From contig OZ241981.1 in the NCBI GenBank assembly GCA_965204345.1, positions 1,920,001 through 1,984,000 on the forward strand: a stretch of DNA of 64,000 nt, read 5' to 3'. The notes below the pieces were generated by a model, which did not search any database, had not been told where the DNA came from, and was given only the letters and a program-made list of their open reading frames with translations. Source of the stretch: Nitrosopumilus sp. Its GTDB lineage: Archaea > Thermoproteota > Nitrososphaeria > Nitrososphaerales > Nitrosopumilaceae. Made by a program: the position numbers and the translations under genes. Positions 1-64,000 of this stretch are shown here, one piece after another. Each line of letters begins with the position of its first letter. The first letter of the stretch is position 1.

Positions 1-42
1 TCCCCCGCTGTTCCTTGATCTGTTGTGCTCTCCGTGGACCAT

Positions 43-1638
43 TTACGTGTACTCTGACAGTGTTCTTGCCACTTGCCTTGCCCCGATGTCTGAGATAAAC
101 GGTCCTATTTTTGGCCCCCTTGATGTCCCAAGTATGATTTGGTATAGCGTTCTAAAGAAGTCTTTTGGCTCAATATCACTTGTTTTTGCAATCTGGTATA
201 TTGTATTTTGAATATCTTCTGGCTCTTTGCCCTCTTCCACCTCCAGTTCATTGACAAGCAGCTTTAGTGCTTTTTTTGTAATTTCATCCAAATCAATCTG
301 TATTTTTTCCTGCTCGTCAAACTCGTCTGAAAAATTCCCTGCAAGCTCGATTAGTCTCTCTATCTCCGGCTCTGGGTTTTTTATTACTCTGTAATCTAGC
401 AGCTTCTTCATCACTCTTTGGCTTCTGTCCTCCTTGAAAATTCTTGCCAGTTCCACGGCCAGTCGGTAGTTGACATGCGTACTTGGCTGCTTTGGGGGAC
501 TGAGGAGGTTTACATATTCATACAATCCTTTTGATTTTATCAGCTTTGCCTGATTCTCTACCCTGATTCGTCCAAAGTAAATGTCCTCCAACTCGTTGTA
601 TTCTGTCATCAGCGATGGAATGTCATCCAATCCTAATTCTCTTGCGCCCGTAATTCTCTTGTAAAGCAGCAGCAGAACTGATTTTGGACTCCCAAATTCC
701 AGCCATTTTTGGGCCGTGATGACATTGCCTGATGATTTTGAGATCTTTTTTCCTCCCTTGTCTAGGAACATCTCATATTTTACGTGGTGCGGGTGTGCAA
801 ATCCTAAAATTTCGTCTGCTACCCAGTCGTTTACTTTGACTGAGTCCATAATGTCCTTCCCATATGCCTCGAATCTGATATCAAATGCTGTCCAGCGTGC
901 CGCAAACTCTACTTTCCAGGCCAACTTTCCAAGATCCCTTCTGATGTCTGCCTCTCCGGCATGACCGCATCCCTTGAGCATTTTTGAGCCAATTTCTGCA
1001 TCATGGCAGCCGTACTTTACTTTCTTTTCCCCTGCAATGTATTCTGAGGCTTTTGCAGTGTAAAGCCGATTGCAGTTTGCACATACTGGAAAATATGGCA
1101 AGTATCTCTGATATTTTTCCTGCCCTACAAGCTCTGAAATCTTGTCTCCTATTTTGGCACTGTTTTGCAGTATTGTGTGGATTTGATCTTTTAGCAATCC
1201 CTCTTTGTAGGTATCTTTTGCCCTTCTAAACTCGTATTTTATTCCGACCCTGTCTAGTCCCTCCAAAAGAATGCTGCTCATGTGCATCCCGTAAGAGTCA
1301 TGGCACCCATAGGGGTCAGGAATGAGCGAAACGGGCTTTGCAATGTGCTCCTCCAAATCAAATTTCTGCATTCCGTCTGGAATCTTTCTTAACCCGTCAA
1401 GATCGTCTGAATACGCAATCAGTTCTGATTTATGTCCTAAATTCTCCAATGCCAGTTTGACTCCATATGCCCTTACTGCATCTCCCATGCTTCCAATATG
1501 TGGTATGCCTGATGCGCCAAGCCCGCTCTCCACCCTTAGCATGTCTGTATTTCTCCCGAGTTTTTTCTCACGCTCAAGTAATTCTGAAGCTAGTTTGTCT
1601 ATCCATGTTCCCTTTCCGATAGTTTCTTGCCCTGACAT
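43..1638 (-). CDS. lysS: Lysine--tRNA ligase, class I
   Basis: SGLGASGIPHIGS (HIGH-like), KLAWKVEFAARW, GKKISKSSGN (KMSKS-like) and C-terminal GPKIGPF, typical of archaeal class I LysRS. Confidence 0.96.
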   Translation of the reverse strand: MSGQETIGKGTWIDKLASELLEREKKLGRNTDMLRVESGLGASGIPHIGSMGDAVRAYGVKLALENLGHKSELIAYSDDLDGLRKIPDGMQKFDLEEHIAKPVSLIPDPYGCHDSYGMHMSSILLEGLDRVGIKYEFRRAKDTYKEGLLKDQIHTILQNSAKIGDKISELVGQEKYQRYLPYFPVCANCNRLYTAKASEYIAGEKKVKYGCHDAEIGSKMLKGCGHAGEADIRRDLGKLAWKVEFAARWTAFDIRFEAYGKDIMDSVKVNDWVADEILGFAHPHHVKYEMFLDKGGKKISKSSGNVITAQKWLEFGSPKSVLLLLYKRITGARELGLDDIPSLMTEYNELEDIYFGRIRVENQAKLIKSKGLYEYVNLLSPPKQPSTHVNYRLAVELARIFKEDRSQRVMKKLLDYRVIKNPEPEIERLIELAGNFSDEFDEQEKIQIDLDEITKKALKLLVNELEVEEGKEPEDIQNTIYQIAKTSDIEPKDFFRTLYQIILGTSRGPKIGPFISDIGARQVARTLSEYT

Positions 1639-1644
1639 TTGCTT

Positions 1645-3234
1645 TCACTGGTTCAACGTCTTTGACATGTATGGCCCATATAACGAATACCCTAATCTCT
1701 GATAGTATTCCCTTGTACCCACTGCACTGATGACCAGAATCTTCTTTGCATCAAACTCTTCTTTTGATATCTTTTCAGCTTCTCTCATCAAACTTTTCCC
1801 CAATCCCAAATGCTGTATTTGGTCTTTTTGTTTTTCTCCTAATTTCAGTGATCTTCCATACACGTGAATCTCTCTAACTATGCAGCACGTGCTGCCTTTG
1901 ATTTCGTCTCTGTGTGCATCCATGCTTGGTTTTCGCAATCTTAGAAATCCATACACTGATTCATCCTTGTCTTCATAGGATAGGAAAACTTCTTTTCCTC
2001 CCGATGAATCATAATCAATTCTGCATAGTCTGATCTCCTCATTTGGCTCCTTTTTTGAGAGGCCTGCTTCCCTGCACCTGATACACTTGCATGACAGTCC
2101 TAGCTTGGCAAGGTTTTGGTGCACAATCTGTCTTAAATTTCCTGATTTTGGGCCTGCAGTGATTTCTTTGGGCGATATCTCCCTTTGCACCCTCATGATT
2201 CTGACCCATTTTGGAACGTTTCTTTTGGCCTCTGTTAGCACCCTGATCATATCCTCATCTGAGTATGGCGTGTACTTTTTCTGCTCGTATTCTTTGTATA
2301 ACGGAGTATTCTCAATTACCAGCGATGGATAAATTTTCAACATGTCCGGGCGTAGCTGCGGATCTGAAAACAGCTTTTTAAAATCTGCAATATCCCCTTC
2401 TGGGGTCATTGTGGGCAATCCCGGCATCATGTGTGCCACAATTTTGTATCCTGCATCTTTTGAAATCTGAAATGATTCCACTACATCGCCATAGCTGTGG
2501 CCCCTGTTGACTAATTCATATACCCGTTCTTGTAATGACTGTACCCCGATTTCTATCCTGGTTATCCCGTAACCTAGCATCAAATCAACATGCTCTTCTT
2601 TGCAATAATCCGGCTTTGTCTCAATTGTAAATCCCACGTTTCTTATTGACGCATGCTCGTTGTTTGATTTGGCCTCTTCTAGGCTCTTTGAATCGTTTCC
2701 ATTTAGGGCATCATAGCATGATTTTATAAAGTTCCTTTGGTAATCCTTTGGCATAAACAAAAATGTTCCGCCGACAATAACAACCTCCATTTTAGATGGA
2801 TCATGTCCAAACGCAATTAGTTTTTCTATCTTTGATGTGATCTGTAATTTGGGGTCAAATTCATTCTGAATCGCATTAAGTGATGAGGGCTCTTTTCCTG
2901 TATAGCTGTTGGGGGAGTTAAACTCGATTCCTCCCGGACAGTACGTACACCGGCCATGCGGGCATGCATATGGCTTTGGCATTAATGCAACTACTGATAC
3001 TCCTGATGCTGTTTTGGCAGGCTTTCTTAGCAGCACGTTTCTTAGCTTATCAAAATCATCCTCTTTTGCCACTGATAAGATCTCATAATTTCTTGGAATT
3101 CTCTCTAGTGCATATTTTGTACAAATCTTTATAATTTCCTCTTTTACCTGCTTTTTACTTGGTTCTTGAATTGTTAGCAAGTTTTGGGTAATTTCGCTGC
3201 ACGCTTTGGATAAGACAGGATCTAGTCTATTCAT
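1645..3234 (-). CDS. elp3: Elongator Elp3 radical SAM/acetyltransferase (tRNA U34 carboxymethylation)
   Basis: CPHGRCTYCPGG radical-SAM motif, GGTF, ETKPD, REIHVYG and QHLGLGK GNAT motifs. Confidence 0.95.
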   Translation of the reverse strand: MNRLDPVLSKACSEITQNLLTIQEPSKKQVKEEIIKICTKYALERIPRNYEILSVAKEDDFDKLRNVLLRKPAKTASGVSVVALMPKPYACPHGRCTYCPGGIEFNSPNSYTGKEPSSLNAIQNEFDPKLQITSKIEKLIAFGHDPSKMEVVIVGGTFLFMPKDYQRNFIKSCYDALNGNDSKSLEEAKSNNEHASIRNVGFTIETKPDYCKEEHVDLMLGYGITRIEIGVQSLQERVYELVNRGHSYGDVVESFQISKDAGYKIVAHMMPGLPTMTPEGDIADFKKLFSDPQLRPDMLKIYPSLVIENTPLYKEYEQKKYTPYSDEDMIRVLTEAKRNVPKWVRIMRVQREISPKEITAGPKSGNLRQIVHQNLAKLGLSCKCIRCREAGLSKKEPNEEIRLCRIDYDSSGGKEVFLSYEDKDESVYGFLRLRKPSMDAHRDEIKGSTCCIVREIHVYGRSLKLGEKQKDQIQHLGLGKSLMREAEKISKEEFDAKKILVISAVGTREYYQRLGYSLYGPYMSKTLNQ

Positions 3235-3501
3235 GTATAGTCATACTGGTTTCTACATAAATTCGTTAAATAATTTGGGATCTTGCCCACTATTTGTGCC
3301 TGGTATTTCTTGGGTCTGGAATTTTCCGGCCGTTTTTCTACTTGCAATGCCTTTTCCAATATTTTTTTTAAACTCTGTTATTCCAGTTGATTTTTTTTCA
3401 TTTCTGCAACTATTTTTGTCTTAAATGAATCATCATCATCCATTGTCTCTGGCATGCGTTGCCCTAAGAATCATCCATGCAATTTAGGGCGGGCTGGTAT
3501 C

Positions 3502-4752
3502 TTATTCTGGTTTTGTCTCAATGCCTTTTGGGGATGCATTGGCGTCGTTTTTCTGTTCTTTTCTGTATTCCATTTTTAGCCATATTGGCGTGATGATTGT
3601 TGTTACTGCCACCATGATTACAATCGTAGAGTATACTTCTGAGGTTAGAACGCCTGCTGTAACCCCGACTCCGGCCACGATCAGTCCTACCTCTCCCCTT
3701 GAAATCATTCCTATCCCTACTCTCATTCCCTGTGCCTTGCTTTTCAAAAATAGTATCGATGGCAATCCACATCCAAACAGTTTTGTCACAATGGCCACTA
3801 TGATGATTATTCCACTTAGCATCAAAATATTCAAGTCTACTGCTCTTAGATCCACCTGTGCCCCAATTATTGCAAAGAACAGCGGTGCAAAAATTAACCC
3901 AATCTTGCCAATAAAGTTCTCCACCTTCTCAAAGACCTTGGTAGTTGATAGGGCCATTCCTACTGCAAACGCCCCGACAATGGGGGACAGTCCTATTGAT
4001 CCTGCCAGTGCCGCTGCCCCAAAGAATGCCGCAGTCGCTATTCCTTCAACGCTTCCCTTTGCCTTCCATAATCTTGGGGTAATGACCTTTGGAATTATTA
4101 CCACTGCTGTGACTAGCATTATTGCAAAGAATCCCAGCACCTTCAAAATCGTTATTGTTACTTCTGTAATGTCTATGCTTTCTATTCCCACGTCTGAGCC
4201 TGTGATTGATATTACTACTGACAATACTGCAATTGCCAAGATATCATCCACCACTGCTGCCCCGATAATCAGTCTGGCCTCTGGCGTCTTGATCTTTCCA
4301 AACTCGTTTAGTACCTGAATTGAGATTGCAATACTTGTGGCAGTAAGCGCAGTTGCAATCAGCATTGATTCTAGTGCCTCAAATCCAAACACCTGGAACA
4401 CTGCAAGCCCTGCAAAAAATGGAACTACTACCCCTAGTGTTCCTACTGTAAATGATGCCTTGCCTCCCTTGAGAAATTCTTTTGGCGTCATTTCCAATCC
4501 TGCCATGAACAAAATGACAATTGCCCCCATCTCCCCCAGAATTTTGATCTCATCGTTGATCTGCAAAAGATGCCTGCCATCAATTATGAAAAACTGTCCT
4601 AATGCAAACGGACCAATAATCATTCCTGCAAGCAGCTCTCCTAGCACAATTGGGAGTTTTAATCTAAGGAAGAGCTCTGCCATCAGCTTTGCTGCAAATA
4701 AGAGTATTCCAACTCCTATGATTGTCTCAATTAAATGCGCCTCTGCTGCCAT
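3502..4752 (-). CDS. Cation:proton antiporter (CPA2/NapA-type)
   Basis: Many TM segments; ATALTATS, AAVVDD and SRGEVGL motifs; start placed at ATG 4752 (MAAEAH). Confidence 0.9.
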   Translation of the reverse strand: MAAEAHLIETIIGVGILLFAAKLMAELFLRLKLPIVLGELLAGMIIGPFALGQFFIIDGRHLLQINDEIKILGEMGAIVILFMAGLEMTPKEFLKGGKASFTVGTLGVVVPFFAGLAVFQVFGFEALESMLIATALTATSIAISIQVLNEFGKIKTPEARLIIGAAVVDDILAIAVLSVVISITGSDVGIESIDITEVTITILKVLGFFAIMLVTAVVIIPKVITPRLWKAKGSVEGIATAAFFGAAALAGSIGLSPIVGAFAVGMALSTTKVFEKVENFIGKIGLIFAPLFFAIIGAQVDLRAVDLNILMLSGIIIIVAIVTKLFGCGLPSILFLKSKAQGMRVGIGMISRGEVGLIVAGVGVTAGVLTSEVYSTIVIMVAVTTIITPIWLKMEYRKEQKNDANASPKGIETKPE

Positions 4753-4875
4753 ATTTTCCTGATAACTGTTGAAAAATCTGTCATATAAGGTAGTATCAGA
4801 TCTATTTTTTTTCATTTTTGTTTAAAAATCTGAAATTCCAGCTAAGTTATTATCTAGTTTAAAAAAAATTCCGGC

Positions 4876-5034
4876 ATGGGATTCAAAAAAGGCATTGACA
4901 CATGTGTGGAGTGTGAGAAGAAGATGAGGGAGGATCCTAACGAGACAGGAATGTGCAGCAAGTGTGGTGCGGCACAAAATCGCATCGAATCATCAATATA
5001 CAAAGAGCTAATCGGCGAGGGAAGGTTCCCCTAA
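4876..5034 (+). CDS. Small zinc-ribbon protein, 52 aa (not in ORF track)
   Basis: Translated by hand: MGFKKGIDTCVECEKKMREDPNETGMCSKCGAAQNRIESSIYKELIGEGRFP; two CxxC motifs; fills the intergenic gap. Confidence 0.7.
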   Translation: MGFKKGIDTCVECEKKMREDPNETGMCSKCGAAQNRIESSIYKELIGEGRFP

Positions 5035-5053
5035 CTGATCTCCTATAGGCAAG

Positions 5054-6076
5054 CTATGCAATTTTTGTAGAATTTACAAAAACTCCTTTTTTAGAAGTTA
5101 TCTGTCCTATCTCCTGACTTGGGATCTTGTACTTTTTGAATACTGTTTTGATCCGTGCTGCCTGATCCTTTGGTGCAACTACGCAGAATCCCACTCCCAT
5201 GTTAAATGTCTTGTACATTTCCTCAGGCCTTACTCCCTGCTCCTCTACCAGGCCCATGATTGGCGGGATCTTGGGCAGAGAGTCTATTTGATAGCCTATG
5301 TTTTTGAGGCGCAGCAATTTGGTAAATGCTCCTCCCGTAATATGTGCAAATCCGCTTACCCTGCACTTTTGATTAATCTCAAGGACCGGCTTTGCATAGA
5401 TTTGAGTCGGTTTTAGTAGTGCATCCCCTATTACCCCGACTCCTTTTACCCTGTCTTTTATCGAATATTTTTTTAATAGCGCTTTTCTTGCAAGCGAATA
5501 GCCGTTTGAGTGAATGCCTGAGCTGCCGGCCCCGATGATCACATCTCCTGCTTTGATCTTATCCCCCAAAACCATCTCTTTTTTTTCCAACAGTCCTACT
5601 ACCATTCCTGCCAAGTCAAATGCAAATCCCTTCCCCTCAATCACGTCTGCCATTATTGCGGTTTCTCCCCCCACAATTGGCATTGCTGATTTCTTTGCAC
5701 CTGCTACCAGACCCTCGACAATTTTTTTAAGCGCCGTTACGTCATTTTTGTTTGCAGCAATATAGTCTACAAAAGATATCGGGGTCGCTCCGATACATAT
5801 CACGTCATTGACGTTCATTGCAACGCAGTCAATTCCTATGGTACTGTATTTTTTCATCATGCTTGCAATCACTACTTTGGTTCCAACGCCGTCTGTATGT
5901 GTGGCCAGCAGCTTCCCCCCTGGGATTTCCACTATTCCCGCATAATGGCCAAACCCGTGTGCCATCTTTGCCTTTTTCTGTAGCTTGTGGGTTGAGGAAA
6001 TTAACTTGCCGATTGCCCTTTGACTCTGTTTAATCTTGGAAATATCCACGCCTGCTTCCTTGTATGTTAGTGCCAT
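5054..6076 (-). CDS. purM: Phosphoribosylformylglycinamidine cyclo-ligase (AIR synthetase)
   Basis: YKEAGVDI, TDGVGTK, GGETA, SSGIHSNGYSL, HITGG, TFNMGVG. Confidence 0.97.
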   Translation of the reverse strand: MALTYKEAGVDISKIKQSQRAIGKLISSTHKLQKKAKMAHGFGHYAGIVEIPGGKLLATHTDGVGTKVVIASMMKKYSTIGIDCVAMNVNDVICIGATPISFVDYIAANKNDVTALKKIVEGLVAGAKKSAMPIVGGETAIMADVIEGKGFAFDLAGMVVGLLEKKEMVLGDKIKAGDVIIGAGSSGIHSNGYSLARKALLKKYSIKDRVKGVGVIGDALLKPTQIYAKPVLEINQKCRVSGFAHITGGAFTKLLRLKNIGYQIDSLPKIPPIMGLVEEQGVRPEEMYKTFNMGVGFCVVAPKDQAARIKTVFKKYKIPSQEIGQITSKKGVFVNSTKIA

Positions 6077-6125
6077 AGTTTGATGCGCATCTGATATGAA
6101 TAAAAGAATTTGCCTGCCGTCTCGA

Positions 6126-6851
6126 TCACATGTACATTCCGGCTATCTCTTCTCTGTGTTCTACGTACTTTTGAGACAGCTCGCTGAATTCTGAATGAAT
6201 CCTGTCTTTTTCCTTTTGGAGTTCTGATGTGTCTATTTTCATATCATAAAAGCGGTTTATGGCCTCAATTAGGGTCGCAGCCGCCTCAGAATCAGGCGCA
6301 TCCTTGTTTGCCTTTGCCAGTAGGGTAAGTCCCTGAATTTCTCTTACCAGGCATTCGTTTAGTATTCCTCCCGGTATGCCTGTGATAAATCCTTGAGGTA
6401 TCATGCTGATGTCCTTGTCTGCCATTGTTCTTATCAGATCCTCCTCTGCTGCACAGTATGCCTTGTCATCGTGTTCCATGCTTGCGACTCCGTCTAAGAT
6501 CACAATCTCCTTAGAGCCCTTCTTTGCTGCCCAATCCAGAATTGAGGATACTAGCGAATATAGTCCTTCCATTCTTAGCGTTATTTCACAAATTATCGCG
6601 CAAATTGTCCCTTCTTTGTTTGCATAAAATCGGAACGGATGACGCAATCTTCCTCTCATAAATACCGTTGATGGCGGCAGATGTCTTGATCTCATGACTG
6701 CTATCTCCTCCATCTCCAACTCTGCAATTATGTGGTTAATTGAAACCGGCCCTACTAGGCCTGCCCCCACAAATCCTGCAAATATTACTGGACTCTTTAG
6801 TTCTGCTTTTTTAATTTCAAAGACTTCGGCTTCTGGAAATTCTCTTTGCAC
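6126..6851 (-). CDS. PAC2-family proteasome assembly chaperone
   Basis: GFVGAGLVG N-terminal motif, HPFRFY, GFITGIPG, PDSEAA. Confidence 0.85.
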   Translation of the reverse strand: MQREFPEAEVFEIKKAELKSPVIFAGFVGAGLVGPVSINHIIAELEMEEIAVMRSRHLPPSTVFMRGRLRHPFRFYANKEGTICAIICEITLRMEGLYSLVSSILDWAAKKGSKEIVILDGVASMEHDDKAYCAAEEDLIRTMADKDISMIPQGFITGIPGGILNECLVREIQGLTLLAKANKDAPDSEAAATLIEAINRFYDMKIDTSELQKEKDRIHSEFSELSQKYVEHREEIAGMYM

Positions 6852-6872
6852 TGTTTACATCAATTTTTCTGT

Positions 6873-7220
6873 CTAATTATCTTTGTTGATGAAGAGATTT
6901 AACATGACTCTTCCTTTGTCTGTTATGGTGTAGATCACGTTTGCCCCGACTGGCTCTTTTTTGATAAAATTATAGTCTACACACAGATGCAGATAGTTTA
7001 GAAATGATTTTTTCATTCTGATCTTTGATTTTGAATACAAGTCTGAGAATGTCATCGGACTGCCCCTGAGTTGGTATAGTAGTTTCAATAGTGACAGGGT
7101 ACTGTAATCTCTAGTCCTTGCCTTTACTGCATCTAGAATTTGCTCATCTCGCTTTATAATAAAATCTTCGAATTGATCTGCTACCTCTAGTGGTACATAT
7201 GTTAGTCTTGCTCGCATCAT
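6873..7220 (-). CDS. Winged-helix DNA-binding protein
   Basis: C-terminal YTITDKGR wing motif preceded by an HTH-like segment. Confidence 0.7.
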   Translation of the reverse strand: MMRARLTYVPLEVADQFEDFIIKRDEQILDAVKARTRDYSTLSLLKLLYQLRGSPMTFSDLYSKSKIRMKKSFLNYLHLCVDYNFIKKEPVGANVIYTITDKGRVMLNLFINKDN

Positions 7221-7401
7221 ACCGTATAGTACGGTACATTACCTTATTAGTCTTTAACTTGAGCTTTTTTGATCTTCTAAGCTGGTTTTTTTACACCTGA
7301 TTGTGCCTAAATTTCTTTTTTTTAGAATTAGCTTGAATTGTTTGAATTGTGAAATTATAGTATATCATCTGATTTAAACGCCCATCATCTAAAATTCATC
7401 T

Positions 7402-8340
7402 GTGGAAATTGCAATAAGTGGCGTGCTGACCCTGGCTGGACTGGTCATGCTGTGTTTTGGCGGCAGTTGGCTAGTTGGCGGCGGTGTTGCCATTGCAAAG
7501 AAATTTCGCATCAGCAATCTTGTAATTGGAATGACTATTGTTGCTTATGGCACATCCACTCCCGAACTTGCCGCTAGTATTGCAGCAGCTGGCGAGCACA
7601 GTGCAATCATTCTTGGAAATGTCATAGGAAGCAACATTGCAAACGTGGGATTGGTAATTGGCATATCTGCAGTTTTTGTGCCCCTTGTTGTACGCAGGTC
7701 TATCTTGAAAAAAGAGGTTCCCATCATGCTGGGTGTTTCATTACTGCTTGTCCTGCTTTCAGCTGACGGTGATCTCTCCTATTATGATGGAATAGTGCTG
7801 CTTGCCGGCCTTGGCGCATTTGGATTTTACACGTATCGTGATGCGATAAGACAAAGGGAAAAAGATGATGCGCAAAGTCTCAAGGATACTAAAAAGAACG
7901 TCTACCTAAAATCATTTGGTCTGATTGGAATCGGCATTGCTTTTTTGTATGTTGGTGCCGAACTGACAGTTAGCAATGCTGTGATTTTGGCAAAAGAGTT
8001 TGGGCTGTCTGAAAAAATAGTCGGCTTGACTGTGATTGCAATTGGAACATCCCTTCCGGAACTAGTCACATCAGTTGTTGCCATCAGAAAGGGCCATGCA
8101 GATATTGGCATTGGAAATATCATTGGAAGCAACATCTACAATATTTTGATGATAATGGGCGTGGGTGCTGCGCTTGGCGGCGTAATGATTGGCACTGATG
8201 TTTATGCTGATTATGCAATTATGATTATCTTCAGTCTGTCCCTGCTTGTTGCCTTAAAGACCGGACTCATTGGCAGGACCATGGGAATCTGCTTGGCTGC
8301 AGGCTATGTTGCGTATCTGACAGTCACGTTTTTTAGATAA
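7402..8340 (+). CDS. Na+/Ca2+ antiporter, CaCA (YrbG) family
   Basis: Two alpha repeats: GTSTPEL...GNVIGSNIAN and GTSLPEL...GNIIGSNIYN. Confidence 0.93.
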   Translation: MEIAISGVLTLAGLVMLCFGGSWLVGGGVAIAKKFRISNLVIGMTIVAYGTSTPELAASIAAAGEHSAIILGNVIGSNIANVGLVIGISAVFVPLVVRRSILKKEVPIMLGVSLLLVLLSADGDLSYYDGIVLLAGLGAFGFYTYRDAIRQREKDDAQSLKDTKKNVYLKSFGLIGIGIAFLYVGAELTVSNAVILAKEFGLSEKIVGLTVIAIGTSLPELVTSVVAIRKGHADIGIGNIIGSNIYNILMIMGVGAALGGVMIGTDVYADYAIMIIFSLSLLVALKTGLIGRTMGICLAAGYVAYLTVTFFR

Positions 8341-8360
8341 TCTGTGCCTATTTTCCAGAT

Positions 8361-9719
8361 TTAAATCGAGCTTACTGCAATGTCTTTTACCTTGATTGAT
8401 GGCGTAATTGATGGCAATGATGCCCATTGAATCACATTTTTTGGACTGTCTCCAACATCTGAAATATTCTTTAACATTTTTGGCAAACTGTGAATTATTC
8501 TAACTGATTTTCCGGGATTTGTTATCTCCCCATCTTTAATAATTCTGATTCCACTTCTTGCAGTACATGAAAAATCCCCCTTTATGGGATTCACTGCATA
8601 AGTGTACCACAGCCGTCCTACTAGCAATCCCTGCTTTGTATCCTTGATCATCTCTTCTTGTGTCTTTGTTCCCGGCATTAGCGTTAGATTGTGTGGCAAT
8701 GACGCTGGAATTGGCTCTGTGCTTCTTCCCATCTGAGATCCTGCACGTGACGCATTCCCTGTTGATTGCCTGTCTTTTTTGTATCCGTCAAACAGGTTTG
8801 AATACGTGTCTGTGAATATGCCGTTTGCCACCAGTGTCCTTTTCTTGGTTTCTGTGCCCTCATCATCGACTGATTTTGTTCCCATTCCATTTGGAACGTG
8901 CGGATCATCGACTAGACTGAATTCTTTGGCTGCAATCTCTTTTTCAAACTTGTCTGAAAAGCAGCTCTTCTTTTCTGAAAACAGTTTGAAATTAAAGTTT
9001 GCAGCCATCACAAATGCCAGTATCTCTCCAACTGAGTATGGCTCAAAAATTATCGAATATTTTTCTGATGGTATTTTTTGCGGGTTTATTGATTCAACGC
9101 ACATTTTTTTTGCATCGCCCCCTATCTGCTCTGCTGAAAAGCTTGACAGCATTCTTCCGCTACCGTGCCCTATTCCTGACACCGGGGTATTGCCTAATTC
9201 TGATTCGGCATTAATTATGCCTGCAATGTATGTTGCTTTTTCCTTAAAGCTTAGCCCGTTGGAATTTTCCAATTCAAAATTCTCTGATACTATGTTCAGT
9301 GATCCTGTAATGGTATCTATTTTACTGTCTTTGGCTGAATTGATCATGTTTTGTACGATATCCGTAATCTCTGATCCTGATATCTCTTCTAGTCTTTTAT
9401 CATATGTTCCTTTTATCTCCAAGCGATTTGTTGCATGCGGCAACCCCTTCCAAAATTTTATCGGCTTGCTTTTTGATAATGTTCTAAGGGTTTGATCCAT
9501 GGTATGTTCTATCTCCTGTTCATTAGTTGTCTGAATCGATGCAATTTTTTTATCCTGTATCAGCCGGATTCCTAGACTCTTATCAAAATTCTGTTTAATC
9601 TCTGCTATCTTCGAATCCGTAACCCTGATGGTTGTTGTTTTCTTTTTTACTGATACTATCTCACACTCGTCTATCTTTCTTTTCCTTGAATGCGCCAGTG
9701 CCTTTTCAAAGGCTGACAA
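8361..9719 (-). CDS. TldD/PmbA family protein (PmbA/TldE-like)
   Basis: DDEGTET, STGNASR, NPIKGDFS and ITPSIKV motifs. Confidence 0.88.
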   Translation of the reverse strand: MSAFEKALAHSRKRKIDECEIVSVKKKTTTIRVTDSKIAEIKQNFDKSLGIRLIQDKKIASIQTTNEQEIEHTMDQTLRTLSKSKPIKFWKGLPHATNRLEIKGTYDKRLEEISGSEITDIVQNMINSAKDSKIDTITGSLNIVSENFELENSNGLSFKEKATYIAGIINAESELGNTPVSGIGHGSGRMLSSFSAEQIGGDAKKMCVESINPQKIPSEKYSIIFEPYSVGEILAFVMAANFNFKLFSEKKSCFSDKFEKEIAAKEFSLVDDPHVPNGMGTKSVDDEGTETKKRTLVANGIFTDTYSNLFDGYKKDRQSTGNASRAGSQMGRSTEPIPASLPHNLTLMPGTKTQEEMIKDTKQGLLVGRLWYTYAVNPIKGDFSCTARSGIRIIKDGEITNPGKSVRIIHSLPKMLKNISDVGDSPKNVIQWASLPSITPSIKVKDIAVSSI

Positions 9720-9722
9720 TTA

Positions 9723-10979
9723 TTACTGCTTCCTTGGGTTTTTGTAATTAAATTTGTTTATCTTTATCAATTCTGCATATGAACCAAACTGCTTGTCTGA
9801 TACGCAGTCTAGCCTTTCTTCGACTATACTATCACTCTCAAACCTTTTTAGAATTTTATACTGTGTGTCTCTTTCTGCTGGCACCCTTCCTGTCTCCCTT
9901 ATCATTCTTCTAATTTCCTTGGGCTTTAGCAATTGACCGTGTTCTGAACCTGCCGATGTGGAGATGCTCTCATTAATGAGGGTTCCGCCAAAATCATTTG
10001 CTCCCCACATCAGCAATAATTGGGACATTTTTTGTCCCTCTTTTACCCATGACATTTGAATATTGTCTATGTGGTTGTTTAGCATAATTCTTGCGACTGC
10101 ATGTGTAAGCAAAACATCATTTCCACTGCCTCCCTGCCTGATTCCCTCATGCAGCTTGTGCTTGTACATTGGTGCCTCTGTATGGATGAAATTAAGCGGA
10201 ACAAACTCTGTAAACCCTCCCGTCTCTTTTTGAATGTCTCTTAATTTTGCAATATGTCTTACCCTGTCCCTGAGGGTCTCTACGTGGCCAAACATCATAG
10301 TCGATGTTGTATTAATCCCCATTCTGTGGGCACACTTGATGACTGTCTCCCAATCGTCTGCACTTATTCTTCCTGGTGAAATTCTGTCTCTTAGTTTTTG
10401 ATCCAGTATCTCAGCTGAGGTCCCGGGAAGTGTATTGACTCCTGCCTCCTTCATTCTTTTTAGAAACTCCTCAATTGAGACGTTTGATCTTGTTGCGCCA
10501 TACAAAATCTCCTCAGGCGAAAACCCGTGGATGTGTATATCTGGAATCTCTCTTTTGATTTCCCTGCAGATATTCTCATACAAGTCGCCTTCCATGTCAG
10601 GTGGCAGCCCTGCCTGTATGCATACCTCCGTTGCCCCTAGCTGGTATGCTTCTTTTGTTCTACGCACAATCTCCTCTGTTGGCAGAAAATATCCCTCTTC
10701 TTCTCTAAAATCCCTACTAAATGCGCAAAATCCACATTGTTTTATGCAGACATTTGTGAAATTGATGTTTCTGTTGACTATATATGATACTGTGTCCCCT
10801 ACCCTCCTTCTTCGTAACTCATCTGCGACAAGTCCCACTAGATGAAAGCTTATCCCGGTTGCATTAAACAGCTCTAATCCGTCATTTGCAGAGATCTCTT
10901 TTTCAGACAATGCATTCTCTAGTATTTCTGAAATTTTCGAATCTGCATTTTTAAAAAGTGAGTCCATGCTGCCTGTCAT
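9723..10979 (-). CDS. cofH: FO synthase subunit CofH (radical SAM)
   Basis: NRNINFTNVCIKQCGFCAFS, PGTSAEIL, TMMFGHVE, NIQMSWVK, GANDFGGTL. Confidence 0.93.
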   Translation of the reverse strand: MTGSMDSLFKNADSKISEILENALSEKEISANDGLELFNATGISFHLVGLVADELRRRRVGDTVSYIVNRNINFTNVCIKQCGFCAFSRDFREEEGYFLPTEEIVRRTKEAYQLGATEVCIQAGLPPDMEGDLYENICREIKREIPDIHIHGFSPEEILYGATRSNVSIEEFLKRMKEAGVNTLPGTSAEILDQKLRDRISPGRISADDWETVIKCAHRMGINTTSTMMFGHVETLRDRVRHIAKLRDIQKETGGFTEFVPLNFIHTEAPMYKHKLHEGIRQGGSGNDVLLTHAVARIMLNNHIDNIQMSWVKEGQKMSQLLLMWGANDFGGTLINESISTSAGSEHGQLLKPKEIRRMIRETGRVPAERDTQYKILKRFESDSIVEERLDCVSDKQFGSYAELIKINKFNYKNPRKQ

Positions 10980-12145
10980 CTCCAGTATTCCTCCCTTACG
11001 AGTCCATCCTCGTCTTCAATGACTGACATCTTGCCTCTTAACTCTTTACTAATCAGAGAAAAGAATTCAGGATATGCTGGAAATCTGCATCTTAGCTCAA
11101 ATCCTGCCTTCCTTGAGTTTTCATCGACTTTGCTGATTTGCGGCCAAGAAAATTCCGGATTGACAAAGTCCGGGGTAAGCGGGGATATCCCTCCCCAGTC
11201 GTTTATTCCAGCTGATAGGAAACTTTGATATGATTTTGGGGAAAGATTTGGCGGAATCTGTATGTTCATTTGCGGCATGATTATTCTTGATAGTGCCACA
11301 ACTGTCTTGAAATATTTTTCATCTGCTGATGGCTCATCCCTCATTTTTGTATCTTGTTTTGGCTGAAAGTTTTGCAAAATTACCTCCTGAATATTTCCGT
11401 ACTTTTGGTGTAGATGCCTTATTGCAAATAACGAATCAATTATCTCCTCCATTGTTTCTCCTATTCCTACAAGAATGCCCGTAGTCATCGGTATTGCTAA
11501 TTTGCCTGAATTCTCCAAGATTCCCAACCTCGTCTCTGGTCTTTTACTTGCCGCTAGATGGTGCGGCATTCCTTTCTCTGTAAGTCTCTCACTTGTATTT
11601 TCCAGCATAATTCCCATTGATACATTTGTCTTTTTTAGTTCCCTCATTTCCTCATAATTTAGATTCCCTGCATTTGTGTGGGGAAATAGCCCGGCATCTA
11701 ATGCCCATTCTGATGCGTGAACCAGGTACTCTGAGGTTGACCTGAATCCGTTTTTCTTTAGCCATTCCCTTGCCTCCTGGTATCTCTGCTCTGGCTGTTC
11801 TCCTGTAACAAAAAGAGCCTCTACACACCCGTACTTTTTTGCCAGTCGCAGCAGTTCTGTAACCTGCTGTCTTGACATTAGTGACAGCTTTGCCTCTTCT
11901 GGCTCTGCCTTGTATGTGCAATAGGAACAAGTGTCCTTGCAGAGGTTTACAATGTTGAAAAATGCCTTTTTGGAGAATGTAACTGAACTGTCCTTGAACC
12001 TCATTCTTAGCTTTTGGGCGGCCAAAAACAGTTCATCTGATGACTGTGTTGATTTCTGATAAATTTCAATAGCATCCTGACGTGATACTGCTTTATCCTC
12101 TAAAACATTGTTTAGACCCTCAGAATCAAAGACAAGATTACTCAA
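10976..12145 (-). CDS. cofG: FO synthase subunit CofG (radical SAM)
   Basis: LCKDTCSYCTY, PHTNAG, TTGILVGIGE, IQIPPNL, GINDWGGISP; 4-nt overlap with cofH. Confidence 0.93.
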   Translation of the reverse strand: MSNLVFDSEGLNNVLEDKAVSRQDAIEIYQKSTQSSDELFLAAQKLRMRFKDSSVTFSKKAFFNIVNLCKDTCSYCTYKAEPEEAKLSLMSRQQVTELLRLAKKYGCVEALFVTGEQPEQRYQEAREWLKKNGFRSTSEYLVHASEWALDAGLFPHTNAGNLNYEEMRELKKTNVSMGIMLENTSERLTEKGMPHHLAASKRPETRLGILENSGKLAIPMTTGILVGIGETMEEIIDSLFAIRHLHQKYGNIQEVILQNFQPKQDTKMRDEPSADEKYFKTVVALSRIIMPQMNIQIPPNLSPKSYQSFLSAGINDWGGISPLTPDFVNPEFSWPQISKVDENSRKAGFELRCRFPAYPEFFSLISKELRGKMSVIEDEDGLVREEYWR

Positions 12146-12187
12146 CAGAAAGATTTCTTGATTGGCAGTATTTATGCTTGTATTGGA

Positions 12188-13345
12188 CTAGTTAGAAGAC
12201 GGTCTCTCCTGTAGGGTAATTGTCACATTTGTTGTCCTGCCATCCCTTAGAATTTCTAATACCATCTCGTCTCCTACTGATTTTGCCCTTTGCAAGTGAA
12301 TCAAAATATCGCTAATCTTCCTAACCTCGATTCCGTCTACTGATAAAATTATGTCTCCGCCTATTGGGTAATTGGCTCCCTTGACTTCTATGGTCTTATC
12401 AGATCCAATCAATCCTGCATTGTATGCTGGACTGTCCTCCACCACTGTGATGACTAGAAATCCCACCGCATCTTTTAGATTCAGCACATCTGCCATGTCC
12501 GGATCAATGTCTCGACCTGAAATTCCAATCCACGGGTGCTTGTATTCTCCTGCCTCAATTAACGTTGGAACGATTTTGGCAACTGTTTGTGATGGTACTG
12601 CAAATCCCACCCCGGTAAATTCCCCTGTTGCTGATTGTATTGCGGTGTTTATTCCGACTATGTCCCCGCGCATATTAAGCAGCGGTCCCCCTGAATTACC
12701 CGGGTTGATTGCAGCATCTGTCTGAATCACATCCGGAATTGAAAAGCCTGCCCCTGACGGAAGCAATCTTCCTAACTGACTGACAATCCCCGATGTCATG
12801 GAGCCTGATAATCCAAACGGGTTTCCAATTGCCGCTATCTCTTCTCCCACCTTGAGATTAGACGAATCGCCAATTGACAACGGATTCAACAGGCTTAGAT
12901 CTGCATTGACCTTGATAATTGCGATATCTGTAAACTCATCCACTCCTATAATTTCTGCATTATATGACCTGCCATCAAGAAATGTCACCGTAACCTTGGT
13001 TGCATCCTTGACAACATGGGCATTTGTAATTATGTGTCCTTTTTTGTCAAATACAAATCCTGAACCAACTCCTCCCAGAATGTCTATTGTCTGGCTTCTT
13101 TGAACATTGACTCGTACCACTCCTGGCTCTGATTTTTCAAAGATTTCAATCAATGACAGGCTCTCTGAATAATCTGGTGCTGTTGTCTCTTTGACTGTAT
13201 CTTCTATGTCCTGCTCCTCTGCTATGGTGCTTGGTTTTAGAGATTCTGGAGGCGGCACAAACAGCACACCGACAATTACCAGTACTATTGCAGCTCCTAT
13301 AGCCCCGCCTGCTAGCATTCCTGATTTGTCCATAGAGTTTTTCAT
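12188..13345 (-). CDS. HtrA/DegP-like membrane serine protease with PDZ domain
   Basis: ITNAHVV, DIAII, QTDAAINPGNSGGPL, C-terminal PDZ, N-terminal TM; start at 13345 or 13333. Confidence 0.93.
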   Translation of the reverse strand: MKNSMDKSGMLAGGAIGAAIVLVIVGVLFVPPPESLKPSTIAEEQDIEDTVKETTAPDYSESLSLIEIFEKSEPGVVRVNVQRSQTIDILGGVGSGFVFDKKGHIITNAHVVKDATKVTVTFLDGRSYNAEIIGVDEFTDIAIIKVNADLSLLNPLSIGDSSNLKVGEEIAAIGNPFGLSGSMTSGIVSQLGRLLPSGAGFSIPDVIQTDAAINPGNSGGPLLNMRGDIVGINTAIQSATGEFTGVGFAVPSQTVAKIVPTLIEAGEYKHPWIGISGRDIDPDMADVLNLKDAVGFLVITVVEDSPAYNAGLIGSDKTIEVKGANYPIGGDIILSVDGIEVRKISDILIHLQRAKSVGDEMVLEILRDGRTTNVTITLQERPSSN

Positions 13346-13371
13346 TCCTTGTTTTCTATCTAAAAGGCTTG

Positions 13372-14595
13372 CTATACTCTGATGGAATTTTGGGTATGGT
13401 CTTTCATGGAATAGCTTCTTCCTCTCCATATTACTGATGATGATTTCTTTGCCTGCAGTAATCCGTTTAAAAATCCCAAGACTACTACAAAGCTGCCCAC
13501 TGGTGCAAACATGGCATATGCCATTCTCAGTTTTAGCCCAATTTTTATCTCAATTACTGCTCCAACGTAAATTAGGGCTGATGCAATGGCTGATGCCATG
13601 CATAGCATCTTTGCAGATGCTGTTTCAGCTGGAATTGACGATGCTGCTGTTGCTGCTGATATTGCAAATATTGGAAACGGCACAAATAACAAAAATGTTA
13701 CCGCAAAGAAGATTCCTATTGCAATCTTGCCATCCTGAAGATACAGTGGAATCATCAGTCTCTTCAAGGCATTCCACAGGGTATTCCTGTCTCGTGCCCA
13801 AACTGCGTCAATGAGATGCTCACCCCTGACCATCCTCATTTTGTATCCTCCCTCTTTGACCTTCTTGCCTAGTGCTCCATCCTCAATAATTTCCTGTTTT
13901 ACACCCTCATGTGTTCCTATTTGCTGATATGTTGTCTTTTTTAGAATAAAAAAACTGCCAAAAAAATATCCTGTTTTCTTTGATGGATTATTCACATTCA
14001 AAGCTGAGAACCTGGTATGCAGAAATGTAGAGATCATTGGAAGCGTAATGTTTGTCCAAAAATCAAATGTGAGCATTCTTGGAATCGCTGATAGTGCATC
14101 AAGATTAAATGAATTCAGATGTGATACTGCAAGTGACATTACATTTTTTGCATGATGCGTGTCTGCATCTGTAAATAACAGCAACTCTCCTGTTGCCTTG
14201 TCATATCCTTGCATACACGCCCAATTTTTCCCCATCCATCCATCCGGTTTTGGTTTTGCCGATACAGCAATTATTTTTTCATGCCTTTTTGCATATTCTG
14301 AAATTATTTTCCCTGTTGCATCATCAGACGAATCATCAATTGCAATAATTTCAAAATTTTCATAGTCTTGCCCTACTAGGGAATCCAGGCATCTCTTGAT
14401 GTGTTTTTCCTCATTTCGTGCCGGCAGAATTACTGAGACTCTGGGGCTTGTTTTTGACGTGTTTTCAAATTTATCCAGATACGGTGCTAGCCTAAACGAA
14501 TCTGTCATGGATTTTATCAGATATATCCAAGCACCCGAAATTCCAACCAGCACTGCAGTTAGCGAATAATTAAAGATATCCGTAAACAGTTCCAT
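13372..14595 (-). CDS. Glycosyltransferase family 2, membrane-bound
   Basis: SVILPARNEE, IDDSSDD, GWMGKNWA, FTDAD, EDGALG. Confidence 0.9.
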   Translation of the reverse strand: MELFTDIFNYSLTAVLVGISGAWIYLIKSMTDSFRLAPYLDKFENTSKTSPRVSVILPARNEEKHIKRCLDSLVGQDYENFEIIAIDDSSDDATGKIISEYAKRHEKIIAVSAKPKPDGWMGKNWACMQGYDKATGELLLFTDADTHHAKNVMSLAVSHLNSFNLDALSAIPRMLTFDFWTNITLPMISTFLHTRFSALNVNNPSKKTGYFFGSFFILKKTTYQQIGTHEGVKQEIIEDGALGKKVKEGGYKMRMVRGEHLIDAVWARDRNTLWNALKRLMIPLYLQDGKIAIGIFFAVTFLLFVPFPIFAISAATAASSIPAETASAKMLCMASAIASALIYVGAVIEIKIGLKLRMAYAMFAPVGSFVVVLGFLNGLLQAKKSSSVIWRGRSYSMKDHTQNSIRV

Positions 14596-14600
14596 GAATC

Positions 14601-15017
14601 CTATCTCTCTGCTTCTTCTTTAATTGCTTGCATGGCCTGCTCTGTCCCACTCTTGATGTGTTTTTTAATCATGCCTGTAAACATTCCCATAATGCCGGTT
14701 AGCTTAATGTCCCAGTCTGTGCACAGCATGGTCTTGTCCTCTTTTGGAACCAGTGATATGATCTTCTCTCCGTCTATGATTCCTTTGATGAATTTGGCCT
14801 CTATCCTTTCTTTGGGGTAAATTTTTACCTCTTGCAGGCATTTTTGATCCCTAAATGCAATTATGACCTCTCTGCTTATGATGTTGTCTTTTTTGGAGAT
14901 GTTTCTGACTTTTTTTGTTCCTTTCCAAAACTTTGGCTCATTATCAATATCTGATACAACCTCCCACACTCTGTCACTTTTTGCATTGATTTCTGTCTCT
15001 ACCCTGATTGTAGCCAT
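14601..15017 (-). CDS. SRPBCC (START-like/polyketide cyclase) family protein
   Basis: INAKSDRVWEVVSDIDNEPKFW N-terminal signature. Confidence 0.82.
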   Translation of the reverse strand: MATIRVETEINAKSDRVWEVVSDIDNEPKFWKGTKKVRNISKKDNIISREVIIAFRDQKCLQEVKIYPKERIEAKFIKGIIDGEKIISLVPKEDKTMLCTDWDIKLTGIMGMFTGMIKKHIKSGTEQAMQAIKEEAER

Positions 15018-15069
15018 GCTACCACGCATTTGTGTCGCATTAAATATATTAGATTCGTATTATATCTTG

Positions 15070-15156
15070 AGGTAGGCTGTGATGGGTAAATGCCTAAAAT
15101 CCGGAACACTAACTCCAGTTCCAACGGCGTTTGCCATTCTTCCGTCACAGCCACCT
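15070..15156 (+). ncRNA. Candidate structured small RNA (three nested stems)
   Basis: GGCTGTGATGG/CCGTCACAGCC, GTAAATGCC/GGCGTTTGC, GGAAC/GTTCC; G-U pairs favour the + strand; TTAAATAT box about 30 nt upstream. Confidence 0.55.
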
Positions 15157-15190
15157 AAAATTTAAAAAGAAAACTATGTTCTCAAACTAT

Positions 15191-15388
15191 ATGCCAAAAA
15201 TTCAAACCCTGGATGGTGCCGGATTCTGGAAAAACGCATATGCACACCAACGCGGAAAGTTACTCAAAAAAGTAAACGTTCCTGAAGATCAAATTATTAT
15301 ACTTGTCAATAAGCAGTATATGGAAATTCCAGCTGCATTACGATATGAGATTGAAACTAGCGGAATAGATAAAAAAGAACTCCTATAA
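15191..15388 (+). CDS. Small hypothetical protein (65 aa)
   Basis: MPKIQTLDGAGFWKNAYAHQRGKLL...; protein-like composition, co-oriented with the next gene. Confidence 0.7.
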   Translation: MPKIQTLDGAGFWKNAYAHQRGKLLKKVNVPEDQIIILVNKQYMEIPAALRYEIETSGIDKKELL

Positions 15389-15429
15389 CATTCGAAATTG
15401 ATTTTAACTAGAAGAATCAGGGTTTGATT

Positions 15430-15759
15430 ATGACTGATGTGTCTTATGATGACTTTGCAAAGCTGGATATTAGAGTTGCAAAAATCATTGCAACTGAACC
15501 TATTGAGGGCAAATCTCGAATCATTAAGGGAAGAATTGACTTGGGCGGAGACGACCAGCGTGATGTTATAATTGGCGGCGCACAATATTACCTGCCTGAA
15601 GACCTTGTGGGAAAGACTGTCATTGTAATTGCCAATCTTGAACCCAAGAGGATGGCAGGCGTTGAATCAAATGCAATGCTGTTGGCAGCTGACGTTGATG
15701 ACAAGCCATTCTGGCTTACTGTGTCCCAAGACGTTCCATTAGGCAGCCTGATAAAATAA
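15430..15759 (+). CDS. tRNA-binding OB-fold protein (CsaA/Trbp111/MetRS C-terminal-like)
   Basis: SYDDFAKLDIRVAKI and ANLEPKRMAGVESNAMLLAA. Confidence 0.9.
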   Translation: MTDVSYDDFAKLDIRVAKIIATEPIEGKSRIIKGRIDLGGDDQRDVIIGGAQYYLPEDLVGKTVIVIANLEPKRMAGVESNAMLLAADVDDKPFWLTVSQDVPLGSLIK

Positions 15760-15954
15760 CTCTAAAAGTTTAGTTTTAGAAATGGGATATTTCAATTTCT
15801 CAAAGTGAGTTGCAATACAGAATCTGACCAGCTCTTTAATCTGTAATTCATTTTCCGTTTTAGACCCACTCCGATATTATTTTATGATGTGCAAAAAAAT
15901 TCATGTATTTTTTGCCTGATTATTGCATTTAACATTTAAGACTGTGTGATTTGC

Positions 15955-16683
15955 TCAAACACCAAATTCCTTGATCTTCATCTTCCCCTTGAGATAAACG
16001 GCGTAATGCTGCAATCCGGTATCTATGCAATAGTGCTCTGAATCTTTTGTTCTAGCATGCATTATTTTACTTCCTTTTGTGTGTCCAAAGATCTGATTGA
16101 CTCCTGGAACGTCCACAAATTCCCCATAATCACACCACAGTGGACCGCCTACCATGTTTGAACCGCCGCGAGAAAACCCTACCTGAAAAAAGGAATGCAT
16201 ACGATCTACATCATCAATATCTTTTAGATCCTCTTTAGAATAATCCAACACCTCCTGAACTGAATCTGATTTTTTTCTACGCTGCTGTTTGAGAAAATCA
16301 TGGGATAGCCCTGCATGAGTGCACAGCCAATCATCGATCCAATGATACATCTTTAGTTTACCCCAAGGAATAGACTGCTGTTTTATCAAGTCATGTTTTT
16401 CTTCTGCATACCCAGAGCACTTGAGATTTGGGTTATCAGTCATATAGCTAAGATCATGGTTGCCAATCAGATGAACTCGGTTTTGTATTTGCAATGATTT
16501 GTCAAGCCATCTTGCAGTATTTGCAGCGTCCTTGTCAGTATCATAAAAATTATCAAAATAATCTCCCAAAAATACAACCTGATCAGGTTTTTCTTTTTTG
16601 ATAATTTTTTCTGCAATCTCAAATTCATTATGGATATCAGCAATAATCACGAATTTTTCAGATGACAAAATGTTAGAAGACAT
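15955..16683 (-). CDS. Calcineurin-like metallophosphoesterase
   Basis: DIH, GDYFD, GNHD, THAG and GHT motifs in the correct order. Confidence 0.88.
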   Translation of the reverse strand: MSSNILSSEKFVIIADIHNEFEIAEKIIKKEKPDQVVFLGDYFDNFYDTDKDAANTARWLDKSLQIQNRVHLIGNHDLSYMTDNPNLKCSGYAEEKHDLIKQQSIPWGKLKMYHWIDDWLCTHAGLSHDFLKQQRRKKSDSVQEVLDYSKEDLKDIDDVDRMHSFFQVGFSRGGSNMVGGPLWCDYGEFVDVPGVNQIFGHTKGSKIMHARTKDSEHYCIDTGLQHYAVYLKGKMKIKEFGV

Positions 16684-16739
16684 GATTATTTTACCGCTTA
16701 GATGCTAATTTAGATTCTGTGATTTTAAAAATTTTTTTT

Positions 16740-16951
16740 AAACATGATTTATGAAAAGTATGTTAAGCATGCCTTGTTAGCTTGATGGCTTGCTGGAATT
16801 TTTACCGTCCTGCTAAACATGGTCCAGAAATATGATGTGTTTGCAGTGACTGGGCATGGCAAAAGATGTTCTCAGATGTTCAAGTAATAACAGAATATGG
16901 GAGATGTATGGCATATTGCTTGTAGTTAGTATGCAGTATTCCTTGCCTAAG
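16740..16951 (+). repeat. Dispersed repeat family B, copy 1
   Basis: About 210 bp; reverse-complement match to 33893-34101 (e.g. AAACATGGTCCAGAAATA-GATGTGTTTGCAGTGAC, GATGTATGGCA-ATTGCTTGTAGTTAGT, ATTCCTTGCCTAAG). Confidence 0.85.
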
Positions 16952-17134
16952 TGGACTTGCTGCAATTGCAATATTGGGACCAAATGCATGGCTAATAGTT
17001 TGATATGTGATCATTGCATTGATAATTATTCTACTGTTCCAAACTCGAAACATTTCATAGGACTTCAATTTAGTTTGATAAATTCCCGTAATTAGATCAT
17101 TAAAATTTATCAAGAAGTTTGCACTAAAGATGCA

Positions 17135-17368
17135 ATGATAAGGTTCACATCCACTCTTTCTTTATTTGGCATTACGCTCATAATCTTTACGATAGTTGGC
17201 ATACTTTTGATACCCACATGTTCTTATTATTTTGATGATACAATAACATGCGGACCAGACCCGAATCTGCCTCCACAAATTGCTATTGATATATGTGTGC
17301 AGCGAACAGCTCCTATTGCGGTATGCTCAAGTGTTTGGGACGACATACAAGCCGCCTTAGAACCGTGA
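17135..17368 (+). CDS. Small membrane-anchored Cys-containing hypothetical protein
   Basis: N-terminal hydrophobic helix, 4 Cys. Confidence 0.5.
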   Translation: MIRFTSTLSLFGITLIIFTIVGILLIPTCSYYFDDTITCGPDPNLPPQIAIDICVQRTAPIAVCSSVWDDIQAALEP

Positions 17369-17403
17369 AATGACTGGCAACTCATCCTAAAAACTGTCAA
17401 CAG

Positions 17404-17638
17404 TGCATCCTGGCAATAAATTGTCAAGTTCCAGTGATCAGATAATCAAAGTATGCCAAATCCATTAAATTGTATTTCTGACAGTTGATCCTACATGGCT
17501 GAAAAGTTTGCAGCAGACAGATGCATGGTCATTGACCAAAACAAGATGACTGTCATAAAAGTTACCTCATCCAAATTTGATTCTGTCTCACATTCCAAAA
17601 TAGACCGGAGATATGCACAGACACTGTCAGGCAAAGAC
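17404..17638 (+). repeat. 235-bp inverted duplication of 21958-22192 (3' part of family A + 5' end of the HEAT gene)
   Basis: Colinear reverse-complement alignment of equal length; both encode MAEKFA..RCMV.DQNK.TVIK.TSSKFDS.S.SKID.RYAQTLSG. Confidence 0.92.
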
Positions 17639-17692
17639 TGTGTATTACAAGATACACTGTTTCAAACTCTGGGCATTGCCCCTAGTGCTTAA
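17495..17692 (+). pseudogene. Truncated copy of the HEAT-repeat gene at 21592-22101
   Basis: First ~48 aa are near-identical to the 169-aa ORF, then the sequences diverge. Confidence 0.8.
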
Positions 17693-17946
17693 TTTGGGAC
17701 ATGGAATAACCTTCTAATCCAAAGGATGGCCTAATGCATGTCTACTTTAACATTATAATCTGTCAGTCCGTTGTTCCAAACTAGTTCGTACTTTATTTGG
17801 AGATATGATCATATGCAAGTATAATATTTTGCAGCATTAAAGCAGATGTGTTTGCATTAGATTTGCCAAAACATATTTGAGAAAATCAACCAAAATGAGA
17901 CAAGGAGAAGATCCTAACTAATGATGTTACAAAGCCATTTGTGACA

Positions 17947-18507
17947 TTAATCATAAATCATTAATTTTTTCTCTTCTAGTAGTGAATGCAGGTTGTTTAC
18001 AGATCTGTAGACATCTGTTTCCTGTTTTGCCCCGGTACAAACAAGCTTTCCTGATGAAAATAACAAAATGACTGTTTTTGGGTCTATCATTCTGTGAATA
18101 AGTCCTGGAAACTGCTCAGGCTCATACATGCTTCGTGGCAACGTTCTTGCTGCCTGTTCCAGATGGATCTTTCCGCCTAGATTAATTGATGCTACCATGT
18201 TTTGAATTGTAACCTCTGCATCTTTTTTCACTTTGATTCCGCCTTTTCGTAATTTCTGTACGACTGTCTTTACTGCTTTTCTGGCCATCTCTTCTGATTT
18301 TGAACCCGTACATACCATTTTGCCTGAAGTAAAGATCAGCGTTGCTGTCTTTGGAATTTTTAGTCTAAATACTAATCCTGGAAACTGATCCGGGTGATAT
18401 TCCACATCTGGAAATCTCCTGGTAATGTCGTTTAGATCCATTTTTTGCATTACGTCTGCTGAGGCTACTACGTTTTCTACACTAACGATGGGTTTTGTTT
18501 GTGGCAT
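17947..18507 (-). CDS. tbp: TATA-box-binding protein
   Basis: Two direct repeats YHPDQFPGLVFR/YEPEQFPGLIHR and LIFTSGKMVCTG/LLFSSGKLVCTG; start MPQTKP at 18507. Confidence 0.97.
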   Translation of the reverse strand: MPQTKPIVSVENVVASADVMQKMDLNDITRRFPDVEYHPDQFPGLVFRLKIPKTATLIFTSGKMVCTGSKSEEMARKAVKTVVQKLRKGGIKVKKDAEVTIQNMVASINLGGKIHLEQAARTLPRSMYEPEQFPGLIHRMIDPKTVILLFSSGKLVCTGAKQETDVYRSVNNLHSLLEEKKLMIYD

Positions 18508-18652
18508 ATTCGGCTTTTTTTGTATTTGAACTATAATAAAAGGACTCGCCGTCATTTTTCTCAGAAATGCACCTTTTTCTCATTTTGATCCGTAATTTGG
18601 TCCTTAATTTTAGGAAGAATGCTTTAATTTGGTTCTATGATCTGTTGATTCA

Positions 18653-19774
18653 GTGAATTTTACAAATTTTGATCTTGATCAGTTGTTTGCAATGAGCGAT
18701 GACTCTAATCCCTTGATGATGCTGGTTTGGATTTTACCGATAATTCTTTTTGTTTTTTACGGGCAACAGATCCAGTTATTTGTCACATCAAGGGAAATTA
18801 AAAAAAGCATCAAAAAATTAGACGGGTTTAGAGAAGGCTCTAGAGCCGAATTAATCAGTTATGTAAAAAATAACTTGGATCCTACGGGCAATCCTACAAA
18901 AAAAATTGATAAATTCTTGGATTATTTTACTATAATGCCCGTAGACATGGATCCTAATGGCATAGTTGACAAAGTCCAGCACACTGTGAGATCCAGAGAA
19001 GACTATACCAGAGAGCATGTTAAATCACTTTTGGCAGAAGTCAATGAGCTTGAACTGGCCAAGGTGCAAACTTTACTTGAAATTGCCTCTTCATTGCAGA
19101 TGATTTACAAAATAATTAACCACATGTTCCTAACTGCAAAAAAACAAAACAACTATCCTCTGATTTTGCCTTTACAGATGATTCTCCCCTTTATAATGGA
19201 GCAGGCAGAAGCCATGAAGGAAGCAATTCCCGCATTTAAAGCAGGCCAGCCTGTGGGGGACGGTATTGGTCCCATGGTTGTAGGAAAAATGATGCTAAAA
19301 CACAGCAAGGAAAAAATTGCATTTCAGACATCCCTTGCAAAGACTGATTTTGAAGACAGGCACTTGTTCTTACTAAAAGCTGAGGGTCCAAGTTCTACTG
19401 TGGGACGGCCAGCAGATGCCCTTCTGAGAATCGCCTCTAAAAACAAGCTTGATGCAATTATTATGATTGATGCTGCACTGAAAATGGAGGGTGAAGATTC
19501 TGCAACAATTGCCCAAGGCTTTGGTGCAGCTATTGGAGGCATTGGCACTGAAAGATTCCAAATTGAATCAGTAGGTGCCGCCAAAAACATACCGATATTT
19601 TCAATTGTAATCAAGCAATCTGTAAAGGAGGCAATAACTTTGATGACTAGGGATATTGCTGATACTGCCGATGATGTCAGGATGCAAGTTTATGATATGA
19701 TTCGAGAGAATACTGTTTCTGGCAACTCTGTAGTGATTGTCGGCGTAGGAAATACTTGTGGGGTGCCACAATGA
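18653..19774 (+). CDS. DUF1512 family protein
   Basis: PVDMDPNG, PVGDGIGP, GPSSTVG, IDAALKMEGE, GVGNTCGV; adjacent to map. Confidence 0.85.
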   Translation: MNFTNFDLDQLFAMSDDSNPLMMLVWILPIILFVFYGQQIQLFVTSREIKKSIKKLDGFREGSRAELISYVKNNLDPTGNPTKKIDKFLDYFTIMPVDMDPNGIVDKVQHTVRSREDYTREHVKSLLAEVNELELAKVQTLLEIASSLQMIYKIINHMFLTAKKQNNYPLILPLQMILPFIMEQAEAMKEAIPAFKAGQPVGDGIGPMVVGKMMLKHSKEKIAFQTSLAKTDFEDRHLFLLKAEGPSSTVGRPADALLRIASKNKLDAIIMIDAALKMEGEDSATIAQGFGAAIGGIGTERFQIESVGAAKNIPIFSIVIKQSVKEAITLMTRDIADTADDVRMQVYDMIRENTVSGNSVVIVGVGNTCGVPQ

Positions 19775-19953
19775 TATTCTCAAAGAAGAAAATTACTATT
19801 GCATATACTGTGGAGCAATGTACAAAATGCGGTTCTATGAGCAAAAGAAAATTTCAAAAAGGCGATGTCTTATTTGCAGACACATCCAAATGTGCCTCCT
19901 GTAATGAGGCTGTTTGCATTGAGAAAATATTTGGCCAAACAACCGAACAATAA
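19771..19953 (+). CDS. Small zinc-ribbon protein
   Basis: CTKC...CASC; ATGA overlap with the DUF1512 stop codon. Confidence 0.75.
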   Translation: MIFSKKKITIAYTVEQCTKCGSMSKRKFQKGDVLFADTSKCASCNEAVCIEKIFGQTTEQ

Positions 19954-19961
19954 CTCTTGGA

Positions 19962-20075
19962 TCATTTTGTTCTATATTTTACGTTACAGCAAGGACAGAA
20001 CCATGAGACTGCCTCTCCCTGCTCTTTGAACATGAATCCTCTACATTTTGGACATGCCCTGACTTCTTCACTCAT
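19962..20075 (-). CDS. Zinc-ribbon micro-protein, 37 aa (not in ORF track)
   Basis: Translated by hand: MSEEVRACPKCRGFMFKEQGEAVSWFCPCCNVKYRTK; downstream of and co-oriented with map. Confidence 0.65.
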   Translation of the reverse strand: MSEEVRACPKCRGFMFKEQGEAVSWFCPCCNVKYRTK

Positions 20076-20099
20076 ACTTTTTCCTGGTGTTTTTTTGAG

Positions 20100-20996
20100 C
20101 TATTCTGCCTTGGTTGTGACTGTGACTCCTGTCTCACCTGGAATGAATGTGTGTTCTGCCTGAGCAACCCTTTGTTCGTTTACTTCTACAAGTACTGGAT
20201 ATGCCTGTACTGCCTTTTTCTTTACTAGAAAATCTAATAACTCCTTTCCCTTCTTTTCTTCCCATTCTTTTGCAATCCATCTTAGCGCAAATGGTAGCAT
20301 ATTGAAGTTTTCCCAGATAAAGTCTAGCAGTCTGTCTGCCTCTTCATTTTTTGTCTTCTTTCGTGAATTTAATGCAAAAATATTTTTTACTTGTCCGTTT
20401 CTCACAAATCCTCCGCCCTGCTCTGTTGTTACAAATGGTTCACATGCATAGGCTGAGTTTTCTGAAAGTGAAAATCCCCCAATTGACCAGATGTTTGGAA
20501 TTGACTTGCCTGCATGTATTGTGTACTGTTCTAGCGAGTGTCCGCTCAGATTTGCAATTGGCTTGAATCCCATTTTTTTAATTGTCGTCTCAATTGTTCG
20601 ACCCACATCACTTGCTTTGACTCCCGATTTTATCATGGACATTGCGTTTTCTAATGCTTCTTCTGCTGCTTGCACTAGCCCGTCAAACTGTGCATCATAA
20701 CATACTGTCACTGCCGTATCTGCAATGTATCCGTCAATCTGTGCGCCAAGATCAATTTTTACCAAATCCGTATCCCTGATTGTAATTGGGTCATTTGGCT
20801 CTGCCGTATAGTGAGCTGCAATTTCATTAATGCTTGCATTTACTGGAAATGCACATTTTGCACCCCTTTTCCTAATCTCTCCTTCTACTTCTTCACAAAT
20901 CTCAAAAACTGATTTGCCTATCCAGTCTTTTACTCTGACAATCTCTCTTACTTCTGCTGCAATTTTGCCAGCTTTGATGTATTGCTCTGTTTGCAC
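20100..20996 (-). CDS. map: Methionine aminopeptidase type II
   Basis: AFPVN, AAHYT, KIDLG..DGYIADTA, NLSGHS, CEPF, QAEHT. Confidence 0.96.
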   Translation of the reverse strand: MQTEQYIKAGKIAAEVREIVRVKDWIGKSVFEICEEVEGEIRKRGAKCAFPVNASINEIAAHYTAEPNDPITIRDTDLVKIDLGAQIDGYIADTAVTVCYDAQFDGLVQAAEEALENAMSMIKSGVKASDVGRTIETTIKKMGFKPIANLSGHSLEQYTIHAGKSIPNIWSIGGFSLSENSAYACEPFVTTEQGGGFVRNGQVKNIFALNSRKKTKNEEADRLLDFIWENFNMLPFALRWIAKEWEEKKGKELLDFLVKKKAVQAYPVLVEVNEQRVAQAEHTFIPGETGVTVTTKAE

Positions 20997-21069
20997 GATT
21001 TCGATCGTAATTTTGCCTTTAAAATGATTATCTGTGAAGCTTAAATTTGGGCAATTCTTTGGATTTGTT

Positions 21070-21146
21070 GGGATTGTGGTCTAGCTTGGTATGATTCTGC
21101 GTTTGGGACGCAGAGGTCGGGAATTCAAATTTCCCCAATCCCACCA
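21070..21146 (+). tRNA. tRNA-Pro(UGG), intronless, CCA encoded
   Basis: Acceptor GGGATTG/CAATCCC-A-CCA; anticodon arm CTGCG-TTTGGGA-CGCAG; T arm GGGAA-TTCAAAT-TTCCC. Confidence 0.95.
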
Positions 21147-21591
21147 TTTCATTATCTTATTATCAAATTGCATCCTAATCTAACTGCCGAGCAATGAAGA
21201 AGAGTTAGAGTAATGACCTTGGTATGAAGAAACTAATCGAGTCTGAGCTCCGGCTTTTTTTTATCAATTATCTGATTTTTGACCTTATTGAAATCTCAAA
21301 AATACAGGATGACTAGCTGCTGGACTCTTGTTTGTGATTGGCTTGTACCTTTCTGTTGCTGTACGAGTATTTTGAAATCAAAGTGTCTGTGGATAGATGT
21401 ACACAACCAATCAAAAGTGATGTGGGTTAGGTTTGTTGGAGTATATTCTAACAGTTCCATAGAAACTGCCTAACTGACCATTCTGAAGAATGATTTCTAC
21501 GTATGCCTTAATACTGAAAAACAAGGTTAATTTTTGATGTTTTTAAGATATCTGACTTTAACTATTAGCTCAACTTTTCCTCAATCCCCTT

Positions 21592-22101
21592 CTAAAATGA
21601 CACGTTGAAATTATCGCCGGTATTTTTCTCAATTATCCAAAAATATCTTTTATCTAGCATCTCTCCTAACACCTCTGTTGCCTCGTGTCTTACCAGTTCT
21701 GCCGGGTCACGTAGTGCCGCATATGCTAGTACGTGTGCCAATTCTGGATTATCGCTTCTAATCAGAATAAAACACGCCTCGTGCCTGATATGGGCATCAC
21801 TGTCATTTAGCAAAAGCCATTGGCCCATCATCTCAATGTGGTTTCGTATCAGATGGCCTTTGGGGTATTCCTTGATTAAATCTTGCATGACCCATACTGC
21901 CTCATTTCTGATGGACTCGTCTGGATGCACGATAAATTTTTTGCAAAATTCCAGCCTGTCCTCGCCTGAGAGTGTCTGTGCATATCTCTGGTCTATTTTG
22001 GAATCTGATATGGAATCAAATTTGGATGAGGTATCTTTTATGACAGTTATCTTGTTTTGGTCAACAACCATGCATCTGCCTGGTGCAAACTTTTCAGCCA
22101 T
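21592..22101 (-). CDS. HEAT/PBS-lyase-repeat protein, possibly 3'-truncated
   Basis: Repeats IRNEAVW, IRHEACF, VRHEATEVLG; ends mid-repeat. Confidence 0.7.
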   Translation of the reverse strand: MAEKFAPGRCMVVDQNKITVIKDTSSKFDSISDSKIDQRYAQTLSGEDRLEFCKKFIVHPDESIRNEAVWVMQDLIKEYPKGHLIRNHIEMMGQWLLLNDSDAHIRHEACFILIRSDNPELAHVLAYAALRDPAELVRHEATEVLGEMLDKRYFWIIEKNTGDNFNVSF

Positions 22102-22192
22102 GTCAGATTAACTGCCACAAATACAATTTAATGGATTTGGTATATTTTGGTTATCTGATCACTGGAATTTGACAATTTATTGCCAGGATGCA
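21958..22192 (-). repeat. Partner of the 17404-17638 inverted duplication; includes the 3' part of family A (about 22133-22192)
   Basis: Reverse-complement alignment by eye. Confidence 0.92.
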
Positions 22193-22207
22193 TCTTGGCG
22201 GTTTTTT

Positions 22208-22924
22208 CTAATCAATATCAAGAATTCTCAACTTGTGATCATCTTGAACAAAATAGAAACTGTAGGTGTTTTTATCAAGGGATTCAAATGTTCCCCCGCC
22301 AAAAGATAAAATTAGATCATCATAAAAAAATTCATCAAACCTTATGCTGTCAGGTATGCCCTGTCTCTCAATGAAATCAGTATGATTAGCCAACAAATCA
22401 ATGAACCTAGGGGTTGCTGAGAAATAAGTTGGTGATGCAACTTCCTCACCAGTTTCTACATTTTCAATAGAAAAATGCCTAAAACCAACTGAGCTTACTT
22501 GATAGTTAAAATTGTAGTCTACATTGTTATGTCCAATAAAAGTTCCATTACCATAAAATATTGGGGGATCTATGTCGATTCCACCCAATATCCTGGCAGT
22601 AATGCTATCAGGTATGCCACCAACTGAAATTAGTCCAGGCATGTGAATTGCACGCTCTTTTACTATCTCCTTTTTGTCATAGTCTGTATAGGGATCACGA
22701 TCTGTAAAACTTTTTATTTTCCAAAAGGCATACCTGCCATCGCCCCATCCTTTTTCAACTAATTTATCAAATGTGTCTTCAGTAACACAGTATATCTCGC
22801 GTGTTTTAAATTTTATAATCTCTTTTTTATCACCACATGCAATTGCAAAAGATTCATCGATGGCTGTAACGCCAACAACTACCGCAATTATCAACAAACC
22901 TGGCAATAATATGGACTGCATCAT
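22208..22924 (-). CDS. Secreted/membrane-anchored hypothetical protein with C-x(~15)-CV..T..KL...GW module
   Basis: Signal/TM helix, then ACGDKKEIIKFKTREIYCVTEDTFDKLVEKGW. Confidence 0.75.
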   Translation of the reverse strand: MMQSILLPGLLIIAVVVGVTAIDESFAIACGDKKEIIKFKTREIYCVTEDTFDKLVEKGWGDGRYAFWKIKSFTDRDPYTDYDKKEIVKERAIHMPGLISVGGIPDSITARILGGIDIDPPIFYGNGTFIGHNNVDYNFNYQVSSVGFRHFSIENVETGEEVASPTYFSATPRFIDLLANHTDFIERQGIPDSIRFDEFFYDDLILSFGGGTFESLDKNTYSFYFVQDDHKLRILDID

Positions 22925-23069
22925 ACTTCAAAAATTACACTCATATTAAAACAAGACGTAGGATTCACACTATAATATAAAAAATAACAGAGAAGAAGGG
23001 GTTGCTCATTGCAGTAATTCTTTTGCTCCTGTACGGTAAACTGATACTGCTTTATGTCTGCTACATTGC

Positions 23070-26000
23070 TCATCGCAGTCGCAGTAATTCCTTTGCGTCA
23101 TCCCAAGGAGTAAATACTCTGAAATAACCTACATCACCATCATCATTGTTACGGCAAAGACCTGGATGGTCTCTTATGTCAAATGATGTTGTATGAGTTG
23201 GTTGTATCGCATCAAAGAAACAGGTATAGCCCTGATGCAGGCCCACAAGTTTGTTTACATTATTTTCGACAAATATTATTGGAGCACCGCTATCACCATT
23301 TCTGCTAGGATAATTTGTTAATACTTGATTGGTAAGTACGCCATTGCCACTGTCAAAGATGGTTGCATCTGTGTACAAGACTGAACCTCCACCATTGTTT
23401 CTTATTCCATAGATGTTTACCTTAGAACCTGTTGATAGCGATGCTGATGTACCCTGTTCTACAATTACAAAAGCACCGTCATGTTTTATGATTTGATCTT
23501 GTGATACTTGGATGTCGGATTCAGTTATTGGTACAAAACCTACATCACCAATACCATTCAAATGATATTCCGCAGTAGTAGTTGCAAGCCTTCTTTTTTC
23601 TTCACCTATGAAATATCCGTCAATTGTGGTATTCGGTTCAATTTCAAGTTGATGGCCTGATGTTACAAAGCCCACCTGTCCGTTTGTTTTTGTTGCACCA
23701 ATGGTAATTGTACTATCTCTGATATCAATACCGCCAATCCTCTTTTCAATTTGCTTTGTAGTTTGTTGACCACCATAATATATCGTACCCGTTGGTTCTG
23801 GCACTTCTGGGCAACCACGGTTGGTTGCACTTGCCTCATTTGGACAGTTGTCAATTCCGTCATGGTATCCGTCACCGTCAGTGTCTGGATTAAAAGTTCC
23901 TGATCTTGGGTGTATGGTTATGGTAAAGCTGGCAGTTGATGGGTTGTTTGCAGCATCTCTTGCCGTACACGTTACCGTTGTTATGCCAATTGGGAAGAAT
24001 CCCGTATCATGGTTGCATGATGGCACAATAGTGCCATCTGCATCATCCACAGCAGTTACCCTAAACTCGATATATTTGACAATGCCTGCCCTGATTTTAG
24101 ATACAATGTCATCAGGCACCGTAATCACAGGCGGTGTGGTATCAGGACATCCCCTTAGTTTTACCGGTCCCGGTGTTTGTGGGCAATTATCTGACCTGTC
24201 TGGCACGCCATCACCATCAGAATCTAGTGGTACAGGTGGTGGAACAGGCATACTTGACGTGCTCTTAATTATCACATCATCAATTCCCACCTCCTCATGA
24301 GAAGAACTCATGGATGCCGTAAAGCGCACATTAAATGTATCAGACCTGTAGGCATTCAGGTCGTATTTCTCAGCATGCCATGCGTCATCATTATCGCCAT
24401 TCTCATCAGTCCAAAAGTCAAGCTGCCTCCAGGTGTTTCCGTTGGTTGTAACTTCTACTTTGAGATGCTCACCATGTTCATCATAGCTATCCAATGACCT
24501 GTCAACATATCTCCAAAACTCCAGTGTCGGGTTTTTCAGGTTTGAGATGTTAATTGGCTCTGATATGGTTATGGTGCAAAGCGAATGGCAGTCGTCAGCC
24601 TCTGCAACCTTGTTGCTGCTTGGATGGTCTGGAGGCAGCCGGTATTCATCAAAACTATCTGCCCTCCAGTCCGGCTCGTTTGTACTTGTCCACTTGTTTA
24701 GTGTACCGTCCTCAAAGTCATCTGAAAATACAACAGCATTGTCAGTAGATGCCGAGTTCTGAATCGACATGTTATCTATCATTATATTTTCACTAAATGC
24801 ACTACTGCGTGCTGTTATGCGCACCTGTAGATCATCTATTTGATATTCAGGTGACAGCTTGTATGATTCAGTATGCCATTTATGGTCATTGTCACTTGTA
24901 GATGGCCGCCAGTCAAATATCATATCCCATGATGAGCCATCATACAGCTCGACTTTGAGATATTCACCGGCATCCAGTTCAGAGCTAACAAACCTGTCAA
25001 ATGTGAGATGGCCTGACTGTCGGGAGGACAGATCCACGGGAGATAGCGTGATTGTGCATGTTCTATCACAGTTTGAGGAATAAGCTACCGTGTTGCCTGA
25101 CTGGCTGCCCGGTACTGCAGTAGATGGGGTGCGAATTATCCAGTTAGAGTCTCCGCTCTGAGTCCAGTTCTCCAGATTTCCAAAATCCTCAGATATTGTA
25201 GTTGGGGTGGTTGGTGGCGGTGGCGTCAGCATAATAGGATTGGTACTTGCCAGTGCAAAGTCTTGTACCGGCTTGTTTATGTTATCAATGTTAGAGCCGC
25301 TAACTGTTATGGTATATGTTCCAGTAATAGTAGGGTTAAACACTGCAAACTCGTTTGTCTGGTGGTCTGATGTTGCCCGTATTATTGTATTATCCGGAGA
25401 AGTTACTGTAAAATCCAAATTCGCAATTGGTACTGGTATATGTGTACGTGACAACTGTCCGTCTATGCTGCCATGCGGATGAACCAGCCATGACAGTATC
25501 ACTTTGACTGGCTTTGATGTGTCCTGTACTGTAAACCAATACTGCTTTGTGTCAGTATTTGACACAAGACGGTCTGATATTATGTGGGATGGTGCATTGT
25601 TAACATACCTGAGTGATTCAGCAGCATCTAGTATGCCAAATCCTACGTTATTGAGTATTTGAAGGGATGATGCCTCATTATTTGCAATAGTTATATCTGC
25701 TGGCTGCCTTGCGTGGGAACAGTTGTCCCTTGGATTAACTTGCTCGTATTGGGCTGACGTGCATGGTATCGGACCCATCCAGTTGGCACCCAAGAAAAGG
25801 GCAGCCTTTAGCTCAACAGGAGTCATCTCAGGCTTTAACTGCATCATAAGGGCAGTGACTCCACTTACCTCAGATGCCGCAAAGCTGCTTCCACCTCGAA
25901 TAAAAGTGTCAGTTGCTGCAACAGAGTTCAATACTTGAATGGCCGCTGTTGGTGCAACCAGCTCAGGCTTTAGTAATACAGTTCCTGGTGCAGGACCCCT

Positions 26001-27092
26001 ACTCGAATAGCCTGCTATTGCTGGCATACCATCAGCATTGCTCTTTATTACACCTACGGTAATTTCATTGTGTCCGCATCCGGGATGAGTTATTGACTGA
26101 AAAGCTGTCCCTCTTGCTATTCCGTTCTCATAAAGCATGCCCCTGTTTCCAGCTGCTGATACTGCAACCATTCCCTTGTCAACTGCCTCATTTGTGATCA
26201 GACTAATCGTGTTTGCATGGCTTGCACGACAGATTCCAAAACCAAAGCTCATGTTTGCTATGTCTGCTCCGTTATTAAAAGACCAATCAAGGGCATGTAC
26301 CACGTCTCTTGCATGTGTCTTGACAAAGACATGTTTGTTCTGACTATCCAAGCCGTGTCTTCCAATTGAGGCATCCAAAAGATTCACACCCGGTGCAATG
26401 CCGTTGTGGGCTGGCAGTCCTGATGCAGCAATGACCTGGGCTATCCACGTACCGTGGGATGGAAAGGCAGAAGAGACCGCTCCGTTATTGAATCCTACCA
26501 CGCTGGCAGCAGTTGCAGGACTACACATACCATTACTGCACTCTACACGGTCCGTGATTCTGTTGTTAAATGCGATGTTGTGGTTTATACCACTGTCAAT
26601 TACTGCCACAGCAACCCCGCGACCATCAAGATTGGTGCCTGCTGCAGTACGAATATTGTTTGGAGTTGCATGTATGGTTTCCCTAGATTTATCAACTTCC
26701 AGAGTTACGGGAGTTTCGCCATCTCCCATGGCATATACCTCGTCATAAAGTGAGAGTCCCGGAACTTTTGCAATTGGGATGGATGCAGTTACAAATGAGA
26801 GTGACTCGGCAGCCTCTATGTTGCGTGCACCAAGAAGATCAAGTTTCTCTACTATCGTATCCTTGTTCTCGCGTGCTGTCTCATCTGCATCTATACCATC
26901 ATCACTTCTGGCCACTACAATTGTGACATCATAGTATCGTGTGCCGTCATGTACGCCATAGTCGCCATCCTGGGGTACCTCAAATATGAGACCCTGGATT
27001 TTATCATAAAAACCTCCATCAAACTTGGATGGTATATCCACGTTTGCAGCAGAATCTGGGGAATTGTCACCTGGAATAAGATTGCCTGGCAC
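23070..27092 (-). CDS. Large multidomain secreted protease: S8 subtilase + beta-sandwich repeats + TSP3-like/HYR + C-terminal trypsin-like (S1) domain; the upstream signal peptide is separated by an in-frame TAG
   Basis: VAVIDSG, SHGT, AAGN, GSSFAA (S8); DSDGDGVPDRSDNCP (TSP3-like); DTTPPVI..TCTARD (HYR); VTSGH..GDVGFV..GDSGAP (S1). Confidence 0.85.
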   Translation of the reverse strand: MPGNLIPGDNSPDSAANVDIPSKFDGGFYDKIQGLIFEVPQDGDYGVHDGTRYYDVTIVVARSDDGIDADETARENKDTIVEKLDLLGARNIEAAESLSFVTASIPIAKVPGLSLYDEVYAMGDGETPVTLEVDKSRETIHATPNNIRTAAGTNLDGRGVAVAVIDSGINHNIAFNNRITDRVECSNGMCSPATAASVVGFNNGAVSSAFPSHGTWIAQVIAASGLPAHNGIAPGVNLLDASIGRHGLDSQNKHVFVKTHARDVVHALDWSFNNGADIANMSFGFGICRASHANTISLITNEAVDKGMVAVSAAGNRGMLYENGIARGTAFQSITHPGCGHNEITVGVIKSNADGMPAIAGYSSRGPAPGTVLLKPELVAPTAAIQVLNSVAATDTFIRGGSSFAASEVSGVTALMMQLKPEMTPVELKAALFLGANWMGPIPCTSAQYEQVNPRDNCSHARQPADITIANNEASSLQILNNVGFGILDAAESLRYVNNAPSHIISDRLVSNTDTKQYWFTVQDTSKPVKVILSWLVHPHGSIDGQLSRTHIPVPIANLDFTVTSPDNTIIRATSDHQTNEFAVFNPTITGTYTITVSGSNIDNINKPVQDFALASTNPIMLTPPPPTTPTTISEDFGNLENWTQSGDSNWIIRTPSTAVPGSQSGNTVAYSSNCDRTCTITLSPVDLSSRQSGHLTFDRFVSSELDAGEYLKVELYDGSSWDMIFDWRPSTSDNDHKWHTESYKLSPEYQIDDLQVRITARSSAFSENIMIDNMSIQNSASTDNAVVFSDDFEDGTLNKWTSTNEPDWRADSFDEYRLPPDHPSSNKVAEADDCHSLCTITISEPINISNLKNPTLEFWRYVDRSLDSYDEHGEHLKVEVTTNGNTWRQLDFWTDENGDNDDAWHAEKYDLNAYRSDTFNVRFTASMSSSHEEVGIDDVIIKSTSSMPVPPPVPLDSDGDGVPDRSDNCPQTPGPVKLRGCPDTTPPVITVPDDIVSKIRAGIVKYIEFRVTAVDDADGTIVPSCNHDTGFFPIGITTVTCTARDAANNPSTASFTITIHPRSGTFNPDTDGDGYHDGIDNCPNEASATNRGCPEVPEPTGTIYYGGQQTTKQIEKRIGGIDIRDSTITIGATKTNGQVGFVTSGHQLEIEPNTTIDGYFIGEEKRRLATTTAEYHLNGIGDVGFVPITESDIQVSQDQIIKHDGAFVIVEQGTSASLSTGSKVNIYGIRNNGGGSVLYTDATIFDSGNGVLTNQVLTNYPSRNGDSGAPIIFVENNVNKLVGLHQGYTCFFDAIQPTHTTSFDIRDHPGLCRNNDDGDVGYFRVFTPWDDAKELLRLR

Positions 27093-27300
27093 TTCAAACT
27101 ATGCATTCTCATCATCAGTCTGGGATGCAGAATCCAGTGGATACGCAAATAAAAAAACTAGTGAAAAAACTATGATCGGTAACGTAATTTTTGCATTCAA
27201 GATAGACTATGATCATTACTGTAGTTATTATCCTTATTGGTAGTCATCCTGACTGAATAAGTCAGGCATTGCTTGTATTGACTCTTAGGCAGAAGAAGAC

Positions 27301-27414
27301 TCAAAACATCTTAAATCATATCTAACTGCCTTTTTCACCTTATTATGTTGAAGCAAAACCTCCCGGCTTTGATCAAAACATCTTAAATCATATCTAACTG
27401 CCTTTTTCACCTTA
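27301..27414. repeat. Two identical 42-bp direct repeats separated by 30 bp
   Basis: TCAAAACATCTTAAATCATATCTAACTGCCTTTTTCACCTTA at 27301 and 27373. Confidence 0.9.
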
Positions 27415-27521
27415 ATTGCTGTGCCTTCATTACTTGTGTCCAAATCAGACAACCAGTAGTGTAGCAGTGTATGATATGATATTTGCAATAATCAGGTGTT
27501 CATCTACACATGTGAAATACT

Positions 27522-28106
27522 CTAAGGAAGTGTCAAAGATGGAGCCTGCCACATGTTGTTAGAATCCAACGTATAGCCAAGCATCTCTAAATTATCTGTC
27601 AATGCACTGCACAAACCATTTGTTGTTGGCAATATACATCTGAGTTCATACAATGATATAGCTGTGTCTATCTGTGTTGGCAAATCATCTGCATGGCTTT
27701 CGGGAATGAATACTCCAAACTCTATGCGAATTGACAGTTCCTCGGTTCCCAAAACATCCTCAATGTCTCCTGCATCTGGATATATTCCAAGACTTGGCAG
27801 TATTGGATCAAGCATCACAACTAGCTCTTCTGTCTCCTCATCGACAAAAGTTGCAGTAAATACCAGCTCATCAGCTATGGCATAATTGCCTTCTGAATGA
27901 TCTATCATGATGTTGGTAATGGTGCTATGGCCTTTATACAGCTCATTTACAGTTCCAACCGGTCCCACCGTGCCGTTATCGTCATTTATGACATCAAGAT
28001 TGCTCTTCTCTGAATTATCCTCGTTTACTAGCTGTGCAAAACTGATTCCTACTGGAACAATCAACAATACTGCAAAAATAGTTATTATTGTCTTGGCTGA
28101 AACCAT
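27522..28106 (-). CDS. Secreted acidic hypothetical protein
   Basis: Signal peptide MVSAKTIITIFAVLLIVPVGISFA; D/E-rich. Confidence 0.7.
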   Translation of the reverse strand: MVSAKTIITIFAVLLIVPVGISFAQLVNEDNSEKSNLDVINDDNGTVGPVGTVNELYKGHSTITNIMIDHSEGNYAIADELVFTATFVDEETEELVVMLDPILPSLGIYPDAGDIEDVLGTEELSIRIEFGVFIPESHADDLPTQIDTAISLYELRCILPTTNGLCSALTDNLEMLGYTLDSNNMWQAPSLTLP

Positions 28107-28278
28107 TACAATATTATATTTGGGGTTTAATATAAGATAGATCATTGTCAGGTTATCGGAATCTAGGTTGAATTTTCCTTGTAAAATGAGGCATTTTGCA
28201 TGATGAGGGTATTCTGCTCATTCTGGCCATCCGCCTCTGCCAGTCCTGAGATATCCCGAGATTTTACAAAAGTCATTT

Positions 28279-28791
28279 CTATCTCTTATCTTCAAACTCT
28301 ATTTCAAGGTCAAGGTTTCGGGCATTTCTGACTATTTGCACCACTTTCTCTATATCAATTGGAAATTTTGGGGTCCATTTGCCTGAAACAACCGCCCTTG
28401 TAATTGGAATTTCACTTGATACCCACACTGCATTAACTGATAAAATCCTGATTGGAAAAAACAGATCCTCAATGAATCTTTTGTCGGTTTCATCGGCTTC
28501 TACCAGCCAAATTTTGCCATTGAACTGCTCTTGCAATATGCGGTATAGCGTGCGACTCTTTCTGATTATCATGATGTCGTATGCTGCCAAGGATAAAACA
28601 AAATTTCCATCAAATTCCCTGCATGAGTATAGCGTAAAATTATCGATCTCTTTGTTTGATTTTGCAATGTTTGCAATATTCATTGATGCCTCGACATCTG
28701 CCTTTGTTAGTATCCCTGACTCTACTTTGCTCTCACACTGAGGACATAGCACCGAATTTTTTGCATCAAAGCCACAAATTGGAAGTTTCAT
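28279..28791 (-). CDS. Archaeal NusA-like protein (zinc ribbon + KH)
   Basis: MKLPICGFDAKNSVLCPQCE N-terminal Zn motif; family assignment by recognition. Confidence 0.7.
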   Translation of the reverse strand: MKLPICGFDAKNSVLCPQCESKVESGILTKADVEASMNIANIAKSNKEIDNFTLYSCREFDGNFVLSLAAYDIMIIRKSRTLYRILQEQFNGKIWLVEADETDKRFIEDLFFPIRILSVNAVWVSSEIPITRAVVSGKWTPKFPIDIEKVVQIVRNARNLDLEIEFEDKR

Positions 28792-29155
28792 TTAAATCGA
28801 CTTTTCATTCTTACAATCTTGTTTATATCCCTTGGTGTAAAATTAGAACTTTGATGTTTTTTACACCAGTGGGTTTTGCTGCATTTGATTTAATTTTCCA
28901 TAAATTTTTGATGAACTCTTTGATTTCATTTTCTTGGACTAGTGCTTTTCCAGTTACACAATATCTAGTCCCTTCAAATGTGGTACCCGTAGTATATGCT
29001 TGTAAGATATTTTTAGATGATTTCATAGAAGCGTTACGCATTGGTATACAGTTTGTATGTTTGTCCTTAGTACATCTAAACATGAAATACACTTCTTTCA
29101 TTTTAATCGACTTTTTTCATTCTTACAATCTTGTTTATGTTTATCGGTGTAAAAT
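28786..29155 (-). repeat. Duplicated promoter/start region (28786-28843 and 29096-29155)
   Basis: TTTCATTT-AATCGACTTTT(TT)CATTCTTACAATCTTGTTTAT...GGTGTAAAAT occurs twice about 310 bp apart, each copy including ATGAAA on the - strand. Confidence 0.85.
28823..29101 (-). CDS. Hypothetical basic protein (92 aa)
   Basis: ATG start lies within the duplicated promoter; stop lies within the downstream copy. Confidence 0.45.
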   Translation of the reverse strand: MKEVYFMFRCTKDKHTNCIPMRNASMKSSKNILQAYTTGTTFEGTRYCVTGKALVQENEIKEFIKNLWKIKSNAAKPTGVKNIKVLILHQGI

Positions 29156-29203
29156 GCCTGTTAAAATGCTTCATTGAGCAATGGCATTTCTGCAAGAAAA
29201 TAA

Positions 29204-29368
29204 TTACTGCTCAATGGATAATGTTCCATCACATTGACATGACTTGCATTTTCCATTAACAATTTGTGATTTTCTGTCTGCTGTGATTATGTGGTTTGTA
29301 AGTGAATGCTCACATTTAGAACAAACACTTTTCTGTTCCACGCCAATTCCGACTCTCATAGTTTTCAT
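29204..29368 (-). CDS. Zinc-binding micro-protein, 54 aa, paralog 1 (not in ORF track)
   Basis: MKTMRVGIGVEQKSVCSKCEHSLTNHIITADRKSQIVNGKCKSCQCDGTLSIEQ; CxxCxH-x4-H...CxxCxC; frame conserved in the second copy. Confidence 0.8.
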   Translation of the reverse strand: MKTMRVGIGVEQKSVCSKCEHSLTNHIITADRKSQIVNGKCKSCQCDGTLSIEQ

Positions 29369-29487
29369 ACTGTCTTCTTGTTGTTAAATTTTTGTTGCCA
29401 TGTCTTGGACTATTGTTTCTTGGATAATATTTGTTGGGTGCATATGATGGTATCATACCCGGGGTCAAAAAACGGATTTGATAATCG

Positions 29488-29637
29488 CTGAACTGTACTT
29501 TGGGATTTTTTGATGGCTGGATATCTAAGAAAATCGTATCTTGTAGTTTGCTGCCAAATTCCAGTAATCAGATCATCAAAATATACCAACCCTGAATTGA
29601 ATCATCCTATGAAATGTCTAGGGTTTGGAACAATGTA
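29488..29637 (+). mobile_element. Family A element (5'-eroded) with 3' extension
   Basis: TGGGATTTTTTGATG.CTGGATA..TAAGAAAATC...AAATTCCAGTAATCAGATCATCA; extension CCTATGAAATGTCTAG shared with 32577. Confidence 0.75.
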
Positions 29638-29773
29638 CAAGATTATTTATATGCTGATAGTAATATGCTATGATTATGGCAAATATATTGCTAAAAGGCT
29701 ATCAATGTGAGGTTGTGTTCACAAATGGATTCCAAGAGATGAATCAAACCGAGGACGAATGAGGTAAGATTTC

Positions 29774-29995
29774 ATGGCAGACAAGAACAAAAATCATGAT
29801 TTTTCATGTGATAACTGTGGCAAAATAAATACCACATGTCCACCTGACAGTGTGCATACGCAATTTTTGGTCAAGAAGGACGGTGAGGAATGTATTGAAA
29901 GGTTTCCTGTGTGTACTGTATGTAATCATAAAAATAAAAGATATTGGTGTCGTGTTGGCAAGATCTTTTTTAGTTCTAAATCAAAAAAAACCTAG
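29774..29995 (+). CDS. Small zinc-ribbon protein (73 aa)
   Basis: CDNCG...CTVCNH; GAGG upstream of the ATG. Confidence 0.7.
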   Translation: MADKNKNHDFSCDNCGKINTTCPPDSVHTQFLVKKDGEECIERFPVCTVCNHKNKRYWCRVGKIFFSSKSKKT

Positions 29996-30150
29996 ACAAC
30001 CTTATGATGCTTATTCCAAACCAGGATTATTTGACTGAATCATTGCAACATCTGTGTGTTAGAAATTTTTTCAGATATGCTTCTGTCCAGTTCGGTCTAT
30101 CCTCACCTAGATTTTCACCTCAAACACTATGTTGGATTTATCTCACATAC

Positions 30151-30286
30151 AGCTAATTACTGGAATCTAACGGCAAACTGCAAGAGATGATTTTCTTAAA
30201 TTATCTAACCATCAAAAAGACTCAAAATACAATTCCGAGAATAATATTTGTGATTTGTGGCATGAGACACCAAAATTTATCAAAAC
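30151..30286 (-). mobile_element. Family A element, inverted, right end missing
   Basis: GAGATGATTTTCTTAAA and TGTGATTTGTGGCATGA..CCAAAATTTATCAAAAC match the reverse complement of 44197-44320. Confidence 0.8.
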
Positions 30287-30325
30287 TTTACAACGCTATA
30301 ATTTGCACCTGATCCAACTGATCTT

Positions 30326-31000
30326 TTAGAGGGGACAAGAAACTACTATTTCAACCAATTCTGAATCAGACGCATAATGTAATTTTACAGTAGTAAAATT
30401 AGGTGTTGTGTTAATTTCTTCATACTCGTCTACTAGCACTTCCTTGCCATGAACTAAATAAATGAACTCGCGAAATTCTGCGGTTCCATTGAATTCAATA
30501 CAGTAATCTTTAAGCACATTAGATTCAAGGGATGGATGCGTCACCACCAAATTCCCTTCCTCTTTTGTTGGTGTTAAAGATATATTCAAAGTATAATACT
30601 CAATCACATATTCTGGATCTGAATAAATCTCAACAGAGTCAACTACCCCTTCATTTGTTTGATATGTAATGTAATGGTAATCCCCATCATAAAAAACGGA
30701 TGTGGTAATCTGTGGTGCGTCATATTCTGAATATAACACAGTATCCCAGTTTAGGTGTTTTGCGGTTTCAAAATAAACACAAGCCCAATTAGAATTAGGC
30801 CGTAAAACAAGTACGTGCTCGGGATTAGGGCAAGTGAGAGGATCACCTACTTGCCTGTCCTCTAGAATTTCTTTTAATGAGTTAAAGTGCCCATGTCCTT
30901 GATATATTTGTCCATAAGCATCAAAGTCAAAAGTAAATTGTGTTATGGCACCCAGTATTATGAGTATTGGCAACGATGCTAAGAGAATTGTTCTGTTCAT
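30326..31000 (-). CDS. Secreted hypothetical protein with C..ACV..TA..L.W module
   Basis: Signal peptide, then TCPNPEHVLVLRPNSNWACVYFETAKHLNW. Confidence 0.75.
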   Translation of the reverse strand: MNRTILLASLPILIILGAITQFTFDFDAYGQIYQGHGHFNSLKEILEDRQVGDPLTCPNPEHVLVLRPNSNWACVYFETAKHLNWDTVLYSEYDAPQITTSVFYDGDYHYITYQTNEGVVDSVEIYSDPEYVIEYYTLNISLTPTKEEGNLVVTHPSLESNVLKDYCIEFNGTAEFREFIYLVHGKEVLVDEYEEINTTPNFTTVKLHYASDSELVEIVVSCPL

Positions 31001-31058
31001 AGTTGTGATCCAACTAGATTTGTTATTAACATTTCAAATAAAAAAAAGAAAGAGGAAA

Positions 31059-32234
31059 TCACCATTGTAGATTCAATTGTGATTTGATGTGATGATATGG
31101 TTCATATGAGGTATAACTACTACCAACCCTACTTATAGTTAAACCATAAACATCTGCATTGCCGTTAGATTGTGGTTTGAACATTGCTGAACCACTATCA
31201 CCAGGTGATGATGCTCCCCTAATTAGACCCCTATCTGATCTCTCATTGACAACTTGTCCATAATGGGCAAAACTTCCAAGTCCATCCCAAACTAAGATAG
31301 TTCCCGAGGGGGTCGGTGAATTATTTCTTGCTTGAACTGGGTATGTGGTGCCAATATCTGGAGCCCATATACTATCATACATCCAATGTCCGCCTGTAAA
31401 TTGTACAAATGCACAATCACATAAACGATCACCTATTGCTCTAGTTATGCCAACTACATCACTGCTCCTTTTTGGTTGAACAACTTGTTCATTTCCATTT
31501 GGAACTTCATGTTTTGCAATAATGAAGCCATAACCATAGTTTTTATGCAATGCTTTGAATCCCAATGTGTTTCCATAACCTGTTGAGCCTTGGTGAGCTA
31601 CTGATATTCCGCCCTTAGCTGGATGACATGACGATGTTGCATTTGGACAAGAGGTTGAATGTGTTAAAACCATTTCTTCAAAGATAGTTTCCACATCTAC
31701 CTCAATGACATTTTCTAATTCTGTAGTAAATGCATCTCGGTCTCCTGCATAACTGCTAGTCTCAAAGTCATCAGGATCAACCATGACTATCATCTTTCTG
31801 TATTTGTTTTCTGAAAATACATCATAGACACCATTTGTGTTCAGATAATTTTCAGTCAAGGTTTCCAAAGCATCATCAAAGATTGCCTGTGTCTCATCAT
31901 CTAAGATGTAAGACTCAATATTCAATTTTTCAACTTCATCAGCATTCTTCCATAGTTTGACGTTTTCTGCCTTTTTGTCTTTGATTCGTTTTTCAATTTT
32001 TATGATATCTGCACTAGATAATTTTGATTTATCTTCTAGTTTTTTGTTATCATTCTCAATTGATTCTTTGTTATCACGAATCTTTGTGTCAATGTACTTA
32101 TATTGAGAGACATAGTCTGTCATGTCTGGTTCTTTCTTTGCTTCTGCAACTCCCATACCGCTAAATGGCAATATCATTGCGGCAATCAAGGATGCAAACA
32201 GTATTGTTTTTGTTTTATTTGTTATGTTTTTCAT
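31059..32234 (-). CDS. Secreted trypsin-like (S1, alpha-lytic-type) serine protease with pro-region
   Basis: Signal peptide, coiled-coil pro-region, GFIIAKH, CDCAFV, PGDSGSA. Confidence 0.78.
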   Translation of the reverse strand: MKNITNKTKTILFASLIAAMILPFSGMGVAEAKKEPDMTDYVSQYKYIDTKIRDNKESIENDNKKLEDKSKLSSADIIKIEKRIKDKKAENVKLWKNADEVEKLNIESYILDDETQAIFDDALETLTENYLNTNGVYDVFSENKYRKMIVMVDPDDFETSSYAGDRDAFTTELENVIEVDVETIFEEMVLTHSTSCPNATSSCHPAKGGISVAHQGSTGYGNTLGFKALHKNYGYGFIIAKHEVPNGNEQVVQPKRSSDVVGITRAIGDRLCDCAFVQFTGGHWMYDSIWAPDIGTTYPVQARNNSPTPSGTILVWDGLGSFAHYGQVVNERSDRGLIRGASSPGDSGSAMFKPQSNGNADVYGLTISRVGSSYTSYEPYHHIKSQLNLQW

Positions 32235-32469
32235 GTTATTACTAACCCCTATGTGCTTTCGTTATTTAAGCAGTTATATTGAGTTACGGCATGCTTCTTT
32301 TTCAGCCAATTTATGGTGCATGCCAATTTTTTTATTATCAATAAACATTATTTCTGCAGTTTCAAGCCCTTTAAGAAATTCCTGATGTTGGCAATCAGTA
32401 ACGTAAGTGCAAAGAATGTAATGATAAATTTGGCCTATAGCGAGAAAGATGTTGTCTAAACAGGTCAAA

Positions 32470-32607
32470 AAAATATCAAAGATGAATTAGATAATTTAAG
32501 AAAATCATCTCTGAGAATTTATCGTTAAATTTCAGTAATTAATTCATCAGAATTTGTCAAACCCGGATTGAACTGTCCTATGAAATGTCTAGAGTTTGTA
32601 ACAGTGT
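32470..32607 (+). mobile_element. Family A element (5'-eroded) with 3' extension
   Basis: TAGATAATTTAAGAAAATCATCTC..AATTTA..GTTAAATTTCAGT..CATCAGAATTTGTCAAACC. Confidence 0.8.
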
Positions 32608-32673
32608 AGGATAGAAAGATCAGTTAACTTTTTGTATCAAATTACCTAAAATCAAAATAATAGTCGATGAATA

Positions 32674-33897
32674 ATGAGTAAGAGTTTTGATACTTTTGTA
32701 CATAATATAAAAAAAACATTAGAATTTTGTGAATTACGGGATTTTGAATCTATGACAGGTCATCAAAATGATGATGAATGGAAATCATTTTCCTCACATC
32801 GCTATGCGGATAAAATAAATTATGATAATAGGTTTGTTATTACAAGACAAGCTAATCCTTATTATTTCAAATGTTTGGATTATTTAATAGGGCAACTAGA
32901 CAAACCGTTTTCTGAAACATTTTACAACAAATTATTTCATGAATTTCTAGAGGAACAAAAAAGGAATAATTTTCAACTGACTGATTCTTGTAAAAAATTC
33001 ATAGACAAAATACATAGTATTAGAGAACCAGAATACAAATTTTTAATTCCCATAAGTCGCTCTCAACATTGGAAAAATTTGAATTTTGGAAAAATAAAAA
33101 TTGTTTTGCTTACTGAAGAAGTTTTAAAAGAAGAATTTAATCCATCTGATTCTCGCATTGCTAATTGTGAGGATCTCATAAAAACTAATGGCACTAATAT
33201 TTTCTCAATTGTAACAGTAAATGCCGTAGATGAAACTACTGCAAAAGAGATAGCCGAAGGGATGACTGAACGATATATTTACTCCAGAAAACTCTTAGAT
33301 CCTTTTACATTTATGCGATTAAGGAAAAATGATTTGCACCTAATTAATGAATCAATTCTAATGAGAAAAGATGATATGTTCTCTTGTGATCACTCTAATC
33401 ATGATATTCCGATAGGAAAGTCTCAATCTAAGCAATATTATGAAAAGTTAAAACCATATGAGGAAAAATTAAACAAATTCCTTTTTAATCCTACAACAGA
33501 CTTGCATAAAAAAATTTTAGATGCATTATACTGGTTTGGAGAAGTTGATCATTACAAAGACAGCAATATTAGAAAATTTTTGTCAAGAATTAATGGAATG
33601 GAAATAATTCTATTGAATAATTATACATGTCGTAAAAAATTTAAAAAGTTTGGCATTAATGCATCTTTATTTTTATACAAGGATGATACGCATGGGGTAT
33701 TTTATGAAAAGAATTATCTTAAAAGAAGCACCATAACTCATAAAACATTAGAATCCGTATCTGATCAAGAAGTATTAGATCAGATGTATGATCTAGGTGA
33801 GATTCTTTTAGCACTAATTGATCTTTCTACCAAATATTCCGATTTAGAGGGACTTTTAAAACAAGAATTTAACATAATTAATACAAATACGCCTTAG
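32674..33897 (+). CDS. ApeA-like HEPN-domain protein (putative RNase/defence effector)
   Basis: C-terminal ILDALYWFGE..KFL...GMEIIL..YLKRSTITH (Rx4H); visibly AT-rich. Confidence 0.7.
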   Translation: MSKSFDTFVHNIKKTLEFCELRDFESMTGHQNDDEWKSFSSHRYADKINYDNRFVITRQANPYYFKCLDYLIGQLDKPFSETFYNKLFHEFLEEQKRNNFQLTDSCKKFIDKIHSIREPEYKFLIPISRSQHWKNLNFGKIKIVLLTEEVLKEEFNPSDSRIANCEDLIKTNGTNIFSIVTVNAVDETTAKEIAEGMTERYIYSRKLLDPFTFMRLRKNDLHLINESILMRKDDMFSCDHSNHDIPIGKSQSKQYYEKLKPYEEKLNKFLFNPTTDLHKKILDALYWFGEVDHYKDSNIRKFLSRINGMEIILLNNYTCRKKFKKFGINASLFLYKDDTHGVFYEKNYLKRSTITHKTLESVSDQEVLDQMYDLGEILLALIDLSTKYSDLEGLLKQEFNIINTNTP

Positions 33898-34101
33898 GCA
33901 AGGAATGCCACACACTAACTACAAGCAATCTGCCATACATCTGCCATCCTGATATCATTAGATCATCTGGTAACATCTTTGGTCATCTCTGGTCACTGCA
34001 AACACATCGTATTTCTGGACCATGTTTAACATGGCGGTAAAAATCCTAGTAAAGCATACAAGCTAACAGGCATGTTTTACATACTTTACATAACCAAGTT
34101 T
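33893..34101 (-). repeat. Dispersed repeat family B, copy 2
   Basis: Reverse complement of 16740-16951; its end CTTAGG contains the HEPN gene TAG stop. Confidence 0.85.
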
Positions 34102-34184
34102 AACATACTTTACAAACCAAGTATTGCAATTTACAAATTATTTACTTAACATATGTGCCTAGCGGTATCGAAAAACCTGACCAT

Positions 34185-34225
34185 TAGTGTACAACACTAG
34201 TGTACAACACTAGTAACAACACTAA
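34185..34225. repeat. Short tandem repeat TAGTGTACAACAC x2 plus a degenerate third copy
   Basis: tagtgtacaacac-tagtgtacaacac-tagtaacaacac-taa. Confidence 0.8.
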
Positions 34226-34767
34226 TGTGCCACACAGAGTTAAATACGAAAAACCCATAGGTATGAAAATATTACGGATGCCATAAATGTTAAAATCGTG
34301 CCTAAAAAACGTGGACTAAGGTTAGATGCTGGCTTGTTATAGTCATCTATACTAAGATGATTTCTTATTATAGAAAACAGGGATATTCTATAACACGGTC
34401 CCATAACACGATTTCATGATATAATTATAAACAAAATTTCACACCTTGCCCATGATCCATGACGGGAGTTAGTATTACGCAGAGGGCAAGGTGCACACGT
34501 CGCAGTTTATAATAGGCATGGCTATTATTTATACCTCATTTATGCAATTGCCAGAATCTTTCATAAAAAATACACCCAAATTATTCTATAAAAAAGTGAT
34601 ACCAGTTCTGAAATTTCAGATATGCTTGTTTAGATACTGTAACATCATACAGGTGCATTTATCTTTGTAGCACAAACACTGTGAACAACACTTGAGACTG
34701 CAAGCTCACAGTGTTTGTAGCACAAACTATGTGACCAGTGTAAAAAATTTAACAGTAAGGAGATGAT

Positions 34768-34929
34768 ATGGAAACTATGAGAGTTGGAATTGGCGTGGAA
34801 CAGAAAAGTGTTTGTTCTGAATGTGGACATTCACTTACAAACCACATAATCACAGCAGACAGAAACTCACAAATTGTTAACGGAAAATGCAAGTCATGTC
34901 AATGTGATGGAACACTATCCATTGACTAG
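34768..34929 (+). CDS. Zinc-binding micro-protein, 53 aa, paralog 2 (not in ORF track)
   Basis: METMRVGIGVEQKSVCSECGHSLTNHIITADRNSQIVNGKCKSCQCDGTLSID; AAGGAG upstream. Confidence 0.8.
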   Translation: METMRVGIGVEQKSVCSECGHSLTNHIITADRNSQIVNGKCKSCQCDGTLSID

Positions 34930-35028
34930 TGTACAAAGTCTAGGCGTAAAATTAATGCTTTTATAAAATAAAATAAAGCAAAACATATAATCAAATGACA
35001 CTTTTAGTCAACAAAGTTAGGAATCAAG

Positions 35029-38000
35029 ATGAATAGTACTATAATTCTAGTGTTTTCTGTATTTCTTTTTGCAGGAGTCCTAGTTCCAGCACATGCACAA
35101 ATTTCTGAAAATGTGGTAATTAATGAAATAGATATCAATCCTCCCGGAGATGATTCTGCAGCTGTCTCTGAATGGATTGAACTATACAACCCGACTGATT
35201 CTGACGTTGACATTGGCGGGTGGGAAATTGCATCAACAACTGCCTTGAAAAAAACAATGACCATATCTTCAGACACTGTCATTGAACCTGGCCAATTTTT
35301 GACATATTCCTATCAAAGTCTTTGGTTTGCTGATACAAATGAATCTGTTGAACTCAGAGACGATGCCGGGGTTGTAATTGACAGCACTCCTTCGTTATCT
35401 GATACTAAAAATGATTTTACCTCTTGGCAAAGGCTCTATGATGGATATGATTCTGACAGTTCTGATGATTGGAAGTTTGTCGTATCTACAGCTGGCTCTT
35501 CAAACGGAAAACTAGTTGAAACGCAATCTTCTGAGGAATTATCTGTGACTGTTTTGGAACATGTCTCGTATATTTTTGGAGACGTTGCAGTAATTGAAGG
35601 AAGTGTTTCTAAAGAGGTTTTTGTCCTAAAGCCCTTTTTCAAGTCTGAACAAATTACTGTTACCATCACCGGTCCTGATTTTCATAAAATCATCACCTTG
35701 TATCCTGATCTTAATTTGAATTACAAAACTACTCTTAGCTTACATCAGGTATTGGGAATTAATGAGGGCACCTACAACGTATCTGTAGACTATGCCGGCG
35801 CAACTGCTGATACTAGTTTTTCAGTAGGTCATGAAATAATCAAAGAGGAAATTCAAAAAGAGGGCGACATTGGCATTCGTACCGATAAATCTCAATATCT
35901 TCCAGGCGAGACGGTCTCTATTGCTGGATTTGCAACTGATATTGTTCCTTTTCAGGGAATGAAATTTACTGTAACTGATGCCTTGGGCATTGTAGTTGAC
36001 AATGGAATTCTGTTTCCAACTGATGGTGAATTCCTGACTAGTGTTTTTCTGACCACAGTAGACCCCATTTATGGCGTTTATGACGTCTCTGCTGAATATT
36101 CTGACAAAACCATCTCTACCTCTTTTGAGGTTGTTGAGGATTTTAAAGAAAATACTGCAATATCTCTTTGGTCTGACAAGGTTGCATATCAAACAGGCGA
36201 TACAGTTACTCTTACTGGCAGGATAAATCAAGTTTGGATCAGTACATTGGATCTGCAAATTGTACAAACAAAGCAAAGTTCTATCAATACCCCTGGTAGC
36301 TATTCTGGGTTCAAAATTTTAGATAGTTTGAGAATATTGGGCGATGGCTCTTTTACATACTCGTTTGAAATTCCTGAGAATCCTTTAAGACAGGGTGATT
36401 ACAAGATTGATGTTTCCAAGGATATTGGAACTGCCTCTCTTCTTATTCACGTCGTAGATGATCCTGAAAATTTTGTCGTTTCATCTGATCGTTTAACTGT
36501 TGAAACTGATGCGCCTGTCTATGAACTTGGAGAATCTATGTCTCTTAGCGGTTTTGTTAAAAATCTCCTAACTAGTTCAAGCTATACTACCGGTTCTGTA
36601 GTTGATATCTCTGTTACTGATGAAAACGGGGATCCCATTGAAATTCTTACTCAATCTAATGTAGGCCAAAGCCCATCATTAACGTCTTATGATTTTACTG
36701 CAATTCCTGATACCTCTGGCAAATATTCAACCCAAATTGACATTGTCCCAAATTTTTTCAAAGTTGGAACTTATGTTATAACTGCACAATATAACACAGA
36801 TGTTGCAACTACCACTTTTTCTGTTGTTGATCCGTTGGATTTGAATAATAACAGATTGAGTGTTTCTATTGATAAAGACATCTATGGATTGGGAGAAGTT
36901 GTTCATTTGGATGGAATTGTTCCTCCACTAAGTGATCCATCCGTAGTCATCTCTGTCATCCGACCTGATGGAACTAGAACCGACTCTGGCGCTATACCTG
37001 AAAACCAGAGATTCTCTTTTAACTGGACTGTTCCTGCATACGAAAAACCCCCAATTTTAAAAGATGATGATGGTCGTAATGTTAGAATCTCTAATTATGG
37101 TGTCTACAAAATTACGATAGCAACTGTATCTCAAAGTACGAATCTTTTCTTTAAAGTTTCTGAGGATCCTGCTAATGACTCTTTATCCACTATTCCTCTG
37201 TTTGTTAGCACTGAAAAATCATTGTACAAGGCTGGCGAAAGATTGAAAGTTCTTGGAAATGTCATTCAACGTAGTCCGGGTAACGAAGGATTAGCTGTTA
37301 AAGAACGAGTACAACTACGAGTCATAGATGGGACATTCCCATTTGAGAAAATCCATGAGGCAAATGTTTATCCCACTCAGGGGGGAGAATTTTCAAGTTT
37401 GTTTGAATTACCTCCTACCATATTTAGTGAAGGTGAATACATAGTTCGTGCAAATTATAACAATGCTCAAACTGATACAAGATTCAGCGTAGCCAATGAT
37501 TTTGTCGTTGGAACAAACATTGATTTATCATTATTGTTGAATCTTGATAAACCACAATATCATCCTGGCGATGTTGTAGTTGTGTCTGGAAAACCTTCAA
37601 AGCTGATTTATCTTGAAAAATTTCAAGTATCCACCATCAAAAAATCTGATGCTGAAATAAATTGTGGCACTTTTATCTGTGGAACCAATACTGGTCCTGT
37701 TACCGAGATTAAACCCACACCTTCAGGTTCATTTGTACATGAATTTATGATTCCAAATGATGTCTCATCTATTGGTTCATATGAAACAACAGTAGATGCT
37801 GGTTTTGAAATCCGTTCCATTACATTTGATGTGATTGCAAAGCCCTCTTCAACATTGGATACTGTGATTGTAAAAGAAAATAGGATTTCTGAATCTGTCA
37901 TTTCTATTCCTACCGGGGAAAAAGCCGACGATGATGGTGTTTCTATTGCTCCTAGAGTGCTTACTGGTTCCTTGATTACTCCTTCTAGGGGAGAAGAATC

Positions 38001-38295
38001 AAATGTCAACCTTAAAGTATCCTCTGAAAACGGAACCTGCATTGTTGGCCCTGATGCTGACTGTCTGGTACAAGAATCTACTAGAAAACCAGGCCAAATT
38101 TATGATGTTGTTACTGTGGATGGATTAGATTACAATGTTAGGTACAGCGGCCCTGACGTACGCCTTGAAAAATTCAGTATTTTGCCTGAATCCCCTGATG
38201 AATTCCTGCCTGACACTAATTGGAGTGTTAAAGTAGTAAAAGACGAACAAATTTCACGATTTTATTACAAAATAACCTACAAAACTTTGGAATAG
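35029..38295 (+). CDS. Large secreted surface protein: lamin-tail domain + repeated MG2/Ig-like domains
   Basis: Signal peptide; VVINEIDINP..EWIELYNP (LTD); repeated TDK..Y..GE/DTV.I.G units. Confidence 0.85.
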   Translation: MNSTIILVFSVFLFAGVLVPAHAQISENVVINEIDINPPGDDSAAVSEWIELYNPTDSDVDIGGWEIASTTALKKTMTISSDTVIEPGQFLTYSYQSLWFADTNESVELRDDAGVVIDSTPSLSDTKNDFTSWQRLYDGYDSDSSDDWKFVVSTAGSSNGKLVETQSSEELSVTVLEHVSYIFGDVAVIEGSVSKEVFVLKPFFKSEQITVTITGPDFHKIITLYPDLNLNYKTTLSLHQVLGINEGTYNVSVDYAGATADTSFSVGHEIIKEEIQKEGDIGIRTDKSQYLPGETVSIAGFATDIVPFQGMKFTVTDALGIVVDNGILFPTDGEFLTSVFLTTVDPIYGVYDVSAEYSDKTISTSFEVVEDFKENTAISLWSDKVAYQTGDTVTLTGRINQVWISTLDLQIVQTKQSSINTPGSYSGFKILDSLRILGDGSFTYSFEIPENPLRQGDYKIDVSKDIGTASLLIHVVDDPENFVVSSDRLTVETDAPVYELGESMSLSGFVKNLLTSSSYTTGSVVDISVTDENGDPIEILTQSNVGQSPSLTSYDFTAIPDTSGKYSTQIDIVPNFFKVGTYVITAQYNTDVATTTFSVVDPLDLNNNRLSVSIDKDIYGLGEVVHLDGIVPPLSDPSVVISVIRPDGTRTDSGAIPENQRFSFNWTVPAYEKPPILKDDDGRNVRISNYGVYKITIATVSQSTNLFFKVSEDPANDSLSTIPLFVSTEKSLYKAGERLKVLGNVIQRSPGNEGLAVKERVQLRVIDGTFPFEKIHEANVYPTQGGEFSSLFELPPTIFSEGEYIVRANYNNAQTDTRFSVANDFVVGTNIDLSLLLNLDKPQYHPGDVVVVSGKPSKLIYLEKFQVSTIKKSDAEINCGTFICGTNTGPVTEIKPTPSGSFVHEFMIPNDVSSIGSYETTVDAGFEIRSITFDVIAKPSSTLDTVIVKENRISESVISIPTGEKADDDGVSIAPRVLTGSLITPSRGEESNVNLKVSSENGTCIVGPDADCLVQESTRKPGQIYDVVTVDGLDYNVRYSGPDVRLEKFSILPESPDEFLPDTNWSVKVVKDEQISRFYYKITYKTLE

Positions 38296-38327
38296 CTTTT
38301 AAAATGATTTTATAATTTTTAATTAAA

Positions 38328-38819
38328 ATGAAATTACAGGTTTTGATGCTTTATCAAGATGATCCCAAAAAGTGTACAGCGGCAAAAATGGTAAAGTTTG
38401 GTCTTGTACAAAACATCAAGAAAATCGGAACCAAGGGATTGGTGTTGGATCCTTTCTCTGAAAAAACACTATTGCCTAGAGATAAGTCCACAATTCGCTC
38501 TATTATTGGAATTGATTGTTCGTGGAATCTTGCAAATCAGGCCTTTTCTGCAAAATTTGCCGGCATCAAAAGAAAATTGCCTCCCTTACTAGCTGGCAAC
38601 CCTGTAAATTATTCAAAACTAAACAAACTAACTACGGCTGAGGCAATATCTGCATCCCTGTTTGTTTTGGGATTTGAGGACCAAGCTATGAAGCTACTTG
38701 ACAAATTCAAATGGGGCCACACGTTTTATGAACTCAATCAAAATCTTCTAAAAGAATACTCTAAACTTGAAAATGAAAGCCAGATTGAACTAATTCTCAA
38801 GGATTATGGGTTGGGCTGA
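38328..38819 (+). CDS. tsr3: 16S rRNA aminocarboxypropyltransferase Tsr3 (DUF367)
   Basis: QDDPKKCTA, IDCSW, RKLPPLLAGNPVNY, FKWGHTF. Confidence 0.92.
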   Translation: MKLQVLMLYQDDPKKCTAAKMVKFGLVQNIKKIGTKGLVLDPFSEKTLLPRDKSTIRSIIGIDCSWNLANQAFSAKFAGIKRKLPPLLAGNPVNYSKLNKLTTAEAISASLFVLGFEDQAMKLLDKFKWGHTFYELNQNLLKEYSKLENESQIELILKDYGLG

Positions 38820-41290
38820 TTTCTCTTTTTCAGATATGCCGGCATTATACGTGCTGCTGCCGCTGCCACCCCCACTATTACTGCTGGAATGATCCAAATC
38901 CAATATTCTGGTTCATTTTCTGCAAATTCCATATTTTCGTATGTACCTGTGGGCATTTCCATCCTGTCTGCCGTTACCATAAAGCTTGATTCATAAAAAT
39001 CAGGTTTTGATACTTTTTCTGAAATTGCAAATATTTTGAGATTGTTTGCACCTATTCCTAACTCCCTTGTTTGCTCAGCAGGTATGTTAATCATGACATG
39101 ATCCTCTTTTACTTTAATCGTCTCTGATGATACCTTCTCTCCCTGGTTGTTTGTCAAAAAATACAGTATTGAATCTGAATTTTCAGCTTCAACTGTTATT
39201 ACAAGTTCCTTGTTTTGCTCTGCTGCATTTTTCATCTCTATGTTTTTTATTAACGGAAATTTGGGTTCTTCAAATTTTCCCCAACTGCCTTTTTTGAATG
39301 GATACGAGTCATCACCGTATGCTTTTGCCTTGATTGTTCTTGACTCTGGGGCATATGATTCTAAATAATATGGCCCATTACTTATCACCGCATGTTTTTT
39401 CTCCTCAATCCATTTTATTGACGAGTCATACCTTTTTTGATAATAGCTTGCGTCCTGACTGCCTTCTTTTAATGGCTCTGGTATGTAGTTTGTTTTTCTG
39501 AATTCCTGCAGATATTCTTTGATAATGTTTGCATCATTTGGAATTATCAGTGATAGCCAGCTGACATTTTTACTTGTGGCCCCTGACCTTGAAAATGATA
39601 CTTTGCCATCCATTACTGCTTTTTCCATGGCTGCCGTGATTTCCCATGGCATAGGGCTCCATATTGATGCCCACTCTGCTATCTCTCCCTCATCAAAGTG
39701 CCAATAATTTACATAGACTTCAATTGTTTCTTCGTCAATTTGGTTAACTCCTTTGATTGTCTGTATGCTTTGGGCTGCTCTGGGGGTGAATTCAGTATCA
39801 AACGTCTTGTCGTTTTCATCAACTTGGGTTCCCCACTCCATTGTAAAATAAAGTGAATGCAAAATATCATCCATATTCATTTTCTCTCCATTGTGCCAAT
39901 TGCTAAGTTTAAAATCAAATGTGACCTTGCTTGTTGCAACTGCATCCTTCTTTACTTTTTCCCATTTTTGCAATGCCGGATTCCATATTTTTGATTCTTG
40001 GTCTATTGGCACGCTTCCACTTGGCCCTTTGGTATCAACTTTCCATGTTGCCCTAACTGGAAATGTTTCTCCGGTAAACGGATGCTTAAATGTCGCAGGA
40101 TCTGAAATTATTCCCCAAATGTGCCTGCTATAGCTATCTGATAATCCCATTACTGGATTCCATGCCCCCTGATAGATCTGTTTGACTCCTATTGCAAATT
40201 CATCATGGTCCCCCTTTGCATTAATTGGCGTGAATCTGCTTGGAATCCCTGCCCCAAAATCATTTACTACTCCTGAAATATCCTCATTTACTATGTATTG
40301 ATCAACTCTGCTTGCCAAAAAAATTCTCACTGATTCATTTATTCCTTCCATGACTGCATCTTGAATTAACCCTGCCCTCTGCTGTTCTGTTTGAAAATCC
40401 CCCGTGTATATTTTCTGGGTTAACTCGTCTAATTTTTCATTTTGATAGTTCCAATATGACGGATCATTGAATCCTGGCATGTTTGAGAACCATGGCGAAT
40501 ACATGTGTCCTAATCCCGTTGAGTCATATTTTACAAATGCAGAACGATTCCATCCCTCTGTGTATAAACTCCATTTTAAATCTGAAGGATTTGAGCCGTA
40601 TACTACCACAAATGCCTTGTTTAGATCTCCGAATTCCTTTTTAACTGTAAATCCGATTTTCTCTAATTCGCCTGATAAAATCTCCCCGATGGACTTTCTT
40701 ACCGGATCATCACTTCTGATAAATATTGTAATTTCTATTGGCTTTCCATCCATTGCCCACTTGCTGTTTGTTTTTCTTGCCCCCTCTTCTTTTAGCTTCT
40801 CTGAGATGATTTTTTCTGCTAGTGTGGGATTGTATCTGAAATCAAATGTCTCTAACTGCTCAATTACTGTTAGATATTCTGGATCTGTTGACCCATAATA
40901 TGAAATGCTTGGAGACCCATAGCCTCCCATCAACTCATTTACAATTAGTTTTCTGTCTACCAAATAGTTTAACGCAAATCTGATGTCTCTGTTTGAAAAC
41001 GGATTGTATTCCTTGGCTTTTGCAGGATTTAGTAAAATACTGTAATATCCACCCGTGGAATCAAATACCTGCAATCCTTTTTCTGCATGGTTGTTTTCTA
41101 GTCTATCTGGCGAGATTGTAAAATAGTACGTGTCCAAATTGCCGTTTCTAACTTCCTCAAGCGCGGTATTTTCATCTAGATACTGTATGAATTTCACTGA
41201 ATCAAAATATGTGTTTTTTTCTGCAAATGATTCGTTTTGTGTTATTGCTATTATTGAAACAGCTAGTATTGCAACTAGCATTTTTTTCAT
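38804..41290 (-). CDS. ABC transporter substrate-binding protein, family 5 (peptide/nickel), C-terminally anchored
   Basis: NPFSNRDIRFALNYLVDR, WHNGEKM..DDI, SNGPYYL, C-terminal TM helix. Confidence 0.88.
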   Translation of the reverse strand: MKKMLVAILAVSIIAITQNESFAEKNTYFDSVKFIQYLDENTALEEVRNGNLDTYYFTISPDRLENNHAEKGLQVFDSTGGYYSILLNPAKAKEYNPFSNRDIRFALNYLVDRKLIVNELMGGYGSPSISYYGSTDPEYLTVIEQLETFDFRYNPTLAEKIISEKLKEEGARKTNSKWAMDGKPIEITIFIRSDDPVRKSIGEILSGELEKIGFTVKKEFGDLNKAFVVVYGSNPSDLKWSLYTEGWNRSAFVKYDSTGLGHMYSPWFSNMPGFNDPSYWNYQNEKLDELTQKIYTGDFQTEQQRAGLIQDAVMEGINESVRIFLASRVDQYIVNEDISGVVNDFGAGIPSRFTPINAKGDHDEFAIGVKQIYQGAWNPVMGLSDSYSRHIWGIISDPATFKHPFTGETFPVRATWKVDTKGPSGSVPIDQESKIWNPALQKWEKVKKDAVATSKVTFDFKLSNWHNGEKMNMDDILHSLYFTMEWGTQVDENDKTFDTEFTPRAAQSIQTIKGVNQIDEETIEVYVNYWHFDEGEIAEWASIWSPMPWEITAAMEKAVMDGKVSFSRSGATSKNVSWLSLIIPNDANIIKEYLQEFRKTNYIPEPLKEGSQDASYYQKRYDSSIKWIEEKKHAVISNGPYYLESYAPESRTIKAKAYGDDSYPFKKGSWGKFEEPKFPLIKNIEMKNAAEQNKELVITVEAENSDSILYFLTNNQGEKVSSETIKVKEDHVMINIPAEQTRELGIGANNLKIFAISEKVSKPDFYESSFMVTADRMEMPTGTYENMEFAENEPEYWIWIIPAVIVGVAAAAARIMPAYLKKRNQPNP

Positions 41291-41370
41291 AACCTTGTTT
41301 GCTAGGACATATAATAAAACCTATATCGTAATAACCTGCTCTTTTATCTCCCAAAACCTATATTTCTAAC

Positions 41371-42015
41371 ATGACTGAAAAATCACGATTGAAAATTCAT
41401 CCAAAAATGATTACTGGACTGCAAGGAATCATTGTAGGTGGCGTCTCCATGCAGGATTTTTGTGCTGTCACCAAAATAAATCCTCAAGATTCCAAGATTA
41501 TTTTAGAAGAATTTATCAGAAACGATATTGGAACAAAAAAAGACGATTTCTATTACTTTGAGGACGGAGATAAACTAAAGATTGCCGTTCTTTTACTTGA
41601 AAACGGACTTGCTTTGGACGAAATTTCAGTTGCCCTTGGTTGGAGGGATTTTGAAGGCCTGACTGCTGAAATCTTGCTTTCAAAAAATTTTGCTGTAATC
41701 AAAAACATGATGCTAACCAAACCCCGTATGGAAATTGATGTCGTTGGTATTAGGCTGGGCATTGCCATGCTGATAGACTGCAAGCATTGGAAACGCTATG
41801 GTGCTTCTGCACTAAATACTGCAGTACAAAAACAAATCAAGCGTACTAAACGGTATGTTGAAAAAACCCCTGGGGCCATTGCAGTACCTGTCATTGTTAC
41901 GCTGTATCAGGATAAAATCAATTTCATAGAAAACGTTCCTATTGTGCCTATTTTTCAATTTTCTTCATTTGTGGATGAATTTTATGGCAATATTGATCAA
42001 ATGAACACTATATGA
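41371..42015 (+). CDS. Restriction endonuclease-like (Mrr-cat, PD-(D/E)XK) protein
   Basis: WRDFEGL..EIDVVG..LIDCKHW. Confidence 0.75.
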   Translation: MTEKSRLKIHPKMITGLQGIIVGGVSMQDFCAVTKINPQDSKIILEEFIRNDIGTKKDDFYYFEDGDKLKIAVLLLENGLALDEISVALGWRDFEGLTAEILLSKNFAVIKNMMLTKPRMEIDVVGIRLGIAMLIDCKHWKRYGASALNTAVQKQIKRTKRYVEKTPGAIAVPVIVTLYQDKINFIENVPIVPIFQFSSFVDEFYGNIDQMNTI

Positions 42016-43756
42016 AAAGACTGGTTATGAATAATAAAACGCCCCCAATGACAAATCCCTTGGTGATCTTTAGCGAATTATCCAGTGCTTTAGAATAGTC
42101 TTTGTAGATGTTTTGACCCATGACTTTGACCTTTGTTTCATTTTCTAAAATCTCAAATTTCGCAGGCGCCGTATTGACTTCGGCTGTTTTTGCAATTTTG
42201 AAGAACCATTTTGAGAGCTTATCTGCGCTTGTAATTAGCCCTAATTGATAGTACCCATTTCTGTTTCTTGCTTTAACCGGAGCATAATGCGTGTCTGATG
42301 TACATATCTCAAGCAGATTGTAATCCCTCTTTGCAAAAATATCTATGATTTTTTCTCTTACTCCATTTTCCATATTGTTTGCATCTGCCCATCCTAGAAA
42401 ATATTTTTTGCTATTAATTTTTAGACACGTGATTCCCAATCCTCCCATTCCCAAATCCTCTGCCCAAACATCCATGTCGTCTGTATTTGCATATCCAAAT
42501 TCTATTGGAAAATTATTTTTTGTAATCAATGTATCCAGACATGATTTTGCAGCCTTTAGCATATCTTCCCCGTCTTCCTTTGATATTTCCTCCCCCATTG
42601 CATTGTGACAGTCAACTGCCAGTATTCTTGTATAGTTTCTGTTCTTAGAATACTGTTCAATCTCTGTCTTCATATAAGTTGGAATATCCTCCATTCCGTG
42701 TGGCGACAGTGATAAAAACAGCAATGGGTTGTTCCCAAAACGAATCCCCGTGACTCTTGCTTTGTTTATTTGAACCGTAACCGGCTCTGAGCACTGCATT
42801 CCTTCCTCCTTGACTGTACTGTTTTCCATATTTTTCAAGTAATTTTCAACTTCATTTCTTGATGGAAGGTTTAGCGCATGGTCTGAAATGCTATGCATTA
42901 CCATTGCAGATGATGACAGGTTTTTGTAAATTAGGTATGGTATGTTGCTGCCCCCTACCGGGTGGTATGGACCTGGATGTATCTCTGGCAGCACCATTCT
43001 GAATTCTTTGTCTCCTGCATGATCTGAGAATTTTATTTGAGACGTAGTAACTTTGGTTTCTGAGGATTGCTTTTCCATCAGCTCTTCGGCATCTGCAAAA
43101 TCGTTTCCCTGTGATGCAAGATATGCTTGAATGGTCTTGTGAGTACTTTCCATCTCCGGCCTGCCTGCCCTGTCTGTCATTATTGACCATATGTTTGCAA
43201 TTATCAAAAATACAATGCCGTATGCTAATCCTACTGGTTCATTTAGTATTTCAAACCATATGCTTTGTGGGATTAACACTGCAAACATTGCCAACGGCTG
43301 AATAAATGCAATTGCCCAAGCTTTTTTGAGGCTAATCCCCAATGTTGTTGTGTATATTCCAATTCTAAAACTTGCAAAAAGCATCATTCCAAAAACTATG
43401 AAAAATAGTTGTACCTCCTTGGATAAAACCAGACTTGCAAGCAGTCCCATCAGAATTGTTACTACCCATAGCATGCTACCAAAAAATGACGAATGCAGTG
43501 ATTTTGAATATTCCTTCTTCTTTGTAAATTTTGTATCCAATACCTGTGTTAGTGCCAAAACCCCTAGGACTATTGGTAATCTGTACCATACTTCATCTGT
43601 ATATGTTTCTCCAAGATATCCAAAATATGTTGCAAGTGTAATTACTGCTCCTACTCCTAGTGAGGCTGCTAATGAAAAATAATGTGACCCTGGGTTGATC
43701 AGCGTAAGTGAAAATCTATTGTGTATGTTTGAAACATCGTCTGGATCTTTTTCCAT
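42008..43756 (-). CDS. DUF2070 family membrane protein
   Basis: N-terminal TMs; IHPGPY..GGS, VDCHN, ADANN, CTSDTH; adjacent to Sec61beta. Confidence 0.85.
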   Translation of the reverse strand: MEKDPDDVSNIHNRFSLTLINPGSHYFSLAASLGVGAVITLATYFGYLGETYTDEVWYRLPIVLGVLALTQVLDTKFTKKKEYSKSLHSSFFGSMLWVVTILMGLLASLVLSKEVQLFFIVFGMMLFASFRIGIYTTTLGISLKKAWAIAFIQPLAMFAVLIPQSIWFEILNEPVGLAYGIVFLIIANIWSIMTDRAGRPEMESTHKTIQAYLASQGNDFADAEELMEKQSSETKVTTSQIKFSDHAGDKEFRMVLPEIHPGPYHPVGGSNIPYLIYKNLSSSAMVMHSISDHALNLPSRNEVENYLKNMENSTVKEEGMQCSEPVTVQINKARVTGIRFGNNPLLFLSLSPHGMEDIPTYMKTEIEQYSKNRNYTRILAVDCHNAMGEEISKEDGEDMLKAAKSCLDTLITKNNFPIEFGYANTDDMDVWAEDLGMGGLGITCLKINSKKYFLGWADANNMENGVREKIIDIFAKRDYNLLEICTSDTHYAPVKARNRNGYYQLGLITSADKLSKWFFKIAKTAEVNTAPAKFEILENETKVKVMGQNIYKDYSKALDNSLKITKGFVIGGVLLFITSLFI

Positions 43757-43763
43757 TGTTTCT

Positions 43764-43928
43764 TCACGGAGCTAAAAATGCATCAATTATCCATGAAATT
43801 ACGATTAAACTAATTGGAATGGATACTACGATTTTTGGGTCGATCTTGAATCCTTTTGTCTCATCTTCAAAGAATCGCATGAGACCCCCACTTGATGCTG
43901 GAAGTGGTGCTGATTTCTTATCTGCCAT
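43764..43928 (-). CDS. secG: Preprotein translocase subunit Sec61beta (not in ORF track)
   Basis: MADKKSAPLPASSGGLMRFFEDETKGFKIDPKIVVSIPISLIVISWIIDAFLAP; GLMRFFE-x-KIDP signature plus TM helix. Confidence 0.92.
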   Translation of the reverse strand: MADKKSAPLPASSGGLMRFFEDETKGFKIDPKIVVSIPISLIVISWIIDAFLAP

Positions 43929-44134
43929 TACAATTCGTCGTTGCGGATTTTAACATAAAAACTTTATTCTGTGTCCAAAATATGACCCTAAACCCAGATT
44001 TTATCAGAATCGTGGTGGGATTCAGGTGATCACAAGTCAGTCTATGACAGGAACTGACAACTCAAATTTTTCCCTTACTGAGCATCTGGCCCAATTCTGT
44101 TTATTCTGATATTTGAACCGATTCGGTAGATGGG

Positions 44135-44148
44135 GTGTGTGTGTGTGT
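44135..44148. repeat. (GT)7 microsatellite
   Basis: gtgtgtgtgtgtgt. Confidence 0.85.
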
Positions 44149-44196
44149 AGATACAGTCCTTCAAAGATAATACTGATATGCGAGACGATCTGTGGG

Positions 44197-44355
44197 CGGT
44201 TCTGGTAAATTTTGGCGCTTCATGCCACAAATCACAGATTTGGAAAGTCTGAACTGCACTGGGATTTTTTGATGACTAGATAGTTTAAGAAAATCATCTC
44301 TTGGCAATTTACTGTTAAATTTCAGTGAACAGATCATCAGAATTTATCAGAACCG
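44197..44355 (+). mobile_element. Family A element, full-length (159 bp), MITE-like
   Basis: Terminal inverted repeats CGGTTCTGGTAAATTTTG ... CAGAATTTATCAGAACCG; non-coding; multi-copy. Confidence 0.8.
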
Positions 44356-44492
44356 AACCACGTATGCGTATGTCAGTGATCCGACTGTGACAAAAAGCAT
44401 GTCTGTGCCAGTCACTGCAGCCCTTTTGACAAATTGTTGTTTTGACATGGACTCGTGCGAGTTTCGGAAAATTATTCCTCATCAGCGTGCCT

Positions 44493-44780
44493 TTCTAGTT
44501 GAGTTATATTGGTAGAATGATGTGATGTAGTGAGGGCTAAGGGTATACTGTCATCATATTGATGTTCAGAATGAGTGGATCTTACATGGCCCTCACTATC
44601 CAGTATCTGGCTGTCTTGAAAAATTGCGCATGGTCTGAGTTTCAGGAATCAACCCTGTATTCCCAGATGCCTTCTAGTTGAGTTATATTGGTAGAATGAT
44701 GTGATGTAGTGAGGGCTAAGGGTATACTGTCATCATATTGATGTTCAGATCAACGCCGACTCATCATGCCCTCACTATCC
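44493..44780. ncRNA. Two tandem hairpin-RNA-like units with identical scaffold and a variable 18-nt insert
   Basis: 78 bp identical (44493-44570 = 44672-44749) + 18 variable nt + 13 bp identical (GCCCTCACTATCC) that pairs with TAGTGAGGGC; TTATAT box within the repeat. Confidence 0.6.
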
Positions 44781-45208
44781 TATATTCTAATTCCGAATCT
44801 CTTGGAAGGTGCAAAGTATTGGATTTTGAAAAAGGCTGTTGCAGAAAATGGTTTTGGGTTTTGGAGATTTGATTTTCAAAGACTTGGTTTTGTTTTTTTG
44901 ATTTTGTTTTTTGGTTTTTGAAGATTTAATTTTTGGAAATTGCACAATTTTGATGTCATGTAATTACGCGATAGTTGAAATGGATGTCGTGTGATTGTGT
45001 GATATTTTGGATGATTTTTGTGTAAATTGCCTGCTTTGTGTTTGGAACTAAAGTTAGGGATTTTTCCTTATCTGTGCTAAAAGTTGTGTTTTTTGGGTTT
45101 GTTTAATATCTGATACAACTTTTGTACCAAGGGCGTTTTGTTAACCCCCTTTTTGCAGTGGTTTTTTGATACCATTAGACTGCGATAGTTGCAATGGATA
45201 TCGCGTAA

Positions 45209-45363
45209 TGGTTCAGGCAAATTCTGATGAACTGATCACTGGAATTTAACAGTAAATCGCATAGATGATTTTCTTAAACTATCCAGTCATCAAAAAATCC
45301 CAAAAAAGTGCGGTTCAGAGATTGCACTGATTTACGGCACAGGCCACCAATTTACCATAGCCA
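45209..45363 (-). mobile_element. Family A element, full-length, inverted
   Basis: TGGTTCAGGCAAATTCTGATG ... GATGATTTTCTTAAACTATC..GTCATCAAAAAATCCCA ... AATTTACCATAGCCA. Confidence 0.8.
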
Positions 45364-45443
45364 TCACTAGATTAAAAGCCAGGTTTGATATATTATGCCC
45401 AAAATTATGAATCTGGGGTTAAATCTCAGATGGAGAACAAATC

Positions 45444-45773
45444 TTATTGTTTGTCTTGAATTTTACCCATTGTTTCTAGTATGGCGTTGATGGTTTTTAG
45501 AATTTCTTGTTGTCTGTCATGATTAGTCTCATGTTCTAATTCTTTTGACAAGCTCTCTATCTTTTTTTCCAGGCTCTCTTTTATGGGATTTTTACTCTCA
45601 CTTGTCGATTCTTTGGGAATATCTTTTTTCTCAGGTGTCCGTCCACAACTGATGCACAATGCCTGGCCCTTGCTTATGACCCTGACTCCCTTGCAGTATG
45701 GGCATGGTTCACTGAGTAATGTTGCCCCCTTTAGCAGCATATCTGCTGCTTTCTTTGTCAGATCCTCTGCCAT
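45444..45773 (-). CDS. UPF0148/autoantigen p27 (SSSCA1-like) zinc-ribbon protein
   Basis: MLLKGATLLSEPCPYC...CISC with a coiled-coil C-terminus. Confidence 0.85.
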   Translation of the reverse strand: MAEDLTKKAADMLLKGATLLSEPCPYCKGVRVISKGQALCISCGRTPEKKDIPKESTSESKNPIKESLEKKIESLSKELEHETNHDRQQEILKTINAILETMGKIQDKQ

Positions 45774-45877
45774 TCTTTTTATCTAATTTTCTATCTAAAA
45801 AACACACTTGTTTTTCATTTTTTGCTAATATTCAAACAAGGCTTAATAGTGTGGATGATTGAATTGATCTTGAACGA

Positions 45878-46186
45878 ATGGCGATAATTTGTAATACTTG
45901 TGGTCTTCCAGAAGATTTGTGTGCTTGTGGTGAGCTTGCCAAAGATAGCATTAAAATCATTATCAGATTGGAAACTAGGCGATTTAAGAAAAAAGGCACC
46001 ATGATTGAAGGATTAGATCCTAAATTAAATAATTTAGAGACTGTTGCAAAAGAACTCAAAAACAAGTATGCCTGTGGCGGTACTGCCAAAGAGGGCTATA
46101 TCTTTTTACAAGGTGATCATAGAGATACCATCAAAGACACCTTGATTAACTTGGGCTTTGCTGAGGATACTATAGAATTACACTAA
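45878..46186 (+). CDS. Translation initiation factor aIF1 (SUI1)
   Basis: CNTCGLPEDLCAC, ELKNKYACGGT, LQGDHR. Confidence 0.95.
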   Translation: MAIICNTCGLPEDLCACGELAKDSIKIIIRLETRRFKKKGTMIEGLDPKLNNLETVAKELKNKYACGGTAKEGYIFLQGDHRDTIKDTLINLGFAEDTIELH

Positions 46187-46192
46187 AACGAA

Positions 46193-47170
46193 TTGCAAAA
46201 TTCAATTAAGATATTACAATTCCTTGGAATTCCTTTCACTGCCTTACTTTCTGTAATTTTTGGTTTACTTCTTGTATCTTTCCCAATAGGCATCTATGTT
46301 GTTTTTGAGACTGATATTGGGGATGACATTAATTACGAATACCCTGTAACTCACCTTGATTTTTTTAGTGACACTGATCTTTACCAGTCCCCTGTTGATG
46401 TTAGTATTGGTGATGTCTTTGTTGTTTTGTGGGCTTTCTATCTTGTTTTGTTTGTGATTGCAATTTTTGGACCAAAACATAGTTTCTTAAAAACCATCTC
46501 TCCGATAATCTCTTTTGGCAAATATGATACACGTGTTAATTATTTAGTCGGGGTAACAAAATGGTTTTCAATCCTAATTCTGATTTCTGCGCTAATTAAT
46601 TATGTTCAGGAAGGATTTGGCGTTTCCATAGTTGCTCCCGTTGTGGAAAATGACCTGATTCAATTCTTCTATGTAAGTCTTGCACCTCTGATTGAGGAAT
46701 TTACGTTTCGCTTTGTCTTAATTGGAATCCCCCTGTTTGCTTTGTATTCCCAAAAATCCTCCATAACCTATTTTCTGAGATGTCTGTGGAATCCTGCAGT
46801 CTTGGGAATTCTTGATGAAAAAAAGGCAATTGTCTTAGTTCTAACTGTGGGCCTTCTTTTTGGATTTGCCCACGTTGCCTTTGGTGAATCCTGGAGCGGT
46901 GGAAAGATTACACAGGCTGCTGCCAGTGGAATTATTTTGGGATGGGTCTATCTAAAATATGGCTTTATTGCATCTTTGCTGATTCATTGGGCTACTAACT
47001 ACTTTGTATTCTCTTATGCCAATTTCATCTCTCAGTTAAATTCCATTTCTATTGAGGATGCATTCTCACACTCTTTGATGTCCTCATTGGAAATCCTGTT
47101 TTTATTGTCTGGGGTTTTATCAATTTCCGTCTTGATAATTCATAGATTTTCCTCTACAAAGGAAGCCTGA
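46193..47170 (+). CDS. CPBP/CAAX (Abi) intramembrane metalloprotease
   Basis: APLIEEFTFR, FGFAH, HWATN motifs. Confidence 0.88.
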   Translation: MQNSIKILQFLGIPFTALLSVIFGLLLVSFPIGIYVVFETDIGDDINYEYPVTHLDFFSDTDLYQSPVDVSIGDVFVVLWAFYLVLFVIAIFGPKHSFLKTISPIISFGKYDTRVNYLVGVTKWFSILILISALINYVQEGFGVSIVAPVVENDLIQFFYVSLAPLIEEFTFRFVLIGIPLFALYSQKSSITYFLRCLWNPAVLGILDEKKAIVLVLTVGLLFGFAHVAFGESWSGGKITQAAASGIILGWVYLKYGFIASLLIHWATNYFVFSYANFISQLNSISIEDAFSHSLMSSLEILFLLSGVLSISVLIIHRFSSTKEA

Positions 47171-47171
47171 T

Positions 47172-48080
47172 TTAGAGCTTTAGTGCTGCCTTTAATCCCT
47201 TGTATCTGTTTCTAATTGTAACCTCTGTCACTCCTGCTGCTTCTGCGACATCTCTTTGAGTTTTATTCTCGCCATTTGTCACACATGCTACATAAAGTGC
47301 AGCGGCAGCCAATCCCATGGGATCTTTGCCTGCTGAAATTTTTTGCTCTTCGGCTGTTTGTAAAATTTTCGTTGCTTTTCTTTTCGTTTTTTCAGAGAGG
47401 CTTGCCTTACTTGCAATTCTGGAAATACATTTTACAGGATCTACTACTGGCATCTTTAAATTTAGTTCTCTTAACAATAAACGGTAACACCTTGCAATGT
47501 CCTTTCGTTTTATGTTGCTTGCTTGCCCTATGTCCTTTAACGTTCTTGGAGTTTCAGTGTCTCTACATGCGGCATACAATGCAGACGCTATTAATGCCGA
47601 AATTGAACGCCCCCTGACCAATCCCTTCTCTAGTGCTTTTCTGTAAATATAAGCTGCTTTTTCAATAACTGAATCCCTTACTGCAAGCTTGTCTTTTAAC
47701 CTGTCTAGCTCACTGAATGCCTGTCTGAAATTTCTATCTACTGGCTCGTGAACCTGGCTTCTGCTATCCCAGGTTCTCAATCTTTCAATGGTGCTTTTCA
47801 TTGCAGCTGTAAGTGGTTTTCCTGTTGCATCCCTATTTTGCGGGTTGATTACTGTGGCCAATCCCATATCGTGCATGGCAAGTGAAGTTGGAACTCCTGC
47901 CCTGCTTTTGTTTTCACCCTCGTTTGAAAATGATCTCCATTCCGGACCTGATTCCTCAACTTTATCTGTAATCACAAAACCACATTTGCTACAAAAGTTC
48001 TCCCCCGTATTGGCATCTGTTACTAGTGTCCCCTTTCCACATCTTGGACATTTGTCTTTTGAATTGCTTGTTTTAACCAT
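47172..48080 (-). CDS. tfb: Transcription initiation factor IIB
   Basis: CPRC..CSKCG Zn ribbon, GPEWRSF, cyclin repeats (GRSI, GKDPMG, GVTEVTIRNRY). Confidence 0.97.
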   Translation of the reverse strand: MVKTSNSKDKCPRCGKGTLVTDANTGENFCSKCGFVITDKVEESGPEWRSFSNEGENKSRAGVPTSLAMHDMGLATVINPQNRDATGKPLTAAMKSTIERLRTWDSRSQVHEPVDRNFRQAFSELDRLKDKLAVRDSVIEKAAYIYRKALEKGLVRGRSISALIASALYAACRDTETPRTLKDIGQASNIKRKDIARCYRLLLRELNLKMPVVDPVKCISRIASKASLSEKTKRKATKILQTAEEQKISAGKDPMGLAAAALYVACVTNGENKTQRDVAEAAGVTEVTIRNRYKGLKAALKL

Positions 48081-48192
48081 TTTTTCTCTCAAAACCCTTT
48101 ATGATGATATTTAAGATTTTCTAAATAATAATATATAAGTTTATTGGTGATCCCTGCCTAAAATTATGATTCCTTTGCGTTTTTAATCGATG

Positions 48193-48825
48193 CTACTCTA
48201 GTATCTCTTTGATCTTTTTTACAATTCCTGGTTTTTCATTTTGCTCTAATAGAAATTTTAAATCCTCAGTATTATCTACATCCCACATTATTCTTTTTAT
48301 AAAAACCATCGCAACATTTAGTGTGTGTTCTTTAGCTGTGTTCATGTGGATTTTGTAGCTGTCCTCATCATAATGTGTCTCCATCAAGTCTACTGGCATT
48401 CTGGCTAGTGCATTAGTTCCATCAAACCTTCTAGATGGCACAATGATTGCAAAATTTGGATGAGTTTTATAATTTAGCATAAAATCAATATCCTGTGTTT
48501 TGATAAACGGTATGTCCTGTGGAAATATGATTGATGCATGAAAATCATTTTCTAAAAGGTACTTGTCTGCCAATGCCACTGCACCATTTACACTCTCTTC
48601 TTTTTCGTCAATGATTGTAACTGTCTTGTATTTTTTTCCAATTTCAATTGCCTCTTCCTCCTTTGTTACCATGATTATTTTTTCAATTTGAGGCGATATT
48701 GATAATATGTGAAGAATTTCTTCTAACATGACCTTGCACAAGTTCTCTATTTGCTGTGGAGATAAATCTAAACGGGTTTTTGCCTTAGAGAAAGTCTTTA
48801 CGGGGACTATTGCTGCAATTTTCAA
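48193..48825 (-). CDS. cofC: 2-phospho-L-lactate (PEP) guanylyltransferase
   Basis: IVPVK...AKTRL, QDIP, GTNAL, DVD; adjacent to cofD. Confidence 0.92.
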   Translation of the reverse strand: MKIAAIVPVKTFSKAKTRLDLSPQQIENLCKVMLEEILHILSISPQIEKIIMVTKEEEAIEIGKKYKTVTIIDEKEESVNGAVALADKYLLENDFHASIIFPQDIPFIKTQDIDFMLNYKTHPNFAIIVPSRRFDGTNALARMPVDLMETHYDEDSYKIHMNTAKEHTLNVAMVFIKRIMWDVDNTEDLKFLLEQNEKPGIVKKIKEILE

Positions 48826-48826
48826 A

Positions 48827-49747
48827 TTATACGTGTACTTGTTTTAGAATGAAATTTGCTAATGCGTCCTCTGATAATTTATTTTTCATGGTGATTTTTG
48901 TCTCAAACACATTCATATCCAAACTATGAATTTTTTTGGTCAGCGTCTTATCTTTGGTATCCACAATGATGTTGGCACATACATCTGAATACATTTTTGC
49001 TAGTCCGTAGGCATTTGATTCTATTCCTGCTGCTTGCATGTATTTTGCGGCAGGTCCGCTAATTGCATTATCCCCTATTAGCGGACTAATTGCTACTACC
49101 TTCTTTTTCATTTTTGATAATTCTTTCCTAATTCCTTTAATCTGAAGCATCGGGCCTATTGACGTTAATGGATTGCCTGGTGCTAAAATCACCATATCTG
49201 AATCATGAATTGCATTTACAGCTTCTGGATTTGGACGCGCCTTGTCTGCTCCGATATATTGTATTCCCTCGACTGGATCCTTTCCTCTGTGTTTGACCCA
49301 ATATTCTTGCAAATGTAATTCTCCTTTATCTGTGGTTATTCTTGTTTCAATACTGTTGTCTGTAACTGGAATGATATTGGCACTAACTGCAAACTTTTCA
49401 CACATCCATTTTGTTATGTCACTGAGGTTCTTTCCGTTTTTTAGCATGTTGGTCCTAATCAAATGTGTTGCAGCGTCTCTGTCTCCGACTCTGAACCATG
49501 TCTCTTCTCCGAAAACTTCCATTTGACGTAAAAAGTTGAATGTATCTTTTTTCATTCCCCATCCTCTTTCTTGATCAAGTAAATCTGCCAATCCATAAAT
49601 TATGGTATCAATATCTGGACACACATATAGTCCGTAAAGCCAATAATTGTCTCCTACATTGCTAATTACATTAACTTTGGATTCTTGTGACACTAGTCCT
49701 CTGACTAGTTTTACTGAACCTGTTCCTCCTGCTAATACTGTAATCAT
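48827..49747 (-). CDS. cofD: 2-phospho-L-lactate transferase
   Basis: LAGGTG, NVGD, PDIDT, GDRD, GNPLTSIGP, SGPA. Confidence 0.95.
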   Translation of the reverse strand: MITVLAGGTGSVKLVRGLVSQESKVNVISNVGDNYWLYGLYVCPDIDTIIYGLADLLDQERGWGMKKDTFNFLRQMEVFGEETWFRVGDRDAATHLIRTNMLKNGKNLSDITKWMCEKFAVSANIIPVTDNSIETRITTDKGELHLQEYWVKHRGKDPVEGIQYIGADKARPNPEAVNAIHDSDMVILAPGNPLTSIGPMLQIKGIRKELSKMKKKVVAISPLIGDNAISGPAAKYMQAAGIESNAYGLAKMYSDVCANIIVDTKDKTLTKKIHSLDMNVFETKITMKNKLSEDALANFILKQVHV

Positions 49748-49862
49748 ACCATATACCTCTAAAACTGAAAATACTAATTCTGTTACTCCATATTACTTTT
49801 TCAAAACCTCTCGATCTTAGCATTTAGGATAAGTTTATTACCGTATTTCATGGATTTTACTC

Positions 49863-51227
49863 GTGTCTAGGGCTGTAATTATGACTGTTTTACTTGCAAC
49901 TCTTATCGTTGTTAGCACTAGTGCTCCTGCTTGGGCTGCCCAATTAGATGCAACAATTAATCCTAATAATGAATTATCTCCATTTAAGATGACTTATCAA
50001 AAAACCGTCTTTATTGAATATCCAAATGGCGGTAATCTCTTTGATGATCTTCAAGGTAAAGAATGGAGAGTATCTGGTACTGCTGATTCTACCAATCCTG
50101 GTGTTCAAAGTCTTATAGAAGAACTAAATCGTGGAATTGTAAATGATGGCAGTCAAGCACAAATTACTGACTTGGATGTGTCTTATGATTTTAAGCTTAA
50201 AGCAAGAAACATTAACACTTCTATTGATTATAATGTTGTTTTAGAAGGATCTCTAAGTGATTATGTAATCACTCAGGATTCTCAAAGAACTTTGGTTGAC
50301 TTGGGATGGAGGGGTCTCTCAACCGATAATGAGATTGTGATAGATGATGTCGAAATTAACATTCCAATTAATATATTACGGGACCAAGAGCCTGAAGTTT
50401 ATGCTTATTTTGTAGGTACAGAAGCAGAAGACGTACTTGGAAGACATCTCATTGATGCTGATTTTATTTTAGAGCAACCACTGACCAATTGGCATTTTTT
50501 GTTTGATCCAACTGGAATCAGTGTGGATGCTGGAACTTATGGTTTAGATGACGAAATAGCTGGATTTGTTCTATCTGAGTGGACCATGGGTGAGAGTAGT
50601 ATTAGAGAACAACGTCAAGTTCCAAAAGTCTTTGAAGCTGAAATTGTTTCTGATCAAACCTACACTGTAACAAGTATTCAATCATCTGACTCTGCAACCT
50701 TGACTGCTGTTGGATTTGGTGCTTTAGATATGTTAGATGGAATTGAAATTATTGGTATAACCCCGACTCCTCCTGAGGATTTTATGACTACTTCAACTGG
50801 TGATTTCCCTGTACTGATTATTTATGGAATGGCTGGAATTGCAGCTGTTGCAGGTATCGCATTTTTCTTCATTAGCAGCAGATCACTCAAAAATACCTCT
50901 CAGGGACAACAAGGAATTGATCCTACTAGACTTGTAGGCTATGAAACTAGCGATTCATCTGGAGGCTATAAAACCAACAGAGGTGAGGCCCAATTAAAAA
51001 ATGATTCTGACTATCAACAAACACGAAGTCATTATGATACGACGCAAAGTCCACCACCACCGCCACAAACAACTCCTTCTGATAGGGAAGACGCAGCATG
51101 TGGGTGTGCGGCTTCTGCTGAAATGGGCTCTGAATGTGATTGTGCTATGCAAGGTGCATGTCTTTGTGATGGAACTTGCCAATGCAATGCGGATATCTGT
51201 AAAGAACAAGTTTCTTCAATGAGATAA
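49863..51227 (+). CDS. Membrane-anchored secreted protein with a Cys-rich C-terminal tail
   Basis: Signal peptide, TM LIIYGMAGIAAVAGIAFFFI, tail CGC..CDC..CLC..CQC..C. Confidence 0.8.
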   Translation: MSRAVIMTVLLATLIVVSTSAPAWAAQLDATINPNNELSPFKMTYQKTVFIEYPNGGNLFDDLQGKEWRVSGTADSTNPGVQSLIEELNRGIVNDGSQAQITDLDVSYDFKLKARNINTSIDYNVVLEGSLSDYVITQDSQRTLVDLGWRGLSTDNEIVIDDVEINIPINILRDQEPEVYAYFVGTEAEDVLGRHLIDADFILEQPLTNWHFLFDPTGISVDAGTYGLDDEIAGFVLSEWTMGESSIREQRQVPKVFEAEIVSDQTYTVTSIQSSDSATLTAVGFGALDMLDGIEIIGITPTPPEDFMTTSTGDFPVLIIYGMAGIAAVAGIAFFFISSRSLKNTSQGQQGIDPTRLVGYETSDSSGGYKTNRGEAQLKNDSDYQQTRSHYDTTQSPPPPPQTTPSDREDAACGCAASAEMGSECDCAMQGACLCDGTCQCNADICKEQVSSMR

Positions 51228-51772
51228 TCTTACACTTTTTATTCGTATTTTCACATTTCCACAAATGAAAACCTTCTGTTTCGTTTGATTTTTTTGTAAA
51301 TTTTACAATTTACGATAAACAAGCTTTAGACGACCAATGAGAACGCATTCATACAAAAGATCTAACAAAAGAAATTTGAGTATGGAATCTTTGCCAAGAA
51401 TGGTCATGACCTCATGGGAATCAAACCCGTACCCAAGGAGTATCAAGCCTCATGTGACCATTACACAAGGACTTACAAGGTTTTTTAATTGGATAGTGTC
51501 ATAATGATATTAAAAGTCTTGACCCTAAGACATGCTAATTACATTAGCCTGGTTTTCCTTTCTGCCAAGGCCCACAGCTCTTCAAGTGAAAAGAAAACAA
51601 AATTTTATCAAAACAAATGACTGCTTGCTTCTCAAACAATCTTGGCAGATGTTGTGTTTTCCAATATCAAATAATCATCAACATTCTCTGACTGTCTGAA
51701 ATTATTTCCGGTTTTACTGCATTGAGTCATTCCGTTATGCCGGCAGACCTTTGTTTTCAATACATGAAAAGG

Positions 51773-51820
51773 AATTCTGGTAAATTCCGATGATCAATTC
51801 GTCAAAATTTACCAAATCCA
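51773..51820 (+). repeat. Family A fragment (3' part, or a fold-back of the TIRs)
   Basis: TTCTGGTAAATTCCGATGATCAATTCGTCAAAATTTACCAAATCC. Confidence 0.65.
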
Positions 51821-51890
51821 TGCGAAATCTTGATATTTCCAGCAAGTCATCTGTTAGTCATTTTTAATAACAAGGCAATCCACACTATGT

Positions 51891-53387
51891 ATGGCTGGAA
51901 TTGTAATGTCAGGATTTTTGGTTTTGGGCACCGTGATGATGATAGTGATGGTGCCAGCATATGCTGCATCCACTGACTCACCATTGGAACAGTATCAGTC
52001 AGGCATACCAATAGGCATGATTCAGTGTAATGACGGCAAGCTTTTGATGATGACTTCTGCAGGCAAGCCCGTTTGCGTAACTAGTGATTCTGCTCTGCGA
52101 TTAGCATATAGGGACTATGCCACGGTATACCAGCCAGATATATCTCAAAAAGCCAACGCCAAAAGCGTAACAGGGTCAAACAACAATGACGAGGACACCT
52201 CGGCAGATGATGATGCCGTTACTATGGATGATGGTATCACCACAAAGATGCAGCCATCTAATTATACCCGTATTGCAGCTACGAACAATCAGTTTGCAAT
52301 TGATTTTTACAGACAGATATCAGACACTCCTGAAAATATATTCTTTTCACCTGTCAGCATGTATCTAGCATTTTCAATACTGTATGAGGGTGCCGGAGAA
52401 AACACTGCGCAAGAAATGCAGGATGTCTTTGGATTTGAACCAGACAAAGATGCACGCCACAACTCTACATCACATTTTATATCCTCAATAAACCAAGATG
52501 ATCCATACATAGAACTGAATACGGCAAACGCACTTTGGATTGTAGACTGGTTTGAACCATATGATTCCTATACCTCTGTGGCACGAGAGACATATCTTTC
52601 CACCGCAGAAAAGGTAAACTTTTTGGATGCAGATGACGGTGTAAAAAGGATAAACCAGTGGGCCTCTGATAACACAAACGGCAAGATTGAAAAAGTAATT
52701 GCTCCGGCGGATGTAAACGAATTGACTGCAATGGTAATCAACAATGCCATATACTTTAAGGGCACATGGAAAACACAGTTCCCAGAGGAGGACACCGCAG
52801 AGTCCGCCTTTTGGAAGAATAGCGAGGATTCTGTAGATGTAGATTTTATGACGGTGCTAGGCAGATTCGACTTTGGATTATTAGATAATGCTAGGATGCT
52901 AAAAATGCCATACGATGGCGACAGGCTATCGATGTTGGTAATCCTGCCAGACGATACAGACGGCCTAAAACATCTGGAGGATTCCATATCACATGAACAG
53001 ATTAGACAATGGACACAGAACTTGTATAATCAACGAGAAGTTCTAGTATCAATTCCAAAGTTCCAAATAGCTGAAAAATATATTCTTAACGAACCGCTGA
53101 TGAATCTTGGAATGCCAGATGTGTTTAGTCCAGACAATGCTAATCTTGGAGGAATTGCAGATATTTCTTCAGGTAACAACCTATACGTAACTGCTGCAAT
53201 TCAGGACACGTTTATAGACGTAAATGAAGAAGGGACAGAAGCGGCTGCTGTAACAACTATCATTTCTGCGCGAGAAAGCCTACCACCTCCACCTCCACAA
53301 TTCATTGCAGATCATCCGTTTTTGTTTATAATTCAGGATGATGAGAGCGGTACGATTCTGTTTATGGGAAAGATATCTGATCCGTAA
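51891..53387 (+). CDS. Secreted serpin with N-terminal thaumarchaeal Cys-pair module
   Basis: NIFFSPVS, INQWAS..TNGKI, NAIYFKGTW, hinge EEGTEAAA, FIADHPFLF, ILFMGK. Confidence 0.95.
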   Translation: MAGIVMSGFLVLGTVMMIVMVPAYAASTDSPLEQYQSGIPIGMIQCNDGKLLMMTSAGKPVCVTSDSALRLAYRDYATVYQPDISQKANAKSVTGSNNNDEDTSADDDAVTMDDGITTKMQPSNYTRIAATNNQFAIDFYRQISDTPENIFFSPVSMYLAFSILYEGAGENTAQEMQDVFGFEPDKDARHNSTSHFISSINQDDPYIELNTANALWIVDWFEPYDSYTSVARETYLSTAEKVNFLDADDGVKRINQWASDNTNGKIEKVIAPADVNELTAMVINNAIYFKGTWKTQFPEEDTAESAFWKNSEDSVDVDFMTVLGRFDFGLLDNARMLKMPYDGDRLSMLVILPDDTDGLKHLEDSISHEQIRQWTQNLYNQREVLVSIPKFQIAEKYILNEPLMNLGMPDVFSPDNANLGGIADISSGNNLYVTAAIQDTFIDVNEEGTEAAAVTTIISARESLPPPPPQFIADHPFLFIIQDDESGTILFMGKISDP

Positions 53388-53405
53388 ACTATAGTTGTGC
53401 ACTAC

Positions 53406-53550
53406 GGTTCTGGTACATTCTGGCGTTCCATGCCATAAATTCACAGATTTAGCTGTCTCTGAAAATACTTTGGGAATTTTTTTCTGAGTATTACCTCTTG
53501 GTAATTTTTAAGAGAATCATCTTTTGGCAATTTGCTGCTAAATTCCGATG
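53406..53550 (+). mobile_element. Family A element, 5' part, ending at TAAATTCCGATG
   Basis: GGTTCTGGTACATTCTGGCG..CATGCCATAAATTCACAGATTT..TTTAAGAGAATCATCTTTTGGCAATTT. Confidence 0.8.
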
Positions 53551-54097
53551 CTTTTCAAGAATTGTTATAAAGTTTCAGAAAAAGGTTTCAAATAACTTTC
53601 AATTTTTACTCTGATATTTTTTTTCTTTGATTTATGATTGTCATTGCATGTCCTTGCAAATGACCCTTGTCTAGCAGATATTTTTTGTGTTGTGAATACT
53701 GAATTCTTTTCCACCACAGCTGTACTTCATATTTTTTTATTAACGTCCTGTATCAATTCATGCTTGATTTTTAAAATTTGGAATGTGTGCTGGGAGTAAC
53801 CCTCCTTCTGTTTTCACGATATTTCGCTTTGCAGCCTACCTGAACCTAGTACAGGATCTTAAAGTTCTGTTTGGCTTTGCTCCATGTGGGTCGTCTGTTT
53901 CATTCCTTTTATGGAAACCTCAGGTTTTGCCATCACCGTGCGCCATATTGGATTCTTTTCTGTTCCGTTGCCAATCATCTCTGATTATCTATCTCCAGAT
54001 CACATTTCCTGTATGGAGGGAGGAGTTTCCTCTGCCGTAGCAGTGTGTCGTGCTCCAGCTCACATAATTCCTATTTCTTAATTGGATTTGAGTATTA

Positions 54098-54724
54098 CTA
54101 TGCAGGTCTTGTACCTATTATAAACAAAGTTCCAAATTCTCGTTTCCATTTTTTCTTATTTTTTAAATCTTTGATTTGTTTGGTTTTTACTTTAAATCCC
54201 GCATTCTTGAAAAATTCCATCCATTCTTTTTTTGAATGCAAGTGCATTTGTATCTTCATAATTTTTGCCCATCTAGATGTTGCTTTATTGTCTTTGTAAA
54301 AATCAGTACCACAAAAAAACTGCCCTCCATGCTTTGTCAATTTGTATATCTTATCTAATGCAACCTCTATAGAATCTGCATAATAAAGTGATTCCATTGA
54401 AAAGATAAAATCAAACTTTCTTTTACCGTCTAGTGATTCGATATCTGTATGTATGAATTCCTCTTTTTTACTTTCTACCCTTTTTTCTGATTCTTTTATC
54501 ATGTTTTTACTTTTGTCTATGCCTGTAGCTTTTTTACAATTTTCTTCTTTTGAAATTTTTCTTATGACCCATCCATTTCCACATCCTATGTCTAAGAATG
54601 TAAATTTCTTCTCAAATGATATTGTCTTTAAAAATTTTAAAACATTCTTCCCGTGCTCTATCTCCATTGATTCTGCCTTTCCGTTTTTAGCCCACCTGTC
54701 AAAAGTTTCCCTGACTTTGTCCAT
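54098..54724 (-). CDS. Class I SAM-dependent methyltransferase
   Basis: FLDIGCGNG, GIDKS, FDFIFSMESLYY. Confidence 0.9.
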   Translation of the reverse strand: MDKVRETFDRWAKNGKAESMEIEHGKNVLKFLKTISFEKKFTFLDIGCGNGWVIRKISKEENCKKATGIDKSKNMIKESEKRVESKKEEFIHTDIESLDGKRKFDFIFSMESLYYADSIEVALDKIYKLTKHGGQFFCGTDFYKDNKATSRWAKIMKIQMHLHSKKEWMEFFKNAGFKVKTKQIKDLKNKKKWKREFGTLFIIGTRPA

Positions 54725-54846
54725 TTACCTTGATTAATTCATTCTCAATATAATCTTCATCTTGCTGGTCATTGCTATGGATGAATTGCTGTGTTTCTTA
54801 TGTGCAATTTTGATGAATTATCTTCAAATAAGACTGCCTGATGATA

Positions 54847-54948
54847 CTAGTATTGCCTTTTGGGCAGTTACTATCTGGAATGGTGCATCTCATGAGAACA
54901 TCTAGCATCCTGCAATGAATGCTAGTATTGCCTTTTGGGCAGTTACTA
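54847..54948. repeat. Two identical 27-bp palindromic direct repeats, 48-bp spacer
   Basis: CTAGTATTGCCTTTTGGGCAGTTACTA at 54847 and 54922. Confidence 0.88.
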
Positions 54949-55029
54949 GGCCTGATTTGGTCCAATCTGACTATTATACATATCATAGCTGCTCAAGTTT
55001 TAAGTAATATGAGCCTCGATTTGATTCTT

Positions 55030-57987
55030 ATGAGGAAAATTCCAATAGTTTTGAGTATCTTTGTGCTACTTTTAATGCCTGTTTATGCCTCTGCTCAAAC
55101 CCCAGCTGGAATTACTATTCTTGAAAATTTTGGTGACTATAGCAATGGAGAACCGTTGTTTGTTTATGGTCAAATTGCCAATCCTGTAGATGATTCCTTT
55201 TTGATCATGCAAATTTTTAATCCTAATGAGGATCTGTGCCAAATTCAACAGCTGATACCATTAGAAAATGGCGTCTTTATCACTGATGTAATTCCCCTAA
55301 AGGGTAGGATATGTGGAACTCCTGGAGAATATGAAATAAAATTATTTTATGGTGACATGTCCAAGTCTACGACATTTAATGTTTCATCTGATTCTTTTAT
55401 AGAACCAGACACTGAACAAAAAATACTCTTGGCTCAGAATTTAATTTCTGAACAAACAGCTATCATTGAGCAAATATCTGACATTTCTTTATCTTCATCA
55501 AATCCGGTTGCAAGTGATTTAGACACTTTAGAATCTGATTATGTATCTTTGTGGGGTGAGTTTTTTGTAGATGATTTAATTTTTGAAATCGATCCTTTGA
55601 TCAGACCTGCCATAGAATCATCTTTAGATTCTGTAGAGAAAATGTTAGATGACGGTGAGATTTCTTTTGAGATTGCGCAATCCATTGATAATGTGTTATT
55701 TGCATCTGTTTTTTACTATGAAATTGGCGATAAAGCCAAAGCAATTGACCTGTTAGCTGATGCTTTTGTAGACATAAGAAATGCCAATCCAGAAAAAACA
55801 GCCACCCAAAGGATTCCTACTTTTGATGAATTAGAAGCAACGCTGCTAAATCTAATGACAAAATCTGACACCGTACTGAGCAAATCAGTTAAAAATGAAA
55901 TTGGCTTTATTTTTGCTAGAGGTACTGCTCCTGTCTATACATATGAACTTGCTGAGCTTATTGATATTTTAACTAAATCTCGTTATCTTGACGTTGTATC
56001 TAGAAAGCAAAGTGATCTTTACAACTTGGTTCAACGTGATTGGGAATCTCTAAAACTTTCTTTAATTGGCAAGGACTCCATTGAAGAGTTAATTCTCTCC
56101 ATTGAGCGTGTCTCTAAACTGCATCAGGCTGCAATTCTTTTACGTGAACTTGATAGCGTTGATAGGTTCATTTCTTCAGATTCTGAGGAAAACAGTGATC
56201 TTGCTAATCTCATTATGAATGATTGGGATGACCTAGAACGTGATTTATCTTTGGCATCTAACGTAGATGATATCCTCGAATCTGAATCAAAAATCAATCA
56301 AATGGCACAAGTTATTGATATTTCATCTAGAATTCACAAAAGTGTTGAAATTTCACAAAGCAACGGTGTTGACCCCAAGCTTGCAAGTAGTTGGAGTCTG
56401 CTTTTAGAACAAGTTGAAAATGCTAATTCTGTAGATGATGTTTTACAAATTGTGTCTGAATTTAATCAATCCATGACTGAACTTAGAGAAAAACGAAATC
56501 CATTGACTGTATTAAAACTCCAATATGACAGCATGAAAGAAACTGCAAAACTTCAGGCTGATTATGAAAATTTGGTTTTAATTGATAATGCACTACAGAT
56601 TCTAAAGACTGCTAAAGAAATGGAATCTGGCAATCCTTCCATAACTAGGATTGATCGAATTGAGGTTTTGCTAACTTGGGTTAGTGAAAAGGCCCCCTTG
56701 ATAAAAAGTGATTTAGACGCATATAATAAAGACACATACAAAGTCCGGGCAAGTGATATTTTACAGCGTGCAAAATCCCTTGAAAATTTAGCTGAACTAA
56801 GTTTAACAAAGAACAAGTTCCTGCCAAAATATGTTGAATTTGCTGAAACGTTCAATGAAAAAATTGACAATGCTAGGGATCTTGTAATTAAAAACCAGCT
56901 TAATGAAGCTGATAAACTAGTTGATGCCTTATTTGACGAATGGACTATGGTTTCAAAAGCATATACTGATGATCCATTCGGTTCTAATACCGGATATAAC
57001 CTAGATGAAATCAAGCGAATTGAATTTTATGAAAAATTAGATGGCTTTTCAAACATGGTATCTACTTTCCACAATGCCGATTTTTCTGAATATGTCGATG
57101 AATATGAACAGAAAATGAGTGACGCTAATGATTTGATCGAGATTGCCAATTTTGTGGATGCTGAATCAAAAATTTTAGAAATTGGCTCGTATCTTAGTGA
57201 ACATTTGGTATTAAATGATGAAAATATCATGTTTGACATTTCATTTGATACTGAAAAAGATATCTGGATAATCTCTGGCGCTACTGACAAATCTACTTTT
57301 GATAGACGTGAAAATCTGTATGTAACAGTATACAACATGGATGGTACCACTCATAGCAGTCTTGAATTTACTGATACCAAGCAAGGAAACTTTTTGACCC
57401 AATGGGTTGCCCCTACTGATTCTGGATTGTACGTTGTAATGCTACAGTACAAAGATTCACAGGCTACACAAATTGTAAATGTTGAAGAAAAATTTGACTA
57501 TGAATATACTGCATCTGATTTAGACATGGTTGATTTGGCACGCGAATTTGGTGAATTAGAATCATTTGCTGAAAATTTCGGCGGTAATTCCTTTTATGAT
57601 AATCCACGATTTTCTTCTGTGATTAATGAAATCAAACTTGCATTTGGTAACAAAGATGAGAAACGCATAGATGATAACCTGGAAGAACTAAAAACGTTAA
57701 TTGAGCGCTATCTGCCTGTTCGTTCTCGTTCTGCTGTAGTTGAGGTTGCCTATGACAATGATAAATTAGTTGTATCCGGCGCAGTCGAAAAAGCTGTGAC
57801 GTTTAGGGAAGATTTGTTTGTTGATGTATATGATCAAAGAGGTGAATTGGTTGAGGCGATTGCTCTTAAGGACAATCCATCTGGTCTATTTACTGAAGTT
57901 GTTCCACGCTCACTTGATTCAGGCATTTATGTTGCACAATTACAATATCATGACATGTTGGTAACTGATTTCTTTAATGTAAACTAG
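55030..57987 (+). CDS. Large secreted acidic helical hypothetical protein
   Basis: Signal peptide MRKIPIVLSIFVLLLMPVYASA; ~985-aa open frame; start moved downstream from 54919. Confidence 0.85.
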   Translation: MRKIPIVLSIFVLLLMPVYASAQTPAGITILENFGDYSNGEPLFVYGQIANPVDDSFLIMQIFNPNEDLCQIQQLIPLENGVFITDVIPLKGRICGTPGEYEIKLFYGDMSKSTTFNVSSDSFIEPDTEQKILLAQNLISEQTAIIEQISDISLSSSNPVASDLDTLESDYVSLWGEFFVDDLIFEIDPLIRPAIESSLDSVEKMLDDGEISFEIAQSIDNVLFASVFYYEIGDKAKAIDLLADAFVDIRNANPEKTATQRIPTFDELEATLLNLMTKSDTVLSKSVKNEIGFIFARGTAPVYTYELAELIDILTKSRYLDVVSRKQSDLYNLVQRDWESLKLSLIGKDSIEELILSIERVSKLHQAAILLRELDSVDRFISSDSEENSDLANLIMNDWDDLERDLSLASNVDDILESESKINQMAQVIDISSRIHKSVEISQSNGVDPKLASSWSLLLEQVENANSVDDVLQIVSEFNQSMTELREKRNPLTVLKLQYDSMKETAKLQADYENLVLIDNALQILKTAKEMESGNPSITRIDRIEVLLTWVSEKAPLIKSDLDAYNKDTYKVRASDILQRAKSLENLAELSLTKNKFLPKYVEFAETFNEKIDNARDLVIKNQLNEADKLVDALFDEWTMVSKAYTDDPFGSNTGYNLDEIKRIEFYEKLDGFSNMVSTFHNADFSEYVDEYEQKMSDANDLIEIANFVDAESKILEIGSYLSEHLVLNDENIMFDISFDTEKDIWIISGATDKSTFDRRENLYVTVYNMDGTTHSSLEFTDTKQGNFLTQWVAPTDSGLYVVMLQYKDSQATQIVNVEEKFDYEYTASDLDMVDLAREFGELESFAENFGGNSFYDNPRFSSVINEIKLAFGNKDEKRIDDNLEELKTLIERYLPVRSRSAVVEVAYDNDKLVVSGAVEKAVTFREDLFVDVYDQRGELVEAIALKDNPSGLFTEVVPRSLDSGIYVAQLQYHDMLVTDFFNVN

Positions 57988-59205
57988 TCAGTTTTTTCTT
58001 TTCACCAAACTGAATAATTGCCTTACTGCAAGTTTGGGGTGATGGGCAGCTAGTTTGATCATATTTGATATTCCAAAATCTGCCTTAATGAAATCGATAA
58101 ACTCCTCGGACTTTAACTCCCTAATGATATCAAGTTCTTTATCCCATTGTACATCTGTCAGTCCCATCCATCTGTCTTGTACCTTGCTTGCAGAGTTTAT
58201 TTTTGATTCAATCTCTTTTCTCCAATTTTCTTCATATGAGTAAAGGGCTTCCTTGTCAGTTTTCCCTTTTTTTATTGCATCTGATGCCACCTTGCCTGCT
58301 ACCCTGCCAAATTTTATTGCGTATCTGATTCCTTCTAGCACCAATGGGTTTGCTTGTCCGGCCGAATCTCCGACTAGCATCAAATTATTGAAAACCGTCT
58401 GTCTTGATAGCCCATCATTTGGAATTAGTCCATAATGAAACTCAACTTTTGTTATCCTGCCCAATTTTTTGATAGGCCCTGTCTGTTTTTCCATTAGTTC
58501 GTCTAGTCTTTCTCTGGGGTCTACATCTGACTCTGGCTTTCCTACTCCCACTCCGATTCTTACCGTATCCTTGCCTAGTGGAAAGATCCACGCATAGCCT
58601 GCCGGAGAATATTCTTGCCCTACCATCAACCACCACGTATCTGAATCTACATTTTCTGCTTTAGCTTCATATTCTGCACCAGCTCCAAATCTTTCCCATT
58701 GTCTTACAAATCCCATTGCCTTACAAACCGTTGATGCAAATCCGGTTGCATCAATTACAACTTTGGAATGAAATGTTATTTTTTCCCTCCCCGCTCCTGT
58801 GCCCGTAACTCCAACTATGTCTTCCTTTTCATTCTTTATGACATTGCTGATGTTTGTCTTAACAAAAATATCTGCTCCTGCATTTTTGGCTTGATCTGCT
58901 AGCCATCTATATGTTTTTCTTACATCCAATACTGCGGCCCGCGAAATTGGGTCACTTATTGTTACCTCATTATTTGGCGAACAAAATGAAAAATTCTTGA
59001 TTGGATTAAAGCAATCATCTGGAATTCCAAAGTCTTTGATATTTTGAATCCATGTCACTCCGCTTGTTCTTACTGTCTCTGCTATGGTGCTTTCTTTTTC
59101 CAATAATGCAACCTTGACTCCGTTTTTTGCAGCCGCATATGCTGCTGATGACCCTGCCGGACCTCCCCCGACAATTACTAAATCATAATGATACTCTTCA
59201 TCCAT
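57988..59205 (-). CDS. Geranylgeranyl reductase family FAD oxidoreductase
   Basis: VGGGPAGS, IDATG, PAGYAWIFP, VGDSAG..NPL..EGIR. Confidence 0.9.
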   Translation of the reverse strand: MDEEYHYDLVIVGGGPAGSSAAYAAAKNGVKVALLEKESTIAETVRTSGVTWIQNIKDFGIPDDCFNPIKNFSFCSPNNEVTISDPISRAAVLDVRKTYRWLADQAKNAGADIFVKTNISNVIKNEKEDIVGVTGTGAGREKITFHSKVVIDATGFASTVCKAMGFVRQWERFGAGAEYEAKAENVDSDTWWLMVGQEYSPAGYAWIFPLGKDTVRIGVGVGKPESDVDPRERLDELMEKQTGPIKKLGRITKVEFHYGLIPNDGLSRQTVFNNLMLVGDSAGQANPLVLEGIRYAIKFGRVAGKVASDAIKKGKTDKEALYSYEENWRKEIESKINSASKVQDRWMGLTDVQWDKELDIIRELKSEEFIDFIKADFGISNMIKLAAHHPKLAVRQLFSLVKRKN

Positions 59206-59256
59206 TCTGTCTAACCTATAATGACCCGTGATATAATTTTGAGGTCTGATTGACTT

Positions 59257-59466
59257 TTATTTTTTTAATACTGGGGTTCCGGTAGCATCGTTTTCCCTTT
59301 CTGCATCAAATGTTTCCATATGTGCCGGATCCCTGTGCATGAAACTGTGTGTTTCTCCTTCTGTTTTTCTACAGAATTTTGAGTGAATGGTCTCCTCAAC
59401 CTTTAGGGTTGTTTCATTTTCATGAAATAGTCGTTTTCCACAGTCAGGACACACAAATTCAGGCAT
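59257..59466 (-). CDS. Small zinc-finger protein
   Basis: MPEFVCPDCGK...HSKFC. Confidence 0.65.
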   Translation of the reverse strand: MPEFVCPDCGKRLFHENETTLKVEETIHSKFCRKTEGETHSFMHRDPAHMETFDAERENDATGTPVLKK

Positions 59467-59558
59467 AAATTTGGTCTGTATCAAATCTATTTAGATGTTT
59501 CATGCTTGGCCCCTGTCATGGGGATAAACTTTAGATGTCAATCCCGTTATTGTAAAAT

Positions 59559-59675
59559 ATGGACGAATCTGAATTCATTCCTTTTATTATGTGGTCCGCA
59601 GTTACCGGGATTATAATGGCAGTTACTGGGCTTAGCTACAGGGTTTATTTGAAGAAAAATAATTCCTACTCTTGA
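59559..59675 (+). CDS. Single-TM micro-protein, 38 aa (not in ORF track)
   Basis: MDESEFIPFIMWSAVTGIIMAVTGLSYRVYLKKNNSYS; acidic N-terminus, TM helix, basic tail. Confidence 0.55.
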   Translation: MDESEFIPFIMWSAVTGIIMAVTGLSYRVYLKKNNSYS

Positions 59676-60156
59676 TTTAAATATCTTCTAATCAGGCATG
59701 GAATTTAATTTTGTTGTATTGTGCCATGTCTTTATTTTGTCTTTTTCTGACTCTCTTTTTTTGGGAATTGTTCTCTTTGACTTCCTATGTTCATATATTA
59801 TGTGACAATTGTAAATTCTTTTGCTGTCAATTAAGTTACAAATATTATGATATGAGATCTCTTAAATCCTTGATGCCTCTTGATAGTCCTTGAACTGTTT
59901 GATAATTTTTGGAGAAACTACAAATCTCCAAAGTTTCTGGATTGGCAAAATCAACTATTAATTGAACGCGGCTTTTTGATAATGGCAGTTATGAATTAAC
60001 TCTTGAGATCAACAAAATTAAAAAATACCAATCTTTGCCTGATGGTGCGGATATTAGCATTGACAACAAGTTACTGTAAACGTGCAATTTGCTGAAAAAT
60101 ATCATTTCACAGGGTTCTATGCTGGAAACTGCTTATGCTCAAAGATTCTTTGGATA

Positions 60157-60918
60157 TTATCCTTCAGAAGCCGTTTTTCCACCGTCTACGTTCAAAATGA
60201 CTCCGGTAACCCAGCTTGCCTCCTCTGATGCTAGATATAATGCGGCATTTGCAACATCTATTGGTTCTCCGACCCGTGCAAGTGGTAATCTTTCTTCTAG
60301 TACCTTGCGTGCTTGAGAATCATCCAGGTATGGCTTTATCATCCCTGAGTTAATTATTCCAGGGTTTACACAGTTGCATCTGATATTTCTTCTTGCATAC
60401 TCGACTGCAATTGATTTTGTGAACATTGCTATTGCAGCTTTGGTTGATGAATATACTGCTAGGTGCACTCTTGGTATTGCTCTTTCACTTGAGGTGGAAC
60501 CTATGTTTACTATCGACCCGTTTTTCACTTCTGACATTTTTGATAAAACATATCTTGTCATGTGAAATACCCCTGTTAGATTCACATCAATTAATTTTTT
60601 GATTTCCGTGTCTTGCATATTGTGAAAGTGTATTGGATCATTTATCGTTCCCGCGTTGTTTACCAGTATGTCTATTTTCCCATATGTGTCCATAATCTGA
60701 TTTACGGACTGTGATACTTGAGACTCGTCAGTTAAATCGCATGATATTGACGCAGTTGATTCTTCGTTTCCTATCTCTTTTCTAGCTGCCTCTAGCTGTT
60801 CTAGATTTCTTGCAATTAGGATTACCTTGGCTCCCTCGTCTGAAAATCTCTTTGCAATTCCCTTTCCAATGTCGCTTGATGCCCCGGTAACAATGGCAAC
60901 TTTTTCACTTAATCGCAT
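60157..60918 (-). CDS. Short-chain dehydrogenase/reductase
   Basis: [30 protein letters not shown]. Confidence 0.93.
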
Positions 60919-60983
60919 ACTGTTGTATAGTGCTCATAACTTATAGAATTTATGCTGAATTTTATTCGTGAATTTAAAATATT

Positions 60984-61856
60984 TTACTGATTAATTTTTT
61001 TGATATATTCTATGATTCCTGTATAATCTATCTCTCCAAATCCTTCTTTGACTGCATCTGAGTACACTTCTTCTGCCTTTGCAATCATTGGCAGCTTGAT
61101 GCCTAATTCGTTTGCAGTGTTTGTCATGGTGGCTATGTCTTTTTTTAAATTTGCAAGCGTAAATGTTGGATCGTATCTGCCCTCAATCATTTTGTATGCC
61201 TTTTTTTCACTCATGCCTGTTCTGAAATATGTCGAGTTTAGAATTTCAAGAAATATTTTTGGATTTACATCTGCTTTTTTTACCAGGGTGATGCCTTCAG
61301 ATAGTGCCAATGCTAACATGGTGATTTGTAGATTCATGGCCAGTTTCACACAATGGGCAACTCCGTTCTCTCCCAAGTAAAACACCTTGTTTGCAATTGT
61401 ATCCAGGACTTTTTGACATTCCTGAAAACTCTTTTCGTTTCCTGATACCATCATTACTAAATCTCCTGAGATGGCAACGTTTGGCCCTCCCATTACCGGA
61501 ATGTCCAGCTTAGTTATGCCGTATTCTTTAAATTTTTTTGAAATATCTTTTGACTCTGTAGGATTTATTGTACTCATGTCTGCAACAATCAAATTCTTGT
61601 GTCTTCCCTCTATGATTCCATCTTTTTCAAAGGAAATCTGTTTTACTGCATCTGAATCCTTTACTACTATTATTGCCAGGTCTGAATTCTCTGCTACTTC
61701 TTTAGGCGATGCTGCAATCTTTGCTCCTTTGTTTTTTAATTCTAGCGTTTTTTCCTTTGTCCTGTTGTATGCTGTAACTTCAAAACCCGAATCCAGCAAA
61801 TGTGCTGCTACTGCATTGCCTAGCATCCCTAATCCTATTATGCCTATTTTCTTCAT
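60984..61856 (-). CDS. NAD(P)-dependent beta-hydroxyacid dehydrogenase (3-hydroxyisobutyrate DH family)
   Basis: GIIGLGMLG, YNRT, DMST, DIPVMGG, KLAMN, KKD. Confidence 0.92.
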   Translation of the reverse strand: MKKIGIIGLGMLGNAVAAHLLDSGFEVTAYNRTKEKTLELKNKGAKIAASPKEVAENSDLAIIVVKDSDAVKQISFEKDGIIEGRHKNLIVADMSTINPTESKDISKKFKEYGITKLDIPVMGGPNVAISGDLVMMVSGNEKSFQECQKVLDTIANKVFYLGENGVAHCVKLAMNLQITMLALALSEGITLVKKADVNPKIFLEILNSTYFRTGMSEKKAYKMIEGRYDPTFTLANLKKDIATMTNTANELGIKLPMIAKAEEVYSDAVKEGFGEIDYTGIIEYIKKINQ

Positions 61857-61868
61857 TGCGTGTCTTCC

Positions 61869-62255
61869 CTAGTGTCTTTCTTCATTTTGAACTTCCCACT
61901 GGCTATTTCCAAATCTTGAGGCGACAAATTCTAACTGACCTATTGTTTTGTCCCCCTTCTTAACTTTGGCATAATCTAATCTCTTCATTTTGAATATCTT
62001 CTCCTTTGGCTTGTATCCGCCCTCTATTACTTTGATTTTGAATCTCTTACTTGCCTTGATAATCATTTTTCTTGCACCCTGAACATTGCCAATCCATGAA
62101 AACATTTCAAATTCCCCAAAGTTCTCAGTAGATACGTTATAGCCGTATAATCTAGCCTCAAGCTTGATTGAATGTGTCCTTGCCTGCTCGTTTAACCATG
62201 CAATGACTTTTTCACCGTGTCCCTTCTCGACTCCAAATGTCTCTGAATCCCCCAT
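61869..62255 (-). CDS. Hypothetical protein
   Basis: Open frame co-oriented with and tightly packed against the downstream dehydrogenase. Confidence 0.7.
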   Translation of the reverse strand: MGDSETFGVEKGHGEKVIAWLNEQARTHSIKLEARLYGYNVSTENFGEFEMFSWIGNVQGARKMIIKASKRFKIKVIEGGYKPKEKIFKMKRLDYAKVKKGDKTIGQLEFVASRFGNSQWEVQNEERH

Positions 62256-62336
62256 AATTACATCTGAGATACTAATCAATAATAATCATTTTCAAACTAT
62301 TGTTAAACTAAAATATTCATTAAATTATCATATTTT

Positions 62337-62717
62337 ATGCTCACAATTGATTGCAAGGATGTTGTTTCGATTAAAAATGATTTGCTTGTCTATGTTGCAG
62401 ATCAGGTCGCTGCCCTCCCGACCTTGAAACATGATCAGTTCACTCTGTCTTCTTTGGATGATGATGATGAAATAATTGACACTGTCAAAGTAATTTCTGC
62501 AATAAAAGAATATTTGAACTCTATAAATGAGGAAAAAAACTTTGCAATTACATCAAATAACGATCTCATCAACATTACTTCTATTTCTGGAAAGATAATT
62601 GAGACGCCTGCCAATGGCGATGAGCCAAAACATGAGCTGTTTTCATGCACTCATTGTGGTTTTGTAACCCAGTACCAAGCTGAGTTGACAGTCCACATGA
62701 GAATTCACTACATCTAG
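62337..62717 (+). CDS. C-terminal C2H2 zinc-finger protein
   Basis: FSCTHCGF...LTVHMRIH. Confidence 0.8.
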   Translation: MLTIDCKDVVSIKNDLLVYVADQVAALPTLKHDQFTLSSLDDDDEIIDTVKVISAIKEYLNSINEEKNFAITSNNDLINITSISGKIIETPANGDEPKHELFSCTHCGFVTQYQAELTVHMRIHYI

Positions 62718-63045
62718 TTTTTTAGGATTTCGTTGTCTTTTTAACTACCGACATTTCTGCTACTATTGCAAAATATGATGTGAAAATACATTTTGATATT
62801 CTGATACATTACTACTTGGCACTTTGTATGTTTTGAAATTTGTCCTAATTCCTTACTGCTTGCCTGATTTCCAAAAATATCCCTGATGATTATTTTACAT
62901 TGGTTTTGTTTTATTGCATGTCTTTTACTATACTATAAAATTCCAAATGCTGCCACAAAAAAGCCTGTCATACATTCATCGGCCATCTTCCTCATATCCT
63001 GATTTTCAGCAGGATCTTTATAAGCACTAATTCCCCAAATATCGT

Positions 63046-63234
63046 GTGAAAAGACCTTTTAAAAATAATACGATTAGGGTATATTGTGAAAAATGTGATC
63101 TAATTTTTGAATCTCGGGAAAAATTTGACAGGCATCTTGACTCTCATTCTTCTAATGTGGCATGTGAGGTATGTCCCATTGATACGATAATTTCCAAATT
63201 TGCCAATATTTTAAAAAAAGCCTTCTTCCCGTAA
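63046..63234 (+). CDS. Small C2H2 zinc-finger protein
   Basis: YCEKCDLIF...FDRHLDSH plus CEVC. Confidence 0.75.
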   Translation: MKRPFKNNTIRVYCEKCDLIFESREKFDRHLDSHSSNVACEVCPIDTIISKFANILKKAFFP

Positions 63235-63276
63235 TTTGGAATAAGTTTTTTTAACCGATTATTTCTGATTCTAATT

Positions 63277-63942
63277 ATGAATAAAAAAGGCCTAGTTGTA
63301 GGTGCCGTAATTATTGCAGCTATAGTTGGAATTGCAGCATCGGCGTCTTTGTCCTCATCATCTGAAACTGCTAATCTTGCCATGGGTAGGGAGCACGGAA
63401 CTATCTCTACTGCCATGGGCTCTCCCATCTTGGGTGATCCAGATGCACCGATTACTATTGTAGAATTTGGTGATTATCAGTGCCATCAATGTTACAATTG
63501 GTTTCATAACACCAAGCCTGCAATAATGCGTGAGTATATTGAAACTGGAAAAGCAAATCTGGTCTTTGTTGACTTGGCATTTTTGGGACGTGATTCTCCA
63601 AAAGCTGCTCAGGCAACTTATTGTGCTGAGGACCAGCAAATGTATTGGCAATATCACGAGATGCTCTACAATTCCCAAGAACCTACAATCGATGGCGGAT
63701 GGGCAAACTCAGAGCGACTAAAGGCATTTGCATTTGCCTTGGGACTCGATATGGGCTTGTTTGAGAGCTGCCTTGATTCTAATAAATATTCAAAGCGTGT
63801 TCAGTATAATTCACAGCAGGCAAGAGATCATGATGTAAGAGGAACTCCTGGATTTTTTGTTGTAGGTCCTGATGGACAAGAACAGCTCGGAGGCGCACAA
63901 CCATTTTCAGTATTCAAACAAGTACTGGATGCAATGGTCTAA
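63277..63942 (+). CDS. DsbA-family thioredoxin-fold oxidoreductase
   Basis: LGDPDAPITIVEFGDYQCHQC, GTPGF, GAQP. Confidence 0.92.
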   Translation: MNKKGLVVGAVIIAAIVGIAASASLSSSSETANLAMGREHGTISTAMGSPILGDPDAPITIVEFGDYQCHQCYNWFHNTKPAIMREYIETGKANLVFVDLAFLGRDSPKAAQATYCAEDQQMYWQYHEMLYNSQEPTIDGGWANSERLKAFAFALGLDMGLFESCLDSNKYSKRVQYNSQQARDHDVRGTPGFFVVGPDGQEQLGGAQPFSVFKQVLDAMV

Positions 63943-64000
63943 TGATACCTGCAACTAAACTGGTATTTTCAAACCCAAAATATTTTCTTTTATCTTTTGC

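Follow-up and report, generated by a model that had tools for sequence, protein, structure and literature searches.

The 64,000-nt stretch of Nitrosopumilus DNA analysed here (the window) holds two tandem units at 44493-44780 in which one constant scaffold carries two different inserts, and the question is whether these encode a new programmable RNA cassette, as the initial annotation proposed, or an RNA of a known kind. The repeat geometry behind that proposal is fully reproduced, starting from one shared block:

44493..44570, no strand assigned: 78-nt identical block, left copy; partner 44672-44749.

All 78 nt agree between the two copies, whose starts lie 179 nt apart; the 18 nt that follow differ (44571-44588, ATGAGTGGATCTTACATG; 44750-44767, TCAACGCCGACTCATCAT), and the 13 nt 3' of the differing stretch, GCCCTCACTATCC, are again the same in both units. 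In units 1 and 2 alike, TAGTGAGGGC and GCCCTCACTA form 10-nt perfect inverted repeats, 51 nt apart, that close a hairpin, and the CATCA/TGATG inner stem is present, as is the TTATAT box described before (44504-44509 and 44683-44688). The reported complementarity between the inserts (ACTCAT/ATGAGT) is real; a micro-inversion of the insert was ruled out, since these 6 nt are the sole sequence that the two share. The genome is not limited to "only two units", as a second, better preserved tandem pair, the positional paralogues u3 and u4, was found at C1:262788-263092.

We consider each unit to be an archaeal box C/D sRNA gene, or one in decay, on the minus strand, with a probability of about 80%. 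In such RNAs, a terminal stem joins box C (RUGAUGA) and box D (CUGA) into a K-turn, and boxes D' and C' make up a second motif. Read on the minus strand, which is presumably the one transcribed, each unit runs in the order stem, box C, D' guide, box D', loop, box C', D guide, box D, stem, and the 18-nt "insert" consists of box C and the D' guide. The parts are as follows, with scores from R1, our covariance model of the unit family:

44707..44777, minus strand: unit 2 (u2), putative box C/D sRNA gene, 89.2 bits with R1.
44768-44777, minus strand: u2 5' stem.
44761-44767, minus strand: u2 box C, AUGAUGA.
44749-44760, minus strand: u2 D' guide, GUCGGCGUUGAU.
44745-44748, minus strand: u2 box D', CUGA.
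44737-44744, minus strand: u2 loop.
44730-44736, minus strand: u2 box C', AUGAUGA.
44721-44729, minus strand: u2 D guide, CAGUAUACC.
44717-44720, minus strand: u2 degenerate box D, CUUA.
44707-44716, minus strand: u2 3' stem.
44528..44598, minus strand: unit 1 (u1), putative decayed box C/D sRNA gene, 81.9 bits with R1, aligned with u4 and L040a.
44589-44598, minus strand: u1 5' stem.
44581-44587, minus strand: u1 broken box C, AUGUAAG.
44570-44580, minus strand: u1 D' guide, AUCCACUCAUU, decayed ..CCAUUCAUU class.
44566-44569, minus strand: u1 box D'.
44551-44557, minus strand: u1 box C'.
44542-44550, minus strand: u1 D guide.
44538-44541, minus strand: u1 CUUA.
44528-44537, minus strand: u1 3' stem.

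The initial annotation had been right in reading u2 as ATGATGA-12-CTGA-8-ATGATGA-9-CTTA on this strand and in calling the box C of u1 degenerate, and its broader idea of guide-RNA genes whose scaffold stays constant as the guide changes is supported. Box C is AUGAUGA in u2, u3 and u4 and absent from u1; box D CUGA, kept in u3, u4 and nearly all relatives, is missing from both window units. The D'/C' core reads CUGA, 8 nt, AUGAUGA in u1, u2 and u3 and GUGA, 7 nt, AUGAUGA in u4. The D' spacer spans 11-13 nt, against about 12 nt expected of an archaeal C/D sRNA, and the D spacer is short in u1 and u2 (9 nt), 10-11 nt in u3 and u4 and 10-12 nt in most relatives. The terminal helices of u1 and u2 measure 10 bp and abut the boxes, and u2, u3 and u4 have the four boxes in the correct order and at the correct distances. 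A strict four-box pattern matches the 2.1-Mb genome twice, both times in the u3/u4 pair, and never its reversed sequence, so the layout stands above chance. No Rfam family reaches its gathering threshold; the best match of u2 is sR49 (C/D box), at 24.2 bits against a gathering score of 50. Because CUUA replaces box D in both units and u1 has no box C, a canonical terminal K-turn in u1 and u2 is doubtful as judged from the sequence, and with box D reading CUUA in both, the window copies are filed as degenerate members or derivatives.

How could two units share a scaffold to the last base and differ so completely in the insert? The u1 insert aligns to the box C and guide of u4 and L040a with two 1-nt gaps, and that of u2 matches its counterpart in u3; both guide classes recur in G274, G353, G359, G385, G371 and G422. 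By these alignments, the two inserts are two old guide classes common to several species, not swapped cassettes. In one pair of relatives, G291 and G375, 24 of 24 guide bases are identical, against 69.7% identity across 1262 nt of the IS copies around them. The 78-nt block comprises, in C/D orientation, box D', box C', the D guide, CUUA, the 3' stem and a 35-nt trailer, and u3 and u4 are only 76-85% identical to it. Its identity within the window is probably best read as one recent gene-conversion tract: box D would have mutated to CUUA first, and the tract would then have made the scaffolds identical.

Further copies with different fixed-length guides, which the initial annotation predicted, do occur elsewhere. 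Its suggested scaffold collection returned nothing by BLAST, as the 109-nt unit found no match beyond its own genome in 200 family genomes; that search was too insensitive, and R1 did gather relatives and additional guides. R1 matches 15 of 149 other genomes of the same genus (16 of 150 with the window's own genome, G000) and 4 of 149 other genomes of a family-level sample, spread over two other genera; the family is accessory and patchily distributed. Across 53 listed units, boxes and stem are conserved and guides vary. Simpler patterns gave little: a generic half-C/D pattern run on 400 genomes drowned in coding ATGATG repeats, with one listed match in G260 on which nothing here rests; a pattern search of genome contigs returned 32 stretches, L040 being the single relevant one and the others bacterial chance matches; and viral contigs gave no match to the first pattern and two to a wider one, neither hit by R1, the inspected one (L116) lying inside an ORF. 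Our literature search found no paper pairing "Nitrosopumilus" with "box sRNA". In the family alignment, which includes two opposite-strand rows, 93.5% of stem cells are paired, against 29-61% in slid controls, and 45 cells show changes on both sides of the stem, compared with 17.5 ± 2.8 in shuffles (0 of 500 as high).

The guides of C/D sRNAs, about 12 nt long, pair with a target RNA; counted upstream from box D' or D, the fifth guide base faces the nucleotide that receives a 2'-O-methyl group. Guide class ..GGCGTTGAT pairs with 16S UCAACGCC, and class ..CCATTCATT with 23S AUGAAUGGAAC. The former site would be addressed by u2, which carries the ..GGCGUUGAU class, with predicted methylation at A908 of the host's own SSU; u1 would represent the ..CCAUUCAUU class in decayed form, whose intact relatives pair 11 nt of the 23S site. 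The 16S match first noticed for u2 is genuine over 8 nt (own SSU 905-912, TCAACGCC) and, taken alone, not above chance, amounting over 904-912 to 8 Watson-Crick bases and one G-U only. For u1, 9 of 12 positions match, with two mismatches, and this guide too is not above chance alone; against the host's own rRNA and tRNA, the best score is matched by shuffled versions of the window guides in 84-177 of 200 trials. Of the 44 distinct guides in the family, 5 show a contiguous match at p ≤ 0.05, where 2.2 are expected, and a score fraction of at least 0.85 is reached by 10 of 44 guides and 23 of 176 shuffles, with no clear family enrichment. Most D guides are without a convincing target. The D' classes converge on four rRNA sites across the family:

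LSU 2068-2078: rRNA site of D' classes, 11 bp.
SSU 905-917: rRNA site of D' classes, three classes.
SSU 1345-1354: rRNA site of D' classes, 10 bp.
SSU 1423-1432: rRNA site of D' classes, three guides.

The initial annotation had allowed that matches of both guides to rRNA methylation sites would make these ordinary C/D sRNAs, and at the family level D' guides do converge on functional sites of rRNA. The target assignments, and any methylation activity at them, are predictions from base pairing; besides SSU A908, the predicted positions are LSU A2071 for class ..CCAUUCAUU and SSU C1348, G1425 and C1427 for G369 and G371 guides, all in own numbering. Dennis et al. 2015 (PMC4644070) describe helices 68, 69 and 71 as methylation hotspots and list predicted sites at E. 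coli A1408 and G1494. When perfect and one-mismatch targets of the seven G000 guides were sought in the genome, the 13-14-nt guides found themselves only and shorter ones gave chance numbers.

Members of the family occupy two settings: singletons sit upstream of IS6-type transposase genes, and tandem arrays stand by an actin-like ATPase gene, with a period of 129-260 nt, units of about 75 nt and at most 13 units (G422). The window pair lies in the following surroundings:

44359..44973, no strand assigned: paralogous segment, 79% identical to C1:262652-263263 (636 positions aligned); contents: gene remnant, u1, u2 and GGTTTTGG repeats.
44198..44354, plus strand: MITE-like dispersed repeat with IS6-type ends GGTTCTG...CAGAACC, left bracket.
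45210..45363, minus strand: the same MITE, inverted, right bracket.
44315..44482, minus strand: remnant of a membrane-anchored SNase-like gene, frameshifted and truncated; such a gene follows the arrays in relatives.
44504..44510, minus strand: AATATAA box (the earlier TTATAT box); second copy 44683-44689.

The MITE-like repeat has dozens of copies genome-wide. The SNase-like remnant reads MRNNFPKL in one frame and MSKQQFVKRAA..SLTYAYVV (44350-44448) in another, and 17 of 32 residues agree with positions 15-46 of the G353 protein. Where IS boundaries were sought, L085 alone yielded a perfect terminal inverted repeat, of 29 nt (589 and 2954), and at the other loci no left end was found within 1.5 kb.

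Two further readings were weighed. The repeats might act as DNA, as a parC-like or other protein-binding repeat for the actin-like ATPase and its small protein, or as transposase-binding sites. Type II partition centromeres sit upstream of such actin-like gene pairs, and in 8 of 13 sequences searched the arrays do border an actin-like (MreB/ALP) gene, itself followed by a small protein, immediately on its upstream side and in divergent orientation. However, single units stand in IS contexts without the ATPase, covariation preserves the stem and not its sequence, and conserved boxes with variable guides are unlike a protein-binding iteron, for which the shorter iterons GGTTTTGGAGATTTGATTTT (three copies, 44857-44933) are better centromere candidates; we regard a DNA-site role as very unlikely. 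To a short upstream ORF (..RAMM-x4-SD..MM-x4-SEPS..) that regulates the downstream gene, with the C/D likeness secondary, we give scarcely any credence. Box C can be read as ATG ATG with a frame open through the unit in 7 of 9 singleton loci, and the stop overlaps the transposase start codon (the start is mutated in L100), but in the arrays u2, u3 and the G353 units, among others, carry in-frame stops or 13-nt guides that shift the frame, no such ORF exists in the window units, and the variable parts are exactly the guide positions, several of them antisense to rRNA.

A separate issue is the strand. Contigs from four RNA libraries of one study, themselves strandless, cover most of the pair:

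44544..44767, no strand assigned: stretch in RNA-library contigs, starting within u1 and reaching the first base of the u2 box C.
44544-44767: library contig X11.
44544-44750: library contig X15, with adapter read-through at 44544.
44548-44756: library contig X14.
44581-44806: library contig X12.

Stretches without such cover include 43985-44292, 44447-44523 and 44909-45216, and as only contigs are involved, these gaps prove nothing alone. The adapter read-through puts read 1 on the minus strand at a sharp end, 44544, which in the commonest stranded protocols would mean plus-strand RNA. One might picture the product as a structured plus-strand RNA starting from the TTATAT box some 20 nt before the stem, with the C/D boxes incidental or belonging to an antisense partner. 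That box is kept in each array unit at a roughly fixed distance, and plus-strand folds are as stable as minus-strand ones (-25.5 and -28.6 kcal/mol, z about -2.6 to -2.7). The modelled, minus-strand stem also shows 18 A-C against 5 G-U cells, the opposite of the RNA pairing expectation for that strand, although most of these cells fall in outer pairs and are not independent. Yet a plus-strand product cannot explain the four C/D boxes, their spacing and the K-turn geometry across all diverged copies; the singletons lie upstream of, and co-oriented with, the transposase gene in C/D orientation; and guides antisense to rRNA arise only when the minus strand is read. The supposed plus-strand promoter, moreover, fits the other strand better. 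The AATATAA box at 44504..44510, inside the 35-nt trailer, lies about 25 nt upstream of the minus-strand ATG of the downstream gene at 44482; the CAATATAACTC box recurs 3' of units in G000, G353 and G422, and in G353 it precedes the start of a 237-aa TM/SNase-like ORF. It is likely the TATA box of the minus-strand gene remnant, a promoter role that we infer from its position. On balance a plus-strand product seems improbable.

The proteins of the host bear on the remaining alternative, a TIGR-like or bridge-RNA-like cassette guiding a Nop-domain or transposase partner to DNA, in defence or in targeted transposition of the IS6-type element. Tandem, stem-enclosed dual-guide arrays (up to 13 units in G422) and the association with mobile DNA and transposase genes recall such systems, and TIGR stem-loop arrays with box C/D-like motifs are described in PMC12045711. 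The genome, however, encodes fibrillarin, L7Ae and a single Nop5, with fibrillarin adjoining Nop5, and five array-bearing relatives (G274, G353, G369, G422, G385) likewise have, as does G000, one Nop-domain match each, far from the units. No Tas partner is indicated, because each genome checked has a single Nop-domain protein. The units have full K-turn C/D boxes instead of the short UG/CCA motifs of tigRNA, and a 129-260-nt period with units of about 75 nt instead of 36 nt. In 15 of 16 tests of guides against their own IS locus, no target exceeded shuffles, and no perfect non-self target was found in the own genome. The IS6-type transposase is a DDE enzyme, for which we know of no RNA guide. 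A DNA-targeting cassette is therefore highly improbable, and the new programmable cassette with an unseen partner gives way to a canonical C/D layout with K-turn geometry and old insert classes. The one exception among the IS-locus tests was an 11-nt match at position 156 of L091, which is not a tRNA.

L7Ae, Nop5 and fibrillarin assemble on the K-turn motifs of C/D sRNAs. For the box C/D sRNAs that we favour here, the 8-10 bp terminal stem of each unit RNA would bring boxes C and D together, and the host's own three proteins would assemble on it. The window units are thus of a known kind of RNA, and the family is unusual for its location in mobile DNA and its tandem arrays. In the window, a pair of box C/D sRNA genes, recognisable though partly decayed, takes the place of the apparent new programmable cassette. 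The pair is a remnant: u1 has lost box C, the nuclease-like gene beside it is broken, and two MITEs bracket the fragment. Beyond the window, the results point to an accessory, mobile, arrayed C/D sRNA family in ammonia-oxidising archaea.

More speculatively, and as a proposal that we ourselves think rather unlikely, the family could be mobile cargo, a set of exchangeable guide cassettes recruiting host L7Ae, Nop5 and fibrillarin to methylate ribosomal functional centres and a tRNA-Ala, with the window pair as a decaying remnant of that cargo. IS6-type transposase genes would then bear single units in their leaders, and an island with an actin-like, partition-type ATPase would bear them as arrays, up to 13 long; the ribosomal targets would be the 16S h31 loop, both decoding-site strands and 23S helix 70/71, and by this route the element could protect translation in its host or retune it. 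Box C of the IS copies would double as the ATG ATG of a uORF that overlaps the transposase start, and sRNP assembly on it could throttle transposase synthesis. If the guides truly direct methylation of the decoding centre and sites near it, ribosome modification would be specified by mobile DNA, and natural strains with and without defined guides would allow the effects of single 2'-O-methyl groups to be tested in a mesophilic archaeon.

Compared with known systems, the family resembles IS110/IS1111 bridge RNAs in being a structured non-coding RNA with variable loops 5' of a transposase gene, which here applies to the singletons. It differs in that the transposase is of the DDE_Tnp_IS240/IS6 type with a SWIM zinc finger and not a DEDD/Nop-domain recombinase, in that guides do not match the element's own flanks, and in that the IS6-type copies of the window's genome are without a unit. 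With TIGR-Tas it shares tandem units, two short guides, box C/D-like motifs, stem enclosure in some cases and mobile DNA (PMC12045711). TIGR units measure 36 nt, with 8-12-nt repeats and spacers of about 9 nt, lack K-turns and lie beside a Nop-domain Tas gene (PMC12045711), in contrast to the units of about 75 nt, full K-turn boxes and absence of an extra Nop-domain gene here. Clustered or polycistronic C/D s(no)RNA genes of plants and yeast have the same head-to-tail guide units, and library contigs bridge two units in our case; here, up to 13 near-identical scaffolds follow a regular 129-260-nt period with a promoter-like box per repeat. Archaeal C/D sRNA gene clusters were reportedly described by Tripp et al. 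2017, as cited in PMC12045711. From archaeal box C/D sRNAs, the family differs by its long (8-10 bp) covarying terminal stem, the lack of an Rfam match above threshold, and its accessory, mobile and arrayed contexts, and the window copies by CUUA for box D and, in one, a missing box C. Thermophilic archaea have far more 2'-O-methylations than mesophilic ones, according to PMC7994747, and the host of the window units appears to be a mesophile. What the family has in common with archaeal box C/D sRNAs is the order of the boxes, a D' guide close to 12 nt, K-turn geometry (the terminal stem meets the boxes and leaves a 3-nt bulge), a putative antisense match of some guides to conserved sites in rRNA and tRNA, and a genome that encodes L7Ae, Nop5 and fibrillarin.

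The repeat in the window has the anatomy given in the initial annotation: 44493-44570 equals 44672-44749 over 78 nt, at a distance of 179 nt, followed by 18 unmatched and then 13 identical bases, and in both units 51 nt lie within a perfect 10-bp stem, TAGTGAGGGC with GCCCTCACTA. The minus-strand sequence of unit u2 is stem, AUGAUGA, 12 nt, CUGA, 8 nt, AUGAUGA, 9 nt, CUUA, stem; unit u1 has the same layout with AUGUAAG as box C and a first spacer of 11 nt. The 18-nt insert corresponds to box C together with the D' guide. The 78-nt identity extends from box D' to 35 nt beyond the unit and ends at the guide, and the 13 bases after the insert are the conserved stem, found also in u3 of a second pair. 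The units occupy a 1.7-kb gap among ordinary core genes.

Features in and around the gap
42008-43756, minus strand, DUF2070 gene, one edge of the gap
44198-44354, plus strand, MITE-like repeat of 157 nt with IS6-type ends, GGTTCTGGTAAATT...CAGAACC
44528-44598, minus strand, u1
44707-44777, minus strand, u2
45210-45363, minus strand, MITE-like repeat, the same 157-nt element
45444-45773, minus strand, small zinc-ribbon gene, the other edge

Immediately left of the first MITE there is a short (GT)n tract, GGGGTGTGTGTGTGTGTGTAG (44131-44151).

The second tandem pair, u3 and u4 (C1:262788-263092), shares about 77-85% identity with the window pair, and its layout is canonical throughout: stem, one extra base, AUGAUGA, 13 nt, CUGA (GUGA in u4), 7-8 nt, AUGAUGA, 10-11 nt, CUGA, stem. 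K-turns are expected to have a 3-nt bulge, and the lone base between stem and box C supplies it. Across the 2.1 Mb of the genome the strict four-box pattern had two matches, u3 and u4; the reversed sequence had none. Fibrillarin and Nop5 genes are adjacent in the source genome, which also encodes L7Ae. In Rfam the units come closest to the C/D family sR49, whose threshold of 50 bits lies above the 24.2 bits scored; hence they fall outside every described family. We interpret the units as box C/D sRNA genes or decaying derivatives of such genes, with a probability of roughly 80%. Counting against this reading are the replacement of box D by CUUA in u1 and u2, the loss of box C in u1, and a D guide of only 9 nt in the window copies.

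Comparison with relatives clarifies the inserts, which the initial annotation had regarded as a full replacement. With GUCGGCGUUGAU as its guide, u2 falls into a class (..GGCGUUGAU) that recurs in u3 and in four related genomes (G274, G353, G359, G422). The u1 segment aligns, with two 1-nt gaps, to box C and guide of u4 and of L040a, a relative's sequence (..CCAUUCAU..), making its insert a decayed copy of a second guide class that recurs in G385, G274 and G371. Since both classes recur in relatives, the two inserts are older than the species, and the idea of swapped modules is ruled out. An inversion as the source of the 6-nt complementarity between the inserts was likewise rejected. We envision that one gene-conversion tract made the window scaffolds identical; as both copies carry CUUA, it would postdate the change from CUGA. 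Read in C/D orientation and relative to the flanks, the two loci carry their guide classes in opposite order (a then b in the window, b then a at the 262-kb locus, like G274), which would need an unequal-exchange step besides conversion. In two other genomes (G291, G375), all 24 guide bases are identical in elements that are only 69.7% identical, which argues for function.

BLAST found no relatives of the unit in 200 genomes, and a pattern scan found one, in L040, a MAG titled Nitrosopumilus sp. A covariance model (R1) built from five units (alignment A2), a check proposed in the initial annotation, does find copies with other guides: within the genus it matches 16 of 150 genomes, source genome counted, and, in a separate family sample, 4 of 149 other genomes, belonging to two other genera. 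With the second pair in the genome, the earlier count of only two units no longer stands. In the 53 units listed, the stem core GAGGGC/GCCCUC is retained, as are all four boxes and their spacing, and both guides vary. The outer four stem pairs covary (GU/AC, UA/UA, AU/AU, AA/UU, UU/AA), and 93.5% of terminal-stem cells are paired, against 29-61% in slid controls; 45 stem cells changed on both sides versus 17.5 +/- 2.8 in shuffles (0/500 as high). The alignment behind these figures still contained two opposite-strand rows. On the box-bearing strand the terminal stem holds 18 A-C against 5 G-U cells (alignment A4, columns 5-9 with 160-164), the reverse of what RNA pairing of that strand predicts, and this too counts against the C/D reading. 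The excess cells are mostly outer pairs in related rows, and an uncertain register at the ends of the stem could account for them. Separately, an element ATGATGA-ACCATACYAATT-TGAG-TCAT-ATGATGA is conserved across species of g22, another genus of the family (G085, G115, G137, G166, G198, G204, G216), and could represent a core C/D sRNA of that genus.

Outside the source genome, units also occur in arrays.

Arrays in relatives
G353, 4 units, period 234 nt
G369, 4 units, period 234 nt
G274, two arrays of 6 and 7 units, period about 129-146 nt
G422, 13 units, period about 214-450 nt
G080 (another genus), about 10 or more units, period about 141-466 nt

On one side of the arrays, in divergent orientation, are genes for an actin-like ATPase of the MreB/ALP type, present in 8 of 13 sequences searched, and for a small protein (L102:9271-10445, L127, L128, L105, L125, L106 and L073). 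Downstream of the arrays come an SNase-like gene with a membrane anchor and tandemly repeated genes whose function is unknown, coding for a 305-aa protein (up to five copies in L127) and for a membrane protein of 167 aa. The neighbourhood also includes an ArdC-like gene and additional transposases, and the island as a whole resembles a plasmid-like element that has integrated.

Nine single units in relatives (L074:1501-2750, L078, L084, L091, L094, L098, L100, L085, L082) lie directly 5' of, and in the same orientation as, a gene for a 374-377 aa protein, which is intact at three loci, shortened or frameshifted at four and missing at two. All three proteins scanned have a DDE_Tnp_IS240 domain, one with a weak SWIM zinc-finger match, and the best NCBIfam model is IS6-family transposase (110-120 bits against a cut-off of 125, two of two scanned). 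Between IS copies homology starts at the unit, and the right end carries an IS6-type terminus, ..ACAGAACC; in L085 the terminal inverted repeat enclosing the unit is perfect over 29 nt (589 and 2954). Around each single unit there is an extended inverted repeat, GAATCAAAG.../...CTTTGATTC. With box C read as ATG ATG, the frame is open through the unit and its stop overlaps the transposase start at seven of nine loci; the start is mutated in L100. The source genome's own copies of this transposase are without a unit.

Both loci of the source genome are remnants, as judged from lost or broken neighbour genes and MITE bracketing. The actin-like ATPase gene is absent from this genome, and the SNase-like gene is reduced to 41 N-terminal residues at the 262-kb locus and to a frameshifted 33-aa piece in the window. 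The window fragment 44359-44973 is 79% identical to the 262-kb locus, and two inverted copies of the MITE, an element with dozens of copies genome-wide, flank it in composite-transposon fashion. The TTATAT box reads AATATAA on the minus strand, about 25 nt before the ATG of the SNase-like remnant, and in G353 this box stands before the intact copy of the gene; it is presumably that gene's putative promoter, copied with each unit. Three GGTTTTGGAGATTTGATTTT-like iterons spaced 28-29 nt (44857-44933) and a palindromic motif, ATTACGCGATA/TATCGCGTAAT (44963-44973 with 45199-45209), lie nearby, with similar TCGCGTAATTA palindromes upstream of units in G274, G177 and G359; iterons and palindromes could have served the lost ATPase module as operators or centromeres.

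Contigs from four RNA libraries of one study, which carry neither strand nor level, bridge u2, the spacer and most of u1.

RNA-library contigs
44544-44767, X11
44544-44750, X15
44548-44756, X14
44581-44806, X12, with one inserted base behind 44767, the first base of the u2 box C

One contig runs into adapter at 44544, so many fragments end there. The adapter orientation places read 1 on the minus strand, which would mean plus-strand RNA if the commonest stranded protocol was used. The contigs may derive from either strand, which counts against the C/D reading.

The initial annotation had considered that both guides might match rRNA methylation sites; against the genome's own 16S, 23S and 40 tRNAs, no guide of u1-u4 scored above shuffled guides, and the chance-level scores of the window units again count against the C/D reading. 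Longer guides have no perfect site in the genome except self. Family-wide tests covered 44 distinct guides, exclusively from units with the strict four-box pattern (thus not u1, u2 or other degenerate units). Score fractions of at least 0.85 were reached by 10/44 guides versus 23/176 shuffles, which shows little; contiguous pairing anchored at guide position 5 gave 5/44 at p <= 0.05 versus 2.2 expected. A stronger pointer is that independent D' classes converge on a few rRNA and tRNA places.

Places of convergence (rRNA in own numbering)
LSU 2068-2078, AUGAAUGGAAC, guides pairing 11, 9 and 9 bp
SSU 905-917, UCAACGCC / CGCCAGA / GCCAGAAA, three guide classes
SSU 1345-1354, CGUCGUUUCA, guides pairing 10 and 7 bp
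SSU 1423-1432, AAGUCGUAAC, three guides
tRNA-Ala(UGC), guides pairing 10 and 9 bp

We take the rRNA sites among these to be the conserved 23S helix 70/71 region, the helix 31 loop region and both strands of the 16S decoding site. At L091:156, on the opposite strand, the D' guide GCCGCGTGCAAT has a perfect 11-nt complement (ATGGCACGCGGC region) 1.3 kb from its own unit; 0/100 shuffled guides equalled this, and no tRNA is called at the site. Dennis et al. 2015 (PMC4644070) name helices 68, 69 and 71 as methylation hotspots and include E. coli A1408 and G1494 among predicted sites.

Of the programmable-cassette idea, the fixed scaffold, variable guides and many more copies hold; novelty of kind does not, the layout being that of a box C/D sRNA. 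A dedicated Nop-domain partner was not found: a single Nop-domain protein is encoded in the source genome and in each of five genomes with arrays, always far away from the units. Within the literature collection searched there was no account of an accessory, mobile or arrayed C/D family and no paper on a Nitrosopumilus box sRNA, and the papers that mention box sRNA together with a transposase do not, by title or abstract, treat such a family; it is this accessory, mobile, arrayed nature that is worth pursuing. PMC12045711 describes TIGR arrays as built of 36-nt units with short UG/CCA motifs and as lying beside a Tas gene; our units share none of these features. The same paper, citing Tripp et al. 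2017, records clustered snoRNA arrays in archaea.
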